In this document: one piece after another, positions 1 through 11,574 of the stretch | Position numbering within the stretch: the first letter of the stretch is position 1 | Layout of the letters: each line of letters begins with the position of its first letter | DNA from: Prevotellaceae bacterium | GTDB lineage: Bacteria > Bacteroidota > Bacteroidia > Bacteroidales > Bacteroidaceae | Direction of reading: 5' to 3' | Length of the DNA: 11,574 nt | Assembly: GCA_021204165.1 (NCBI GenBank) | Contig: JAJPZU010000112.1 | Span: 1 to 11,574 of the forward strand | Made by a program: the position numbers and the translations under genes | Notes under the pieces: generated by a model | Told to the model about the DNA's origin: nothing | Databases searched by the model: none | Seen by the model: the letters and a program-made list of their open reading frames with translations, nothing else

Positions 1-10
1 AAGTTAGGGG

Positions 11-129
11 AGGTGGCGCGTAGCGACGGAGGAGTCTGTCGAAAACACCCACCAACTACACACGAGGAGTCTGCTGAAAACATCCCGCTAAATATACATG
101 AGTAGTCTGTAAATACACTCACTTAAACA
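11..129. repeat. Left arm of the window-bracketing inverted repeat: 36-nt terminal core (11-46) followed inward by iterated GAGGAGTCTG-centred motifs
   Basis: AGGTGGCGCGTAGCGACGGAGGAGTCTGTCGAAAAC (11-46) equals the reverse complement of 11538-11574 except for one extra G in the right copy. The motif GAGGAGTCTG / GAGTAGTCTG recurs at 29-38, 64-73 and 100-109, each followed by a GAAAACAYCC-like tail. Weaker similarity to the right arm continues to about 129. Confidence 0.85.
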
Positions 130-159
130 AGAAGCATAATATTCCCACACGGAAACAGA

Positions 160-195
160 GGGAAAAGAATCAGGGACACCATCACGATGCCCCTG
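160..195 (-). terminator. Possible intrinsic terminator of the carboxylase operon
   Basis: On the minus strand, CAGGGGC..GTCCCTG (7-bp stem with one mismatch, 171-195) is followed by ATTCTTTTCC. It lies about 30 nt downstream of the stop codon at 227-229. The stem is weak and the T-tract interrupted. Confidence 0.35.
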
Positions 196-226
196 AAAAA
201 CACAATGATTTCCGACAAGTCATACA

Positions 227-1681
227 CTATAAAGGCATGTTGCCATGCTTCTTCGGCGGATTGCTCTGATTCTTGTTACGAGTCATCTCCAGTGCCTGAA
301 TAAGACGTATGCGGGTGTCACACGGCTGTATGATTTCATCAATATAGCCAAGCTGTGCAGCCGGCATAGGATTGGCAAATTTACGTCGGTATTCCTCTAT
401 CGCCGCCGCGCGCTCTTCCGGCGAAGCCTTTCGGTAGAGAATGTTACATGCACCTTCCGCTCCCATCACGGCAATCTCCGCAGTCGGATAAGCTAAATTC
501 ACATCCGCACCGATACATTTGCTGTTCATCACAATGTATGCCCCGCCATAAGCCTTGCGCGTGATGAGTGTGAGCTTCGGTACTGTGGCCTCAGCAAAAG
601 CATACACAATCTTAGCCCCATGACGGATGATGCCGTTGTGCTCCTGATCTGTTCCCGGAAGGAAGCCCGGAACATCCTCCACCGCCACGAGCGGAATATT
701 AAAGCAGTCGCAGAAACGGATAAAGCGGGCAGCCTTGTCGCTTGCGTCAATATCGAGCGCACCGGCAAGGAAGTTTGGCTGATTTGCCACAAAACCCACT
801 GTGCGGCCGGCAAGACGTCCGAATCCTACTACAATGTTCTTGGCAAACTCGGTCATCACCTCGAAGAAATACTGCTGGTCGCATACCGGTTCTATGATAT
901 TGCGTATGTCATACGGCACATTAGGGTCTTCCGGAACCACATTGTCCAGTTCATGGCACACGCGGGTTATCTCATCTGTCACCGGATAGACAGGGGCATC
1001 TTCCATATTATTGGAAGGGATGAATCCAATCAGTTCGCGGATGGTCATCAGAGTCTCTTCCTCATCGCGGCAGACGAAATGGCTCACACCGCTCACACTG
1101 CTATGCGTCATGGCACCTCCGAGTGTCTCCTTGTCAACCGCTTCATTCGTCACGGCACGAACCACGTCCGGACCGGTGACAAACATCTGGCTCTGTCCCT
1201 TCACCATGAGAATGAAATCTGTCAGTGCAGGAGAATAGCACGACCCTCCGGCGCAAGGCCCGAGTATGGCAGAAATCTGCGGAATCACTCCGGATGCCAT
1301 CACGTTTTGCCGGAAGATGTGTGCAAAACCGGTCAGACTTTCCACTCCTTCCTGTATGCGTACACCTCCGGAATCGTTCAGACCGATAATCGGTGCTCCG
1401 TTTTTAAGGGCAAGTTCCTGCACTTTCACAATCTTCTGCGCGTTTGCCGCACTGAGAGAACCTCCCAATACCGCAAAATCAAAAGCATAGACGAAGACAA
1501 TGCGTCCGTCAATCTTGCCGTATCCGGAAATCACACCGTCGCCCTCCACACGCTTCTTGTCCATGCCGAAGTCGTTGCAACGATGCACCACATGCTTGTC
1601 CATTTCCACAAATGTTCCTTTGTCAAGAAGCAAATCTATGCGCTCACGTGCTGTGAGTCTCTGTATCTTATTGTCATTCAT
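227..1681 (-). CDS. Acyl-CoA carboxylase carboxyltransferase subunit (propionyl-CoA carboxylase beta / methylmalonyl-CoA decarboxylase alpha family)
   Basis: 484-aa ORF with family-typical strings LTARERIDLLLD, GDGVISGYGKIDGR, LNDSGGVRIQEG, GPCAGGSCYSPALTDF and MFVTGPDVV, plus a second carboxyltransferase half (PLVAVEDVPGFLPG). Its start overlaps the BCCP stop by 8 nt. Confidence 0.95.
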   Translation of the reverse strand: MNDNKIQRLTARERIDLLLDKGTFVEMDKHVVHRCNDFGMDKKRVEGDGVISGYGKIDGRIVFVYAFDFAVLGGSLSAANAQKIVKVQELALKNGAPIIGLNDSGGVRIQEGVESLTGFAHIFRQNVMASGVIPQISAILGPCAGGSCYSPALTDFILMVKGQSQMFVTGPDVVRAVTNEAVDKETLGGAMTHSSVSGVSHFVCRDEEETLMTIRELIGFIPSNNMEDAPVYPVTDEITRVCHELDNVVPEDPNVPYDIRNIIEPVCDQQYFFEVMTEFAKNIVVGFGRLAGRTVGFVANQPNFLAGALDIDASDKAARFIRFCDCFNIPLVAVEDVPGFLPGTDQEHNGIIRHGAKIVYAFAEATVPKLTLITRKAYGGAYIVMNSKCIGADVNLAYPTAEIAVMGAEGACNILYRKASPEERAAAIEEYRRKFANPMPAAQLGYIDEIIQPCDTRIRLIQALEMTRNKNQSNPPKKHGNMPL

Positions 1682-2192
1682 TGTTTTCGTTCAGTTTTAA
1701 TGTTATCAATGTCTGTCCGACCTTCACACTGTCGCCTTCTGCCACAAGCACAGAAAGCACCTCGCAATCAGCCGCGACCTTATAGTTCGACTGCATCTTC
1801 ATAGCCTCCATAGTCAGTACCGTGTCTCCGGCCTTCAGCTTGTCGCCCTGCTTGCAATACGCTTTTACTATCTTGCACGGCATCGGCGCCGTCACCTGAT
1901 CGCTCTGCACGGCATCCGTCTTTTTCCGCATACGCATGTATTTTGCCTGCGAGTCCAACATGTCAATCTGGTAAGTCGAATAGTTGACATTCACGCGGTA
2001 ATGCTTTCCTGCATCGCTCTTCACCAGCTCTGCCTTGTACGAGTTTCCATTGTGAATAATCGAACATGTTCCGTTTTGCAACATGGCCACATCCACATCA
2101 TAAACTTGTCCGTCTATATCAATCTTCACGTTGTTTCCGTCTTTGCTCAACAGCGTGACATCTACAATCTTGTTTCCAACCTGAATATCCAT
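1674..2192 (-). CDS. Biotin carboxyl carrier protein (biotin/lipoyl attachment domain protein)
   Basis: 172-aa ORF. The C-terminal biotinyl domain carries the biotinylation signature EAMKM (GDTVLTMEAMKMQSNYKV). It sits between the biotin carboxylase and carboxyltransferase genes. Confidence 0.9.
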   Translation of the reverse strand: MDIQVGNKIVDVTLLSKDGNNVKIDIDGQVYDVDVAMLQNGTCSIIHNGNSYKAELVKSDAGKHYRVNVNYSTYQIDMLDSQAKYMRMRKKTDAVQSDQVTAPMPCKIVKAYCKQGDKLKAGDTVLTMEAMKMQSNYKVAADCEVLSVLVAEGDSVKVGQTLITLKLNENNE

Positions 2193-2308
2193 TATAATCG
2201 TTTTTTAGTTTAAGTTCTGCCTGCACATCGTTCATGCGGCTTCAAAATTCCACGAAACCGGACACCATGCGGGCGGCAGGCAGATGGTTGTGCAATCTTA
2301 TCGTACCA

Positions 2309-3835
2309 TTATACTCTCAACACACCCTTCTGCAATCCGAATGTTCTCCAGCGATTGATGGCGGACTGTCCCTGTTTGCATTCAGCCGCCCCACCGGTAT
2401 TTTCCTCCAGATTCATAAGGTAGTCTATGTAGGCGGCAATCACCGCCATCTCTTCGCTCTCGTTCTTGAATCCCGGACGCGGACGCAGACGCTCCGCATT
2501 GCGCTCTATAAAATAGGTGTTGTAGTTTCCTTCACGGAAATCAGGCACATCAATGATGCGGCGCAAGTAGCGTATGTTCGTAGTCAGACCGACAATCTTA
2601 TATTCATACAGCACTCTCCTCATGCGCTCAATGGCATACTGTCTCTCCGTAGCCCAAACGATAAGCTTTCCAATCATCGGATCGTAATGTACGGGAATCT
2701 CATAGCCCTCATATACATAGCTGTCGATTCGGATACCAATGCCGTGAGGCTCTGTGAGCTGAACAATCGTTCCCGGCGAAGGCATGAAGTTATGCTCCGT
2801 ATCCTCCGCACAGATGCGGCACTCTATGGCATGTCCTCTTTGGCGGATATCCTCCTGACGGTAGCCCAGCGGTTGTCCGTCAGCAATAAGAATCTGCTGT
2901 TTCACAAGATCGACGCCGACAACTTCTTCCGTGATAGGATGCTCCACCTGAAGCCGGGTGTTCATTTCAAGGAAATAGAAATGATGGTGCTTATCCACAA
3001 GAAACTCAATGGTGCCGGCACCGATGTAGCCCACCGCTTTTGCCGCAGCCACCGCCTTCTCGCCCATTTCGCGGCGAAGAGTGTCATCAATAAACGGCGA
3101 CGGACTTTCTTCTACTATTTTCTGGTGACGACGCTGCACAGAACATTCGCGGTCGTAAAGATGGATGACATTGCCATGCTTGTCGCCAAGTATCTGAAAC
3201 TCTATGTGGTGAGGCTCCTCGACAAACTTTTCGATATAGACTGTATCATCGCCAAACGAAGCCATCGCCTCGTTCTTTGCCGCATTGTACATCTCTATCA
3301 CATCTTCTTCGCGTTCAATAAGTCTCATGCCTTTTCCGCCGCCACCCATAGAAGCCTTCAGCATCACGGGGAAGCCAATCTTTCGGCACACCTCCAAGGC
3401 TTCCTCGCCACTGCTCAATTGCTCCTGAGTTCCGGGCACAACGGGCACTCCCGCCTTTATCATCTGTATGCGGGCGGAAATCTTGTCGCCCATCAATTCC
3501 ATGGTTTCCGGCTTTGGACCGATGAAGATGATGCCTTCAGCTTCACAACGACGCGCAAACTCGGAATTTTCGGAAAGGAAACCGTATCCCGGGTGAATGG
3601 CATCCACTTTGTGCTTCTTTGCCGCCTCGATAATGTGGTCGATATTCAGGTAGCTGTCTGCCGACGACGCACCGCCGATACACTCTGCTTCGTTTGCAAA
3701 AACGACATGGCGCGACAGACGGTCGGCAGTGCTATAGACAGCCACAGAACGTATGCCCATTTCATAACAAGCACGCATCACCCGAATCGCAATCTCACCG
3801 CGATTGGCAACCAATACTTTTCTTATCATAAACAT
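2309..3835 (-). CDS. accC: Biotin carboxylase (ATP-grasp) subunit of acyl-CoA carboxylase
   Basis: 508-aa ORF with KVLVANRGEIAIRVMRA at the N-terminus, the glycine-rich ATP-grasp loop LKASMGGGGKGMR, and EMNTRLQVEHPITE. M1 or M3 could be the true start. Confidence 0.95.
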   Translation of the reverse strand: MFMIRKVLVANRGEIAIRVMRACYEMGIRSVAVYSTADRLSRHVVFANEAECIGGASSADSYLNIDHIIEAAKKHKVDAIHPGYGFLSENSEFARRCEAEGIIFIGPKPETMELMGDKISARIQMIKAGVPVVPGTQEQLSSGEEALEVCRKIGFPVMLKASMGGGGKGMRLIEREEDVIEMYNAAKNEAMASFGDDTVYIEKFVEEPHHIEFQILGDKHGNVIHLYDRECSVQRRHQKIVEESPSPFIDDTLRREMGEKAVAAAKAVGYIGAGTIEFLVDKHHHFYFLEMNTRLQVEHPITEEVVGVDLVKQQILIADGQPLGYRQEDIRQRGHAIECRICAEDTEHNFMPSPGTIVQLTEPHGIGIRIDSYVYEGYEIPVHYDPMIGKLIVWATERQYAIERMRRVLYEYKIVGLTTNIRYLRRIIDVPDFREGNYNTYFIERNAERLRPRPGFKNESEEMAVIAAYIDYLMNLEENTGGAAECKQGQSAINRWRTFGLQKGVLRV

Positions 3836-4352
3836 CTATATTTGGTTATACACTTTCTTCCATCTCAAAACAAAATATAATACGATATCAGAAAGCACAC
3901 TCCGAGAACCGCATGACAAAGCGGACAACTCACGAAAGAATACATATCCCAAGAATACATGAATACACAAAAAACACCGATATTCCATCCCGGAATCTCA
4001 GCAAAACAGTATTCTCAGTATTTTTCCGGCAGCTCTTATTCCCGAGAGCGGCATCTGAACATCGGCATCGGCAGGTCTTCTGACTTCTCCATTGGCAGCA
4101 CGGCCTTCCCAACCACAATTATTTACAGCCTCACGGCAATAACAAAGGTCAGTGGCACAACATGATGATGTGTTGCCATAAAAAACAGGAGTTACAGCTA
4201 CGGGTATAGTTACAGACTCACACTGTATTCCCTCTTAGTCTGTCCGTCTTTCCTGAGTGCTTCTTCCTGAAGTCCGCCATTCCCGAAATCAGATTAGGCA
4301 AATTCCAGTCTCAACAAGCCTCAAATGAAGAGGACAAGAACCAAATGCGCGG

Positions 4353-4360
4353 CAAAAGTA
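4353..4360 (-). promoter_or_regulatory. Candidate Bacteroidetes-type -7 promoter element (TACTTTTG on the minus strand)
   Basis: Exact match to the TAnnTTTG consensus, read on the minus strand. It lies downstream (in minus-strand sense) of the phased T-tract array and about 515 nt upstream of the accC start. No -33 TTTG is present at the expected spacing. Confidence 0.3.
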
Positions 4361-4424
4361 CACATAAAATCCGAATCCATGCACTTTTTACCATATTTTT
4401 ACTCCAAACATTCTATGAAACTCT

Positions 4425-4512
4425 TGTGTTTTCTCCGGTATTTCCCCTGTGCTTTTCCGGTATTTTCCCGGTGTTCTTCCTGTATTTTTCCTGTATTTTC
4501 CCGGTTTTTTCC
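4425..4512. repeat. Eight tandem 11-bp units (consensus CKGTNTTTTCC), a phased T/A-tract array
   Basis: The units are tgtgttttctc, cggtatttccc, ctgtgcttttc, cggtattttcc, cggtgttcttc, ctgtatttttc, ctgtattttcc and cggttttttcc, in exact 11-bp register. The period is not a multiple of 3, so the repetitive FPVFS-type peptides in the overlapping plus-strand ORFs are artefacts. Confidence 0.85.
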
Positions 4513-4558
4513 ATAAAAAAGCATGGGACATTCCGCTTCTTTCGGAAATGCCCCATGC
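4513..4558 (-). terminator. Rho-independent terminator of the NfeD-like/flotillin operon
   Basis: The minus strand reads GCATGGGGCATTTCCG-aaagaag-CGGAATGTCCCATGC, an approximately 15-bp GC-rich stem with one bulge and one G-U pair. TTTTTTAT follows immediately. The structure starts 21 nt after the flotillin stop codon (4579-4581). Confidence 0.8.
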
Positions 4559-4578
4559 ACCGTTTCTCTTTAGTTTAT

Positions 4579-5955
4579 TCAGTCTTCTACTTCTTCCGCA
4601 TCCACAGCAGGCTCTTCTTTTTTCTTCGCCAGATACTCCGGCAAATTAAGCCCCGCCATATCGAAAAGTTCGTTAAGCGGCGGAACAGACTTCATCAGTC
4701 CGGACACGAAACCGGCTGTAGAGCCTTTTCCGTCTGCACCACCGGCACCATTGTCCCAAACAGTCACATGGTCAATGTTGATACCCTTGACAGCCTCAAC
4801 CTGAGTCTTGACAAGCTCAGGAAGCTTTTCGAGCAGCAACAGCATGTATGCCTTGTTGGCATCTCCTCCGGCAGCCTGAACCATCTTGTCATAACCGGCA
4901 GCCTGCTTCGTCAGCACTTCATACAAACCTTTTGCTTCTGCCTCCATCTTGGCATAAATGGCATCTGCTTCACCCTTTGCATTGACACGCACGCGCTCTG
5001 CTTCCGCCTCCGCTTCGATGATAAGTCGTCTCTTCTCAATCTCCTGCGGAACGAGTACGTTGGCTGTTTCCGTAGAGCGTTCACGTTCTGCACGCGCTTC
5101 CTCAGCCTCGCGTTCTGCCGCGTATGCTTCCTGCAATGCCTTTGCCTGCTGTACTTTTTCTGAGGCTGTGGCTTTACGCTGTGCCTCCGCTTCCTTCTCA
5201 CGGCGATAAGCCTCGGATGCAGCAATGGCAACCTTCGCTTCGTTCTCACCCTTTACGGCTTCCGCATTGGCTTCGGCTGTACGTATGCGGGTTTCTCTCA
5301 CCGCTTCCGCCTTACCGATTTCACCGACTTTATCTTGCTCTGCCACTCTCACTTTTGCCTCATTTATCGCTTTGGCAGCAGCTTCACGTCCGAGAGCCTC
5401 TATATATCCGCTCTCATCTTTTATATCGGTCACGTTCACATTTATCAGACGAAGACCAATCTTTTTCAGTTCCACTTCTACATTGGCAGAAATGCTCTCA
5501 AGAAACTTGTCACGGTCGTTGTTCAGTTCCTCAATACTCATCGTGGCAATTACCAGACGCAACTGTCCGAAAAGAATATCACGCGCCAGTTCCTGTATCT
5601 GTGCAGCACTAAGTCCGAGCAAACGTTCCGCAGCTGCATTCATGCAATCGTGGTCTGTAGATATACCCACAGTGAAGCGGCTTGGCACATCCACACGGAT
5701 GTTCTGTTTGCTGAGCGCATTTGTCAGATTCGCATCAATACTGATTGGTGTAAGGCTAAGATAAGCATAGTCTTCGATTATAGGCCATACGAAAGCACCG
5801 CCGCCATGCACGCAACGTGCCGACGTTTTGCTGCTTTTACTCCCATAAATCACCAAAATTTTGTCCGAAGGACACCGTCTGTAACGATTCACAATGGAAA
5901 CGAACAGCGCAATAGCCACTACAGCGGCAATTACAATAAGATACATAGATTCCAT
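4579..5955 (-). CDS. Flotillin-like SPFH/band-7 family membrane protein (YqiK-like)
   Basis: 458-aa ORF with an N-terminal TM helix (YLIVIAAVVAIALFVSIV), an SPFH-like core, and a long Ala/Glu/Arg-rich coiled-coil (AEREAEEARAERER, IIEAEAEAERVRVNAKGEADA) typical of bacterial flotillins. It is paired with an upstream NfeD-like gene. Confidence 0.9.
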   Translation of the reverse strand: MESMYLIVIAAVVAIALFVSIVNRYRRCPSDKILVIYGSKSSKTSARCVHGGGAFVWPIIEDYAYLSLTPISIDANLTNALSKQNIRVDVPSRFTVGISTDHDCMNAAAERLLGLSAAQIQELARDILFGQLRLVIATMSIEELNNDRDKFLESISANVEVELKKIGLRLINVNVTDIKDESGYIEALGREAAAKAINEAKVRVAEQDKVGEIGKAEAVRETRIRTAEANAEAVKGENEAKVAIAASEAYRREKEAEAQRKATASEKVQQAKALQEAYAAEREAEEARAERERSTETANVLVPQEIEKRRLIIEAEAEAERVRVNAKGEADAIYAKMEAEAKGLYEVLTKQAAGYDKMVQAAGGDANKAYMLLLLEKLPELVKTQVEAVKGINIDHVTVWDNGAGGADGKGSTAGFVSGLMKSVPPLNELFDMAGLNLPEYLAKKKEEPAVDAEEVED

Positions 5956-6039
5956 AATTAATTATTTTAATATCCAACTTTTCAAGATTACAAGACCGGT
6001 TGCCGCATGAAGTGCCCCCTGTCTGAAGAAAGTTTCAAA

Positions 6040-6128
6040 TTCATCTCTCTTGGTCAAAAATTCTCATCCCTTTGGGTCAAAATTTTCATTCCTTTAGTCA
6101 AAAAAATCTCATCCCTTTGGGTCAAAGA
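6040..6128. repeat. Four tandem 21-24-bp direct repeats (TTCTCATCCCTTTGGGTCAAAA-like) in the NfeD-like/flotillin spacer
   Basis: Copies lie at 6040-6060, 6061-6082, 6083-6106 and 6107-6128. Copies 2 and 4 share the exact 20-mer tctcatccctttgggtcaaa (6062-6081 and 6107-6126). Copy 4 overlaps the stop codon of the NfeD-like gene (6122-6124). Confidence 0.85.
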
Positions 6129-6700
6129 TTCTCTACCACCAGCATTTCTCCGCCGACAACATCAGTAATCCGCACCTTGCGCCCTGTGGTTATCGCCTCA
6201 CCCTCTGTAACCGCATCCAGTTCATGCACGGAACCGTTCACACTTATCTGCACTTTTCCTCTGCCGCTCTTCTTCTCCGGAATGCGCAGATAGACATCTG
6301 CCACACGTCCCTTGCAATATTCAATGCGGAAGGCGCCGTTTGCCTCCAGCTTCTTGGTCTGCTTGTAGATAAAGAAGAACATCCACACAAAAAACAAGCC
6401 TACGGCTGCTGCCACGAGTGCCAGCAACACAGCATTACCCATCAGCGAATGCAGACAGACACCTGCCCAGCCGAAGCCCACAAAGAAATTGACAAGGCTC
6501 CTTATAGAGAACAACGACAGTCCTCCTCCCAAATCCATTGTGTCTCCGGCATCAAAATCGACATCTATGTCGCTTGAATCCATTCCGAACAACGTAAGCA
6601 GAAGCTGTATTACAAACACAGCTGACCCGACAAGTGCACAAACCCAGAACACTTGCTGCATAGTTTCAAGTCCACTGAACCAAATTGAAAAACTCTCCAT
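6122..6700 (-). CDS. NfeD/YqiJ-like membrane protein (OB-fold C-terminal tail), partner of the flotillin gene
   Basis: 192-aa ORF with several hydrophobic helices (VFWVCALVGSAVFVIQLLLTLF, LVNFFVGFGWAGVCL, AVLLALVAAAVGLFFVWMFFFIY). The beta-rich C-terminus (GRGKVQISVNGSVHELDAVTEGEAITTGRKVRITDVVGGEMLVV) resembles the NfeD OB domain. The gene order NfeD-then-SPFH is canonical. Confidence 0.8.
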   Translation of the reverse strand: MESFSIWFSGLETMQQVFWVCALVGSAVFVIQLLLTLFGMDSSDIDVDFDAGDTMDLGGGLSLFSIRSLVNFFVGFGWAGVCLHSLMGNAVLLALVAAAVGLFFVWMFFFIYKQTKKLEANGAFRIEYCKGRVADVYLRIPEKKSGRGKVQISVNGSVHELDAVTEGEAITTGRKVRITDVVGGEMLVVENL

Positions 6701-6899
6701 ATTCTAATTAGTTTTACGGTTATATAAATCATATTCTGAAATGATATGTCCACCATCTATTTTACAAAGAGGGAACATCCTTAAAAAAAATAACATTACC
6801 AGACTGCATTTTTCATTAAACACTCTCCTTCTCACTGCATTTTCATAATTCATAAAAGACTCCGATTAATTATTTTAATGATAAATGCCAATCTTATAA

Positions 6900-7580
6900 T
6901 TACCATACATATTGCGATGGATATTTTACTTGCATGAAAGTGAAGCCATGCCCCATTACGCTATGGTGAGAAGTCGTCTGTGCTGTCATATTTGATACAA
7001 TACTGCCAAACACCTGCATATTTGCTCTTGCGTCACCGCGTGAAGCAAGAATGGGTGCATCAGGGACATCGTAATCGCGCCATGCAAATAAGCAGACCTT
7101 TTGGGGATATGTCAAGAGATTTACAGCTGTTGTAGATTCTTGAATCAAAACTTCTATCGATTTAAGCATTTGCTGTCTGGCTTTTGCCCGTTTCCCTTCC
7201 GGGTATTTTCCCGTATTAGGCTCAACATATTTTTCCTCATAACAACACAAGTCACAGAATACAACTTTTTCATGTACCATTCCTGTCTCTGTCATTAATA
7301 AATCACATCGGTCTTTAATATTGGCAGTAGTGCCTGCAAATTGTTCGATATACTTTTCAAAACGAACCACAGCAATTTCCTTGCCATTATTATTCACCTT
7401 CAGAACTTCTTTATTGCATTCATTACGGTAAGCCCTTTCAGGCAATTGCTGACATCGTATGCAACTCTTGGAGTCGGTTTCTGAGAAAGGTTCGCGTATT
7501 CTGTAGAGAGGCACTTCTACTTCTTGTGGATTTATGCCATAATGGAGCGGGAATGCCTTTTTAAGAAAAGATTCTATCAT
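6900..7580 (-). CDS. Hypothetical 226-aa Cys-rich protein, putative effector partner of the upstream ATPase; no family assigned
   Basis: Uninterrupted 226-aa ORF whose ATG overlaps the ATPase stop (ATGA at 7577-7580). It contains CIRC (CxxC) and CDLCC cysteine clusters. Possible catalytic-type strings are LLMTETG, YEEK and WRDYDVPD. I recognise no family signature. Confidence 0.7.
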   Translation of the reverse strand: MIESFLKKAFPLHYGINPQEVEVPLYRIREPFSETDSKSCIRCQQLPERAYRNECNKEVLKVNNNGKEIAVVRFEKYIEQFAGTTANIKDRCDLLMTETGMVHEKVVFCDLCCYEEKYVEPNTGKYPEGKRAKARQQMLKSIEVLIQESTTAVNLLTYPQKVCLFAWRDYDVPDAPILASRGDARANMQVFGSIVSNMTAQTTSHHSVMGHGFTFMQVKYPSQYVW

Positions 7581-8737
7581 ACGTCAAGATTTACAAATTC
7601 ATTATAAATGTGACTCATCAACTCTGAGAGGTCGTAAGTATCTACAATCCACCGTCCGCGTTCATTTTGGACAAGCAAATCTTGTATCTCTCCTTCATAT
7701 ATTCGATAAACAGCCGTGTTAGTCCTGCTCAATTGGGCACGTACTGCATTTGTTTGGTTTAGTAAAACATTCAAGTAGTTAAGAATATACGGACTATGGG
7801 TCGCAAGCATCATATTAATTTCTCGATTTTCATCCGCATGTGTTGCCGACAGCACAATTTCTTCTATGAGTTTGCACTGTGCATCAGGGAACAGACTTAA
7901 CTCAGGTTCTTCAATATGGATATATACTTGTTTCTTCAAATCGCTGGGTTCTGCGACAGCCCGAAACTTGTTCAATCTTTCCATATCATACAGATAGTTC
8001 AGGACAGAGCGCTTGAATGCGTCCTTAAATGAAAAGCCATTTGCGCTGGCATAGTTCTTTACAATCAAAGCGACCGATGCTGACGTTTGAATGCCGGATG
8101 AAGCTTCTCGTAAGTCGATTGGCTCATGACGGCTGTCATTTGGAATGACGGTGTAGCGTGTAGGCTTACCTTTGGGGTGGGTTATCTGAAGCTTCATGCC
8201 TATATAGTCCAACGGTATCTCTTTGTCGTTTGCCGATGCTCTGACAAAATCATTGTTTGTTTCATGAAAATAAAATCCCAAGGTTGCACCTGTGTTTTGG
8301 GATGCCTTTTGCGCCCATGTCGGAATGATGTTTCGGTTTTCAGAGATATAGGACACTTTGTTGAACACCAAATGGTCAGAAGATATAATGGGAAGTCTGC
8401 CTAATTTCTTGTTTTCCATCAAGATGGTGTATTCCGTTTCATCATCCATGACTACACTATACCTAATTACACTTGACGAGTCAAGCATTTTATACATTCC
8501 CGTTTCTTTCATCATCGAATCGAAGCGCATCCTGAAAGGAGAGCTTGTTATTTTTGAATGCTTCAAATAAGAACGGATGTTTGCCATTTTGTACAGATAG
8601 CGCATCATGCTTATCAGCTTCATCAGTGTGCTTTTACCACTTGCGGATTCACCAATCAACACAGTGAATGGCAGAAGGCCAAGGTTCTCAATGTGCTTTA
8701 GCGGACCAATATTTTTAATTGTTATAAATTCCTTCAT
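7577..8737 (-). CDS. Stand-alone ABC/SMC-like ATPase (AAA_15/AAA_21-type), defence-associated architecture
   Basis: Walker A is LIGESASGKSTL, the Walker-B-like strand is VYIHIEEPELSLFP, and the H-loop-like motif is LATHSPYILNYL. The ORF track extends to 8815, but MKEFITIKNIGPL (ATG at 8735-8737) matches the usual N-terminus of this ATPase class, so the 26-aa extension is probably not translated. Confidence 0.88.
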   Translation of the reverse strand: MKEFITIKNIGPLKHIENLGLLPFTVLIGESASGKSTLMKLISMMRYLYKMANIRSYLKHSKITSSPFRMRFDSMMKETGMYKMLDSSSVIRYSVVMDDETEYTILMENKKLGRLPIISSDHLVFNKVSYISENRNIIPTWAQKASQNTGATLGFYFHETNNDFVRASANDKEIPLDYIGMKLQITHPKGKPTRYTVIPNDSRHEPIDLREASSGIQTSASVALIVKNYASANGFSFKDAFKRSVLNYLYDMERLNKFRAVAEPSDLKKQVYIHIEEPELSLFPDAQCKLIEEIVLSATHADENREINMMLATHSPYILNYLNVLLNQTNAVRAQLSRTNTAVYRIYEGEIQDLLVQNERGRWIVDTYDLSELMSHIYNEFVNLDV

Positions 8738-8916
8738 AATAAAGTTTTGTTTTTCAAACAATCTGATAAAGTATGATTTACCCAATAAAGATACTAATTT
8801 GTACTTCAACAGCAAAAAAAATCCTGTATTGTGACGCTAAAAACGTGAATTTATTACAGAAATGGCACTTTGTCATGTCAAATCAGAAGGTGAAGTGTCA
8901 AAACAGGAGATACAAT

Positions 8917-8924
8917 CCAAACTT
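8917..8924 (-). promoter_or_regulatory. Candidate -7 promoter element (TAAGTTTG on the minus strand) upstream of the ATPase cassette
   Basis: Matches TAnnTTTG on the minus strand. It lies in the AT-rich spacer between the ParB-like stop (8957) and the ATPase start, about 180 nt upstream of the ATG at 8737. Motif match only. Confidence 0.25.
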
Positions 8925-8956
8925 ATTGTTGCATGAACATCTGGGGCCAGAGCCGC

Positions 8957-9478
8957 CTAATCCTCCAGCCAGTCCTCCGACAAACTGAAGTCCTTGTCCG
9001 CAAACAAGTCCGCCAGCCCGGAAATCTGCTTCAGCCTCAACAGCTCATCCTTGTCCATGCCGATATTGCGCATAATCCACGCATCCGACATGCCCGCAGA
9101 CGTAAGCTCCGACACGATGTGGCTCATCAGCTCTATCGTGTGCGTACCCCTCGCCCTGTTATGACGTATGGTCGAAGCCATTCTGCACGAAATATCCTTG
9201 TCTATCACCGACACGGGAAGCATCCCCTTCTCCCTGTCATAAATTCGTTTCGATGTCTTCATCACCAGATAGCGGTGGAATCCATCTACAATCTCATACT
9301 TGTCCTCGTCCTTCAAGTAATAGCACACGCAAGGCATGGTGTACCCGTCCTCCCATATCGACAGTTCCAACAGCTTCATCTCCGGAGGAGCCACCATGTT
9401 GGGGTTATAATTGTTCGCCACCACTTTCTCGATAGGCACTGCTATCACATTATATACCGGACTCTTAAAATTTTCCAT
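8957..9478 (-). CDS. ParB/sulfiredoxin-fold domain protein (IbrB-like / DndB-like)
   Basis: 173-aa ORF with ANNYNPN and EIVDGFHRYLV (a ParB-type DGxHR box). Its start overlaps the end of the PAPS-reductase-family gene by 14 nt. Confidence 0.85.
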   Translation of the reverse strand: MENFKSPVYNVIAVPIEKVVANNYNPNMVAPPEMKLLELSIWEDGYTMPCVCYYLKDEDKYEIVDGFHRYLVMKTSKRIYDREKGMLPVSVIDKDISCRMASTIRHNRARGTHTIELMSHIVSELTSAGMSDAWIMRNIGMDKDELLRLKQISGLADLFADKDFSLSEDWLED

Positions 9479-10763
9479 ATTCCAATGCTTTATATTTTCT
9501 CATCACACTTTCTCGTCTGCTCTTCTCATTCTTGGTCAGGGTAAAGCCCATGTACTTACACACATGGTCGTTTCTCAGTATGCAGATGCAGACACGCTTG
9601 AATGTCGGAATCTCCCGAAACTCCGGAATGTCTATGTCGTCAACGTACTCCATCATGACCGGTCTTTTGTTAGTGCGGTATGCCGTGGTCGTCCCAACCG
9701 TAAACTTCACCCCTGCCGCACGCAATTTTTCAATGGTCTCATCGCTCAGACATCCGCCTTTCGTCCTCCAGAATCTCATGCTCACACCTATCTTGTCCAG
9801 ATAATTGCGGCACACCTTCTCCGGCAACGTGTCCAGCAGAAAGTACATGTACTTTTTCCAAGAAAATCCGTGAGGACATTTTATCGACTTCCATCCCATA
9901 GCCGTCGTATTCCCGTAGATGCCGGAAAAATTGACACCATTGACACGGCTGACCATCCGCCCCCACATGTCGGGGTCTATCGCCCGATAGACACTCAGCG
10001 TAGGTATGGCATGAGAAATGAACGGACTTGCCACCCGCTGCCGCCCAATCGGAATGCCCGCACGCGAATAAAGGTCATAAAGCGGATTATAAGTCCATCC
10101 GAATTTTCCGTTTGCCGTCCAGATGTCAGATGTTTTCCAGTCATAAAGCGGATAAGCGTTATACACATGTGCAGCAAGCTTATGTGTCCATTTGTAATGC
10201 GAAAGCCGCCGGTAGTTCTTGGCATTGTGTATGGCCGTCCACCGGTTAAAACTCTCCTGCGTCCTTATGCCTACAAGACAACATATACGTTCACATTTCT
10301 TCCGGTTGCGCAGCCAAGGGGCGAAAAGATACTGGAAGTCATAGTCCCACAAGGCATCAGTGAAGAAATTGAAATCGGCTGCCGTATAAGCCCCCTCAGG
10401 CATTTCCCTCACCCATATATCCTTCTCCGATTCTCCCCAAGGTCTCCAATACGACTGGTGCATGGATGTACAGGTCATGACTTTGAAGGGCACGCAACAA
10501 TGGTACACCTCCAGAATGTCGCGATTCTCCGACAGGGTACGGCGCACATACTCCGTGGTCTGCCGGTACTGCACCTCGTAGTCCATGTGGAACACACCCA
10601 GCTTACGTCCCGGAGCATACCTCCGTATATAGTCTATGCACAGATTCAACAACACTCCGCTGTCCTTGCCACCCGAAAACGAGACATACACATAATCGAA
10701 ATAATCGAATATGATCTTCAGCCTCCTTTGCACTGCTTCATAAACATCAAGTTGCCTAATCAT
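9465..10763 (-). CDS. Phosphoadenosine-phosphosulfate (PAPS) reductase-family PP-loop protein with extended C-terminal domain (IbrA-like / DndC-like)
   Basis: 432-aa ORF with the PP-loop ATP-pyrophosphatase motif VSFSGGKDSGVLL near the N-terminus. The long Trp/Tyr-rich C-terminal extension resembles IbrA-type proteins. It is paired with a ParB-like gene. Confidence 0.88.
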   Translation of the reverse strand: MIRQLDVYEAVQRRLKIIFDYFDYVYVSFSGGKDSGVLLNLCIDYIRRYAPGRKLGVFHMDYEVQYRQTTEYVRRTLSENRDILEVYHCCVPFKVMTCTSMHQSYWRPWGESEKDIWVREMPEGAYTAADFNFFTDALWDYDFQYLFAPWLRNRKKCERICCLVGIRTQESFNRWTAIHNAKNYRRLSHYKWTHKLAAHVYNAYPLYDWKTSDIWTANGKFGWTYNPLYDLYSRAGIPIGRQRVASPFISHAIPTLSVYRAIDPDMWGRMVSRVNGVNFSGIYGNTTAMGWKSIKCPHGFSWKKYMYFLLDTLPEKVCRNYLDKIGVSMRFWRTKGGCLSDETIEKLRAAGVKFTVGTTTAYRTNKRPVMMEYVDDIDIPEFREIPTFKRVCICILRNDHVCKYMGFTLTKNEKSRRESVMRKYKALEYGKF

Positions 10764-11164
10764 TCCTTACGTCCTCCGGCATATACCATCTTGTCATAAT
10801 TCTTCCATTCCCTATGTGTCCTGAAGCCGTTGCGTGCAAAGTCAGCCACATGACGCTTGTGTACGACTGCGGTCAGCACAGTCCTGCTCACCGACTCCGC
10901 CACCACCCTGTCGAGCAGAGCATCAATGAGCAAAGAATCGTCGCCCTTGATATAATAATTGTCAATACAGGCTTCACGCTCTTTCTCCTTTACCGGAATG
11001 AATCCGATTACCTCCTTTTTCTCTATGGCCACATACCATTTGTGATGACGGGAGGTCTTGAAGGGATAATTGTTGTTGAGCCTCAACACTGCCGCATTCA
11101 TCACCAGCGGTGCCACCAGCTCATAAAGGCGGGAAGATGTGCCTTCTAAAATCTCAATATTCAT
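10760..11164 (-). CDS. Small GNAT-like (acetyltransferase-fold) protein, function unknown
   Basis: 134-aa ORF whose stop overlaps the next start (ATGA at 10760-10763). The C-terminal VADFARNGFR resembles the GNAT motif-B region, but the usual R/QxxGxG/A acetyl-CoA loop is not evident. The fold call is therefore tentative. Confidence 0.55.
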   Translation of the reverse strand: MNIEILEGTSSRLYELVAPLVMNAAVLRLNNNYPFKTSRHHKWYVAIEKKEVIGFIPVKEKEREACIDNYYIKGDDSLLIDALLDRVVAESVSRTVLTAVVHKRHVADFARNGFRTHREWKNYDKMVYAGGRKE

Positions 11165-11312
11165 AAAAACAGTCTTTTTGATTCTTGCCTATCCCGACTT
11201 CCGAATCATGAGAGTCTCGGTCTTATAAAGAAGATACATCAGTTGCCACATCCGTAATCTATAAACAGCAGACATCATGAACCATCAAAGTCAAGTAATG
11301 CAATAAACTATG

Positions 11313-11320
11313 CAAAAGTA
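11313..11320 (-). promoter_or_regulatory. Candidate -7 promoter element (TACTTTTG on the minus strand) for the GNAT-like/PAPS-reductase/ParB operon
   Basis: Exact TAnnTTTG match on the minus strand, about 150 nt upstream of the first gene of the operon (ATG at 11162-11164). No other gene lies between. No -33 element is seen. Confidence 0.35.
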
Positions 11321-11424
11321 CGACAAATACCTTTTTTATTCTACCCGATGTCATATTTTTTACAAGAAGAATACTTAGATACTGTTTTTTAGAAGCCGTT
11401 TGTTTAAATGAATGTATTCAACAA

Positions 11425-11574
11425 TTTTAAGCTTGTCTATTTAACGGACTCCTCATGTGTATTTAGTGGAATGTTTTTATATTTGGTGGGGTGTTCTCGG
11501 CAGACTCCTCATGTGTGAATTGTATGTGTTAGCAGACGTTTTCGACAGACTCCTCCGTCGCTACCGCGCCACCT
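11425..11574. repeat. Right arm of the window-bracketing inverted repeat: 37-nt terminal core (11538-11574) plus three inverted iterations of the GAGGAGTCTG motif
   Basis: CAGACTCCTC / CGGACTCCTC occurs at 11546-11555, 11501-11510 and 11445-11454. The reverse complement of 11425-11457 (catgaggagtccgttaaatagacaagcttaaaa) aligns with the left arm at 97-129. The core ends exactly at the last base of the window. Confidence 0.85.

Follow-up and report, generated by a model that had tools for sequence, protein, structure and literature searches.

The DNA analysed here (the window) is a complete 11,574-bp contig of a metagenome-assembled genome (MAG), and its ends are the ends of the contig. Ten clear genes, every one on the minus strand, lie between two pieces of a dispersed palindromic extragenic repeat family to which we give the name PE. 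A full PE is a near-perfect palindrome of 70–330 bp that runs from an outer tip, AGAARCTGTTTTAAA, through one to four units and an arm, CGTCGCTAC(C)GCGCCACC, to a hairpin, and from there outwards again as the mirror image. Each unit consists of a core, GAGGAGTCTG, and a tail, TYGAAKACAYCCAC. The pieces of PE in the window, and the acyl-CoA carboxylase genes beside the first of them, are as follows.

1–13, plus strand: loop and 3′ half of the hairpin at the PE centre, AAGTT-AGGGGAGG, with the 5′ half beyond the contig start; identical to CCTCCCCT/AAGTTAGGGGAGG in complete copies, with C-G/U-A covariation in the local hairpins
14–28, plus strand: inner arm, short variant, TGGCGCG-TAGCGACG, kept in 89 U1-type arms (consensus GcgcgGTAGCGACG)
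29–52, plus strand: Unit 1, GAGGAGTCTGTCGAAAACACCCAC, with a match to the GAGGAGTCTG core
64–87, plus strand: Unit 2, GAGGAGTCTGCTGAAAACATCCCG, at the 35-nt spacing that is the main spacing class of the family
100–130, plus strand: degenerate Unit 3, GAGTAGTCTGTAAATACACTCAC, and a last stretch resembling the other arm; outer edge of the left-hand PE half
227–1681, minus strand: carboxyltransferase of the acyl-CoA carboxylase set
1674–2192, minus strand: biotin carrier of the same set
2309–3835, minus strand: biotin carboxylase of the same set
11391–11430, minus strand: outermost module of the right-hand PE, with AGAAGCCGTTTGTTTAAATG... as a variant tip (compare AGAARCTGTTTTAAA)
11431–11454, minus strand: Unit 3′, with the core match GAGGAGTCCG
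11487–11510, minus strand: Unit 2′, at the 45-nt spacing that is the second spacing class of the family
11532–11555, minus strand: Unit 1′, with both the inverted match and a core match
11556–11574, minus strand: inner arm, long variant, CGTCGCTACCGCGCCACCT; the contig end cuts 5 bases into the hairpin stem

The other genes of the window encode a flotillin, an NfeD-like protein, an AAA_21 ATPase and its 226-aa partner, a 173-aa protein, a PAPS-reductase/DUF3440 protein and a 134-aa protein. A first-pass annotation of this DNA had inferred that the recombination protein acting on the ends is not encoded here; we likewise observed no transposase, integrase or resolvase among the genes of the 11,574 bp. 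The same gene order is found at 80–82% nucleotide identity in a 133-kb contig of a relative (L127; GCA_011262095.1), where the block has DUF5106/MatE genes on one side and PepSY genes on the other. The aligned parts correspond to window positions 229–4401, 4496–5969, 6120–6813 and 8951–11365. Homology to L127 thus begins at 229 on the left and stops at 11365 on the right, and the PE tip (AGAAGCCGTTTGTTTAAATG) follows 26 nt further on, at 11391. There are no PE units in the 20 kb of L127 around the syntenic block. As judged by this synteny, the DNA between the two arms of the window is evidently ordinary chromosomal DNA, not cargo. The operon of the window has a terminator-like hairpin at 196–170, upstream of PE; we considered PE as the operon terminator and set this aside, since the operon has this separate hairpin.

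Several features of the gene block were observed in passing. A cobalamin riboswitch (71.6 bits; gathering score 31.5) lies at 4053–4296 on the minus strand. It immediately precedes the biotin carboxylase/biotin carrier/carboxyltransferase operon and falls inside a stretch aligned with L127; its position implies B12 control of the acyl-CoA carboxylase. Positions 6814–8950 hold a two-gene module (6900–7580 and 7577–8815, minus strand) that is missing from the syntenic block of L127. It consists of the AAA_21 ATPase, with the candidate defence protein PDC-M29A of PADLOC as best match (2e-26), and the 226-aa protein, which belongs to no known family; the module is probably a small defence-type insertion. 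Two intergenic tandem arrays, one of 7.6 copies of an 11-nt unit (TTTTTCCGGTA; 4425–4512) and one of 4.1 copies of a 23-nt unit (TCATCCCTTTGGGTCAAAAATTC; 6041–6133), coincide with gaps in the L127 alignment. The triad of the 134-aa protein, the PAPS-reductase/DUF3440 protein and the 173-aa protein (8957–11164, minus strand) is kept in L127 and in L134, a contig of a Bacteroides sp. MAG. The 134-aa protein has more than 240 homologues, neither it nor the 173-aa protein has a Pfam match, and the PAPS-reductase of the triad has weak BrxP/DndC-like matches.

As had been noted before, the two ends of the window are related by inversion: positions 11–46 (AGGTGGCGCGTAGCGACGGAGGAGTCTGTCGAAAAC) are the reverse complement of 11538–11574 except for one extra G. 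A repeat search of the window gave a longest perfect inverted core of 27 nt (20–46 and 11538–11564), with weaker inverted similarity farther in (44–96 and 11478–11530; 53 nt, 77%) and an innermost similarity of 19 nt at 89% (112–130 and 11400–11418). The description of three GAGGAGTCTG units in each arm was likewise correct. With up to one mismatch, the core occurs at six sites in the window, none of them away from the ends: 29, 64 and 100 on the plus strand, and 11445, 11501 and 11546 on the minus strand. The chance expectation is 0.54 sites per window, and none of 200 shuffles gave six. The units are 35/36 nt apart in the left arm and 45/56 nt apart in the right arm, in agreement with the reported difference in spacing, and Tandem Repeats Finder describes 29–109 as 2.3 copies of a 36-nt unit. 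One detail of the earlier description did not hold. The similarity had been placed from position 11 inwards; bases 1–10 (AAGTTAGGGG) belong to the repeat as well, and match other PE copies all the way to base 1. Positions 1–28 agree base for base with ...AAGTTAGGGGAGGTGGCGCGTAGCGACG of other copies, for example that in L083, where the counterpart of the window start is the loop and 3′ stem half of the hairpin, followed by the arm.

Aligned to the PE architecture, positions 1–130 of the window match the right half of a PE copy, and positions 11391–11574 match most of a left half. Five same-locus Logan contigs from sister samples stop in the repeats, at positions equivalent to 33, 11464, 11513, 11528 and 11545 of the window, and all of the public contigs with the terminal genes of the window stop inside repeats. 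We infer from the architecture of the family that the two halves come from two different PE copies; short-read assembly would have broken inside PE repeats at both ends. In our judgement it is likely that the ends of the window are halves of two dispersed PE copies, not of one transposon, and that the gene block is ordinary chromosomal DNA. For a contig broken inside PE repeats, nothing suggests that the intervening 11.5 kb is mobile.

PE is found in an uncultured Prevotellaceae/Bacteroidaceae lineage of gut Bacteroidales. In a scan of 185,579 species-representative genomes, GAGGAGTCTGNNGAAAACA was present in 63 stretches, with ~69 expected by chance (2 × 596 Gb / 4^17); 10 of the contigs belong to a single MAG, Bacteroidaceae RGIG8745, from water-deer colon. 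The exact arm-plus-core 19-mer GTAGCGACGGAGGAGTCTG was found at 58 loci in metagenome contigs, many of them at contig ends, and all 58 loci come from a single pocket-mouse gut co-assembly. The same 19-mer had no match in viral contigs. Allowing one mismatch, we observed 92 arms in 495 kb of pocket-mouse DNA, 88 of which lie outside crude ORF calls, though ~80% of that DNA is coding. These arms include 24 local minus/plus pairs across a hairpin, 25 solo arms at contig ends and 19 solo arms in contig interiors. The genes flanking PE are convergent in 11 cases, tandem in 10 and divergent in 4. The window locus was not found among the 58 pocket-mouse loci; it is distinct from the scanned loci, which places PE in at least three related sources, and L134 adds diverged relatives from a fourth MAG. 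No PE sequences were found in the literature searched, and the family appears to be undescribed, of the REP/BIME/MITE kind.

These data bear directly on the first-pass annotation, which had read the two ends of the window as the ends of a transposon. The shared motif is a high-copy, dispersed extragenic repeat, and complete copies extend outwards beyond the supposed tip to a partner arm 54–151 nt away across the hairpin. The annotation had named each of these two outcomes as one that would count against its reading. The wider claim of an element related to mobile DNA fared better: PE is repetitive and is probably related to mobile DNA, but the two arms of the window do not belong together as the ends of a single 11.5-kb element.

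A diverged PE-like element adjoins an R2-like stretch (see below) at 5420–6062 of L134, with a CCTCCTCTAA hairpin half, an GGCAATTGCGG...GCGACG arm variant and an GAGGAATCTG unit. From these diverged copies, both PE and R2 look older and more widespread than exact-match scans show. R2 is the name we give to a second repeat family, of ~850 bp, with copies 72–80% identical to each other (L037, 3510–4400; L040, 4194–5017; L061, 223–1012; L019, 6961–7832) and more than 40 further partial or full copies in L069–L125. R2 lacks a conserved ORF, matches nothing in Rfam and does not occur in the window. Its ends resemble terminal inverted repeats (TTGACAAAATGATA...TATCATTTTGTCA), and it contains five iteron-like CAGYGCGCTG motifs ~22 nt apart. 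Half of the copies (22 of 44) have the tail of a PE unit 54–57 nt upstream of the 5′ anchor of R2, so that one end of R2 bears half a PE.

Complete PE copies vary in length and share a modular build. The unit spacings cluster at 33–37 and 42–46 nt, and the hairpin has the form CCTCCYCTAA-loop-TTAGRGGAGG. In the short form of PE there is a single hairpin stem of ~25 bp or longer and no centre; in the long form, a hairpin, a unique centre of ~70 nt and a second hairpin follow one another. Bounded complete copies are 70, 98, 124, 130 and 249 nt long, with the termini AGAARCTGTTTTAAA...TTTAAAACAGYTTCT. The 1-nt indel in the arm is a common polymorphism of the family (TACCGCGCC or TACGCGCC), for which 11 of 14 true pairs of arms are concordant. 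Beyond unit 1, the median identity between arms is 0.55 within a PE and 0.54 between PEs, with 0.61 for the arms of the window; with within-PE and between-PE identity so similar, the likeness of two arms cannot separate a one-PE from a two-PE model. Arm symmetry gave no support to nested self-insertion as the source of the unit arrays. We also considered a CRISPR array and rejected it, given at most four decaying units per arm, mirror symmetry and no cas genes.

Folded as single strands, the short forms and the 249-nt copy gave near-perfect hairpins of −51.5 to −92.2 kcal/mol, and the 70- and 98-nt copies folded at −20.9 and −34.5 kcal/mol. Complete PEs had fold z-scores of −8 to −20 relative to shuffled sequences. 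The two end pieces of the window alone folded no better than shuffles (z = −0.55 and +0.84), as expected of half-palindromes. Local hairpins covary among 18 long-form copies, at one position in each of two hairpins only: one position is U-A in 7 copies and C-G in 6, and the other is C-G in 8 and U-A in 6. Cross-hairpin pairing, between the left half of hairpin 1 and the right half of hairpin 2, is not conserved in these 18 copies, and the long cross-pairing stem proposed by RNAalifold was rejected, having no covariation. No PE matched an Rfam family at the gathering score; the sub-threshold matches were of the hairpin type (miRNA precursors) only.

We observed IS110-family elements inserted at the apex of the PE hairpin in four or more independent copies of PE. 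The insertion in L100 (1.3 kb; 12709–14078) splits hairpin 1 of a PE and encodes a 345-aa protein with the DEDD_Tnp_IS110 and Transposase_20 domains (PF01548, PF02371). The end of a second copy of the element is present in L080 (~5290–5319), and a relic of the left end in L124 (~3975–4000). A homologue with 82% identity occupies the same spot of the hairpin in three other metagenomes (L129, L130 and L131). The junctions in L100, L080/L130, L129 and L131 read CCTCCTCTAA(G)/IS/(C)TTAGAGGAGG; those of the homologue read CCTCCTCTAA-CT-(CTAACTTGCGG ... ATAGAAAG)-CT-TAGAGGAGG, with CT on both sides. The point of insertion is the apex of the commonest hairpin, CTCTAA-CT-TAGAG. A relative with 78% identity (L132) lies in an unrelated, non-PE site and has a different sequence at the place of the guide-like match.

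The 5′ non-coding region of the IS contains two 10-nt sequences of note in L100: CTCCTCTAAG (12851–12860), which matches the target, and ATAGAAAGCT (12916–12925), which matches the right end of the element itself. We infer that these matches are probably guides of the bridge-RNA type, in which case PE would serve as a landing pad in the manner of REP; targeting of REP sequences by IS110-family elements is on record (PMC1525189, PMC11208160, PMC12288879). The non-coding region had no match in Rfam, and in L129 it is present as a tandem duplication. The suggestion of the first-pass annotation that a recombinase encoded elsewhere acts on these repeats is thus borne out to the extent that an IS110-family element uses PE; the link observed is to the hairpin apex, whereas the annotation had placed it at the GAGGAGTCTG arrays. 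Separately, the ends of contigs L071 (~1–40), L093, L098 and L105 carry the end of another insert, ...AGATGTGTACAAAGAGTAGC/CTAACAGGGGAGG, at the position of the hairpin loop. The contigs break within this insert, which is therefore probably multi-copy as well, a second element that makes use of this site.

How PE itself came to be dispersed can be considered at lower confidence. The folding data show that PE DNA, or any transcript of it, can form a long hairpin of great stability. Mobility is suggested by the copy number and the defined termini. The most likely route would be mobilisation in trans: PE would be non-autonomous, and an enzyme that recognises hairpins, HUH/RAYT-like or of another type, would move it without duplicating the target. 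The units may be accessory binding sites. We give these steps tentatively. A target-site duplication, proposed earlier as a test of the window ends, was sought at six complete PE copies elsewhere, and the flanks of these copies share no direct repeat. No pair of distant tips enclosing an ORF, as expected of an autonomous partner, was found in the repeat-anchored DNA fetched. A tblastn search of ~0.6 Mb of the fetched DNA with an approximate RAYT (Y1 HUH) query gave no match. The 97 genes that flank PE match 134 Pfam families, none of them more than three times, and the recurrent families shown for these genes include no transposase or RAYT. Relatives lack PE in the orthologous intergenic regions. 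At three orthologous loci in two strains ~1.3% apart (~98.7% identity), the same PEs are present without gain or loss, and we found no empty PE site at close evolutionary distance. Copies decay by deletion between microhomologies, as seen once and as the only difference at these three loci: L041 and L082 differ by a 62-nt deletion between GTGG microhomologies.

The alternative that survives best, though we consider it unlikely, is that PE is an immobile cis-element of the host, multiplied by recombination or selected in place, either as an array for a nucleoid or regulatory protein or as an RNA hairpin that stabilises or terminates transcripts. The extragenic position of PE and the excess of convergent and tandem over divergent neighbours are consistent with such a role, as are the pairing of the local hairpins, preserved through C-G/U-A changes, and the stability of copies between the two strains. 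By contrast, the defined termini, modular build and variable length (70–330 nt) are those of an element, and amplification accounts better than independent origin for ~90 arms that are almost identical. A terminator function is further disfavoured by the terminator-like hairpin that the operon of the window already has, with no T-tract following the PE hairpin, and the host role in general by the orthologous intergenic regions of relatives that have no PE.

Less probable again, and to be held as a conjecture, is a joint proposal that extends the IS110 data: the PE hairpin would be a dedicated att-like site of bridge-RNA (IS110-type) recombinases, the long form would hold a mini-circle of ~95 nt in its integrated state, the short form would be what is left after excision, and the GAGGAGTCTG arrays would be accessory protein-binding sites. 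If this were true, PE would be a new non-autonomous element spread by RNA-guided recombination, going beyond a passive landing pad.

We think it highly improbable that the contig is a circle, either a plasmid or an excised circle, closed by one PE of which the two ends are the halves. Joining the termini would indeed restore the PE order, minus only a hairpin half or centre. However, the window has no genes for replication, mobilisation or plasmid partition except a small ParB-like ORF of the chromosomal triad, and in L127 and L134 the block runs on into chromosomal DUF5106, MatE and PepSY genes. The arm variants also disagree, with the short variant on the left and the long variant on the right, whereas true pairs mostly agree, and numerous contigs of the other metagenome end in PE or R2 in the same way. 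Searches for a phage or plasmid origin gave no viral-contig matches for PE or for R2, and no match to a PLSDB plasmid.

It is extremely improbable that the window is a single 11.5-kb transposon with GAGGAGTCTG arrays bound by a multimeric transposase (Tn7/Mu/Tn402-like) encoded elsewhere. Each arm does have a conserved tip and three inward-facing repeats, and the two spacing classes of the family (~35 and ~45 nt) could mirror protein phasing, but the window has no transposition genes and ends where the contig ends, its supposed cargo consists of housekeeping genes syntenic with a repeat-free relative, the repeat extends past the supposed tip (window positions 1–10), and most of the ~90 such arms have their partner 54–151 nt away, not kilobases. 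The recurrent Pfam families of the 97 PE-flanking genes also include no transposase.

We return to dispersed PE copies as the preferred reading of the window ends, and compare PE with known systems. Like PE, the ends of Tn7, Mu and Tn402/Tn5053 carry several similar short repeats, inverted in the two arms. Those ends, however, bound a gene-carrying element that has its own transposition genes and makes a 5-bp duplication, whereas the partner arm of a PE is 54–151 nt away and the 11.5 kb of the window are conserved chromosomal DNA. Inverted repeats at the ends of a short-read contig can thus mimic transposon ends and yet be points at which the assembler stopped, and PE explains part of the fragmentation of MAGs in this lineage.

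The BOX elements of Streptococcus pneumoniae are modular, as PE is, with an internal module of ~45 nt that varies in number between copies; BOX has the structure A-B(n)-C, is not a symmetric palindrome and has no sequence relation to PE. The bacterial MITEs, such as Correia of Neisseria, ERIC and RUP, are small, non-coding, intergenic and present in many copies; they have defined tips and, between long terminal inverted repeats, a unique centre that is short. All of these traits they share with PE, and MITEs are abundant in Bacteroidota (PMC11602168). Complete PE copies of 70–249 nt have the terminal inverted repeats, the small size and the absence of an ORF that characterise MITEs. They differ in having no target-site duplication, at six complete copies; no parent IS with the same tips was found in the repeat-anchored DNA examined.

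The closest parallel is with the REP/BIME/REPIN sequences of Proteobacteria (E. coli, Pseudomonas). Both are extragenic, high in copy number and hairpin-forming, usually arranged as inverted doublets around a short spacer, and built as mosaics of modules. The two are unrelated in sequence, and the hosts of PE are Bacteroidales; PE is also much longer: it reaches ~330 nt, iterates units of 35/45 nt and may include a 70-nt centre. A RAYT gene, the partner of REP/REPIN, was not found in the ~0.6 Mb of DNA examined; GTAG is present in the PE arm. PE nevertheless has the extragenic location, the many copies and the inverted hairpin doublets of REP. It also has the independent insertions at one position and the guide-like matches of an IS110 landing pad, and REP sequences, the targets of IS621 and ISPpu9/10, likewise receive IS110-family insertions at a fixed position of the palindrome (PMC1525189, PMC11208160, PMC12288879). 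These comparisons suggest that PE is a REP-like element of Bacteroidales and a natural target of an IS110-family (bridge-RNA) element, and that the two form a natural target/guide pair in gut Bacteroidales for the study and engineering of bridge recombinases.

Follow-up and report, generated by a model that had tools for sequence, protein, structure and literature searches.

At both ends of the window, as we call the whole 11,574-nucleotide stretch of DNA analysed here, lie inverted repeats, and between them lie ten genes. The question raised by this arrangement is whether the repeats delimit a mobile or invertible cassette or whether they mark the points at which an assembly broke. An earlier note on this DNA had offered three readings, namely (a) a large non-autonomous, mobile-insertion-cassette-like element mobilised in trans, (b) a segment inverted by a recombinase encoded elsewhere and (c) a contig that simply broke in two copies, of opposite orientation, of a multicopy repeat or IS end, which it regarded as the most conservative of the three.

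Inverted repeats at the window ends

The terminal inverted repeats that the note had claimed are real. A perfect inverted core of 27 nt, GTAGCGACGGAGGAGTCTGTCGAAAAC, occupies positions 20-46 on the left and 11538-11564 on the right of the 11.5-kb window; by an arithmetic estimate, the chance expectation for such a pair in 11.6 kb is ~4e-9. Each arm carries three direct sub-repeats of the GAGGAGTCTG..GAAAAC type (consensus GAGGAGTCTGyyGAAAAC), starting at 29, 64 and 100 in the left arm and, on the minus strand, at 11555, 11510 and 11454 in the right arm. Their spacing is unequal, 35/36 nt in the left arm vs 45/56 nt in the right arm, and four copies matching within 3 mismatches were observed as compared to 0.01 expected from shuffles. 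The limits of the repeat, which had been placed at 11 and 11574, needed correction: an outer AGGTGGCGCG is indeed found there (11-20 and 11565-11574, with a 1-nt indel between the two ends), but the left arm begins at base 1, and alignment to complete copies extends both arms inward beyond the core, to ~139 on the left and ~11393 on the right. Bases 1-10 (AAGTTAGGGG) are part of the repeat family too: in the conserved hairpin CCTCCCCTAAGTTAGGGGAGG they make up the loop and the right-hand stem, and bases 1-50 are 93-96% identical to more than 40 family copies when aligned from base 1. The right arm is cut 10 nt earlier by the contig end. The features of the two arms, each of which is one half of a repeat unit, are as follows.

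1..139, plus strand: right half of a palindromic interspersed repeat unit, truncated at the contig start (inverted and direct repeats, family alignment; inner boundary approximate)
1-13, plus strand: hairpin remnant in the left arm (alignment to complete copies)
12-28, plus strand: outer block GGTGGCGCGTAGCGACG in the left arm (sequence)
29-46, 64-81 and 100-117, plus strand: left-arm sub-repeats (direct repeats)
about 120-139, plus strand: TTAAACAAGAAGC-like terminal motif of the left arm (alignment)
11393..11574, minus strand: left half of a repeat unit, cut ~10 nt before the hairpin centre by the contig end (inner boundary approximate)
11556-11573, minus strand: outer block in the right arm (repeat comparison)
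11538-11555, 11493-11510 and 11437-11454, minus strand: right-arm sub-repeats (direct repeats)
about 11393-11416, minus strand: terminal motif of the right arm (alignment)

Architecture and copy number of the complete unit

The exact 27-mer core proved too strict for finding further copies, giving 0 matches in species-representative genomes and 0 in viral contigs, and shorter 17/18-mers were used instead. Inside contigs, the 16/17-mer core occurs only as convergent (-)(+) pairs, for example in contigs L019, L025, L027, L033 (twice) and L034. Across all fetched loci, contigs of related gut Bacteroidales contain 42 such complete units. In each, an arm(-) is joined through a hairpin or centre to an arm(+), the arms being 3-167 nt apart, and every arm contains the block GGTGGCGCGnnAGCGACGGAGGAGTCTGT with 1-4 sub-repeats on its outward side. 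In the window this order is reversed, (+) standing at the start and (-) at the end. Copies share a conserved centre between their arms (L019 vs L025) but are unrelated in what lies beyond the arms, which makes the compact unit the discrete entity that is repeated. Folding of two units gave -88.3 kcal/mol (z = -17.2) and -60.6 kcal/mol (z = -17.0), the whole unit forming one long, nearly perfect hairpin with stems of up to ~50 bp. The small hairpin CGACGGA-GGAG-TCTGTCG is preceded by GTAG in the window and in rodent-gut copies, while the tetranucleotide before the core in most copies of MAG CAZKOB01 is GAAG, GCAG or CTTG, not GTAG. Neither the units nor an 850-nt companion repeat matched an Rfam family.

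Species-representative genomes hold at least 75 stretches matching the repeat. Among the matches listed, the single MAG CAZKOB01 (GCA_964554265.1) accounts for at least ~38 to more than 40 stretches, further copies lie in the MAGs JAGASY01 and JAMPEL01, and Alistipes-labelled MAGs contain less typical, mostly unpaired copies. One rodent gut co-assembly has seven contigs with the repeat. The complete unit found no match in the plasmid collection, and in viral contigs the core hairpin turned up once, in isolation and lacking the architecture of the unit. The units are intergenic, with 0 inside an ORF, and are flanked by tandem genes in 15 cases, convergent genes in 8 and divergent genes in 2. 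Their neighbours are housekeeping genes: the 103 ORFs within 1.5 kb of units include AsnA, FolE, MiaA, IspF, Pth, PurE and others. These ORFs matched 111 Pfam families, and the 25 most frequent of them include neither a transposase near the units nor a RAYT gene adjoining any unit. Likewise, no (-)...(+) pair enclosing 0.7-5 kb with a transposase was present in the fetched loci. Inter-unit segments elsewhere hold ordinary genes, such as OmpH together with glutamate racemase, a DUF5128 protein, or a heparinase.

Recurrent contig breaks within the repeat

At least 10 other contigs begin 23-43 nt before a (+) core and at least 7 others end shortly after a (-) core, which together reproduce the geometry of the window. 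For the window's own genome, five Logan contigs from four runs all stop inside the arms, and exact-protein look-ups of the terminal genes found none among these five that reaches past the window ends. Judging from the recurrent contig breaks and from the related MAGs, the repeat should be multicopy in this genome as well. Because the unit is both multicopy and palindromic, short-read de Bruijn assembly would be expected to stop near its centre. A contig lying between two neighbouring units would then start with a (+) half and end with a (-) half and, given that the unit itself is a palindrome, would automatically be bracketed by inverted repeats. In this manner, any genes located between two half-units could seem to be framed by terminal inverted repeats.

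Both window ends thus very probably fall within copies of a high-copy palindromic intergenic repeat, and the ten genes would represent an ordinary chromosomal stretch. Reading (c) is supported by the compactness of the units, their high copy number, the recurrent breaks and the continuing synteny in a relative described below. The part of it that stood is the assembly break in a multicopy repeat; the arms, however, are not two opposite copies of an IS end but the right and left halves of a unit. The case carries a warning: inverted repeats capping a contig do not count as evidence for a mobile or invertible cassette where the repeat itself is a multicopy palindrome.

Genes between the arms

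All ten ORFs of the window lie on the minus strand, and GC skew is consistently negative. As the earlier note had stated, the gene set contains no recombinase, relaxase or tRNA, a point borne out by ORF, tRNA and domain searches: no tRNA was found in the window, no transposase, integrase or relaxase domain was detected in the ten ORFs by Pfam, NCBIfam, PHROGs or PADLOC, and a serine or tyrosine recombinase domain is absent from all ten. Relaxed thresholds (Pfam, PHROGs, PADLOC) likewise revealed no hidden recombinase in the ORFs of 134, 173, 192 and 226 aa. The genes and the associated riboswitch are listed below.

227..3835, minus strand: acyl-CoA carboxylase operon (Pfam and NCBIfam; syntenic with MAG contig L033)
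227-1681, minus strand: carboxyltransferase (Pfam, NCBIfam)
1674-2192, minus strand: biotin carboxyl carrier protein (Pfam, NCBIfam)
2309-3835, minus strand: biotin carboxylase (Pfam, NCBIfam)
4053..4296, minus strand: cobalamin riboswitch aptamer upstream of the carboxylase operon (RF00174, 71.6 bits)
4579-5955, minus strand: flotillin (SPFH) (Pfam/NCBIfam; adjoins the carboxylase operon in L033 too)
6122-6700, minus strand: 192-aa gene, weakly NfeD-like (relaxed profile match; kept near the carboxylase operon in L033)
6900-7580, minus strand: 226-aa ORF, no assignment from Pfam, NCBIfam, PHROGs or PADLOC
7577-8815, minus strand: AAA_21 ATPase (profile searches)
8957-9478, minus strand: ParB-like protein (profile searches)
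9465-10763, minus strand: PAPS-reductase/DUF3440 protein (profile searches)
10760-11164, minus strand: 134-aa ORF, no assignment from Pfam, NCBIfam, PHROGs or PADLOC

The interval 6900..11164 comprises accessory genes, defence-like ones among them, and GC content is low (0.36-0.43) over 6500-9000. The acyl-CoA carboxylase operon is ordinary chromosomal cargo between two repeat units and lies outside the repeat; this housekeeping operon is not carried by a transposon.

Synteny in a related MAG and alternative explanations

The closest MAG contig, L033, encodes a carboxyltransferase with 95% amino acid identity, at ~78% identity on the DNA level. It has in common with the window a block of the 192-aa gene, flotillin, the riboswitch (RF00174 at 79.6 bits) and the carboxylase operon, and it has other repeats where the window carries the accessory genes. 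A complete unit is located 81 nt past the carboxyltransferase stop, beyond which follow a heparinase II/III gene, another unit, thioredoxin and TyrRS. In the synteny comparison proposed in the earlier note, gene order in L033 continues past the repeat, and the 11.5-kb block is not kept as a unit, this continuity being seen in a different species rather than in the window's own genome. The best homologues of the L033 heparinase (L114-L116, 87% identity) belong to other organisms, in which the synteny differs and the unit is absent. The thioredoxin-heparinase intergenic region spans 1.5 kb with a unit in L033 vs 218-238 nt without one in L114 and L115; aligning these intergenic sequences, which have diverged too far for an insertion point to be mapped, revealed no base-precise empty site or target duplication.

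The comparison with L033 also bears on the reading that the 11.3-kb interval is invertible by homologous or site-specific recombination between the flanking units, with the recombinase encoded elsewhere. Any two units share at least 27-50 nt of inverted sequence and could in principle recombine, and in the unit next to the carboxyltransferase, the arm with multiple sub-repeats faces the gene in the window but points away from it in L033. However, this arm difference lies between species at ~78% DNA identity, the alternative junction occurs in no contig, the ten ORFs include no recombinase gene, and their placement on a single strand, together with the uniform skew, also speaks against inversion, which we consider improbable.

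The evidence on unit architecture makes it very unlikely that the block is a mobile-insertion-cassette-like transposon mobilised in trans, whose arms would be ends with three transposase-binding sub-repeats each. Terminal inverted repeats with multiple, asymmetrically spaced sub-repeats would fit such an element, as would the accessory defence-like genes inside and the fact that all assemblies stop at the arms. Yet in the 42 complete copies the arms face each other across a conserved centre of 3-167 nt, and therefore the outward side of the window's arms is unit interior and not target DNA. With dozens of units per genome, moreover, this reading would turn each inter-unit segment into a transposon, whereas housekeeping genes are found there. 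The core carboxylase operon inside the block argues in the same direction, as does L033, in which the chromosome continues and only part of the block is present, with different borders. Reading (a) is contradicted by these data. Mobile insertion cassettes and composite transposons share with the window inverted repeats that end a gene set lacking a transposase, but the window's repeats are halves of separate compact units pointing away from the genes, and its block is not conserved as one unit in the closest relative.

Superficially, the three unevenly spaced sub-repeats per arm resemble the transposase-binding arrays of Tn7-/Mu-type ends. Ends of this type were rejected, there being no transposase inside the window and the arms pairing across tiny centres elsewhere; copy number, convergent pairs and housekeeping context stand against Tn7/Mu-like ends as well as attP-like arm sites, the ITR of a linear replicon and invertible promoters. 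Finally, joining the right end to the left end rebuilds a single unit minus its centre, as expected of a small circular or linear extrachromosomal molecule opened or ended by the assembler at one palindromic, origin- or telomere-resolution-like unit, but this is hardly credible given that the window has no replication, partition, polymerase or protelomerase gene, that the segment from the 192-aa gene to the carboxylase, with flotillin and the riboswitch, has the order seen on a chromosomal contig running to TyrRS, and that the unit is absent from the plasmid collection, with one isolated core match in viral contigs. We are therefore confident in regarding the window as a contig from the chromosome of an uncultured, Prevotella-like member of the Bacteroidales, its ten genes not forming a repeat-defined cassette.

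Relation to known repeat families

High-copy REPIN/MITE-like palindromes are well studied in Proteobacteria; to our knowledge, they have been little described in gut Bacteroidales, and we found no published description of the present repeat. REPs are repetitive extragenic palindromes that, with their inverted doublets (REPINs), are mobilised by RAYT tyrosine transposases, and their high copy number and strictly extragenic location are shared by the present repeat (PMC3116915, PMC3733652). Further likenesses are the two inverted short palindromic modules with a spacer, the whole folding as a long hairpin, the location mostly between tandem or convergent genes, and the GTAG before the small hairpin in the window and the rodent-gut copies. 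As in REPINs, high-copy inverted doublets form one hairpin (42 pairs; z about -17) and are extragenic and downstream-enriched (none in an ORF; 15 tandem, 8 convergent, 2 divergent). In contrast to REP/REPIN sequences, whose palindrome has a conserved unpaired GTAG (or CGTC) tag at one end, the units show no conserved GTAG (mostly GAAG, GCAG and CTTG in CAZKOB01), have longer arms carrying 1-4 additional sub-repeats and modular, nested centres, and occur in Bacteroidales and not in Proteobacteria.

The unit is also, as MITEs are, a small non-coding multicopy element with terminal inverted repeats; no parent IS or target-site duplication for a MITE assignment was identified in the fetched loci. 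One such MITE, 'BrickBuilt' from Porphyromonas gingivalis, is a minisatellite of 23 nt that has small inverted ends and ~19 copies per genome (PMC4596501). It resembles the present repeat in being non-coding, intergenic and multicopy in Bacteroidales, with inverted-repeat ends and a variable number of short tandem sub-units. By description, the present repeat is set apart, as its inverted arms make up most of the unit and its sub-repeats lie 35-56 nt apart. In the loci compared, we found no transposase, target-site duplication or base-precise empty site for the unit. We consider it somewhat more likely than not that the units spread as non-autonomous, REPIN/MITE-like mobile DNA via a transposase encoded elsewhere. 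More tentatively, they may be previously undescribed, self-nesting REPIN-like mobile palindromes of uncultured gut Prevotellaceae/Bacteroidaceae, spread by a probably single-copy transposase to dozens to hundreds of intergenic sites. If so, the units would be large enough to affect how transcription ends, genomes rearrange and assemblies fragment in these lineages. The repeat family accounts for the heavy fragmentation of their MAGs, and finding the mobilising enzyme would carry a host-element relationship of the REPIN-RAYT type to another phylum. We rate the interest of the repeat family as modest, the 11.5-kb finding itself being mainly cautionary.

BIMEs of E. coli and Correia elements of Neisseria are mosaics of variously combined palindromic blocks, intergenic and with hairpin-forming transcripts, and Correia elements are further marked by a defined TA duplication and by inverted repeats of 26 nt, two features that set them apart from the present units. 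The units resemble both in their modular palindromic make-up, intergenic location and hairpin formation, sequences and hosts being unrelated. Because of where they sit, many units may act as 3' hairpins, with a putative terminator- or mRNA-stabiliser-like role.

The inverted repeats at the window ends

The earlier note had described inverted repeats running from base 11 to the last base of the window, and this was borne out: each arm holds a perfect 27-nt core, extended outward by AGGTGGCGCG with one single-base indel, so as to reach base 11 and the last base, 11574. The repeat does start further out on the left, since bases 1-10 also belong to it, representing the loop and right stem of the family hairpin in a CCCC/GGGG variant. 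In rodent-gut copies, the hairpin CCTCCTCTAAGTTAGAGGAGG precedes the core. Each arm carries three direct sub-repeats (consensus GAGGAGTCTGyyGAAAAC), and copies within three mismatches number 4 in the window as compared to 0.01 expected from shuffles.

Repeat features of the window ends
1-10, hairpin loop and right stem (AAGTTAGGGG)
20-46, 27-nt core, (+) arm
29, 64 and 100 (starts), sub-repeats of the left arm, spacing 35/36 nt
11538-11564, 27-nt core, (-) arm
11555, 11510 and 11454 (starts), minus strand, sub-repeats of the right arm, spacing 45/56 nt

A search with an 18-mer from the core recovered true relatives only in a rodent-gut co-assembly. Internal to contigs, the repeat is always paired, with a (+) copy lying a short way beyond each (-) copy, as in the comparison loci L019 (11206/11358) and L025 (2291/2445). 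The ~70-nt centre between the arms is kept between these two loci and the DNA outside the arms is unrelated, indicating that the repeated entity is a compact palindromic unit composed of arm(-), hairpin, centre, hairpin and arm(+). All fetched loci together contain 42 convergent pairs, whose arms are separated by 3-167 nt (modes 117, 133 and 152). The unit interiors are modular and nested. Units of the L078 type form one perfect palindrome, others have two hairpin copies flanking a centre with its own inverted ends, and further units contain a second palindromic module, AAGCTCCCCAATTGC...GCAATTGGGGAGCTT; the number of sub-repeats per arm ranges from one to four. Folded as single strands, the complete units of L049 and L078 yielded very long hairpins (-88.3 kcal/mol, z = -17.2, and -60.6 kcal/mol, z = -17.0, respectively).

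Contig ends inside the repeat

The order of the arms in the window, (+) first and (-) last, is opposite to that of the internal units. Thus, the window opens on the right half of a unit and closes on the left half of a different one, and its genes lie outside the repeat units. Other assemblies share this geometry, with at least 10 contigs beginning 23-43 nt before the (+) core and at least 7 ending just after the (-) core, all breaks falling inside the hairpin/centre region. Extension past both ends, as proposed in the earlier note, was run with Logan contigs, which include assemblies of the window's own genome: all five own-genome contigs with the terminal genes (four sequencing runs) stop inside the arms, and none of the five reaches the flank beyond. 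Given how such assemblers work, a multicopy long palindrome, whose arms share k-mers on opposite strands, would represent a dead end in the de Bruijn graph. Because the unit is palindromic and multicopy, any contig between two neighbouring units should seem to have terminal inverted repeats. The bracket around the window is very probably an assembly consequence of this high-copy repeat. A break in a multicopy repeat, the most conservative of the options raised previously, was thus the right reading in light of the convergent units and the recurrent breaks in other and own assemblies, except that the arms are halves of palindromic units and not an IS end present twice. The inverted repeats do exist, but the genes that they bracket do not form a biological unit. 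The bracket is of low interest, and the repeat family is a modest lead.

Gene content and gene order past the repeat

Ten ORFs lie between the arms. Domain searches (Pfam, NCBIfam, PHROGs and PADLOC, permissive thresholds included) revealed no transposase, integrase or relaxase among them and the window contains no tRNA, confirming the gene count and the absences reported from the sequence alone.

ORFs between the arms
minus strand, 134-aa ORF, unknown
minus strand, PAPS-reductase/DUF3440 protein
minus strand, ParB-like protein
minus strand, AAA_21 ATPase
minus strand, 226-aa ORF, unknown
minus strand, 192-aa protein, weakly NfeD-like
minus strand, flotillin
minus strand, biotin carboxylase, biotin carboxyl carrier protein (BCCP) and carboxyltransferase

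The closest relative, locus L033 from the repeat-rich MAG GCA_964554265.1, has in common with the window the order 192-aa gene, flotillin, cobalamin riboswitch and three carboxylase genes, the carboxyltransferase being 95% identical in protein and ~78% in DNA. In L033, a complete unit lies 81 nt past the carboxyltransferase stop, at the position of the window's left arm, and beyond it come a gene for heparinase II/III, another unit, and the thioredoxin and tyrosyl-tRNA synthetase genes. In this relative, gene order thus runs on beyond the repeat, an outcome that the earlier note had named as refuting its bracketed gene set. Inter-unit intervals elsewhere also hold ordinary, mutually unrelated genes (L094, OmpH and glutamate racemase; L027, a DUF5128 protein; L033, heparinase). 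A total of 103 ORFs lie no more than 1.5 kb from units; those that could be identified are housekeeping genes (AsnA, GTP cyclohydrolase I, MiaA, MltG, IspF, Pth, PurE and others), and the 25 most frequent families listed for them include no transposase. All units fall outside ORFs, and the genes on either side of them are arranged in tandem (15), convergently (8) or divergently (2), the distribution described for REP elements (PMC3733652).

A small replicon, circular or linear, that carries a single unit is an unlikely reading of the window: its synteny is chromosomal, it has no replication genes, and the unit did not turn up in the plasmid collection or in viral contigs, which yielded only one isolated match to the core. 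Inversion of the segment by recombination between flanking units is improbable and found no support: the window encodes no recombinase, no contig shows the alternative junction, and strand and GC skew do not change from gene to gene. A large mobile-insertion-cassette-like element spanning the window, the first option of the earlier note, is contradicted by the convergent pairing of the arms, the conserved centre where target DNA would have to be, the housekeeping genes in other inter-unit segments and the lack of conservation of the block as such in L033.

Nature and spread of the repeat family

When one genome per species was scanned with a 17-mer, at least 75 stretches matched. Among the matches listed, ~38 stretches fall in GCA_964554265.1 (contigs CAZKOB01) and others in the Bacteroidaceae MAG JAGASY01, the MAG JAMPEL01 and Alistipes-labelled MAGs, the latter with less typical, mostly unpaired copies; a handful of single matches in Actinobacteria and other unrelated lineages is expected by chance.

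The repeat is most likely a non-autonomous REPIN/MITE-type element, whose mobilisation in trans we infer. Such an element would fit the dozens of copies that a genome can hold, the recurrence of the core across MAG lineages of rodent and ruminant guts, the variable modular interiors, and a unit in a 1.5-kb intergenic region of L033 that in relatives measures 218-238 nt and lacks the unit. For the units, we found no transposase, target duplication or base-precise empty site. Like a REPIN, the unit pairs a small palindromic module with its inverted copy, forms a long hairpin, and is extragenic and high-copy (PMC3116915, PMC3733652). Its GTAG tag varies among copies and no RAYT gene was seen near units, so that REPIN membership is not established. 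A further resemblance is to MITEs that contain internal repeat arrays, for example BrickBuilt of Porphyromonas gingivalis (PMC4596501), though no target duplication or parent IS was found for the unit. Our literature search turned up no account of a comparable family from Prevotella or Bacteroidales, which is weak evidence for its novelty. The position of the units hints at a possible secondary role as 3' hairpins in termination or RNA stabilisation.

Further features of the window and companion repeats

A cobalamin riboswitch (RF00174, 4053-4296, minus strand, 71.6 bits) lies upstream of the biotin carboxylase/BCCP/carboxyltransferase operon; it is kept in L033 (4678-4933, 79.6 bits) and absent upstream of the same operon in the Prevotella MAG contigs L035 and L036. 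An acyl-CoA carboxylase operon under B12 control is unusual. Between the riboswitch and the flotillin terminator hairpin (~4515-4560), positions 4425-4512 comprise ~8 tandem 11-nt units (minus strand GGAAAATACMG-like, phased A-tracts), which may be a stretch of curved DNA ahead of the operon promoter, or else a variable-number repeat. A 23-nt unit, TCATCCCTTTGGGTCAAAAATTC, is repeated four times in tandem at 6041-6133, where it fills the spacer that separates flotillin from the 192-aa gene and extends into the 3' end of the latter; in L033, the orthologous spacer is only ~60 nt long. A low-GC islet (6900-8815, minus strand, GC 0.36-0.43 vs ~0.5 elsewhere), absent from L033, encodes the AAA_21 ATPase (best PADLOC match PDC-M29A, 2e-26) and, with a 4-nt overlap, the 226-aa ORF of no detectable family, which together look like a candidate two-gene defence module. 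At 8957-11164 (minus strand), the 432-aa PAPS-reductase/DUF3440 protein and the 173-aa ParB-like protein form an IbrA/IbrB-like pair (phrog_2302 and phrog_2159), preceded by the overlapping 134-aa ORF, which matched no family.

GCA_964554265.1 contains a second, much longer non-coding repeat (~730-860 nt, 78-86% identity, 82-nt internal palindrome), of which the fetched loci contain at least 29 copies (L033 202-1019, 3867-4582, 11812-12626 and 15061-15635; also L039-L110, CAZKOB01); at many units it directly abuts one of the arms. It has no Rfam match and does not occur in the window. At window 4568-4597, just after the flotillin stop codon, the Logan contigs L001 and L005, both from one run, share exactly 30 nt (k-1), which indicates a graph branch. 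Strains may differ in this intergenic region, whose L033 counterpart holds an 850-nt repeat copy. A short repeat, TTGACAAAATGATATTTTCGC..., is found at the ends of unrelated Logan contigs (L115 1-30 and 10660-10685; L116 end) and beside several units (L027 ~850-900; L094 ~3200-3250; L056), and is probably a further multicopy element breaking assemblies in these genomes. In the IMG/VR viral contig L117, the small hairpin CGACGGAGGAGTCTGTCG appears once (2241-2257), either as a relative or by chance; no other part of the unit accompanies it, and a ~60-nt sequence flanks it in direct orientation on both sides.

Follow-up and report, generated by a model that had tools for sequence, protein, structure and literature searches.

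The window analysed here is a stretch of 11,574 nucleotides from a gut bacterium of the Prevotellaceae (contig JAJPZU010000112.1). On its reverse strand it carries two consecutive genes that an earlier note, made from the sequence alone, had singled out as a candidate defence system. Gene A (7577..8737) encodes a stand-alone ABC ATPase of 386 aa, and gene B (6900..7580) encodes a stand-alone protein of 226 aa that we regard as a putative nuclease effector with a PD-(D/E)xK fold. The open reading frame listed for A begins with a TTG codon at 8815. Homologues and gene callers use the ATG at 8737, which results in the 386 aa given above. The two reading frames are present as described in the note, as is the ATGA overlap in which the stop codon of A (TGA) and the start codon of B (ATG) share positions 7577..7580. 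This arrangement suggests that the translation of the two genes is coupled. The GC content is 40.6% in A and 40.4% in B, compared with 47.0-51.5% in all eight other genes of the window, and the GC at third codon positions (GC3) is 0.44 in A and 0.35 in B, compared with 0.47-0.71 in the others. The contrast in composition is thus real, but smaller than estimated by eye in the note, where the neighbours had been placed at 47-65%. The pair is flanked by two AT-rich spacers, also pointed out before, one downstream (6701..6899, 26.6% GC) and one upstream (8738..8956, 33.8% GC), both given in the orientation of the pair on the reverse strand. A cobalamin riboswitch located elsewhere in the window is the only RNA element found in our scan.

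The close relatives L058 and L059 have the same neighbour genes without the pair, which is therefore a clean insertion, and the relative L101 has the pair at that same site. Using blastn, tblastn, and junction alignments, we delimited the insertion to about 2.15 kb (6799-8958 relative to L058, 6814-8950 relative to L059). The block contains A, B, short flanks, and nothing else. In L058 and L059, its place is occupied by 155-172 bp of intergenic DNA that is unrelated to it. Neither a target-site duplication, nor terminal inverted repeats, a tRNA, or an integrase was found at the junctions of the block. The low-GC block almost coincides with the insertion/deletion relative to these two loci, and the 4-nt overlap between the genes recurs in relatives. 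Hence, the overlap and the low GC are more than chance.

The window copy has an IbrB-like gene on one side and an NfeD-like gene on the other. Its upstream spacer (8738-8956) is within the inserted block, can be aligned only to the same-site relative L101 and to no other locus, and presumably carries the cassette's own promoter. There are two candidates for a Bacteroidetes -7-like motif on the reverse strand: TAAGTTTG at 8918-8925 and a T-rich one, TTTTTTTTGC, which precedes the ATG of A by about 80 nt. The latter aligns at the position where other loci have TAnnTTTGCA. The count of Bacteroidetes -7 motifs in the window is not above chance, and scans of both spacers for sigma-70 promoters and intrinsic terminators gave counts no higher than those of shuffled sequence. 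In the downstream spacer, the B-proximal half (~6813-6899) is part of the insertion, and the remainder is native DNA upstream of the NfeD-like gene. The search for terminator-like hairpins between 6701 and 6899 found none.

Protein A has, in one polypeptide, the four motifs and the fold of the ABC ATPase superfamily (AAA_15/AAA_21, 'OLD-ABC' type), and carries no fused effector, in agreement with the note. We located on the reverse strand the Walker A motif (GESASGKST, 8627-8653), the Walker B motif (IHIEE(PE), 7907-7921), and the H-loop (His314, 7796-7798), together with the ABC signature motif SSGIQ (8087-8101), which had been overlooked. The nearest match to the structural model of A is PtuA, the ATPase of Septu and retrons; AriA comes behind PtuA, SMC, and Rad50. 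The best PADLOC model for A is PDC-M29A (E 1.8e-26, 91 bits), which is ahead by 12 orders of magnitude, with residues 5-339 of the protein aligned to positions 4-337 of the 410 in the profile.

Protein B is named 'hypothetical protein' by both NCBI and JGI, and it has no family name. Searches against Pfam, NCBIfam, PHROG, and PADLOC models gave no match. A sub-threshold match to Abhydrolase_8 (E 0.02) was dismissed, and the sole result of a profile search of PDB sequences, a DnaA fragment (E 0.38), was attributed to chance. The AlphaFold model of B is confident and has a weak likeness to PD-(D/E)xK nucleases, with McrC as the best match. As far as sequence models are concerned, B is thus as unassignable as previously stated; at the level of structure it is not, since the model weakly suggests a putative nuclease with a PD-(D/E)xK-like fold.

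The family of B comprises 82 members down to 20% identity with the window protein. Every member has D36, D93, and K130, as well as an acidic residue at position 110, which, across members so divergent, points to a catalytic protein. The conserved residues of the window protein are encoded on the reverse strand at 7473-7475 (D36), 7356-7358 (E75), 7302-7307 (C92-D93), 7251-7253 (D110), 7242-7244 (C113), 7191-7193 (K130), 7170-7172 (Q137), and 7077-7079 (R168). D93 (82/82) opens the strand 94-98, and D/E110 (82/82) is inside the strand 105-113. The residue at +2 from D/E110 is T, S, Y, or C, and never Lys; the invariant K130, first in the following helix, could stand in for the usual lysine of PD-(D/E)xK enzymes. 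Four cysteines, C40, C55, C92, and C113, are also conserved in the family and may form a structural Zn or Fe-S site. One might instead regard B as a non-catalytic adaptor or DNA binder, or as some other enzyme, e.g., with a Cys-ligated metal site, and A as an SMC/Rad50-like ATPase acting in repair or in chromosome or plasmid maintenance. We find this very unlikely. The invariant residues and the acidic position 110 argue for catalysis, A lacks a coiled-coil insertion, and a strain-variable low-GC insertion that is missing from close relatives fits poorly with a housekeeping role.

To what extent do the two genes travel together? A is directly upstream of B in all 36 genome loci, which span three phyla. 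The 4-nt overlap is found in 23 of 34 related loci, with gaps ranging from -8 to +16 nt. The identities of A and of B are correlated across loci (rho 0.82), and the two genes co-vary with one another and with no third gene. The gene order and the correlation bear out the claim that this is a co-inherited two-gene unit. Its horizontal acquisition, also proposed in the note, is supported by the empty sites of L058 and L059 and by the varied contexts seen in Bacteroidales, in Firmicutes, and in one alphaproteobacterial bin. We rejected an origin in prophages or plasmids, as no relatives of B were found in IMG/VR, among INPHARED phages, or among PLSDB plasmids. A second pair in L002, made of an ATPase and a protein of 200 aa, was considered as a relative of B and turned out to be unrelated (hhalign probability 0.1%). 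Exact matches to the window's own proteins come from short contigs of one study only.

Some copies of the pair adjoin toxin-antitoxin-like genes (DUF2442/DUF4160) and some adjoin transposases. The copies in L019, L022, and L025 look truncated or split, possibly because of assembly errors. One might thus see in this small, mobile, overlapping, and patchily distributed two-gene cassette a selfish addiction module resembling toxin-antitoxin systems, where B would be a toxic nuclease that A counteracts as an ATP-dependent antidote. The pair would then persist because cells that lose it die, and it would have no role dedicated to phages. The name of the Pfam family AAA_21 would be consistent with it, as it refers to the type IV toxin AbiEii. 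We consider that this explanation is unlikely: both its model matches and its fold place A nearest to defence ATPases, the insertion of the pair between type III mod and res genes (see below) is typical of defence genes, and the truncated or split copies, unless they are assembly errors, sit badly with strict addiction. Addiction is also compatible with defence by abortive infection, i.e., the two are not mutually exclusive.

The genomic neighbourhood provides a further element. In four of the 36 loci, the pair is placed exactly between a type III methylase-like (mod) gene and a ResIII-type (res) gene, with a DrmD-like helicase upstream; PADLOC confirms this restriction system for L001. The defence neighbourhood that the note had put forward as a check is therefore found at these loci, but the signal is modest overall. 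The four loci, and the fact that PDC candidates are defined by such embedding, might be taken to mean that the pair is not autonomous and serves as an accessory or back-up of type III/DrmD restriction-modification, comparable to PrrC in EcoprrI, in which case the window copy would be an orphan with little function. This, too, seems quite improbable. There is no adjacent restriction system in 32 of the 36 genome loci, in the window, in L101, or in the metagenome contexts examined, yet both genes are intact there and their motifs are conserved, and the covariation described above involves A and B with no third gene.

The nearest catalogued relative is PDC-M29, a phage defence candidate in PADLOC with the cassette FAM_00005>>FAM_02872, proposed in 2024 by the computational 'guilt-by-embedding' approach that defines PDC candidates (Payne et al. 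2024, bioRxiv 10.1101/2024.01.29.577857). Our literature search yielded no experimental report on PDC-M29, and no paper came up when full texts were searched for this name. PDC-M29 and the window pair have in common a two-gene A>>B cassette with the ABC ATPase first, and PDC-M29A also ranks first among PADLOC models for each of the five distant partner ATPases that we tested (1.9e-33 to 5.3e-60). As for the second gene, the PDC-M29B model gave no match to the window protein at E<=0.1 and none to five distant B proteins at E<=0.01. It was matched by 16 of the 82 members of the B superfamily (best 1.1e-8), and these can be aligned to the window clade over their full length (hhalign 99.9%, E 8e-37). 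Judged by these profile alignments, B is related to PDC-M29B by remote homology and not by membership at the level of the model. The model has 164 positions and covers mainly the catalytic core (residues ~85-175), whereas the proteins of the window clade have 210-235 aa. The PADLOC rules would probably miss the window locus. The contexts differ as well: the definition of PDC-M29 is based on copies embedded in BREX, DISARM, or type I restriction-modification, whereas the window clade is mostly free-standing or in type III systems, and no embedding in BREX or type I systems was seen among the loci examined. Hence, the suggestion of a new system or subtype holds in part. The pair is not wholly new, since the best model of A is PDC-M29A and the B family is homologous to proteins matching PDC-M29B, but B itself has no match to a sequence model. 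As a divergent relative of PDC-M29, the pair is probably another ATPase-plus-nuclease immune system and not a new kind.

We also compared the pair with other known systems. In Septu, PtuB is an HNH nuclease, whereas the model of B is PD-(D/E)xK-like and lacks an HNH signature; Pfam and PADLOC gave no match to HNH or PtuB in B and its family, and the PtuA HMMs cover only the C-terminal Walker B region of A (E ~1e-7 to 1e-8). The retron-Septu systems (Eco7/Ec78, Ec83) differ by their retron reverse transcriptase and ncRNA, which the window pair lacks. The AriB protein of PARIS is a DUF4435/Toprim nuclease, in contrast to B, for which the same databases gave no match to DUF4435, Toprim, or AriB. 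The statement that B is neither HNH nor DUF4435 is thus in agreement with these searches. The AriA and AriAB models were matched by one of the 82 members of the B family, alongside other ATPase models. HEC-02 consists of an ABC ATPase and a NERD nuclease and was shown to defend (Payne et al. 2024, bioRxiv 10.1101/2024.01.29.577857). What the window pair shares with HEC-02 is an ABC ATPase accompanied by a separate PD-(D/E)xK superfamily nuclease, putative in the case of B, and the HEC-02A model partially matches A (1.3e-10). No NERD or HEC-02B match was found in B or its family with Pfam or PADLOC, and the two systems differ in effector family, active-site arrangement, and conserved cysteines.

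McrC, the nuclease subunit of McrBC, has the best structural likeness to B, with weak scores. This likeness is at the level of the fold only, because the profile of the B family has no sequence-profile similarity with E. coli McrC (hhalign probability 0.1%). The two proteins also differ in size (226 aa vs 348 aa) and in their partners, McrB being an AAA+ GTPase and A an ABC ATPase. Finally, the Menshen NsnB model gives a full-length alignment with A (8e-13), and the ParB-like gene just upstream of A recalls, by coincidence, the ParB-domain sensor NsnA (ParB-DUF262) of that system (PMC12065111). The ParB-like gene is part of a conserved orf134-IbrA-IbrB operon and is present in L058 and L059 without A and B. 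We therefore rejected a Menshen-like trio composed of the ParB-like IbrB, A, and B: IbrB stays with IbrA at the empty sites and is beside A and B in none of the 36 genome loci. Furthermore, the Walker B and signature motifs of A contain EE and SSG, as opposed to the EN and GxG given for NsnB (PMC12065111), and NsnC, an inPIN plus BECR RNase, is unlike B.

We propose, with a probability of about 0.62, that A and B belong to the 'ABC ATPase plus nuclease effector' class as an autonomous, horizontally mobile module directed against phages (or mobile DNA). The best reading is that they are a divergent variant of PDC-M29 acting as an ATPase-gated nuclease defence module. Its basis is the anatomy of the pair, the ATPase motifs, the co-inheritance, the insertion polymorphism, the fold likeness, the remote homology to PDC-M29, and the type III embedding, from which we infer a physical complex of A and B, a nuclease activity of B, a trigger, and a defence phenotype. 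In the mechanism that we envisage, A, which is PtuA-like and has all catalytic motifs, would dimerise or oligomerise and bind B, holding it inactive until an infection cue alters the nucleotide or DNA-bound state of A. Phage proteins, aberrant DNA ends, and changes in ATP are conceivable cues. B would be a metal-dependent nuclease of the restriction-endonuclease (PD-(D/E)xK) fold. Its active site would be unusual, made up of E/D75, D93, and D/E110, with K130 on the following helix in place of the usual lysine, and B, once freed, would cut phage or host DNA. A more ambitious version, possible but doubtful in our opinion, is that the stand-alone B proteins form a nuclease family that had not been described before, with a PD-(D/E)xK-like core, a catalytic lysine shifted onto the next helix, and a four-Cys Zn or Fe-S centre that joins a helical element at the N-terminus to the catalytic strands. 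With A as its dedicated partner, B would then make an anti-phage system with a distinct function, one that is widespread among uncultured gut Bacteroidales, was transferred to Firmicutes, and is missed entirely by PADLOC, Pfam, and NCBIfam.

Our understanding of the class would stay the same even with a defence role, since the pairing of a sensor ATPase with a nuclease is already familiar. With its unusual active site and its conserved cysteines, B is a reasonable structural target, and the presence/absence polymorphism at one chromosomal site (the window and L101 versus L058 and L059) opens the way to near-isogenic comparisons. If the defence role is true, the pair would give an experimental footing to PDC-M29, so far a computational candidate only. 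It would also represent a further branch of ABC-ATPase-plus-nuclease immunity, common in uncultured gut Bacteroidales and unseen by current annotation and defence models.

Every convincing gene of the window is encoded on the minus strand. They comprise an operon for an acyl-CoA carboxylase (227-3835), genes for a flotillin/SPFH protein (4579-5955) and an NfeD-like protein (6122-6700), the pair itself, B (6900-7580, 226 aa) and A (7577-8737, 386 aa from the ATG used by homologues and gene callers), and an operon of three overlapping genes (8957-11164) encoding a 134-aa ORF, a PAPS-reductase/DUF3440 (IbrA-like) protein, and a 173-aa ParB-like (IbrB-like) protein. As the earlier note had claimed, the TGA stop of A and the ATG start of B share an ATGA at 7577-7580, and the spacers on either side of the pair are AT-rich (26.6% and 33.8% GC). 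The GC contrast it had described is also present (A 40.6%, B 40.4%), but the other eight genes range from 47.0 to 51.5% and do not reach 65%. GC3 is 0.35 in B and 0.44 in A, versus 0.47-0.71 in the other genes.

Elsewhere in the window, a full-length match to the cobalamin riboswitch model (Rfam RF00174, 71.6 bits, E-value 2e-16) was identified at 4053-4296 on the minus strand, ~220 nt upstream of the biotin carboxylase/BCCP/carboxyltransferase operon (3835 to 227). An acyl-CoA carboxylase/decarboxylase operon is an unusual target for such a B12 riboswitch, and the control may be linked to propionate metabolism. In the three-gene operon, the 134-aa ORF has a weak RimI/GNAT-like match, the IbrA-like protein matches phrog_2302 (1.4e-98) and, weakly, BrxP and DndC, and the IbrB-like protein matches phrog_2159 (1.3e-77). 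These families are strongly phage-like, yet the operon is chromosomally conserved beside NfeD-flotillin in three relatives of the window (L058, L059, and L101). The operon lies outside the A/B cassette and may be a DNA-modification module.

A and B form a cassette that was inserted and varies between strains. When metagenomes were scanned with the NfeD-like protein, two close relatives appeared: L058, from a pocket-mouse gut assembly, with flanks ~92% identical to the window in nucleotide sequence, and L059 (JAAGKN010000124.1), at ~81%. In each, the genes run orf134-IbrA-IbrB-NfeD-flotillin-carboxylase operon, and A and B are absent from both. The blastn break points fall right after the IbrB stop codon and ~90 bp downstream of the B stop, and in the junction alignments window positions 6799-8958 (2.16 kb) stand in place of 172 bp of L058, and 6814-8950 in place of 155 bp of L059. 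In L101, the cassette occupies the same site as in the window; IbrB, NfeD, flotillin, and biotin carboxylase are 95-100% identical, A 95%, the partial IbrA 90.8%, and B 89.8%. This last value is the lowest, making B the fastest-changing protein of the locus. The empty sites and the varied contexts found elsewhere support the horizontal acquisition proposed in the earlier note. A search of the cassette junctions for a target-site duplication, a terminal repeat, a tRNA, or an integrase found none. A gene caller predicted a 49-aa ORF at 6704-6853 (minus strand; 4676-4825 of L043), in the AT-rich stretch that separates B from NfeD. This ORF crosses the insertion junction and is likely to be spurious. 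The same junction has a 10-nt direct repeat, ACTGCATTTT (plus strand), at 6803-6812 and 6834-6843.

We scanned a genome collection with a B-family alignment and obtained 36 loci. Most are in Bacteroidales MAGs (Prevotella/Segatella, Muribaculaceae, Alistipes, and others), and some are in Oscillospiraceae, Clostridiales, and Anaerovoracaceae bins and in one "Azospirillum sp. CAG:239" bin. An A homologue lies directly upstream of B in all 36, and none has any other gene of the window. The spacing between A and B is -4 nt in 23 of the 34 scorable loci and always within -8 to +16 nt. From locus to locus, the identities that A and B show to their window counterparts vary together (Spearman 0.82, p 1e-8). 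A and B are thus co-inherited as a two-gene unit. Their contexts are otherwise unrelated; for example, the pair adjoins a DDE transposase, on contigs that stop just upstream of A, or lies between dnaK and a gene for a HATPase_c_4-domain protein, beside a transposase and recF, beside a nitroreductase gene, or near DUF2442/DUF4160 genes. Searches of IMG/VR viral contigs, of phages in GenBank, and of PLSDB plasmids gave no relatives.

Several loci have particular features. The B protein of the P0010 cassette is recorded on 64 contigs. The six loci L037-L042 with this cassette all end at most ~500 bp upstream of A, and a DDE_Tnp_1 transposase lies ~640 bp downstream of B, beyond a 74-aa ORF; this suggests a repeat or a strain-variable boundary at that edge. 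In Vescimonas, Anaerovoracaceae, and "Azospirillum CAG:239" bins (L019, L022, L025), copies of A or B are truncated or split: the B match begins only at residue 74 or 100, and A is split into ORFs of 289 and 99 aa. This reflects either decay after cross-phylum transfer or assembly errors. In the P0021 context (L048/L049), a gene for a HATPase_c_4/HTH protein is next downstream, and an AddAB-like gene pair (a UvrD-helicase protein and a PDDEXK_1 protein) lies nearby.

Among the 108 nearest ORFs (two per side) of the 36 loci, the only recurrent families are ResIII (6), N6_N4_Mtase (4), DEAD (3), and SNF2 (2), the others being heterogeneous housekeeping families. Four loci (L001, L002, L003, and L026) have the pair bracketed exactly by a ~1,015-aa DNA methylase and a ~1,080-aa ResIII-type enzyme, with a helicase gene upstream in at least three. 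For L001, PADLOC assigned the methylase to MTase_III (5.5e-213), the ResIII-type enzyme to REase_III (6.8e-208), and the helicase to a DrmD-like SNF2 type (7.7e-204). This is classic "embedding", in 4 of the 36 loci only and not around the window copy. The helicase/type III RM-like operon of L002 hosts two different pairs of an ATPase and a small protein, since another AAA_15 ATPase of 402 aa, unrelated and only 25% identical to A, and a 200-aa protein are encoded directly upstream of the methylase (1975-3769). This 200-aa protein was rejected as a relative of B (hhalign probability 0.1%).

Gene A has all ABC ATPase motifs, each invariant among 30 homologues: Walker A (G29-ESASGKST), signature (S213-SGIQ), Walker B (I273-HIEE), D-loop, and H-loop (His314). 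The earlier list of Walker A, Walker B, and H-loop was right but had overlooked the signature SSGIQ. Pfam assigns AAA_21 and AAA_15. PADLOC's PDC-M29A is by far the best model (1.8e-26, almost full length), and AriA, NsnB, PDC-M56A, ATPase-Toprim, HEC-01A/02A, and PtuA give lesser, mostly partial matches.

Gene B, described in the earlier note as unassignable, matched no model in Pfam, PADLOC, NCBIfam, or PHROGs; where sources name it, it is a "hypothetical protein". It is nonetheless a member of a genuine family, which comprises 98 clusters at 90% identity, and its profile retrieved 341 clusters at 50% identity from 1.84 billion representatives, almost all of 200-235 aa and unfused. Over 82 members, with identities to the window protein down to 20%, D36, D93, and K130 are invariant, position 110 is always acidic (D 44, E 38), position 75 is acidic in 80, Q137 and R168 are conserved in 81, C40, C55, C92, and C113 in 78-80, and C43 in 68. 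In the structural model, D93 begins strand 94-98 and D/E110 is inside strand 105-113, the canonical sites for both acidic residues. The +2 site after 110, usually a lysine, is T/S/Y/C instead, and K130 opens the next helix. We therefore infer that B is a putative nuclease of the PD-(D/E)xK type, in which the lysine would have been relocated and cysteines would ligate a structural metal site. The B-family profile has no similarity to E. coli McrC or to any PDB sequence.

The "PDC" entries of PADLOC (Payne et al., bioRxiv 10.1101/2024.01.29.577857) are 145 computational candidates that lie embedded in BREX, DISARM, or type I RM systems. PDC-M29, with 110 instances in a RefSeq v209 search, consists of FAM_00005, an ABC ATPase family that HEC-01 also has, followed by FAM_02872 (bioRxiv 10.1101/2024.01.29.577857). 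A full-text search of a literature library gave no paper that names it. PDC-M29A is the top model for the window A and for the A partners from five of the most distant loci, whereas the window B and the B proteins of those five loci fall short of PDC-M29B. Yet 16 of the 82 B-superfamily members match the latter (best 1.1e-8), chiefly in the catalytic core (protein residues ~85-175, profile ~70-140 of 164), and five of these, taken as an alignment, match the clade of the window across 213 columns (hhalign probability 99.9%, E-value 8e-37). Hence, by sequence, the pair appears as a divergent sister branch of PDC-M29 that current models miss. The earlier interpretation, an ATPase-effector pair that may be a new subtype, was largely right, but the pair is not unprecedented.

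By analogy with Septu, PARIS, and HEC-02, the latter an ABC ATPase with a NERD nuclease (a PD-(D/E)xK protein) for which phage defence was shown experimentally (bioRxiv 10.1101/2024.01.29.577857), A probably forms an oligomer that binds and restrains B. An infection cue would alter the ATP or DNA state of A, which would release or activate B, and B would then cut nucleic acid. We give this reading, defence by an ATPase-restrained nuclease, a probability of roughly 0.6. Its rivals are that the pair is purely an addiction module, that it is an accessory module dependent on RM, and that B is not a nuclease. The analysis establishes the motifs, the resemblances in fold, the co-inheritance and mobility of the pair, and its remote homology to a defence candidate, whereas the A-B complex, the nuclease activity, the trigger, and protection are inferred. 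We regard the pair as a new variant of the ABC-ATPase-plus-nuclease class that present models do not detect and that is related to the candidate PDC-M29. It is well suited to experimental validation and to the naming of its effector family, but its concept is not surprising.

Follow-up and report, generated by a model that had tools for sequence, protein, structure and literature searches.

Introduction

DndC, SspD and BrxP, the PAPS-reductase-domain proteins of the Dnd, Ssp and BREX type 4 systems, make DNA phosphorothioate together with a P-loop NTPase partner (PMC12914056). The same source describes a Bacteroides isolate with a PAPS-reductase gene beside an ATPase and no dndD, for which no phosphorothioate was reported. 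In IbrA/IbrB-type pairs, also annotated in phages, a gene for a protein with PAPS_reduct and DUF3440 domains is followed by an overlapping ParB-like gene; Flavobacterium phage FCL-2 has been described with both IbrA and IbrB (PMC4541368).

In the validated defence pairs HEC-01 (TOPRIM), HEC-02 (NERD), HEC-03 (PIN), PARIS (AriA/AriB) and Septu (PtuA/PtuB), the gene for an AAA_15/AAA_21 ATPase is followed by an overlapping gene for a small effector; such pairs are mobile and frequently found embedded. HEC-01 to HEC-03 are validated ABC-ATPase and nuclease pairs that need both genes, and the 'guilt-by-embedding' screen by Payne et al. is the source of PADLOC candidate PDC-M29, with genes A and B (10.1101/2024.01.29.577857).

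The window, an 11,574-nt stretch of a Prevotellaceae contig, carries genes resembling both kinds of system side by side. A first-pass annotation read five of them as possibly one Dnd/Ssp-like system for self/non-self discrimination, with simple adjacency of unrelated modules as the alternative. Here we compare the locus with its relatives, and find two modules brought together by insertion.

Results and discussion

Gene organization

All five ORFs lie on the minus strand between 6900 and 11164, so the description of the genes as co-directional stands (Table 1). The p134 gene overlaps that for the 432-aa IbrA-like protein by 4 nt, the latter overlaps the ParB-like gene by 14 nt, and the ATPase and p226 genes overlap by 4 nt. 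An upstream TTG would extend the ATPase ORF to 8815. However, homologues at all loci with a readable start align from residue 1 of the 386-aa form, which is also the form returned by the gene caller. On these sequence comparisons the true start is ATG 8737, and the spacer between the first three genes (the trio) and the last two (the cassette) is therefore 219 nt (8738-8956), the larger of the two lengths first considered.

Table 1. Positions of genes and sequence features in the window
Feature	Position	Strand	Basis
TACTTTTG, promoter-like motif, ~150 nt upstream of p134	11313..11320	-	sequence
p134, GNAT-fold protein, trio gene 1	10760..11164	-	
IbrA-like PP-loop ATP-pyrophosphatase (PAPS_reduct + DUF3440), 432 aa	9465..10763	-	Pfam
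ParB/Srx-like (IbrB-like) protein, 173 aa, last gene of trio	8957..9478	-	weak ParB_N match
TAAGTTTG, Bacteroidetes-type -7 promoter-like motif inside insert, 181 nt upstream of ATPase ATG	8918..8925	-	
Insert, 2,160 nt, low GC, two-gene cassette	6799..8958	-	homology break against empty-site contigs
ABC-type (AAA_15/AAA_21) ATPase, 386 aa, PDC-M29A-like	7577..8737	-	Pfam, PADLOC
p226, 226 aa, probable PD-(D/E)xK (McrC-like) nuclease fold, four conserved cysteines	6900..7580	-	
3' tail of insert: long imperfect hairpin, then T8 tract at right junction	6786..6900	-	
p192 membrane protein, then flotillin; synteny anchor directly after trio in empty-site relatives	6122..6700	-	

The trio is a resident operon

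The 432-aa protein matched the Pfam models DUF3440 (1e-87) and PAPS_reduct (3e-12) and contains an SGGKDS PP-loop motif. The 173-aa protein gave a weak ParB_N match (1.4e-3, Pfam) as well as Noc matches, and carries a DGFHR motif. By domain content, gene adjacency and comparison with phage pairs, the two form an IbrA/IbrB-type pair. The IbrA-like protein matches 90 Flavobacterium phage records, and a Streptococcus phage gene 55% identical to it also adjoins a ParB-like gene. Unlike the phage pairs, the pair here is chromosomal and conserved in Bacteroidales, and a GNAT-fold gene stands before it; the 134-aa counterpart gene in phage is unrelated to p134, and no prophage genes were found in the window.

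p134 was assigned to the GNAT fold. No Pfam GNAT model matched it, its score against rimI was 17 bits (cutoff 86), and YIKGDDS stands where the acetyl-CoA-binding motif A (R/Q-x-x-G-x-G/A) would be expected. Acetyltransferase activity is uncertain because both motif A and a sequence-model match are missing.

The IbrA-like family comprised 5,731 clusters at E<=1e-10, and the protein is 70-94% identical across Bacteroidales. Among the 88 trio loci compared (IbrA identity 70-94%), the ParB-like gene was present in 87, at 76-97% identity. On this evidence the trio is a resident, translationally coupled operon, conserved across Bacteroidales in housekeeping neighbourhoods, and the label 'accessory' given to its genes in the first-pass annotation does not fit. 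TACTTTTG is likely its promoter. By analogy with Escherichia coli IbrA/IbrB and the phage pairs, the products may act together on a nucleic acid, by modification or binding, as an NTP-dependent adenylating complex. Conserved in Bacteroidales and shared with phages, the operon would be worth studying by itself.

The trio also has features in common with the phosphorothioate systems: DndC, SspD and BrxP share its PAPS-reductase/PP-loop domain, and BrxP and SspB/DndB have a ParB-like partner domain. The DUF3440 domain, however, places the IbrA-like protein in a different family. It scored 18.1 bits against the DndC equivalog TIGR03183, where the cutoff is 290.4. Matches to PADLOC models were partial, covering 77 residues for DndC (E 3e-6) and residues 20-110 for BrxP (26 bits, 5e-7). 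Among the window ORFs there was no DndA/D/E, dndFGH, cysteine desulfurase (iscS), SspA/B/C/E or BrxC/Z/L, and DndD was absent from the best 25 PADLOC matches listed for the cassette ATPase.

The cassette occupies an insertion site

Empty sites were found in two relatives. In the metagenome contig L047 the trio runs directly into genes for p192, flotillin, biotin carboxylase, BCCP and carboxyltransferase, matching the gene order of the window, and L046 has the same empty site and gene order. Nucleotide homology between the window and either contig is lost at the ParB stop codon and picks up again near 6798; where the window has the insert, L047 holds 172 nt. The closest cassette-bearing relative, L032, has the same boundaries as the window, and its flanks are 98.2% identical to those of L047, where 166 nt stand against its 2,160. 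L046 serves as an 81%-identical outgroup, also empty, and shares with L047 the ancestral spacer.

Base composition gave the same picture. The GC content of the insert was 39.3%, against 49.1% in the trio and 48.5% in the downstream housekeeping genes, and its GC3 was 35-44%, against 58-71% in its neighbours; the GC drop noted earlier is thus real. Taken together, these sequence comparisons indicate that the 2.16-kb cassette was laterally acquired and replaced about 170 nt of intergenic spacer directly after the ParB stop codon. Empty sites, foreign GC content and the separate distributions of the modules (below) all support the suggestion that the ATPase cassette was an independent, later insertion. 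Between the window and L032 the cassette and its flanks have diverged similarly (about 89-92%), so the arrangement has lasted some time in this lineage. With flanks 98% identical, the contigs with and without the cassette provide a clean natural control.

The two modules occur separately

We identified 27 other loci with a p226 homologue (26 from species-level genomes, one from a metagenome), and in all 27 an ATPase homologue lay immediately upstream. In the sequence available for these loci, none had a homologue of p134, the IbrA-like protein or the ParB-like protein; at 14 of them that sequence reached at least 6.4 kb upstream. Conversely, neither the ATPase nor p226 lay beside the trio at any of the 88 trio loci, 61 of which had at least 2.3 kb downstream, and the downstream contexts were of 21 distinct kinds. 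The families also differ in size, with 98 clusters for p226 against the 5,731 for the IbrA-like protein. The modules were adjacent only in this one lineage; outside it they do not travel together. As the trio is widespread in Bacteroidales and this comparison is at the locus level, cassette-bearing genomes could hold a trio elsewhere.

These data bear directly on the proposal of a single system, in which the trio would mark host DNA and the ATPase and p226 would restrict unmarked DNA, in the manner of Dnd/Ssp or BREX type 4. The shared strand, the short spacer with no recognisable terminator, the weak BrxP and DndC matches and the retention of the arrangement in two 91%-identical lineages are all consistent with it, as is phosphorothioate synthesis by PAPS-reductase-domain proteins with a P-loop NTPase partner. 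It is nevertheless largely refuted by the comparative sequence data. Adjacency was seen at 0/27 and 0/88 other loci, the trio is unchanged in the contig with 98.2%-identical flanks and no cassette, the cassette is compositionally foreign, and the remaining Dnd, Ssp and BREX components are missing. The Bacteroides isolate with a PAPS-reductase gene, an ATPase and no phosphorothioate (PMC12914056) also argues against it. We consider a single five-gene system very improbable. Adjacency alone explains the arrangement, as the first-pass annotation had allowed. The two modules of the locus are very probably independent in both evolution and function, made neighbours by insertion, with the cassette as a candidate phage defence. 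This reading prevents a false annotation as a 'five-gene Dnd-like system'.

The cassette belongs to a defence-candidate family

The ATPase matched AAA_21 (4e-14) and AAA_15 (2.5e-12) in Pfam. In PADLOC it matched PDC-M29A (2e-26, 91 bits, profile positions 4-337 of 410) and, more weakly, AriA, NsnB, HEC-01A, HEC-02A and PtuA. It has a Walker A motif (GESASGKST), a signature-like ASSGIQ, a Walker B motif (IHIEEPE) and an H-loop (ATHSP). For p226, no model of its own was found in Pfam, PADLOC or NCBIfam. Neither p226 nor its 36 aligned close relatives matched PDC-M29B. That model was matched by six of 43 remote relatives from a p226 profile search (best E 1e-8), making its homology to p226 transitive only. 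The failure of the PDC-M29B model to reach p226 and its close relatives marks the window cassette as a divergent branch.

p226 has a predicted restriction-endonuclease-like fold, probably a PD-(D/E)xK nuclease fold of the McrC-like kind. E75, D93, D110 and K130 are conserved, although no canonical (D/E)xK triplet is. The match to McrC covers ~105 residues, p226 being 226 aa and the McrC chain (6hz4_M) 336 residues, and no sequence similarity between the two was detected. The partner also differs from that in McrBC, being an ABC-type AAA_15/AAA_21 ATPase and not the AAA+ GTPase McrB. In gene arrangement the cassette resembles the HEC, PARIS and Septu pairs, but its predicted effector is of the McrC-like PD-(D/E)xK type with four conserved cysteines and not TOPRIM, NERD, PIN or HNH. 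Effector models of those systems gave only stray single-member matches in the p226 family.

Four species (L006, L007, L008 and L028) carry the pair nested in a type III operon, where gaps of 6-21 nt separate it from Mod (5e-213) on one side and Res (7e-208) on the other; the L006 ATPase homologue matched PDC-M29A at 2e-31. Such embedding fits the 'guilt-by-embedding' origin of the PDC systems and adds support of that kind for a defence role. It also pairs the cassette with a type III methyltransferase, not with an IbrA-like gene, a further point against a single five-gene system. Like PDC-M29, the cassette has two genes, a PDC-M29A ATPase and a habit of embedding in other defence operons. It is a divergent member of that candidate family, lying beside the trio by chance, and extends PDC-M29 to a branch in gut Bacteroidales whose effector has an McrC-like predicted fold and four conserved cysteines. 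By analogy with HEC-01/02/03, PARIS and Septu, the ATPase would be the sensor and regulator subunit and p226 a nuclease effector released or activated on infection, leading to abortive infection or degradation of the invading nucleic acid.

The pair might instead have no immune role. It could be a selfish module of the addiction or toxin-antitoxin kind, or an accessory to restriction-modification operons that does nothing on its own, and persist here because it is neutral or hard to lose. The Pfam title of AAA_21 is 'putative AbiEii toxin, type IV TA system', the pair moves as the two ORFs alone, with no conserved sequence on either side, an IS transposase adjoins it in one set of loci, and four loci have it inside type III restriction-modification operons. 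The other 23 of the 27, however, are stand-alone in unrelated contexts, and presence or absence between 98%-identical contigs shows that loss or replacement of the cassette is possible. Architecturally equivalent ABC-ATPase and nuclease pairs gave phage defence (10.1101/2024.01.29.577857), and the boundary between toxin-antitoxin or abortive infection and defence is itself blurred. We therefore regard a non-immune cassette as unlikely.

Transcription signals

The earlier failure to find a terminator in 8738-8956 was reproduced: a pattern scan returned none, and fold stability was similar to that of shuffled sequences (z=+0.79). Since no terminator separates them, read-through from the trio into the cassette is possible. 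The TAnnTTTG-like motif reported at 8917-8924 is present, one base away from those coordinates, as TAAGTTTG. The same copy in L032 reads TGAGTTTG, and its function here is for that reason uncertain. Across the family, 16 of the 28 distinct cassette loci with enough upstream sequence had a TAnnTTTG between 15 and 150 nt upstream of the ATPase, where we estimate ~0.09 per locus by chance. The motif was not enriched over the whole window (10 found, 7.1 +/- 2.9 expected). Of the five minus-strand matches, three fall between genes, in the three spacers that precede minus-strand operons.

Expression of the cassette may thus come from the promoter-like motif inside the insert, from trio read-through, or from both, and any co-expression would be a by-product of the landing site and not functional coupling. 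Were the cassette, with no terminator ahead of it, now coupled transcriptionally and functionally to the IbrA-like/ParB-like operon in this Prevotellaceae lineage, with a trio-dependent nucleic-acid modification as the self mark restraining the ATPase-nuclease pair, the locus would be a modification-restriction system of recent assembly, seen shortly after it arose; we find this highly doubtful. At the other end of the independent cassette, the minus strand of 6780-6905 folds at -22.1 kcal/mol (z -1.63) and is followed by UUAUUUUUUUU. The hairpin and T8 tract there are suggestive of a possible cassette terminator.

Gene layout and composition of the insert

The five genes proposed in the first-pass annotation to form a single self/non-self system comprise a trio (a GNAT-fold gene encoding p134, an IbrA-like gene and a ParB/Srx-like gene) and a cassette (an ABC-type ATPase gene and the gene for p226, a 226-aa protein). 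All five are co-directional on the minus strand and the original domain calls hold. Neighbouring genes share 4 nt and 14 nt within the trio, and 4 nt within the cassette. Homologues of the ATPase align from the residue encoded by ATG 8737 at every locus with a readable start, which sets the spacer between trio and cassette at 219 nt. A scan found no terminator-like hairpin in this spacer, as had been observed earlier, and its predicted fold was no better than that of shuffled sequence (z +0.79). The drop in GC is real, with 39.3% over the insert as compared with 49.1% in the trio and 48.5% downstream, and GC3 of 35–44% versus 58–71%. The TAnnTTTG motif ahead of the ATPase was also found, displaced by one base from the position first reported.

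Features of the window
Feature	Position	Strand	Notes
Trio	8957-11164	-	
p134	10760-11164	-	ORF
432-aa IbrA-like protein	9465-10763	-	PAPS_reduct + DUF3440 (1e-87), SGGKDS PP-loop motif
173-aa ParB/Srx-like protein	8957-9478	-	weak ParB_N match, DGFHR motif
Insert	6799-8958		
ATPase	7577-8737	-	AAA_21 and AAA_15 matches
p226	6900-7580	-	ORF
49-aa gene-finder ORF	6704-6853	-	crosses right junction of insert (about 6798)
192-aa membrane protein (p192)	6122-6700	-	no Pfam match; followed by flotillin
Flotillin	4579-5955	-	Band_7; follows p192
TAnnTTTG	4353-4360	-	ahead of carboxylase genes
TAnnTTTG	8918-8925	-	ahead of cassette
TAnnTTTG	11313-11320	-	ahead of trio

The cassette is a later insertion at a defined site

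Downstream of p192 and flotillin, a pair that resembles NfeD-flotillin operons and that anchored the synteny comparison at the empty site, the window carries genes for biotin carboxylase, BCCP and carboxyltransferase. In two metagenome contigs, L047 (IbrA-like protein 94% identical) and L046 (90%), no gene intervenes between the trio and p192; flotillin and the genes for biotin carboxylase, BCCP and carboxyltransferase then follow, in the same order as in the window. At the nucleotide level the window aligns with L047 from 11361 down to 8959, at the stop codon of the ParB-like gene, and again from 6798; the intervening 2,160 nt of the window correspond to 172 nt in L047. The insertion is thus defined: on arrival, the cassette took the place of approximately 170 nt of spacer immediately behind the trio operon's last codon, and all 219 nt of the present spacer are part of the insert and not of the trio. 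The cassette-bearing contig L032 and the cassette-free L047 share 98.2% identity over ~9.1 kb of flanking sequence, with the same boundaries, while the window is ~91% identical to both. In the outgroup L046 (81%) the site is likewise empty and retains a short ancestral spacer in common with L047. At this site, then, presence or absence of the cassette is polymorphic at the strain level. The alternative raised earlier, that the ATPase cassette is a later, independent insertion, is demonstrated.

No convincing target-site duplications, inverted repeats or terminal repeats were found at the insert boundaries. Close to the right junction, a short 'GAAAATGCAGT' repeat is probably left over from the spacer. 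The 49-aa ORF spans the right junction, which makes it chimeric and probably spurious. Outside the lineage of the window only the two cassette ORFs are conserved, and non-coding flanks are kept only in L032 and L033.

Cassette and trio are found apart

Surveys from both sides were used to ask whether the five genes travel together, with separation scored as adjacency at the locus level. With 98 clusters at 90% identity, the p226 family is a small one. Cassette loci numbered 27, 26 from a scan of one genome per species and one from a metagenome look-up, and in all of them an ATPase homologue lay immediately upstream of the p226 homologue, on the same strand and usually overlapping it; the pairing is obligate. 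Homologues of p134, the IbrA-like protein and the ParB-like protein were absent from all 27 loci, 14 of which extend 6.4 kb or more upstream. Because trios are frequent in Bacteroidales, cassette-bearing genomes may have one at another place.

The IbrA-like family is large (5,731 clusters, E ≤ 1e-10), and its members are 70–76% identical across Xylanibacter, Muribaculum, Bacteroides, Paraprevotella and Parabacteroides. The 88 trio loci gathered (L034–L041, L046–L125) span several Bacteroidales families, with the IbrA-like protein conserved at 70–94%. Among them, a p134 homologue was present in 86 and a ParB-like gene in 87. At least 21 different gene neighbourhoods lie downstream of these trios, and the neighbours observed are ordinary housekeeping genes (for example ribosomal protein L19, SecG, LptE, DEAD-box helicase, alpha-amylase, GlnRS). 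Neither the ATPase nor p226 was seen beside any of the 88 (61 with at least 2.3 kb downstream). Both modules occur together only in the window's own lineage, namely the window with L001, and L032/L033 (IbrA-like protein 94% identical). The two modules thus have independent distributions, and a single five-gene system is not supported.

Genomic contexts of the cassette

In four species (loci L006, L007, L008 and L028), the pair lies between the genes for a type III methyltransferase (~1,015 aa; PADLOC MTase_III, 5e-213) and a type III restriction subunit (~1,080 aa; REase_III, 7e-208), with gaps of 6–21 nt around it; in L006 the arrangement spans 2913–13934. A DrmD/HmaA-like SNF2 helicase gene is upstream in three of the four (L006, L007, L008). 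This is an embedded-defence arrangement, and such nesting between Mod and Res means that the pair can ride inside a genuine modification-restriction operon; the modification gene there is a DNA methyltransferase and not an IbrA-like gene. Among the genes near the pair at other loci are those for glycosyltransferase, DegT and UDP-glucose dehydrogenase in polysaccharide-type loci, as well as QueA, HPPK, an HNH endonuclease gene and an IS transposase. Apart from type III Mod, Res and SNF2 genes at the four loci and UDP-glucose dehydrogenase at capsule-type loci, no third gene recurred near the cassette.

In a human-gut lineage (L042–L045, about 2900–4770), ~650 nt separate the cassette from a DDE_Tnp_1 IS transposase gene that lies downstream of it, and each contig breaks off less than ~500 nt ahead of the ATPase gene, which suggests a repeat-rich, mobile neighbourhood. 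Five cassette loci (L015, L018, L021, L023, L025) derive from MAGs with Clostridia labels (Clostridiales, Oscillospiraceae, Vescimonas or Anaerovoracaceae). These point to either cross-phylum transfer or mis-binned contigs, the latter because three (L018, L021, L023) carry the Bacteroidetes-type TAnnTTTG 43–46 nt upstream of the ATPase.

The cassette encodes a candidate ATPase-nuclease pair

The ATPase carries an intact Walker A (GESASGKST) together with a signature-like ASSGIQ, a Walker B (IHIEEPE) and an H-loop (ATHSP). Its best PADLOC match was PDC-M29A, gene A of a phage-defence candidate (2e-26, nearly full length), with weaker matches to AriA, NsnB, HEC-01A, HEC-02A, PtuA and others. A PDB sequence search returned no match for the ATPase or the IbrA-like protein.

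No match for p226 was obtained in Pfam, NCBIfam or PADLOC, and lenient thresholds gave nothing usable. Its AlphaFold model was confident (pLDDT 83.5, pTM 0.81), and the top three Foldseek matches were McrC chains. The model probably has a PD-(D/E)xK-type nuclease fold, graded no higher because the structural scores were modest. When 1.84 billion cluster representatives were searched with a p226 profile, 343 relatives emerged, all about 210–230 aa, in which D36, D93, K130 and R168 are invariant and C40, C55, C92 and C113 nearly so; this pattern suggests an acidic active site and a metal site formed by the four cysteines. Six of 43 remote relatives matched PDC-M29B (best E 1e-8). Together with the PDC-M29A match of the ATPase, this places the cassette, at the level of profile similarity, as a new, divergent branch of the known PADLOC candidate class PDC-M29. 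A literature search under the name 'PDC-M29' found nothing. PDC systems are phage-defence candidates drawn from genes that were found nested within Hma, BREX, DISARM and type I R-M operons, and HEC-01 to HEC-03 (ABC-ATPase with TOPRIM, NERD or PIN) have been validated, defence requiring both genes (bioRxiv 10.1101/2024.01.29.577857). By analogy with PARIS, Septu and HEC-01/02/03, we infer that the ABC ATPase would serve as a sensor and regulator that restrains the putative p226 nuclease or activates it on infection.

The trio belongs to the IbrA/IbrB-type family

The closest relatives of the trio are IbrA/IbrB-type pairs, and it is a member of this family with an extra GNAT-fold gene. Assignment as DndC, SspD or BrxP was ruled out by curated thresholds. 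Streptococcus phages carry a PAPS-reductase gene 55% identical to the IbrA-like gene and followed, as here, by a ParB-like gene; the 134-aa gene upstream of it was rejected as a relative of p134 (E 9.7). The IbrA-like gene also matches 90 Flavobacterium phage records, and a phage of this kind, FCL-2, has been described with IbrA and IbrB (PMC4541368). The trio looks like a near-core Bacteroidales operon that is shared with phages. The paper demonstrating phosphorothioation by BREX type 4 reports that a Bacteroides isolate with a PAPS-reductase gene beside an ATPase, and lacking dndD, contains no phosphorothioate (PMC12914056). Judged by titles and abstracts, literature mentioning DUF3440 seemed to hold nothing relevant.

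Promoters and transcription

Of the 28 distinct loci that reach far enough upstream, 16 have a TAnnTTTG 15–150 nt ahead of the ATPase, against ~0.09 expected per locus by chance on our own estimate. This speaks for the pair usually carrying in, or gaining, a promoter of its own. Three of the five minus-strand matches in the window are intergenic, and they cover all three intergenic regions ahead of minus-strand operons. Their placement fits genuine Bacteroidetes promoters, even though the number across the window does not exceed chance. Transcription of the cassette may start from its own motif, arise by read-through from the trio, or both, so that trio and cassette may be co-transcribed, and may end at a hairpin and T8 tract at 6786–6900. 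Upstream of the trio promoter region (11420–11574, minus strand), where Tandem Repeats Finder detected no array, a motif containing GAGGAGTC[TC]G occurs three times, the copies being spaced apart.

Follow-up and report, generated by a model that had tools for sequence, protein, structure and literature searches.

The closest described relatives of the locus analysed here are the ybdN/ybdM gene pair of Escherichia coli and the IbrA/IbrB pair found on an island of strain ECOR-9, both of which comprise a two-protein core encoded in the order IbrA–IbrB with overlapping ends. The ybdNM pair is part of the E. coli core genome (5421 of 5426 genomes) and is preceded by the gene for a dedicated LysR repressor, YbdO/CitR. 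Derepression of ybdNM in E. coli coincides with an increase of 2 to 2.8 log2 in the cys regulon (PMC9068703), which could instead indicate small-molecule sulfur chemistry. As relayed in a later paper, IbrAB activates prophage eib genes in ECOR-9 (Sandt et al. 2002, cited in PMC8065619). Co-activation of prophage gene expression was the sole role reported for the family in the literature and annotations consulted, and literature searches for IbrA/IbrB, ybdN/ybdM, DUF3440 and PAPS reductase with ParB found no mechanistic study.

Among modification systems, the ParB-like ATPase DpdB assists DNA base exchange, and DndB and DndC act in phosphorothioation. ParB_N domains are also fused to phage DNA methyltransferases (phrog_498 match), the regulator VirB belongs to the ParB family, and the chemically closest PP-loop ATPases mostly modify tRNA. 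The Dnd system (component roles as in PMC10853773), and likewise SspD and BrxP, pairs a PP-loop PAPS-reductase-like ATP pyrophosphatase with a ParB-superfamily protein. Dpd, which makes the 7-deazaguanine DNA modification, provides a precedent in which an enzyme that modifies DNA bases is helped by an NTPase of the ParB fold (PMC12839542). The NTPs bound by proteins of this fold are diverse (bioRxiv 10.1101/2025.10.10.680097).

The three-gene operon and its products

In the window, by which we mean the entire stretch of 11,574 nt that was analysed, from a gut Prevotellaceae bacterium, three minus-strand ORFs encode an IbrA/IbrB-type pair (B and C) preceded by a third gene (A). Their main features are as follows.

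11313–11320, minus strand: candidate Bacteroides-type −7 promoter box, TACTTTTG, read from the sequence, approximately 150 nt upstream of the A start
10760–11164, minus strand: gene A, first cistron, GNAT-fold protein of 134 aa; family confined to Bacteroidota
11054–11077, minus strand: invariant loop NNNYPFKT, A residues 30–37; family-specific, from a 30-sequence alignment and secondary structure
10937–10954, minus strand: degenerate acetyl-CoA loop Y71-I-K-G74-D-D76 of A, replacing GNAT motif A (Q/R-x-x-G-x-G/A), from alignments
9465–10763, minus strand: gene B, IbrA/YbdN-type protein of 432 aa; PAPS-reductase-fold PP-loop domain (residues 26–230) and DUF3440 (236–415)
10659–10682, minus strand: PP-loop SFSGGKDS, B residues 28–35, an ATP pyrophosphatase signature
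9525–9614, minus strand: Cys-pair module in the C-terminal part of DUF3440 (residues 384–413 of B), with invariant C392 and C402 together with N398 and D399
8957–9478, minus strand: gene C, IbrB/YbdM-type ParB/Srx-fold protein of 173 aa with an HTH-like C-terminal segment
9146–9415, minus strand: three conserved motifs of the ParB-type nucleotide pocket in C, N-x-YNPN (residues 22–27), VDGFHR (64–69) and RHNRARG (105–111)

Genes A and B overlap by 4 nt (ATGA, 10760–10763), with the TGA stop of A inside the ATG of B, and genes B and C overlap by 14 nt (9465–9478, ATGGAAAATTTTAA). The three overlapping genes described in an earlier note on this DNA are real, as are the motifs it had named: SFSGGKDS in B, and NNYNPN (9398–9415) and DGFHR (residues 65–69, 9272–9286) in C. 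Chromosomal and self-contained, the operon is translationally coupled, and its products probably form one three-protein complex. Upstream of A, the sequence TAnnTTTG, which we take to be the Bacteroides −7 promoter consensus, occurred at a distance of 20–40 nt in many orthologous loci. A conserved leader or riboswitch 5′ of A was rejected: 70+ loci have only Bacteroides-type −7 boxes in common, and an Rfam search of the region upstream of A gave no match. Scans for sigma-70 promoters and terminators at the operon stayed at background level, and a search around it for parS-like repeats gave only short ones at chance level.

Protein B has the domain architecture of IbrA, matching PAPS_reduct (PF01507; 2.7e-12, 47.5 bits against a cut-off of 22.5) and DUF3440 (PF11922; 1.1e-87, 292.9 bits against a cut-off of 25) in Pfam as well as phrog_2302 (1.4e-98). 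It aligned over its full length with E. coli YbdN (BLASTP, residues 5–430, 31% identity, 1e-65), and C aligned with YbdM (50% identity over 161 residues, 3e-53), in agreement with the IbrA/IbrB-type pair proposed earlier. Together with the PP-loop and the adjoining IbrB-type gene, this architecture and homology place B in the IbrA family. In alignments SFSGGKDS was invariant in homologues from Bacteroidota, E. coli and Streptococcus phages. The PP-loop and a second motif, GIRxxES, do not vary between phyla or in lytic phages, which argues for genuine turnover by IbrA as an enzyme. IbrA contains only two invariant cysteines and no Fe–S-type cysteine set, and a PDB sequence search with it returned no match. 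Across Bacteroidales families its identity is 60–83%.

Protein C matched phrog_2159 (1.3e-77), Noc (TIGR04285, 1e-4; PDB 7ol9, 0.0017) and, weakly, SerK in NCBIfam, and it scored 19.1 bits with Pfam ParB_N (PF02195), under the 26.3-bit cut-off. The motifs NxYNPN, VDGxHR and RHNRARG were invariant or near-invariant in 81 sequences that included E. coli and phage homologues. We take them to be ParB boxes I–III, and they would constitute a nucleotide-binding site. The DGFHR of C also resembles the GCHR of Srx. When a ParABS arrangement was looked for, no ParA was found in the window and C gave no HTH_ParB match in Pfam.

The earlier description of A as GNAT-like and acetyltransferase-like stands as regards the GNAT fold, whereas the acetyltransferase label is doubtful because the acetyl-CoA loop motif has been lost. 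Of motif A, the Bacteroidota proteins retain the central glycine only (Gly74; family consensus xGDD), and Phe109 occupies the position where a catalytic tyrosine is usual in GNAT acetyltransferases such as RimI and PseH. Pfam gave no family for A at E ≤ 0.1, and hence no GNAT model; NCBIfam rimI scored 17 bits against a cut-off of 86 bits, and a PDB sequence search returned GNAT matches only, all weak (E 0.15 and 1.1). An indirect link is provided by a phage relative from locus L182, a Pfam Acetyltransf_1-positive protein that matches the A profile (85% probability, 6e-6), retains R-Q-K-G-V-F at the acetyl-CoA loop and so bridges family A to true GNATs. Relative to GNATs, A has three new invariant motifs: NNNYPFKT, IDNYY and HKRH. 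In the 30-sequence alignment the invariant columns of the first are N30, N31, Y33, P34, F35, K36 and T37; it occupies the position of the GNAT α1–α2 substrate loop, as a putative counterpart. Invariant cleft residues sit on β4, the β4–α3 loop and β5 of the alignment. Given the missing acetyl-CoA motif, A may be catalytically dead. Some of its homologues bear C-terminal Lys-rich or AT-hook (RGRP) tails, an anecdotal observation. With the DUF3440 match of B, the phrog_2159 match of C and 249 clusters of A homologues, the triad is far beyond chance.

Comparison with known modification and defence systems

The earlier note had also called the locus a minimal DndC–DndB-like module, a likeness that held at the level of folds only. 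The DndC equivalog TIGR03183 scored 18.1 bits with B against a cut-off of 290.4, and the PADLOC DndC model scored 24 bits over residues 157–233 only; C matched no PADLOC family at E ≤ 0.1 and no NCBIfam DndB model. The DGQHR motif of Dnd resembles the DGFHR of C at motif level only. In B the cysteine set of DndC is missing and DUF3440 stands in its place, no restriction module is linked, and DndA, DndD and DndE, reported as absent in the note, were indeed not found in the window. The Dpd parts TGT-like DpdA, DpdC and QueC are likewise absent here, and B is a PP-loop ATPase instead. TilS, MnmA and ThiI have the SGGxDS ATP-pyrophosphatase loop in common with B, and its two cysteines are compatible with a persulfide relay. 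However, these enzymes act on tRNA with RNA-binding domains, and they resemble B only weakly, within the PP-loop region; NCBIfam gave weak matches of B to the TilS N-domain (5.5e-4) and LarE. No CysH model was among the NCBIfam matches of B, nor does it contain ECG(L/I)H, and C392 and C402 lie in another context.

In PADLOC-DB 2.0, A and C had no matches and B had only weak partial matches to BrxP and DndC. No effector, nuclease or restriction partner was linked to the triad. It is not a Dnd/Ssp phosphorothioation, sulfate-assimilation or complete defence system, nor is it an obvious phage-defence system. Like the near-universal E. coli pair it is chromosomal; unlike that pair, which has no GNAT-like gene and the LysR repressor gene upstream instead, the Bacteroidota version has A as an extra first cistron with a candidate promoter region. 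In Bacteroidota the IbrA/IbrB pair thus has a fixed third subunit of GNAT ancestry.

Distribution in Bacteroidota and in viruses

Co-conservation was examined in 80 Bacteroidota species loci, of which 78 were assessable. Gene A lay directly upstream of IbrA in 72 of the 78 and IbrB directly downstream in 75, so that the GNAT-like gene is co-conserved with the pair. The spacing was also maintained across the 80 loci, the A–B gap being mostly −4, −1 or +2 to +3 nt and the B–C gap mostly −4 or −14 nt. No fourth conserved gene and no sulfate-assimilation genes were found near the triad in these loci.

The earlier note had remarked that such pairs are commonly carried on mobile elements. This does not apply to the copy in the window, as judged by an operon GC matching that of its flanks, housekeeping neighbours on its borders and the core status of the E. 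coli orthologues. The ORF list of the window contained no integrase, transposase or tRNA context, and a mobile-element origin is not supported. Immediately downstream of the triad lies a PDC-M29A-like pair, an AAA ATPase and a 226-aa protein. It was rejected as part of the system: it forms a low-GC insertion of its own that the syntenic relative L001 lacks, and it is not conserved in the 80 loci.

The IbrA/IbrB pair is very widespread, being core in E. coli and common in gut Bacteroidota, Firmicutes phages and even Asgard viruses, whereas family A is almost absent from viruses. Phage modules consist of phrog_2302 and phrog_2159, as in Streptococcus phages CHPC1062 and PY3 and Pseudomonas phage Amjad_SA, and Streptococcus phage IbrA is 53–55% identical to B. 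They share the IbrA–IbrB core with the window; a minority have acetyltransferase-type partners, one of them homologous to A. In contrast to the triad, which lies outside any phage, they sit in early or replication modules, usually with an SNF2/DEAD helicase, a 143-aa protein or an ectoine-synthase-like cupin, none of which accompanies the window copy. Among 80 viral IbrAB loci, 33 had a flanking SNF2 helicase gene and 12 a DEAD/ResIII one, a link repeated in Streptococcus and Pseudomonas phages, and viral IbrAB also adjoins DNA polymerase, clamp loader and DNA methyltransferase genes.

Several unrelated GNAT/acetyltransferase ORFs abut viral IbrA (loci L108, L109, L121, L141, L146 and L182). 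In L121 the C-terminal Cys-pair module of IbrA is fused to an A-like GNAT, and the module also occurs as a stand-alone phage protein of 80–85 aa that matches PF11922 positions 138–178 and, in BLASTP, protein B of the window (4e-07). Small proteins encoded 5′ of IbrA in Streptococcus and Pseudomonas phages were rejected as homologues of A (hhalign probability <1%).

Candidate functions of the triad

The triad most likely acts on DNA. The explanation we favour, tentatively and at somewhat less than an even chance, is an ATP/NTP-dependent, DNA-directed modification or regulatory complex. IbrB would bind NTP, load on DNA and recruit IbrA, which would use ATP to adenylate a nucleic-acid group; a nucleophile would then displace AMP, either sulfur delivered via the Cys pair (as in MnmA and ThiI) or an amine (as in TilS). 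A may have descended from true acetyltransferase partners like those in the phage versions; its present part would be to confer specificity, to regulate, or to handle acyl or amine groups with another donor. The outcome could be a covalent DNA mark, altered transcription of target loci, or both, the second paralleling the effect of E. coli IbrAB on prophage eib genes.

For this explanation we counted domain and orthology evidence, invariant motifs, co-conservation, the viral DNA context, the acyltransferase linkage and the Dpd, Dnd and methyltransferase-fusion precedents, with anecdotal support from the Lys-rich or AT-hook tails of A homologues and from one IbrA–IbrB fusion. Against it we counted the sub-threshold ParB_N score of C, the degenerate loop of A, the two invariant cysteines of IbrA in place of an Fe–S-type set and the cys-regulon response in E. 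coli, and we note that a role in regulation or metabolism would suit the E. coli core status and the housekeeping flanks just as well.

One specific form of this complex, which we regard as rather unlikely, is that the widespread triad of gut Bacteroidota installs an undescribed covalent DNA modification. IbrB would load on DNA, and IbrA would activate a base carbonyl or a backbone group by adenylation and introduce sulfur or a group bearing an amine by substitution, much as in lysidine or thiouridine formation but on DNA, with the donor chosen or processed by the degenerate GNAT subunit. In phage versions, true GNATs or the EctC-like cupin might build the adduct up into hypermodified bases, and E. 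coli YbdNM might be a cryptic, repressor-silenced version. Alternatively, the system may be purely regulatory and modify no DNA, IbrB acting as an NTP-gated, VirB-like DNA-binding or anti-silencing factor, with IbrA and A in a sensor or co-factor capacity, and the operon changing the transcription of target loci. The only phenotype reported for the family in the sources consulted, prophage eib activation, is of this kind; C combines an HTH-like tail with conserved NTP-pocket motifs, a degenerate cofactor loop is expected of a non-catalytic subunit, and the orthologues are core chromosomal genes with a dedicated repressor in E. coli. Yet the invariance of the IbrA PP-loop and GIRxxES across phyla and lytic phages suits enzymatic turnover, and the company of helicases, polymerases and a cupin enzyme that the pair keeps within phage replication modules is odd for a transcription factor. 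We consider this role improbable too.

An RNA target, most likely tRNA, appears to us still less probable than either. IbrA would then resemble TilS, MnmA, ThiI or TtcA, with the GNAT-fold protein as a partner directed at RNA. In favour of this are the tRNA substrates of the chemically closest PP-loop ATPases, the weak TilS and LarE matches, two invariant cysteines like those of Fe–S-independent thiolases, and a conservation and core-gene status suited to housekeeping. The obligate partner, however, has a ParB fold, which is DNA-associated, with an HTH-like tail; in viruses the linked genes encode DNA helicases, a DNA polymerase and DNA methyltransferases, and Pfam detected no THUMP, PUA or TRAM domain. 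Small-molecule sulfur or nucleotide metabolism would cast IbrA as a PAPS-reductase- or sulfurtransferase-like enzyme, IbrB as an Srx/SerK-like phosphotransferase and A as acyltransferase-like. The PAPS_reduct match, the SerK and Srx resemblances of C and the cys-regulon response point this way, and the phage cupin and acetyltransferases adjoining IbrA recall the EctA/EctC metabolite pathway. We nevertheless find it very unlikely: B has a canonical ATP-PPase PP-loop without the CysH-type ECGLH motif or a CysH model match, the 80 loci are devoid of nearby sulfate-assimilation genes, and the viral context of replication and helicase genes, like the HTH-like tail of C, points elsewhere. We give equally little credence to anti-phage defence or anti-restriction, in which the triad would either label the cell's own DNA or use up nucleotides when a phage infects. 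BrxP and DndC are weakly matched by B, the PDC-M29A-like pair adjoins the operon as an ATPase-type defence candidate, and family members occur on phages and islands. Nonetheless, nothing beyond the three genes is conserved, no nuclease or effector is linked, and the ATPase pair is a separate insertion. In E. coli the pair belongs to the core genome, and the conservation of IbrA across Bacteroidales families and of IbrB (50% identity to E. coli) is unlike that of fast-evolving, patchy defence genes, which weakens this proposal.

Should the complex modify DNA, it would bring a new type of mark, epigenetic or anti-restriction, to the dominant bacteria of the human gut; should it not, a ParB-fold protein working with a PP-loop enzyme to regulate genes would be a new role for that fold. 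Entry points are offered by the helicase, GNAT and EctC-like phage partners, the AT-hook tails of A, and the Cys-pair module, which is portable between IbrA and GNAT proteins. Among apparent gene fusions, that of A with IbrA (P0433) is a frameshifted read-through, and two others (P0199 and P0225) are internal duplications and likely assembly artefacts. The only ones that look clean and in frame are P0233, which joins IbrA to IbrB, and the L121 ORF.

Genes of the window and the IbrA/IbrB pair

Every credible gene in the window was found on the minus strand. From high to low coordinates the features are:

10760-11164, minus strand: gene A, first in the triad
9465-10763, minus strand: gene B, PAPS_reduct plus DUF3440
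8957-9478, minus strand: gene C, IbrB type
7577-8815, minus strand: AAA ATPase gene
6900-7580, minus strand: gene for a 226-aa protein
between the 226-aa gene and the riboswitch, minus strand: NfeD-like protein gene, then flotillin gene
4053-4296, minus strand: cobalamin riboswitch RF00174 (71.6 bits, E 2e-16)
2309-3835, 1674-2192 and 227-1681, minus strand: biotin carboxylase, BCCP and carboxyltransferase operon

As described in the earlier note, A and B share an ATGA stop/start overlap at 10760-10763, B and C overlap by 14 nt at 9465-9478, and the motifs SFSGGKDS (B 28-35), NNYNPN (C 22-27) and DGFHR (C 65-69) are present. Protein A is 100% identical to LUD00_05640, 'MAG: hypothetical protein' (Prevotellaceae bacterium), and its homologues form 249 clusters at 90% identity. 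B matched Pfam DUF3440 (1.1e-87) and PAPS_reduct (2.7e-12), and in PHROGs B and C corresponded to phrog_2302 (1.4e-98) and phrog_2159 (1.3e-77), respectively. The GC content of the triad (0.47-0.50) is like that of the housekeeping flanks. A, B and C are real genes.

B aligned end to end with E. coli K-12 YbdN (31% identity, 1e-65) and C with YbdM (50% identity, 3e-53). In RefSeq, YbdM carries the name 'IbrB-like domain-containing protein', and 'IbrA family prophage gene co-activator' is the annotation of some YbdN relatives. B and C are therefore of the IbrA/IbrB type, as the earlier note had proposed. Since C scored 19.1 bits against the curated ParB_N model, under its 26.3-bit cut-off, the ParB assignment depends on Noc matches, which are weak though consistent, and on the YbdM homology. 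Among 81 IbrB sequences the motifs NxYNPN, VDGxHR and RHNRARG and a C-terminal GMDxxExxRxKQ were invariant or nearly so; from their positions we take these to be ParB boxes I-III followed by an HTH-like tail. In an alignment of IbrA from Bacteroidota, E. coli and Streptococcus phages, the invariant residues included the intact PP-loop SFSGGKDS, GIRxxES, a P-x-x-D-W block and, at the end of DUF3440, C392 and C402 in the context R-x-C...ND-x-x-C. One homologue (P0233) is a clean in-frame IbrA-IbrB fusion.

The pair belongs to a known and annotated family whose biochemistry is uncharacterised. It is not a Dnd system: the DndC model gave 18 versus 290 bits and C had no DndB match, so that the 'DndC-DndB-like' label of the earlier note applies to the folds only, while its statement that DndA, DndD and DndE are absent was correct. 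CysH was likewise rejected (no model match, no ECGLH motif, a PP-loop of the canonical ATP type), as was ParABS (no ParA, no HTH_ParB domain), and a defence-database search ruled out a catalogued defence system.

Gene A as the third member of a Bacteroidota operon

The contexts of A homologues in three different genomes all had the order A-IbrA-IbrB with differing neighbours. We then assembled at least 80 loci, one genome per species, from Paraprevotella, Bacteroides, Phocaeicola, Alistipes, Barnesiella, Coprobacter, Butyricimonas, Odoribacter and Petrimonas as well as Muribaculaceae, Rikenellaceae and the Chitinophagaceae Niabella and Flavitalea. An HMM search of the ORFs of 80 loci placed A immediately 5' of IbrA in 72 of 78 assessable cases (two of the eight remaining loci had no upstream sequence) and IbrB immediately 3' of IbrA in 75 of 78 (two of the five remaining loci were cut by contig ends); the GNAT-like gene is thus co-conserved with the pair. 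In this set the A-B gap was mostly -4, -1 or +2 to +3 nt and the B-C gap mostly -4 or -14 nt. Clustering all flanking ORFs of the 80 loci yielded no fourth conserved gene. The next commonest neighbours occurred in 12 loci or fewer each and were all housekeeping; by eye they comprised a GalE-like epimerase, a response-regulator/sensor-kinase hybrid, an unidentified protein and a transporter-like membrane protein. Many loci carried a Bacteroides-type TAnnTTTG box 20-40 nt 5' of A, and no conserved leader was found upstream of A across the Bacteroidota loci. Because of the constant order, the tight junctions, the lack of a fourth conserved gene and the box 5' of A, the triad is an autonomous operon that starts with A. 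We found no description of it in the literature mentioning DUF3440.

Some variants were seen. In two Odoribacteraceae MAGs (L052 3612-5278; L078 91-1760) A, with NENVAFKT versus NNNYPFKT, was followed by IbrA and no downstream IbrB; in L078 the gene 3' of IbrA encodes by eye an XRE-type HTH protein in a phage-like context. In a Parabacteroides MAG, ~1.9 kb without a called gene came after IbrB (L003 10217-12151, L004 6607-8541, L005 5949-7882).

Protein A lacks the acetyl-CoA pyrophosphate loop Q/R-x-x-G-x-G/A, reading Y71-I-K-G74-D-D76 in the window and xGDD in the family consensus. Its invariant residues lie on or beside beta4, the beta4-alpha3 loop and beta5, the region of the GNAT cofactor/substrate cleft, where the chemistry is new (IDNYY, D75, HKRH and an invariant NNNYPFKT loop). 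Because the cleft is invariant, the acetyl-CoA loop lost and the motifs new, the site seems functional, though probably not as a standard acetyl-CoA site; A may also be catalytically dead. When 1.84 billion representatives were searched with the A profile, only 311 family members came up. A was present in 6 of 2.9 million viral contigs, several at contig ends, in three unverified faecal scaffolds recorded as 'phage', and in three large non-mobilizable Bacteroidales 'plasmid' records, making it in effect a chromosomal invention of Bacteroidota. Some homologues (P0390, P0391) have Lys-rich or AT-hook-like C-terminal tails (RGRP; KRRGRPRKKK), a hint of DNA proximity. In the chimera P0476, A(1-64) runs into IbrB at a shared PVEK/PIEK, possibly an artefact of assembly or recombination.

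Viral partners and possible function

Among 80 viral IbrA loci, IbrB was adjacent in 66; an SNF2 helicase lay upstream in 33 of the 80, and 12 had a DEAD/ResIII helicase. IbrAB follows an SNF2-type helicase in Streptococcus phages and in Pseudomonas phage Amjad_SA has as flanking genes a second ParB, one for an IbrB-like protein and an SF2 helicase. Bacteroidota loci without A (L033, L046, L079) have the same upstream SNF2-type helicase as the phages, and one locus (L055) combines this helicase with a divergent A. The commonest viral accessory gene (35/80; for example L175 8194-8625) encodes a ~143-aa protein that has no Pfam or PHROG family; the Bacteroidota triad does not include it. An ectoine-synthase-like cupin (PF06339, 8.9e-39) occurred near IbrA in 12 loci, directly after it in most; in L171 it lies at 4089-4490, and next come a UDG-domain/PolA fusion and an intein-containing clamp loader. 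Together, cupin and GNAT partners bring EctA/EctC chemistry to mind and may be a sign of an adduct that bears an amine. Several viral loci contained DNA methyltransferases, and viral IbrAB modules adjoin DNA polymerase A and clamp-loader genes.

At least six viral loci (L108, L109, L121, L141, L146 and L182) have an acetyltransferase-type ORF directly next to IbrA; these ORFs fall into several unrelated kinds. The L182 ORF, between IbrA and IbrB, passes Pfam Acetyltransf_1 (30.2 versus 20.7 bits), aligns with the profile of A over 115 columns (hhalign 85%, 6e-6) and keeps the loop R-Q-K-G-V-F, compared with Y-I-K-G-D-D in Bacteroidota A; for these reasons family A is, among the genuine GNAT partners of IbrAB, a derived branch whose loop has degenerated. 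The last ~40 residues of DUF3440, with the invariant Cys pair (SYKxxC...ND..C..GFS.xK.E), also occur as a stand-alone 80-85-aa protein next to IbrA in seven viral loci (for example L171 2546-2788 and L145 5796-6053). In L121 (5344-5997) an in-frame fusion joins this module and an A-like GNAT domain, which links the GNAT partner to the Cys-pair end of IbrA.

From the observed domain content, intact catalytic and pocket motifs, coupling and co-conservation of the triad, we infer a mechanism and tentatively favour a DNA-directed modification and/or transcription-altering complex. An NTP-binding, DNA-associated IbrB would recruit IbrA, a PP-loop ATP pyrophosphatase that would adenylate a nucleic-acid target and then perform a substitution, drawing on its Cys pair or on an amine donor. 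Subunit A, of GNAT descent, would be the specificity, regulatory or donor-handling part, and the outcome would be a covalent DNA mark and/or altered transcription. ParB folds bind diverse NTPs (bioRxiv 10.1101/2025.10.10.680097), and precedents for a DNA target exist in DndB/DndC (PMC10853773) and DpdB (PMC12839542). The recurrent viral helicase, polymerase and methyltransferase context supports such a target, as do the predicted ParB fold and the AT-hook tails on some A proteins; modification of RNA we consider improbable. What counts against this reading is that the pair has the behaviour of a core gene, that it lacks a linked effector and that A is possibly catalytically dead. A purely regulatory complex is rather unlikely, and a defence or anti-restriction role improbable. 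Of 5426 complete E. coli genomes, 5421 carry ybdNM; some have more than one copy, and 84 of its places are on plasmids.

In E. coli a LysR repressor gene, ybdO/citR, lies upstream of ybdN-ybdM (K-12 locus L009, ybdM-ybdN-citR). According to the expression data of PMC9068703, its deletion raised ybdN by 5.5 log2 and ybdM by 2.5 log2, and Table 1 lists cysDNC, cysJI and cysAWU as up by 2.0-2.8 log2; the available text of that paper held no author comment on the cys-gene rise. This rise could reflect a sulfur demand created by YbdNM, and induction of the cys regulon on ybdNM derepression hints at small-molecule sulfur or nucleotide chemistry, to which we give little credence overall. What is new relative to the known pair is the fixed GNAT-derived third subunit in Bacteroidota, and the value of the locus is that it offers hypotheses, open to testing, on a y-gene pair of long standing.

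Other features of the window

The AAA ATPase and 226-aa genes overlap (6900-8815, minus strand) within an insertion of ~2 kb at roughly 6790-8870, with a GC content of 0.38-0.42. The ATPase is of the AAA_21/AAA_15 type (412 aa from a TTG start versus 386 aa by the gene caller) and matched the PADLOC candidate PDC-M29A (2e-26) and AriA (3e-14); the likeness to PDC-M29A is in the ATPase only, and the 226-aa protein had no match in Pfam, PADLOC, PHROGs or PDB. In the syntenic relative L001 the ATPase pair is absent and the NfeD-like gene directly follows IbrB. The two genes form an inserted cassette, a defence candidate distinct from the triad. The B12 riboswitch apparently controls the biotin-dependent acyl-CoA carboxylase operon, because it sits between the flotillin gene and that operon. 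Short direct repeats lie at the contig end (window 11447-11555), with GACTCCTCATGTGT twice, at 11447-11460 and 11503-11516, and GTT[CT]TCG[GA]CAGACTCCTC twice, at 11493-11510 and 11538-11555.
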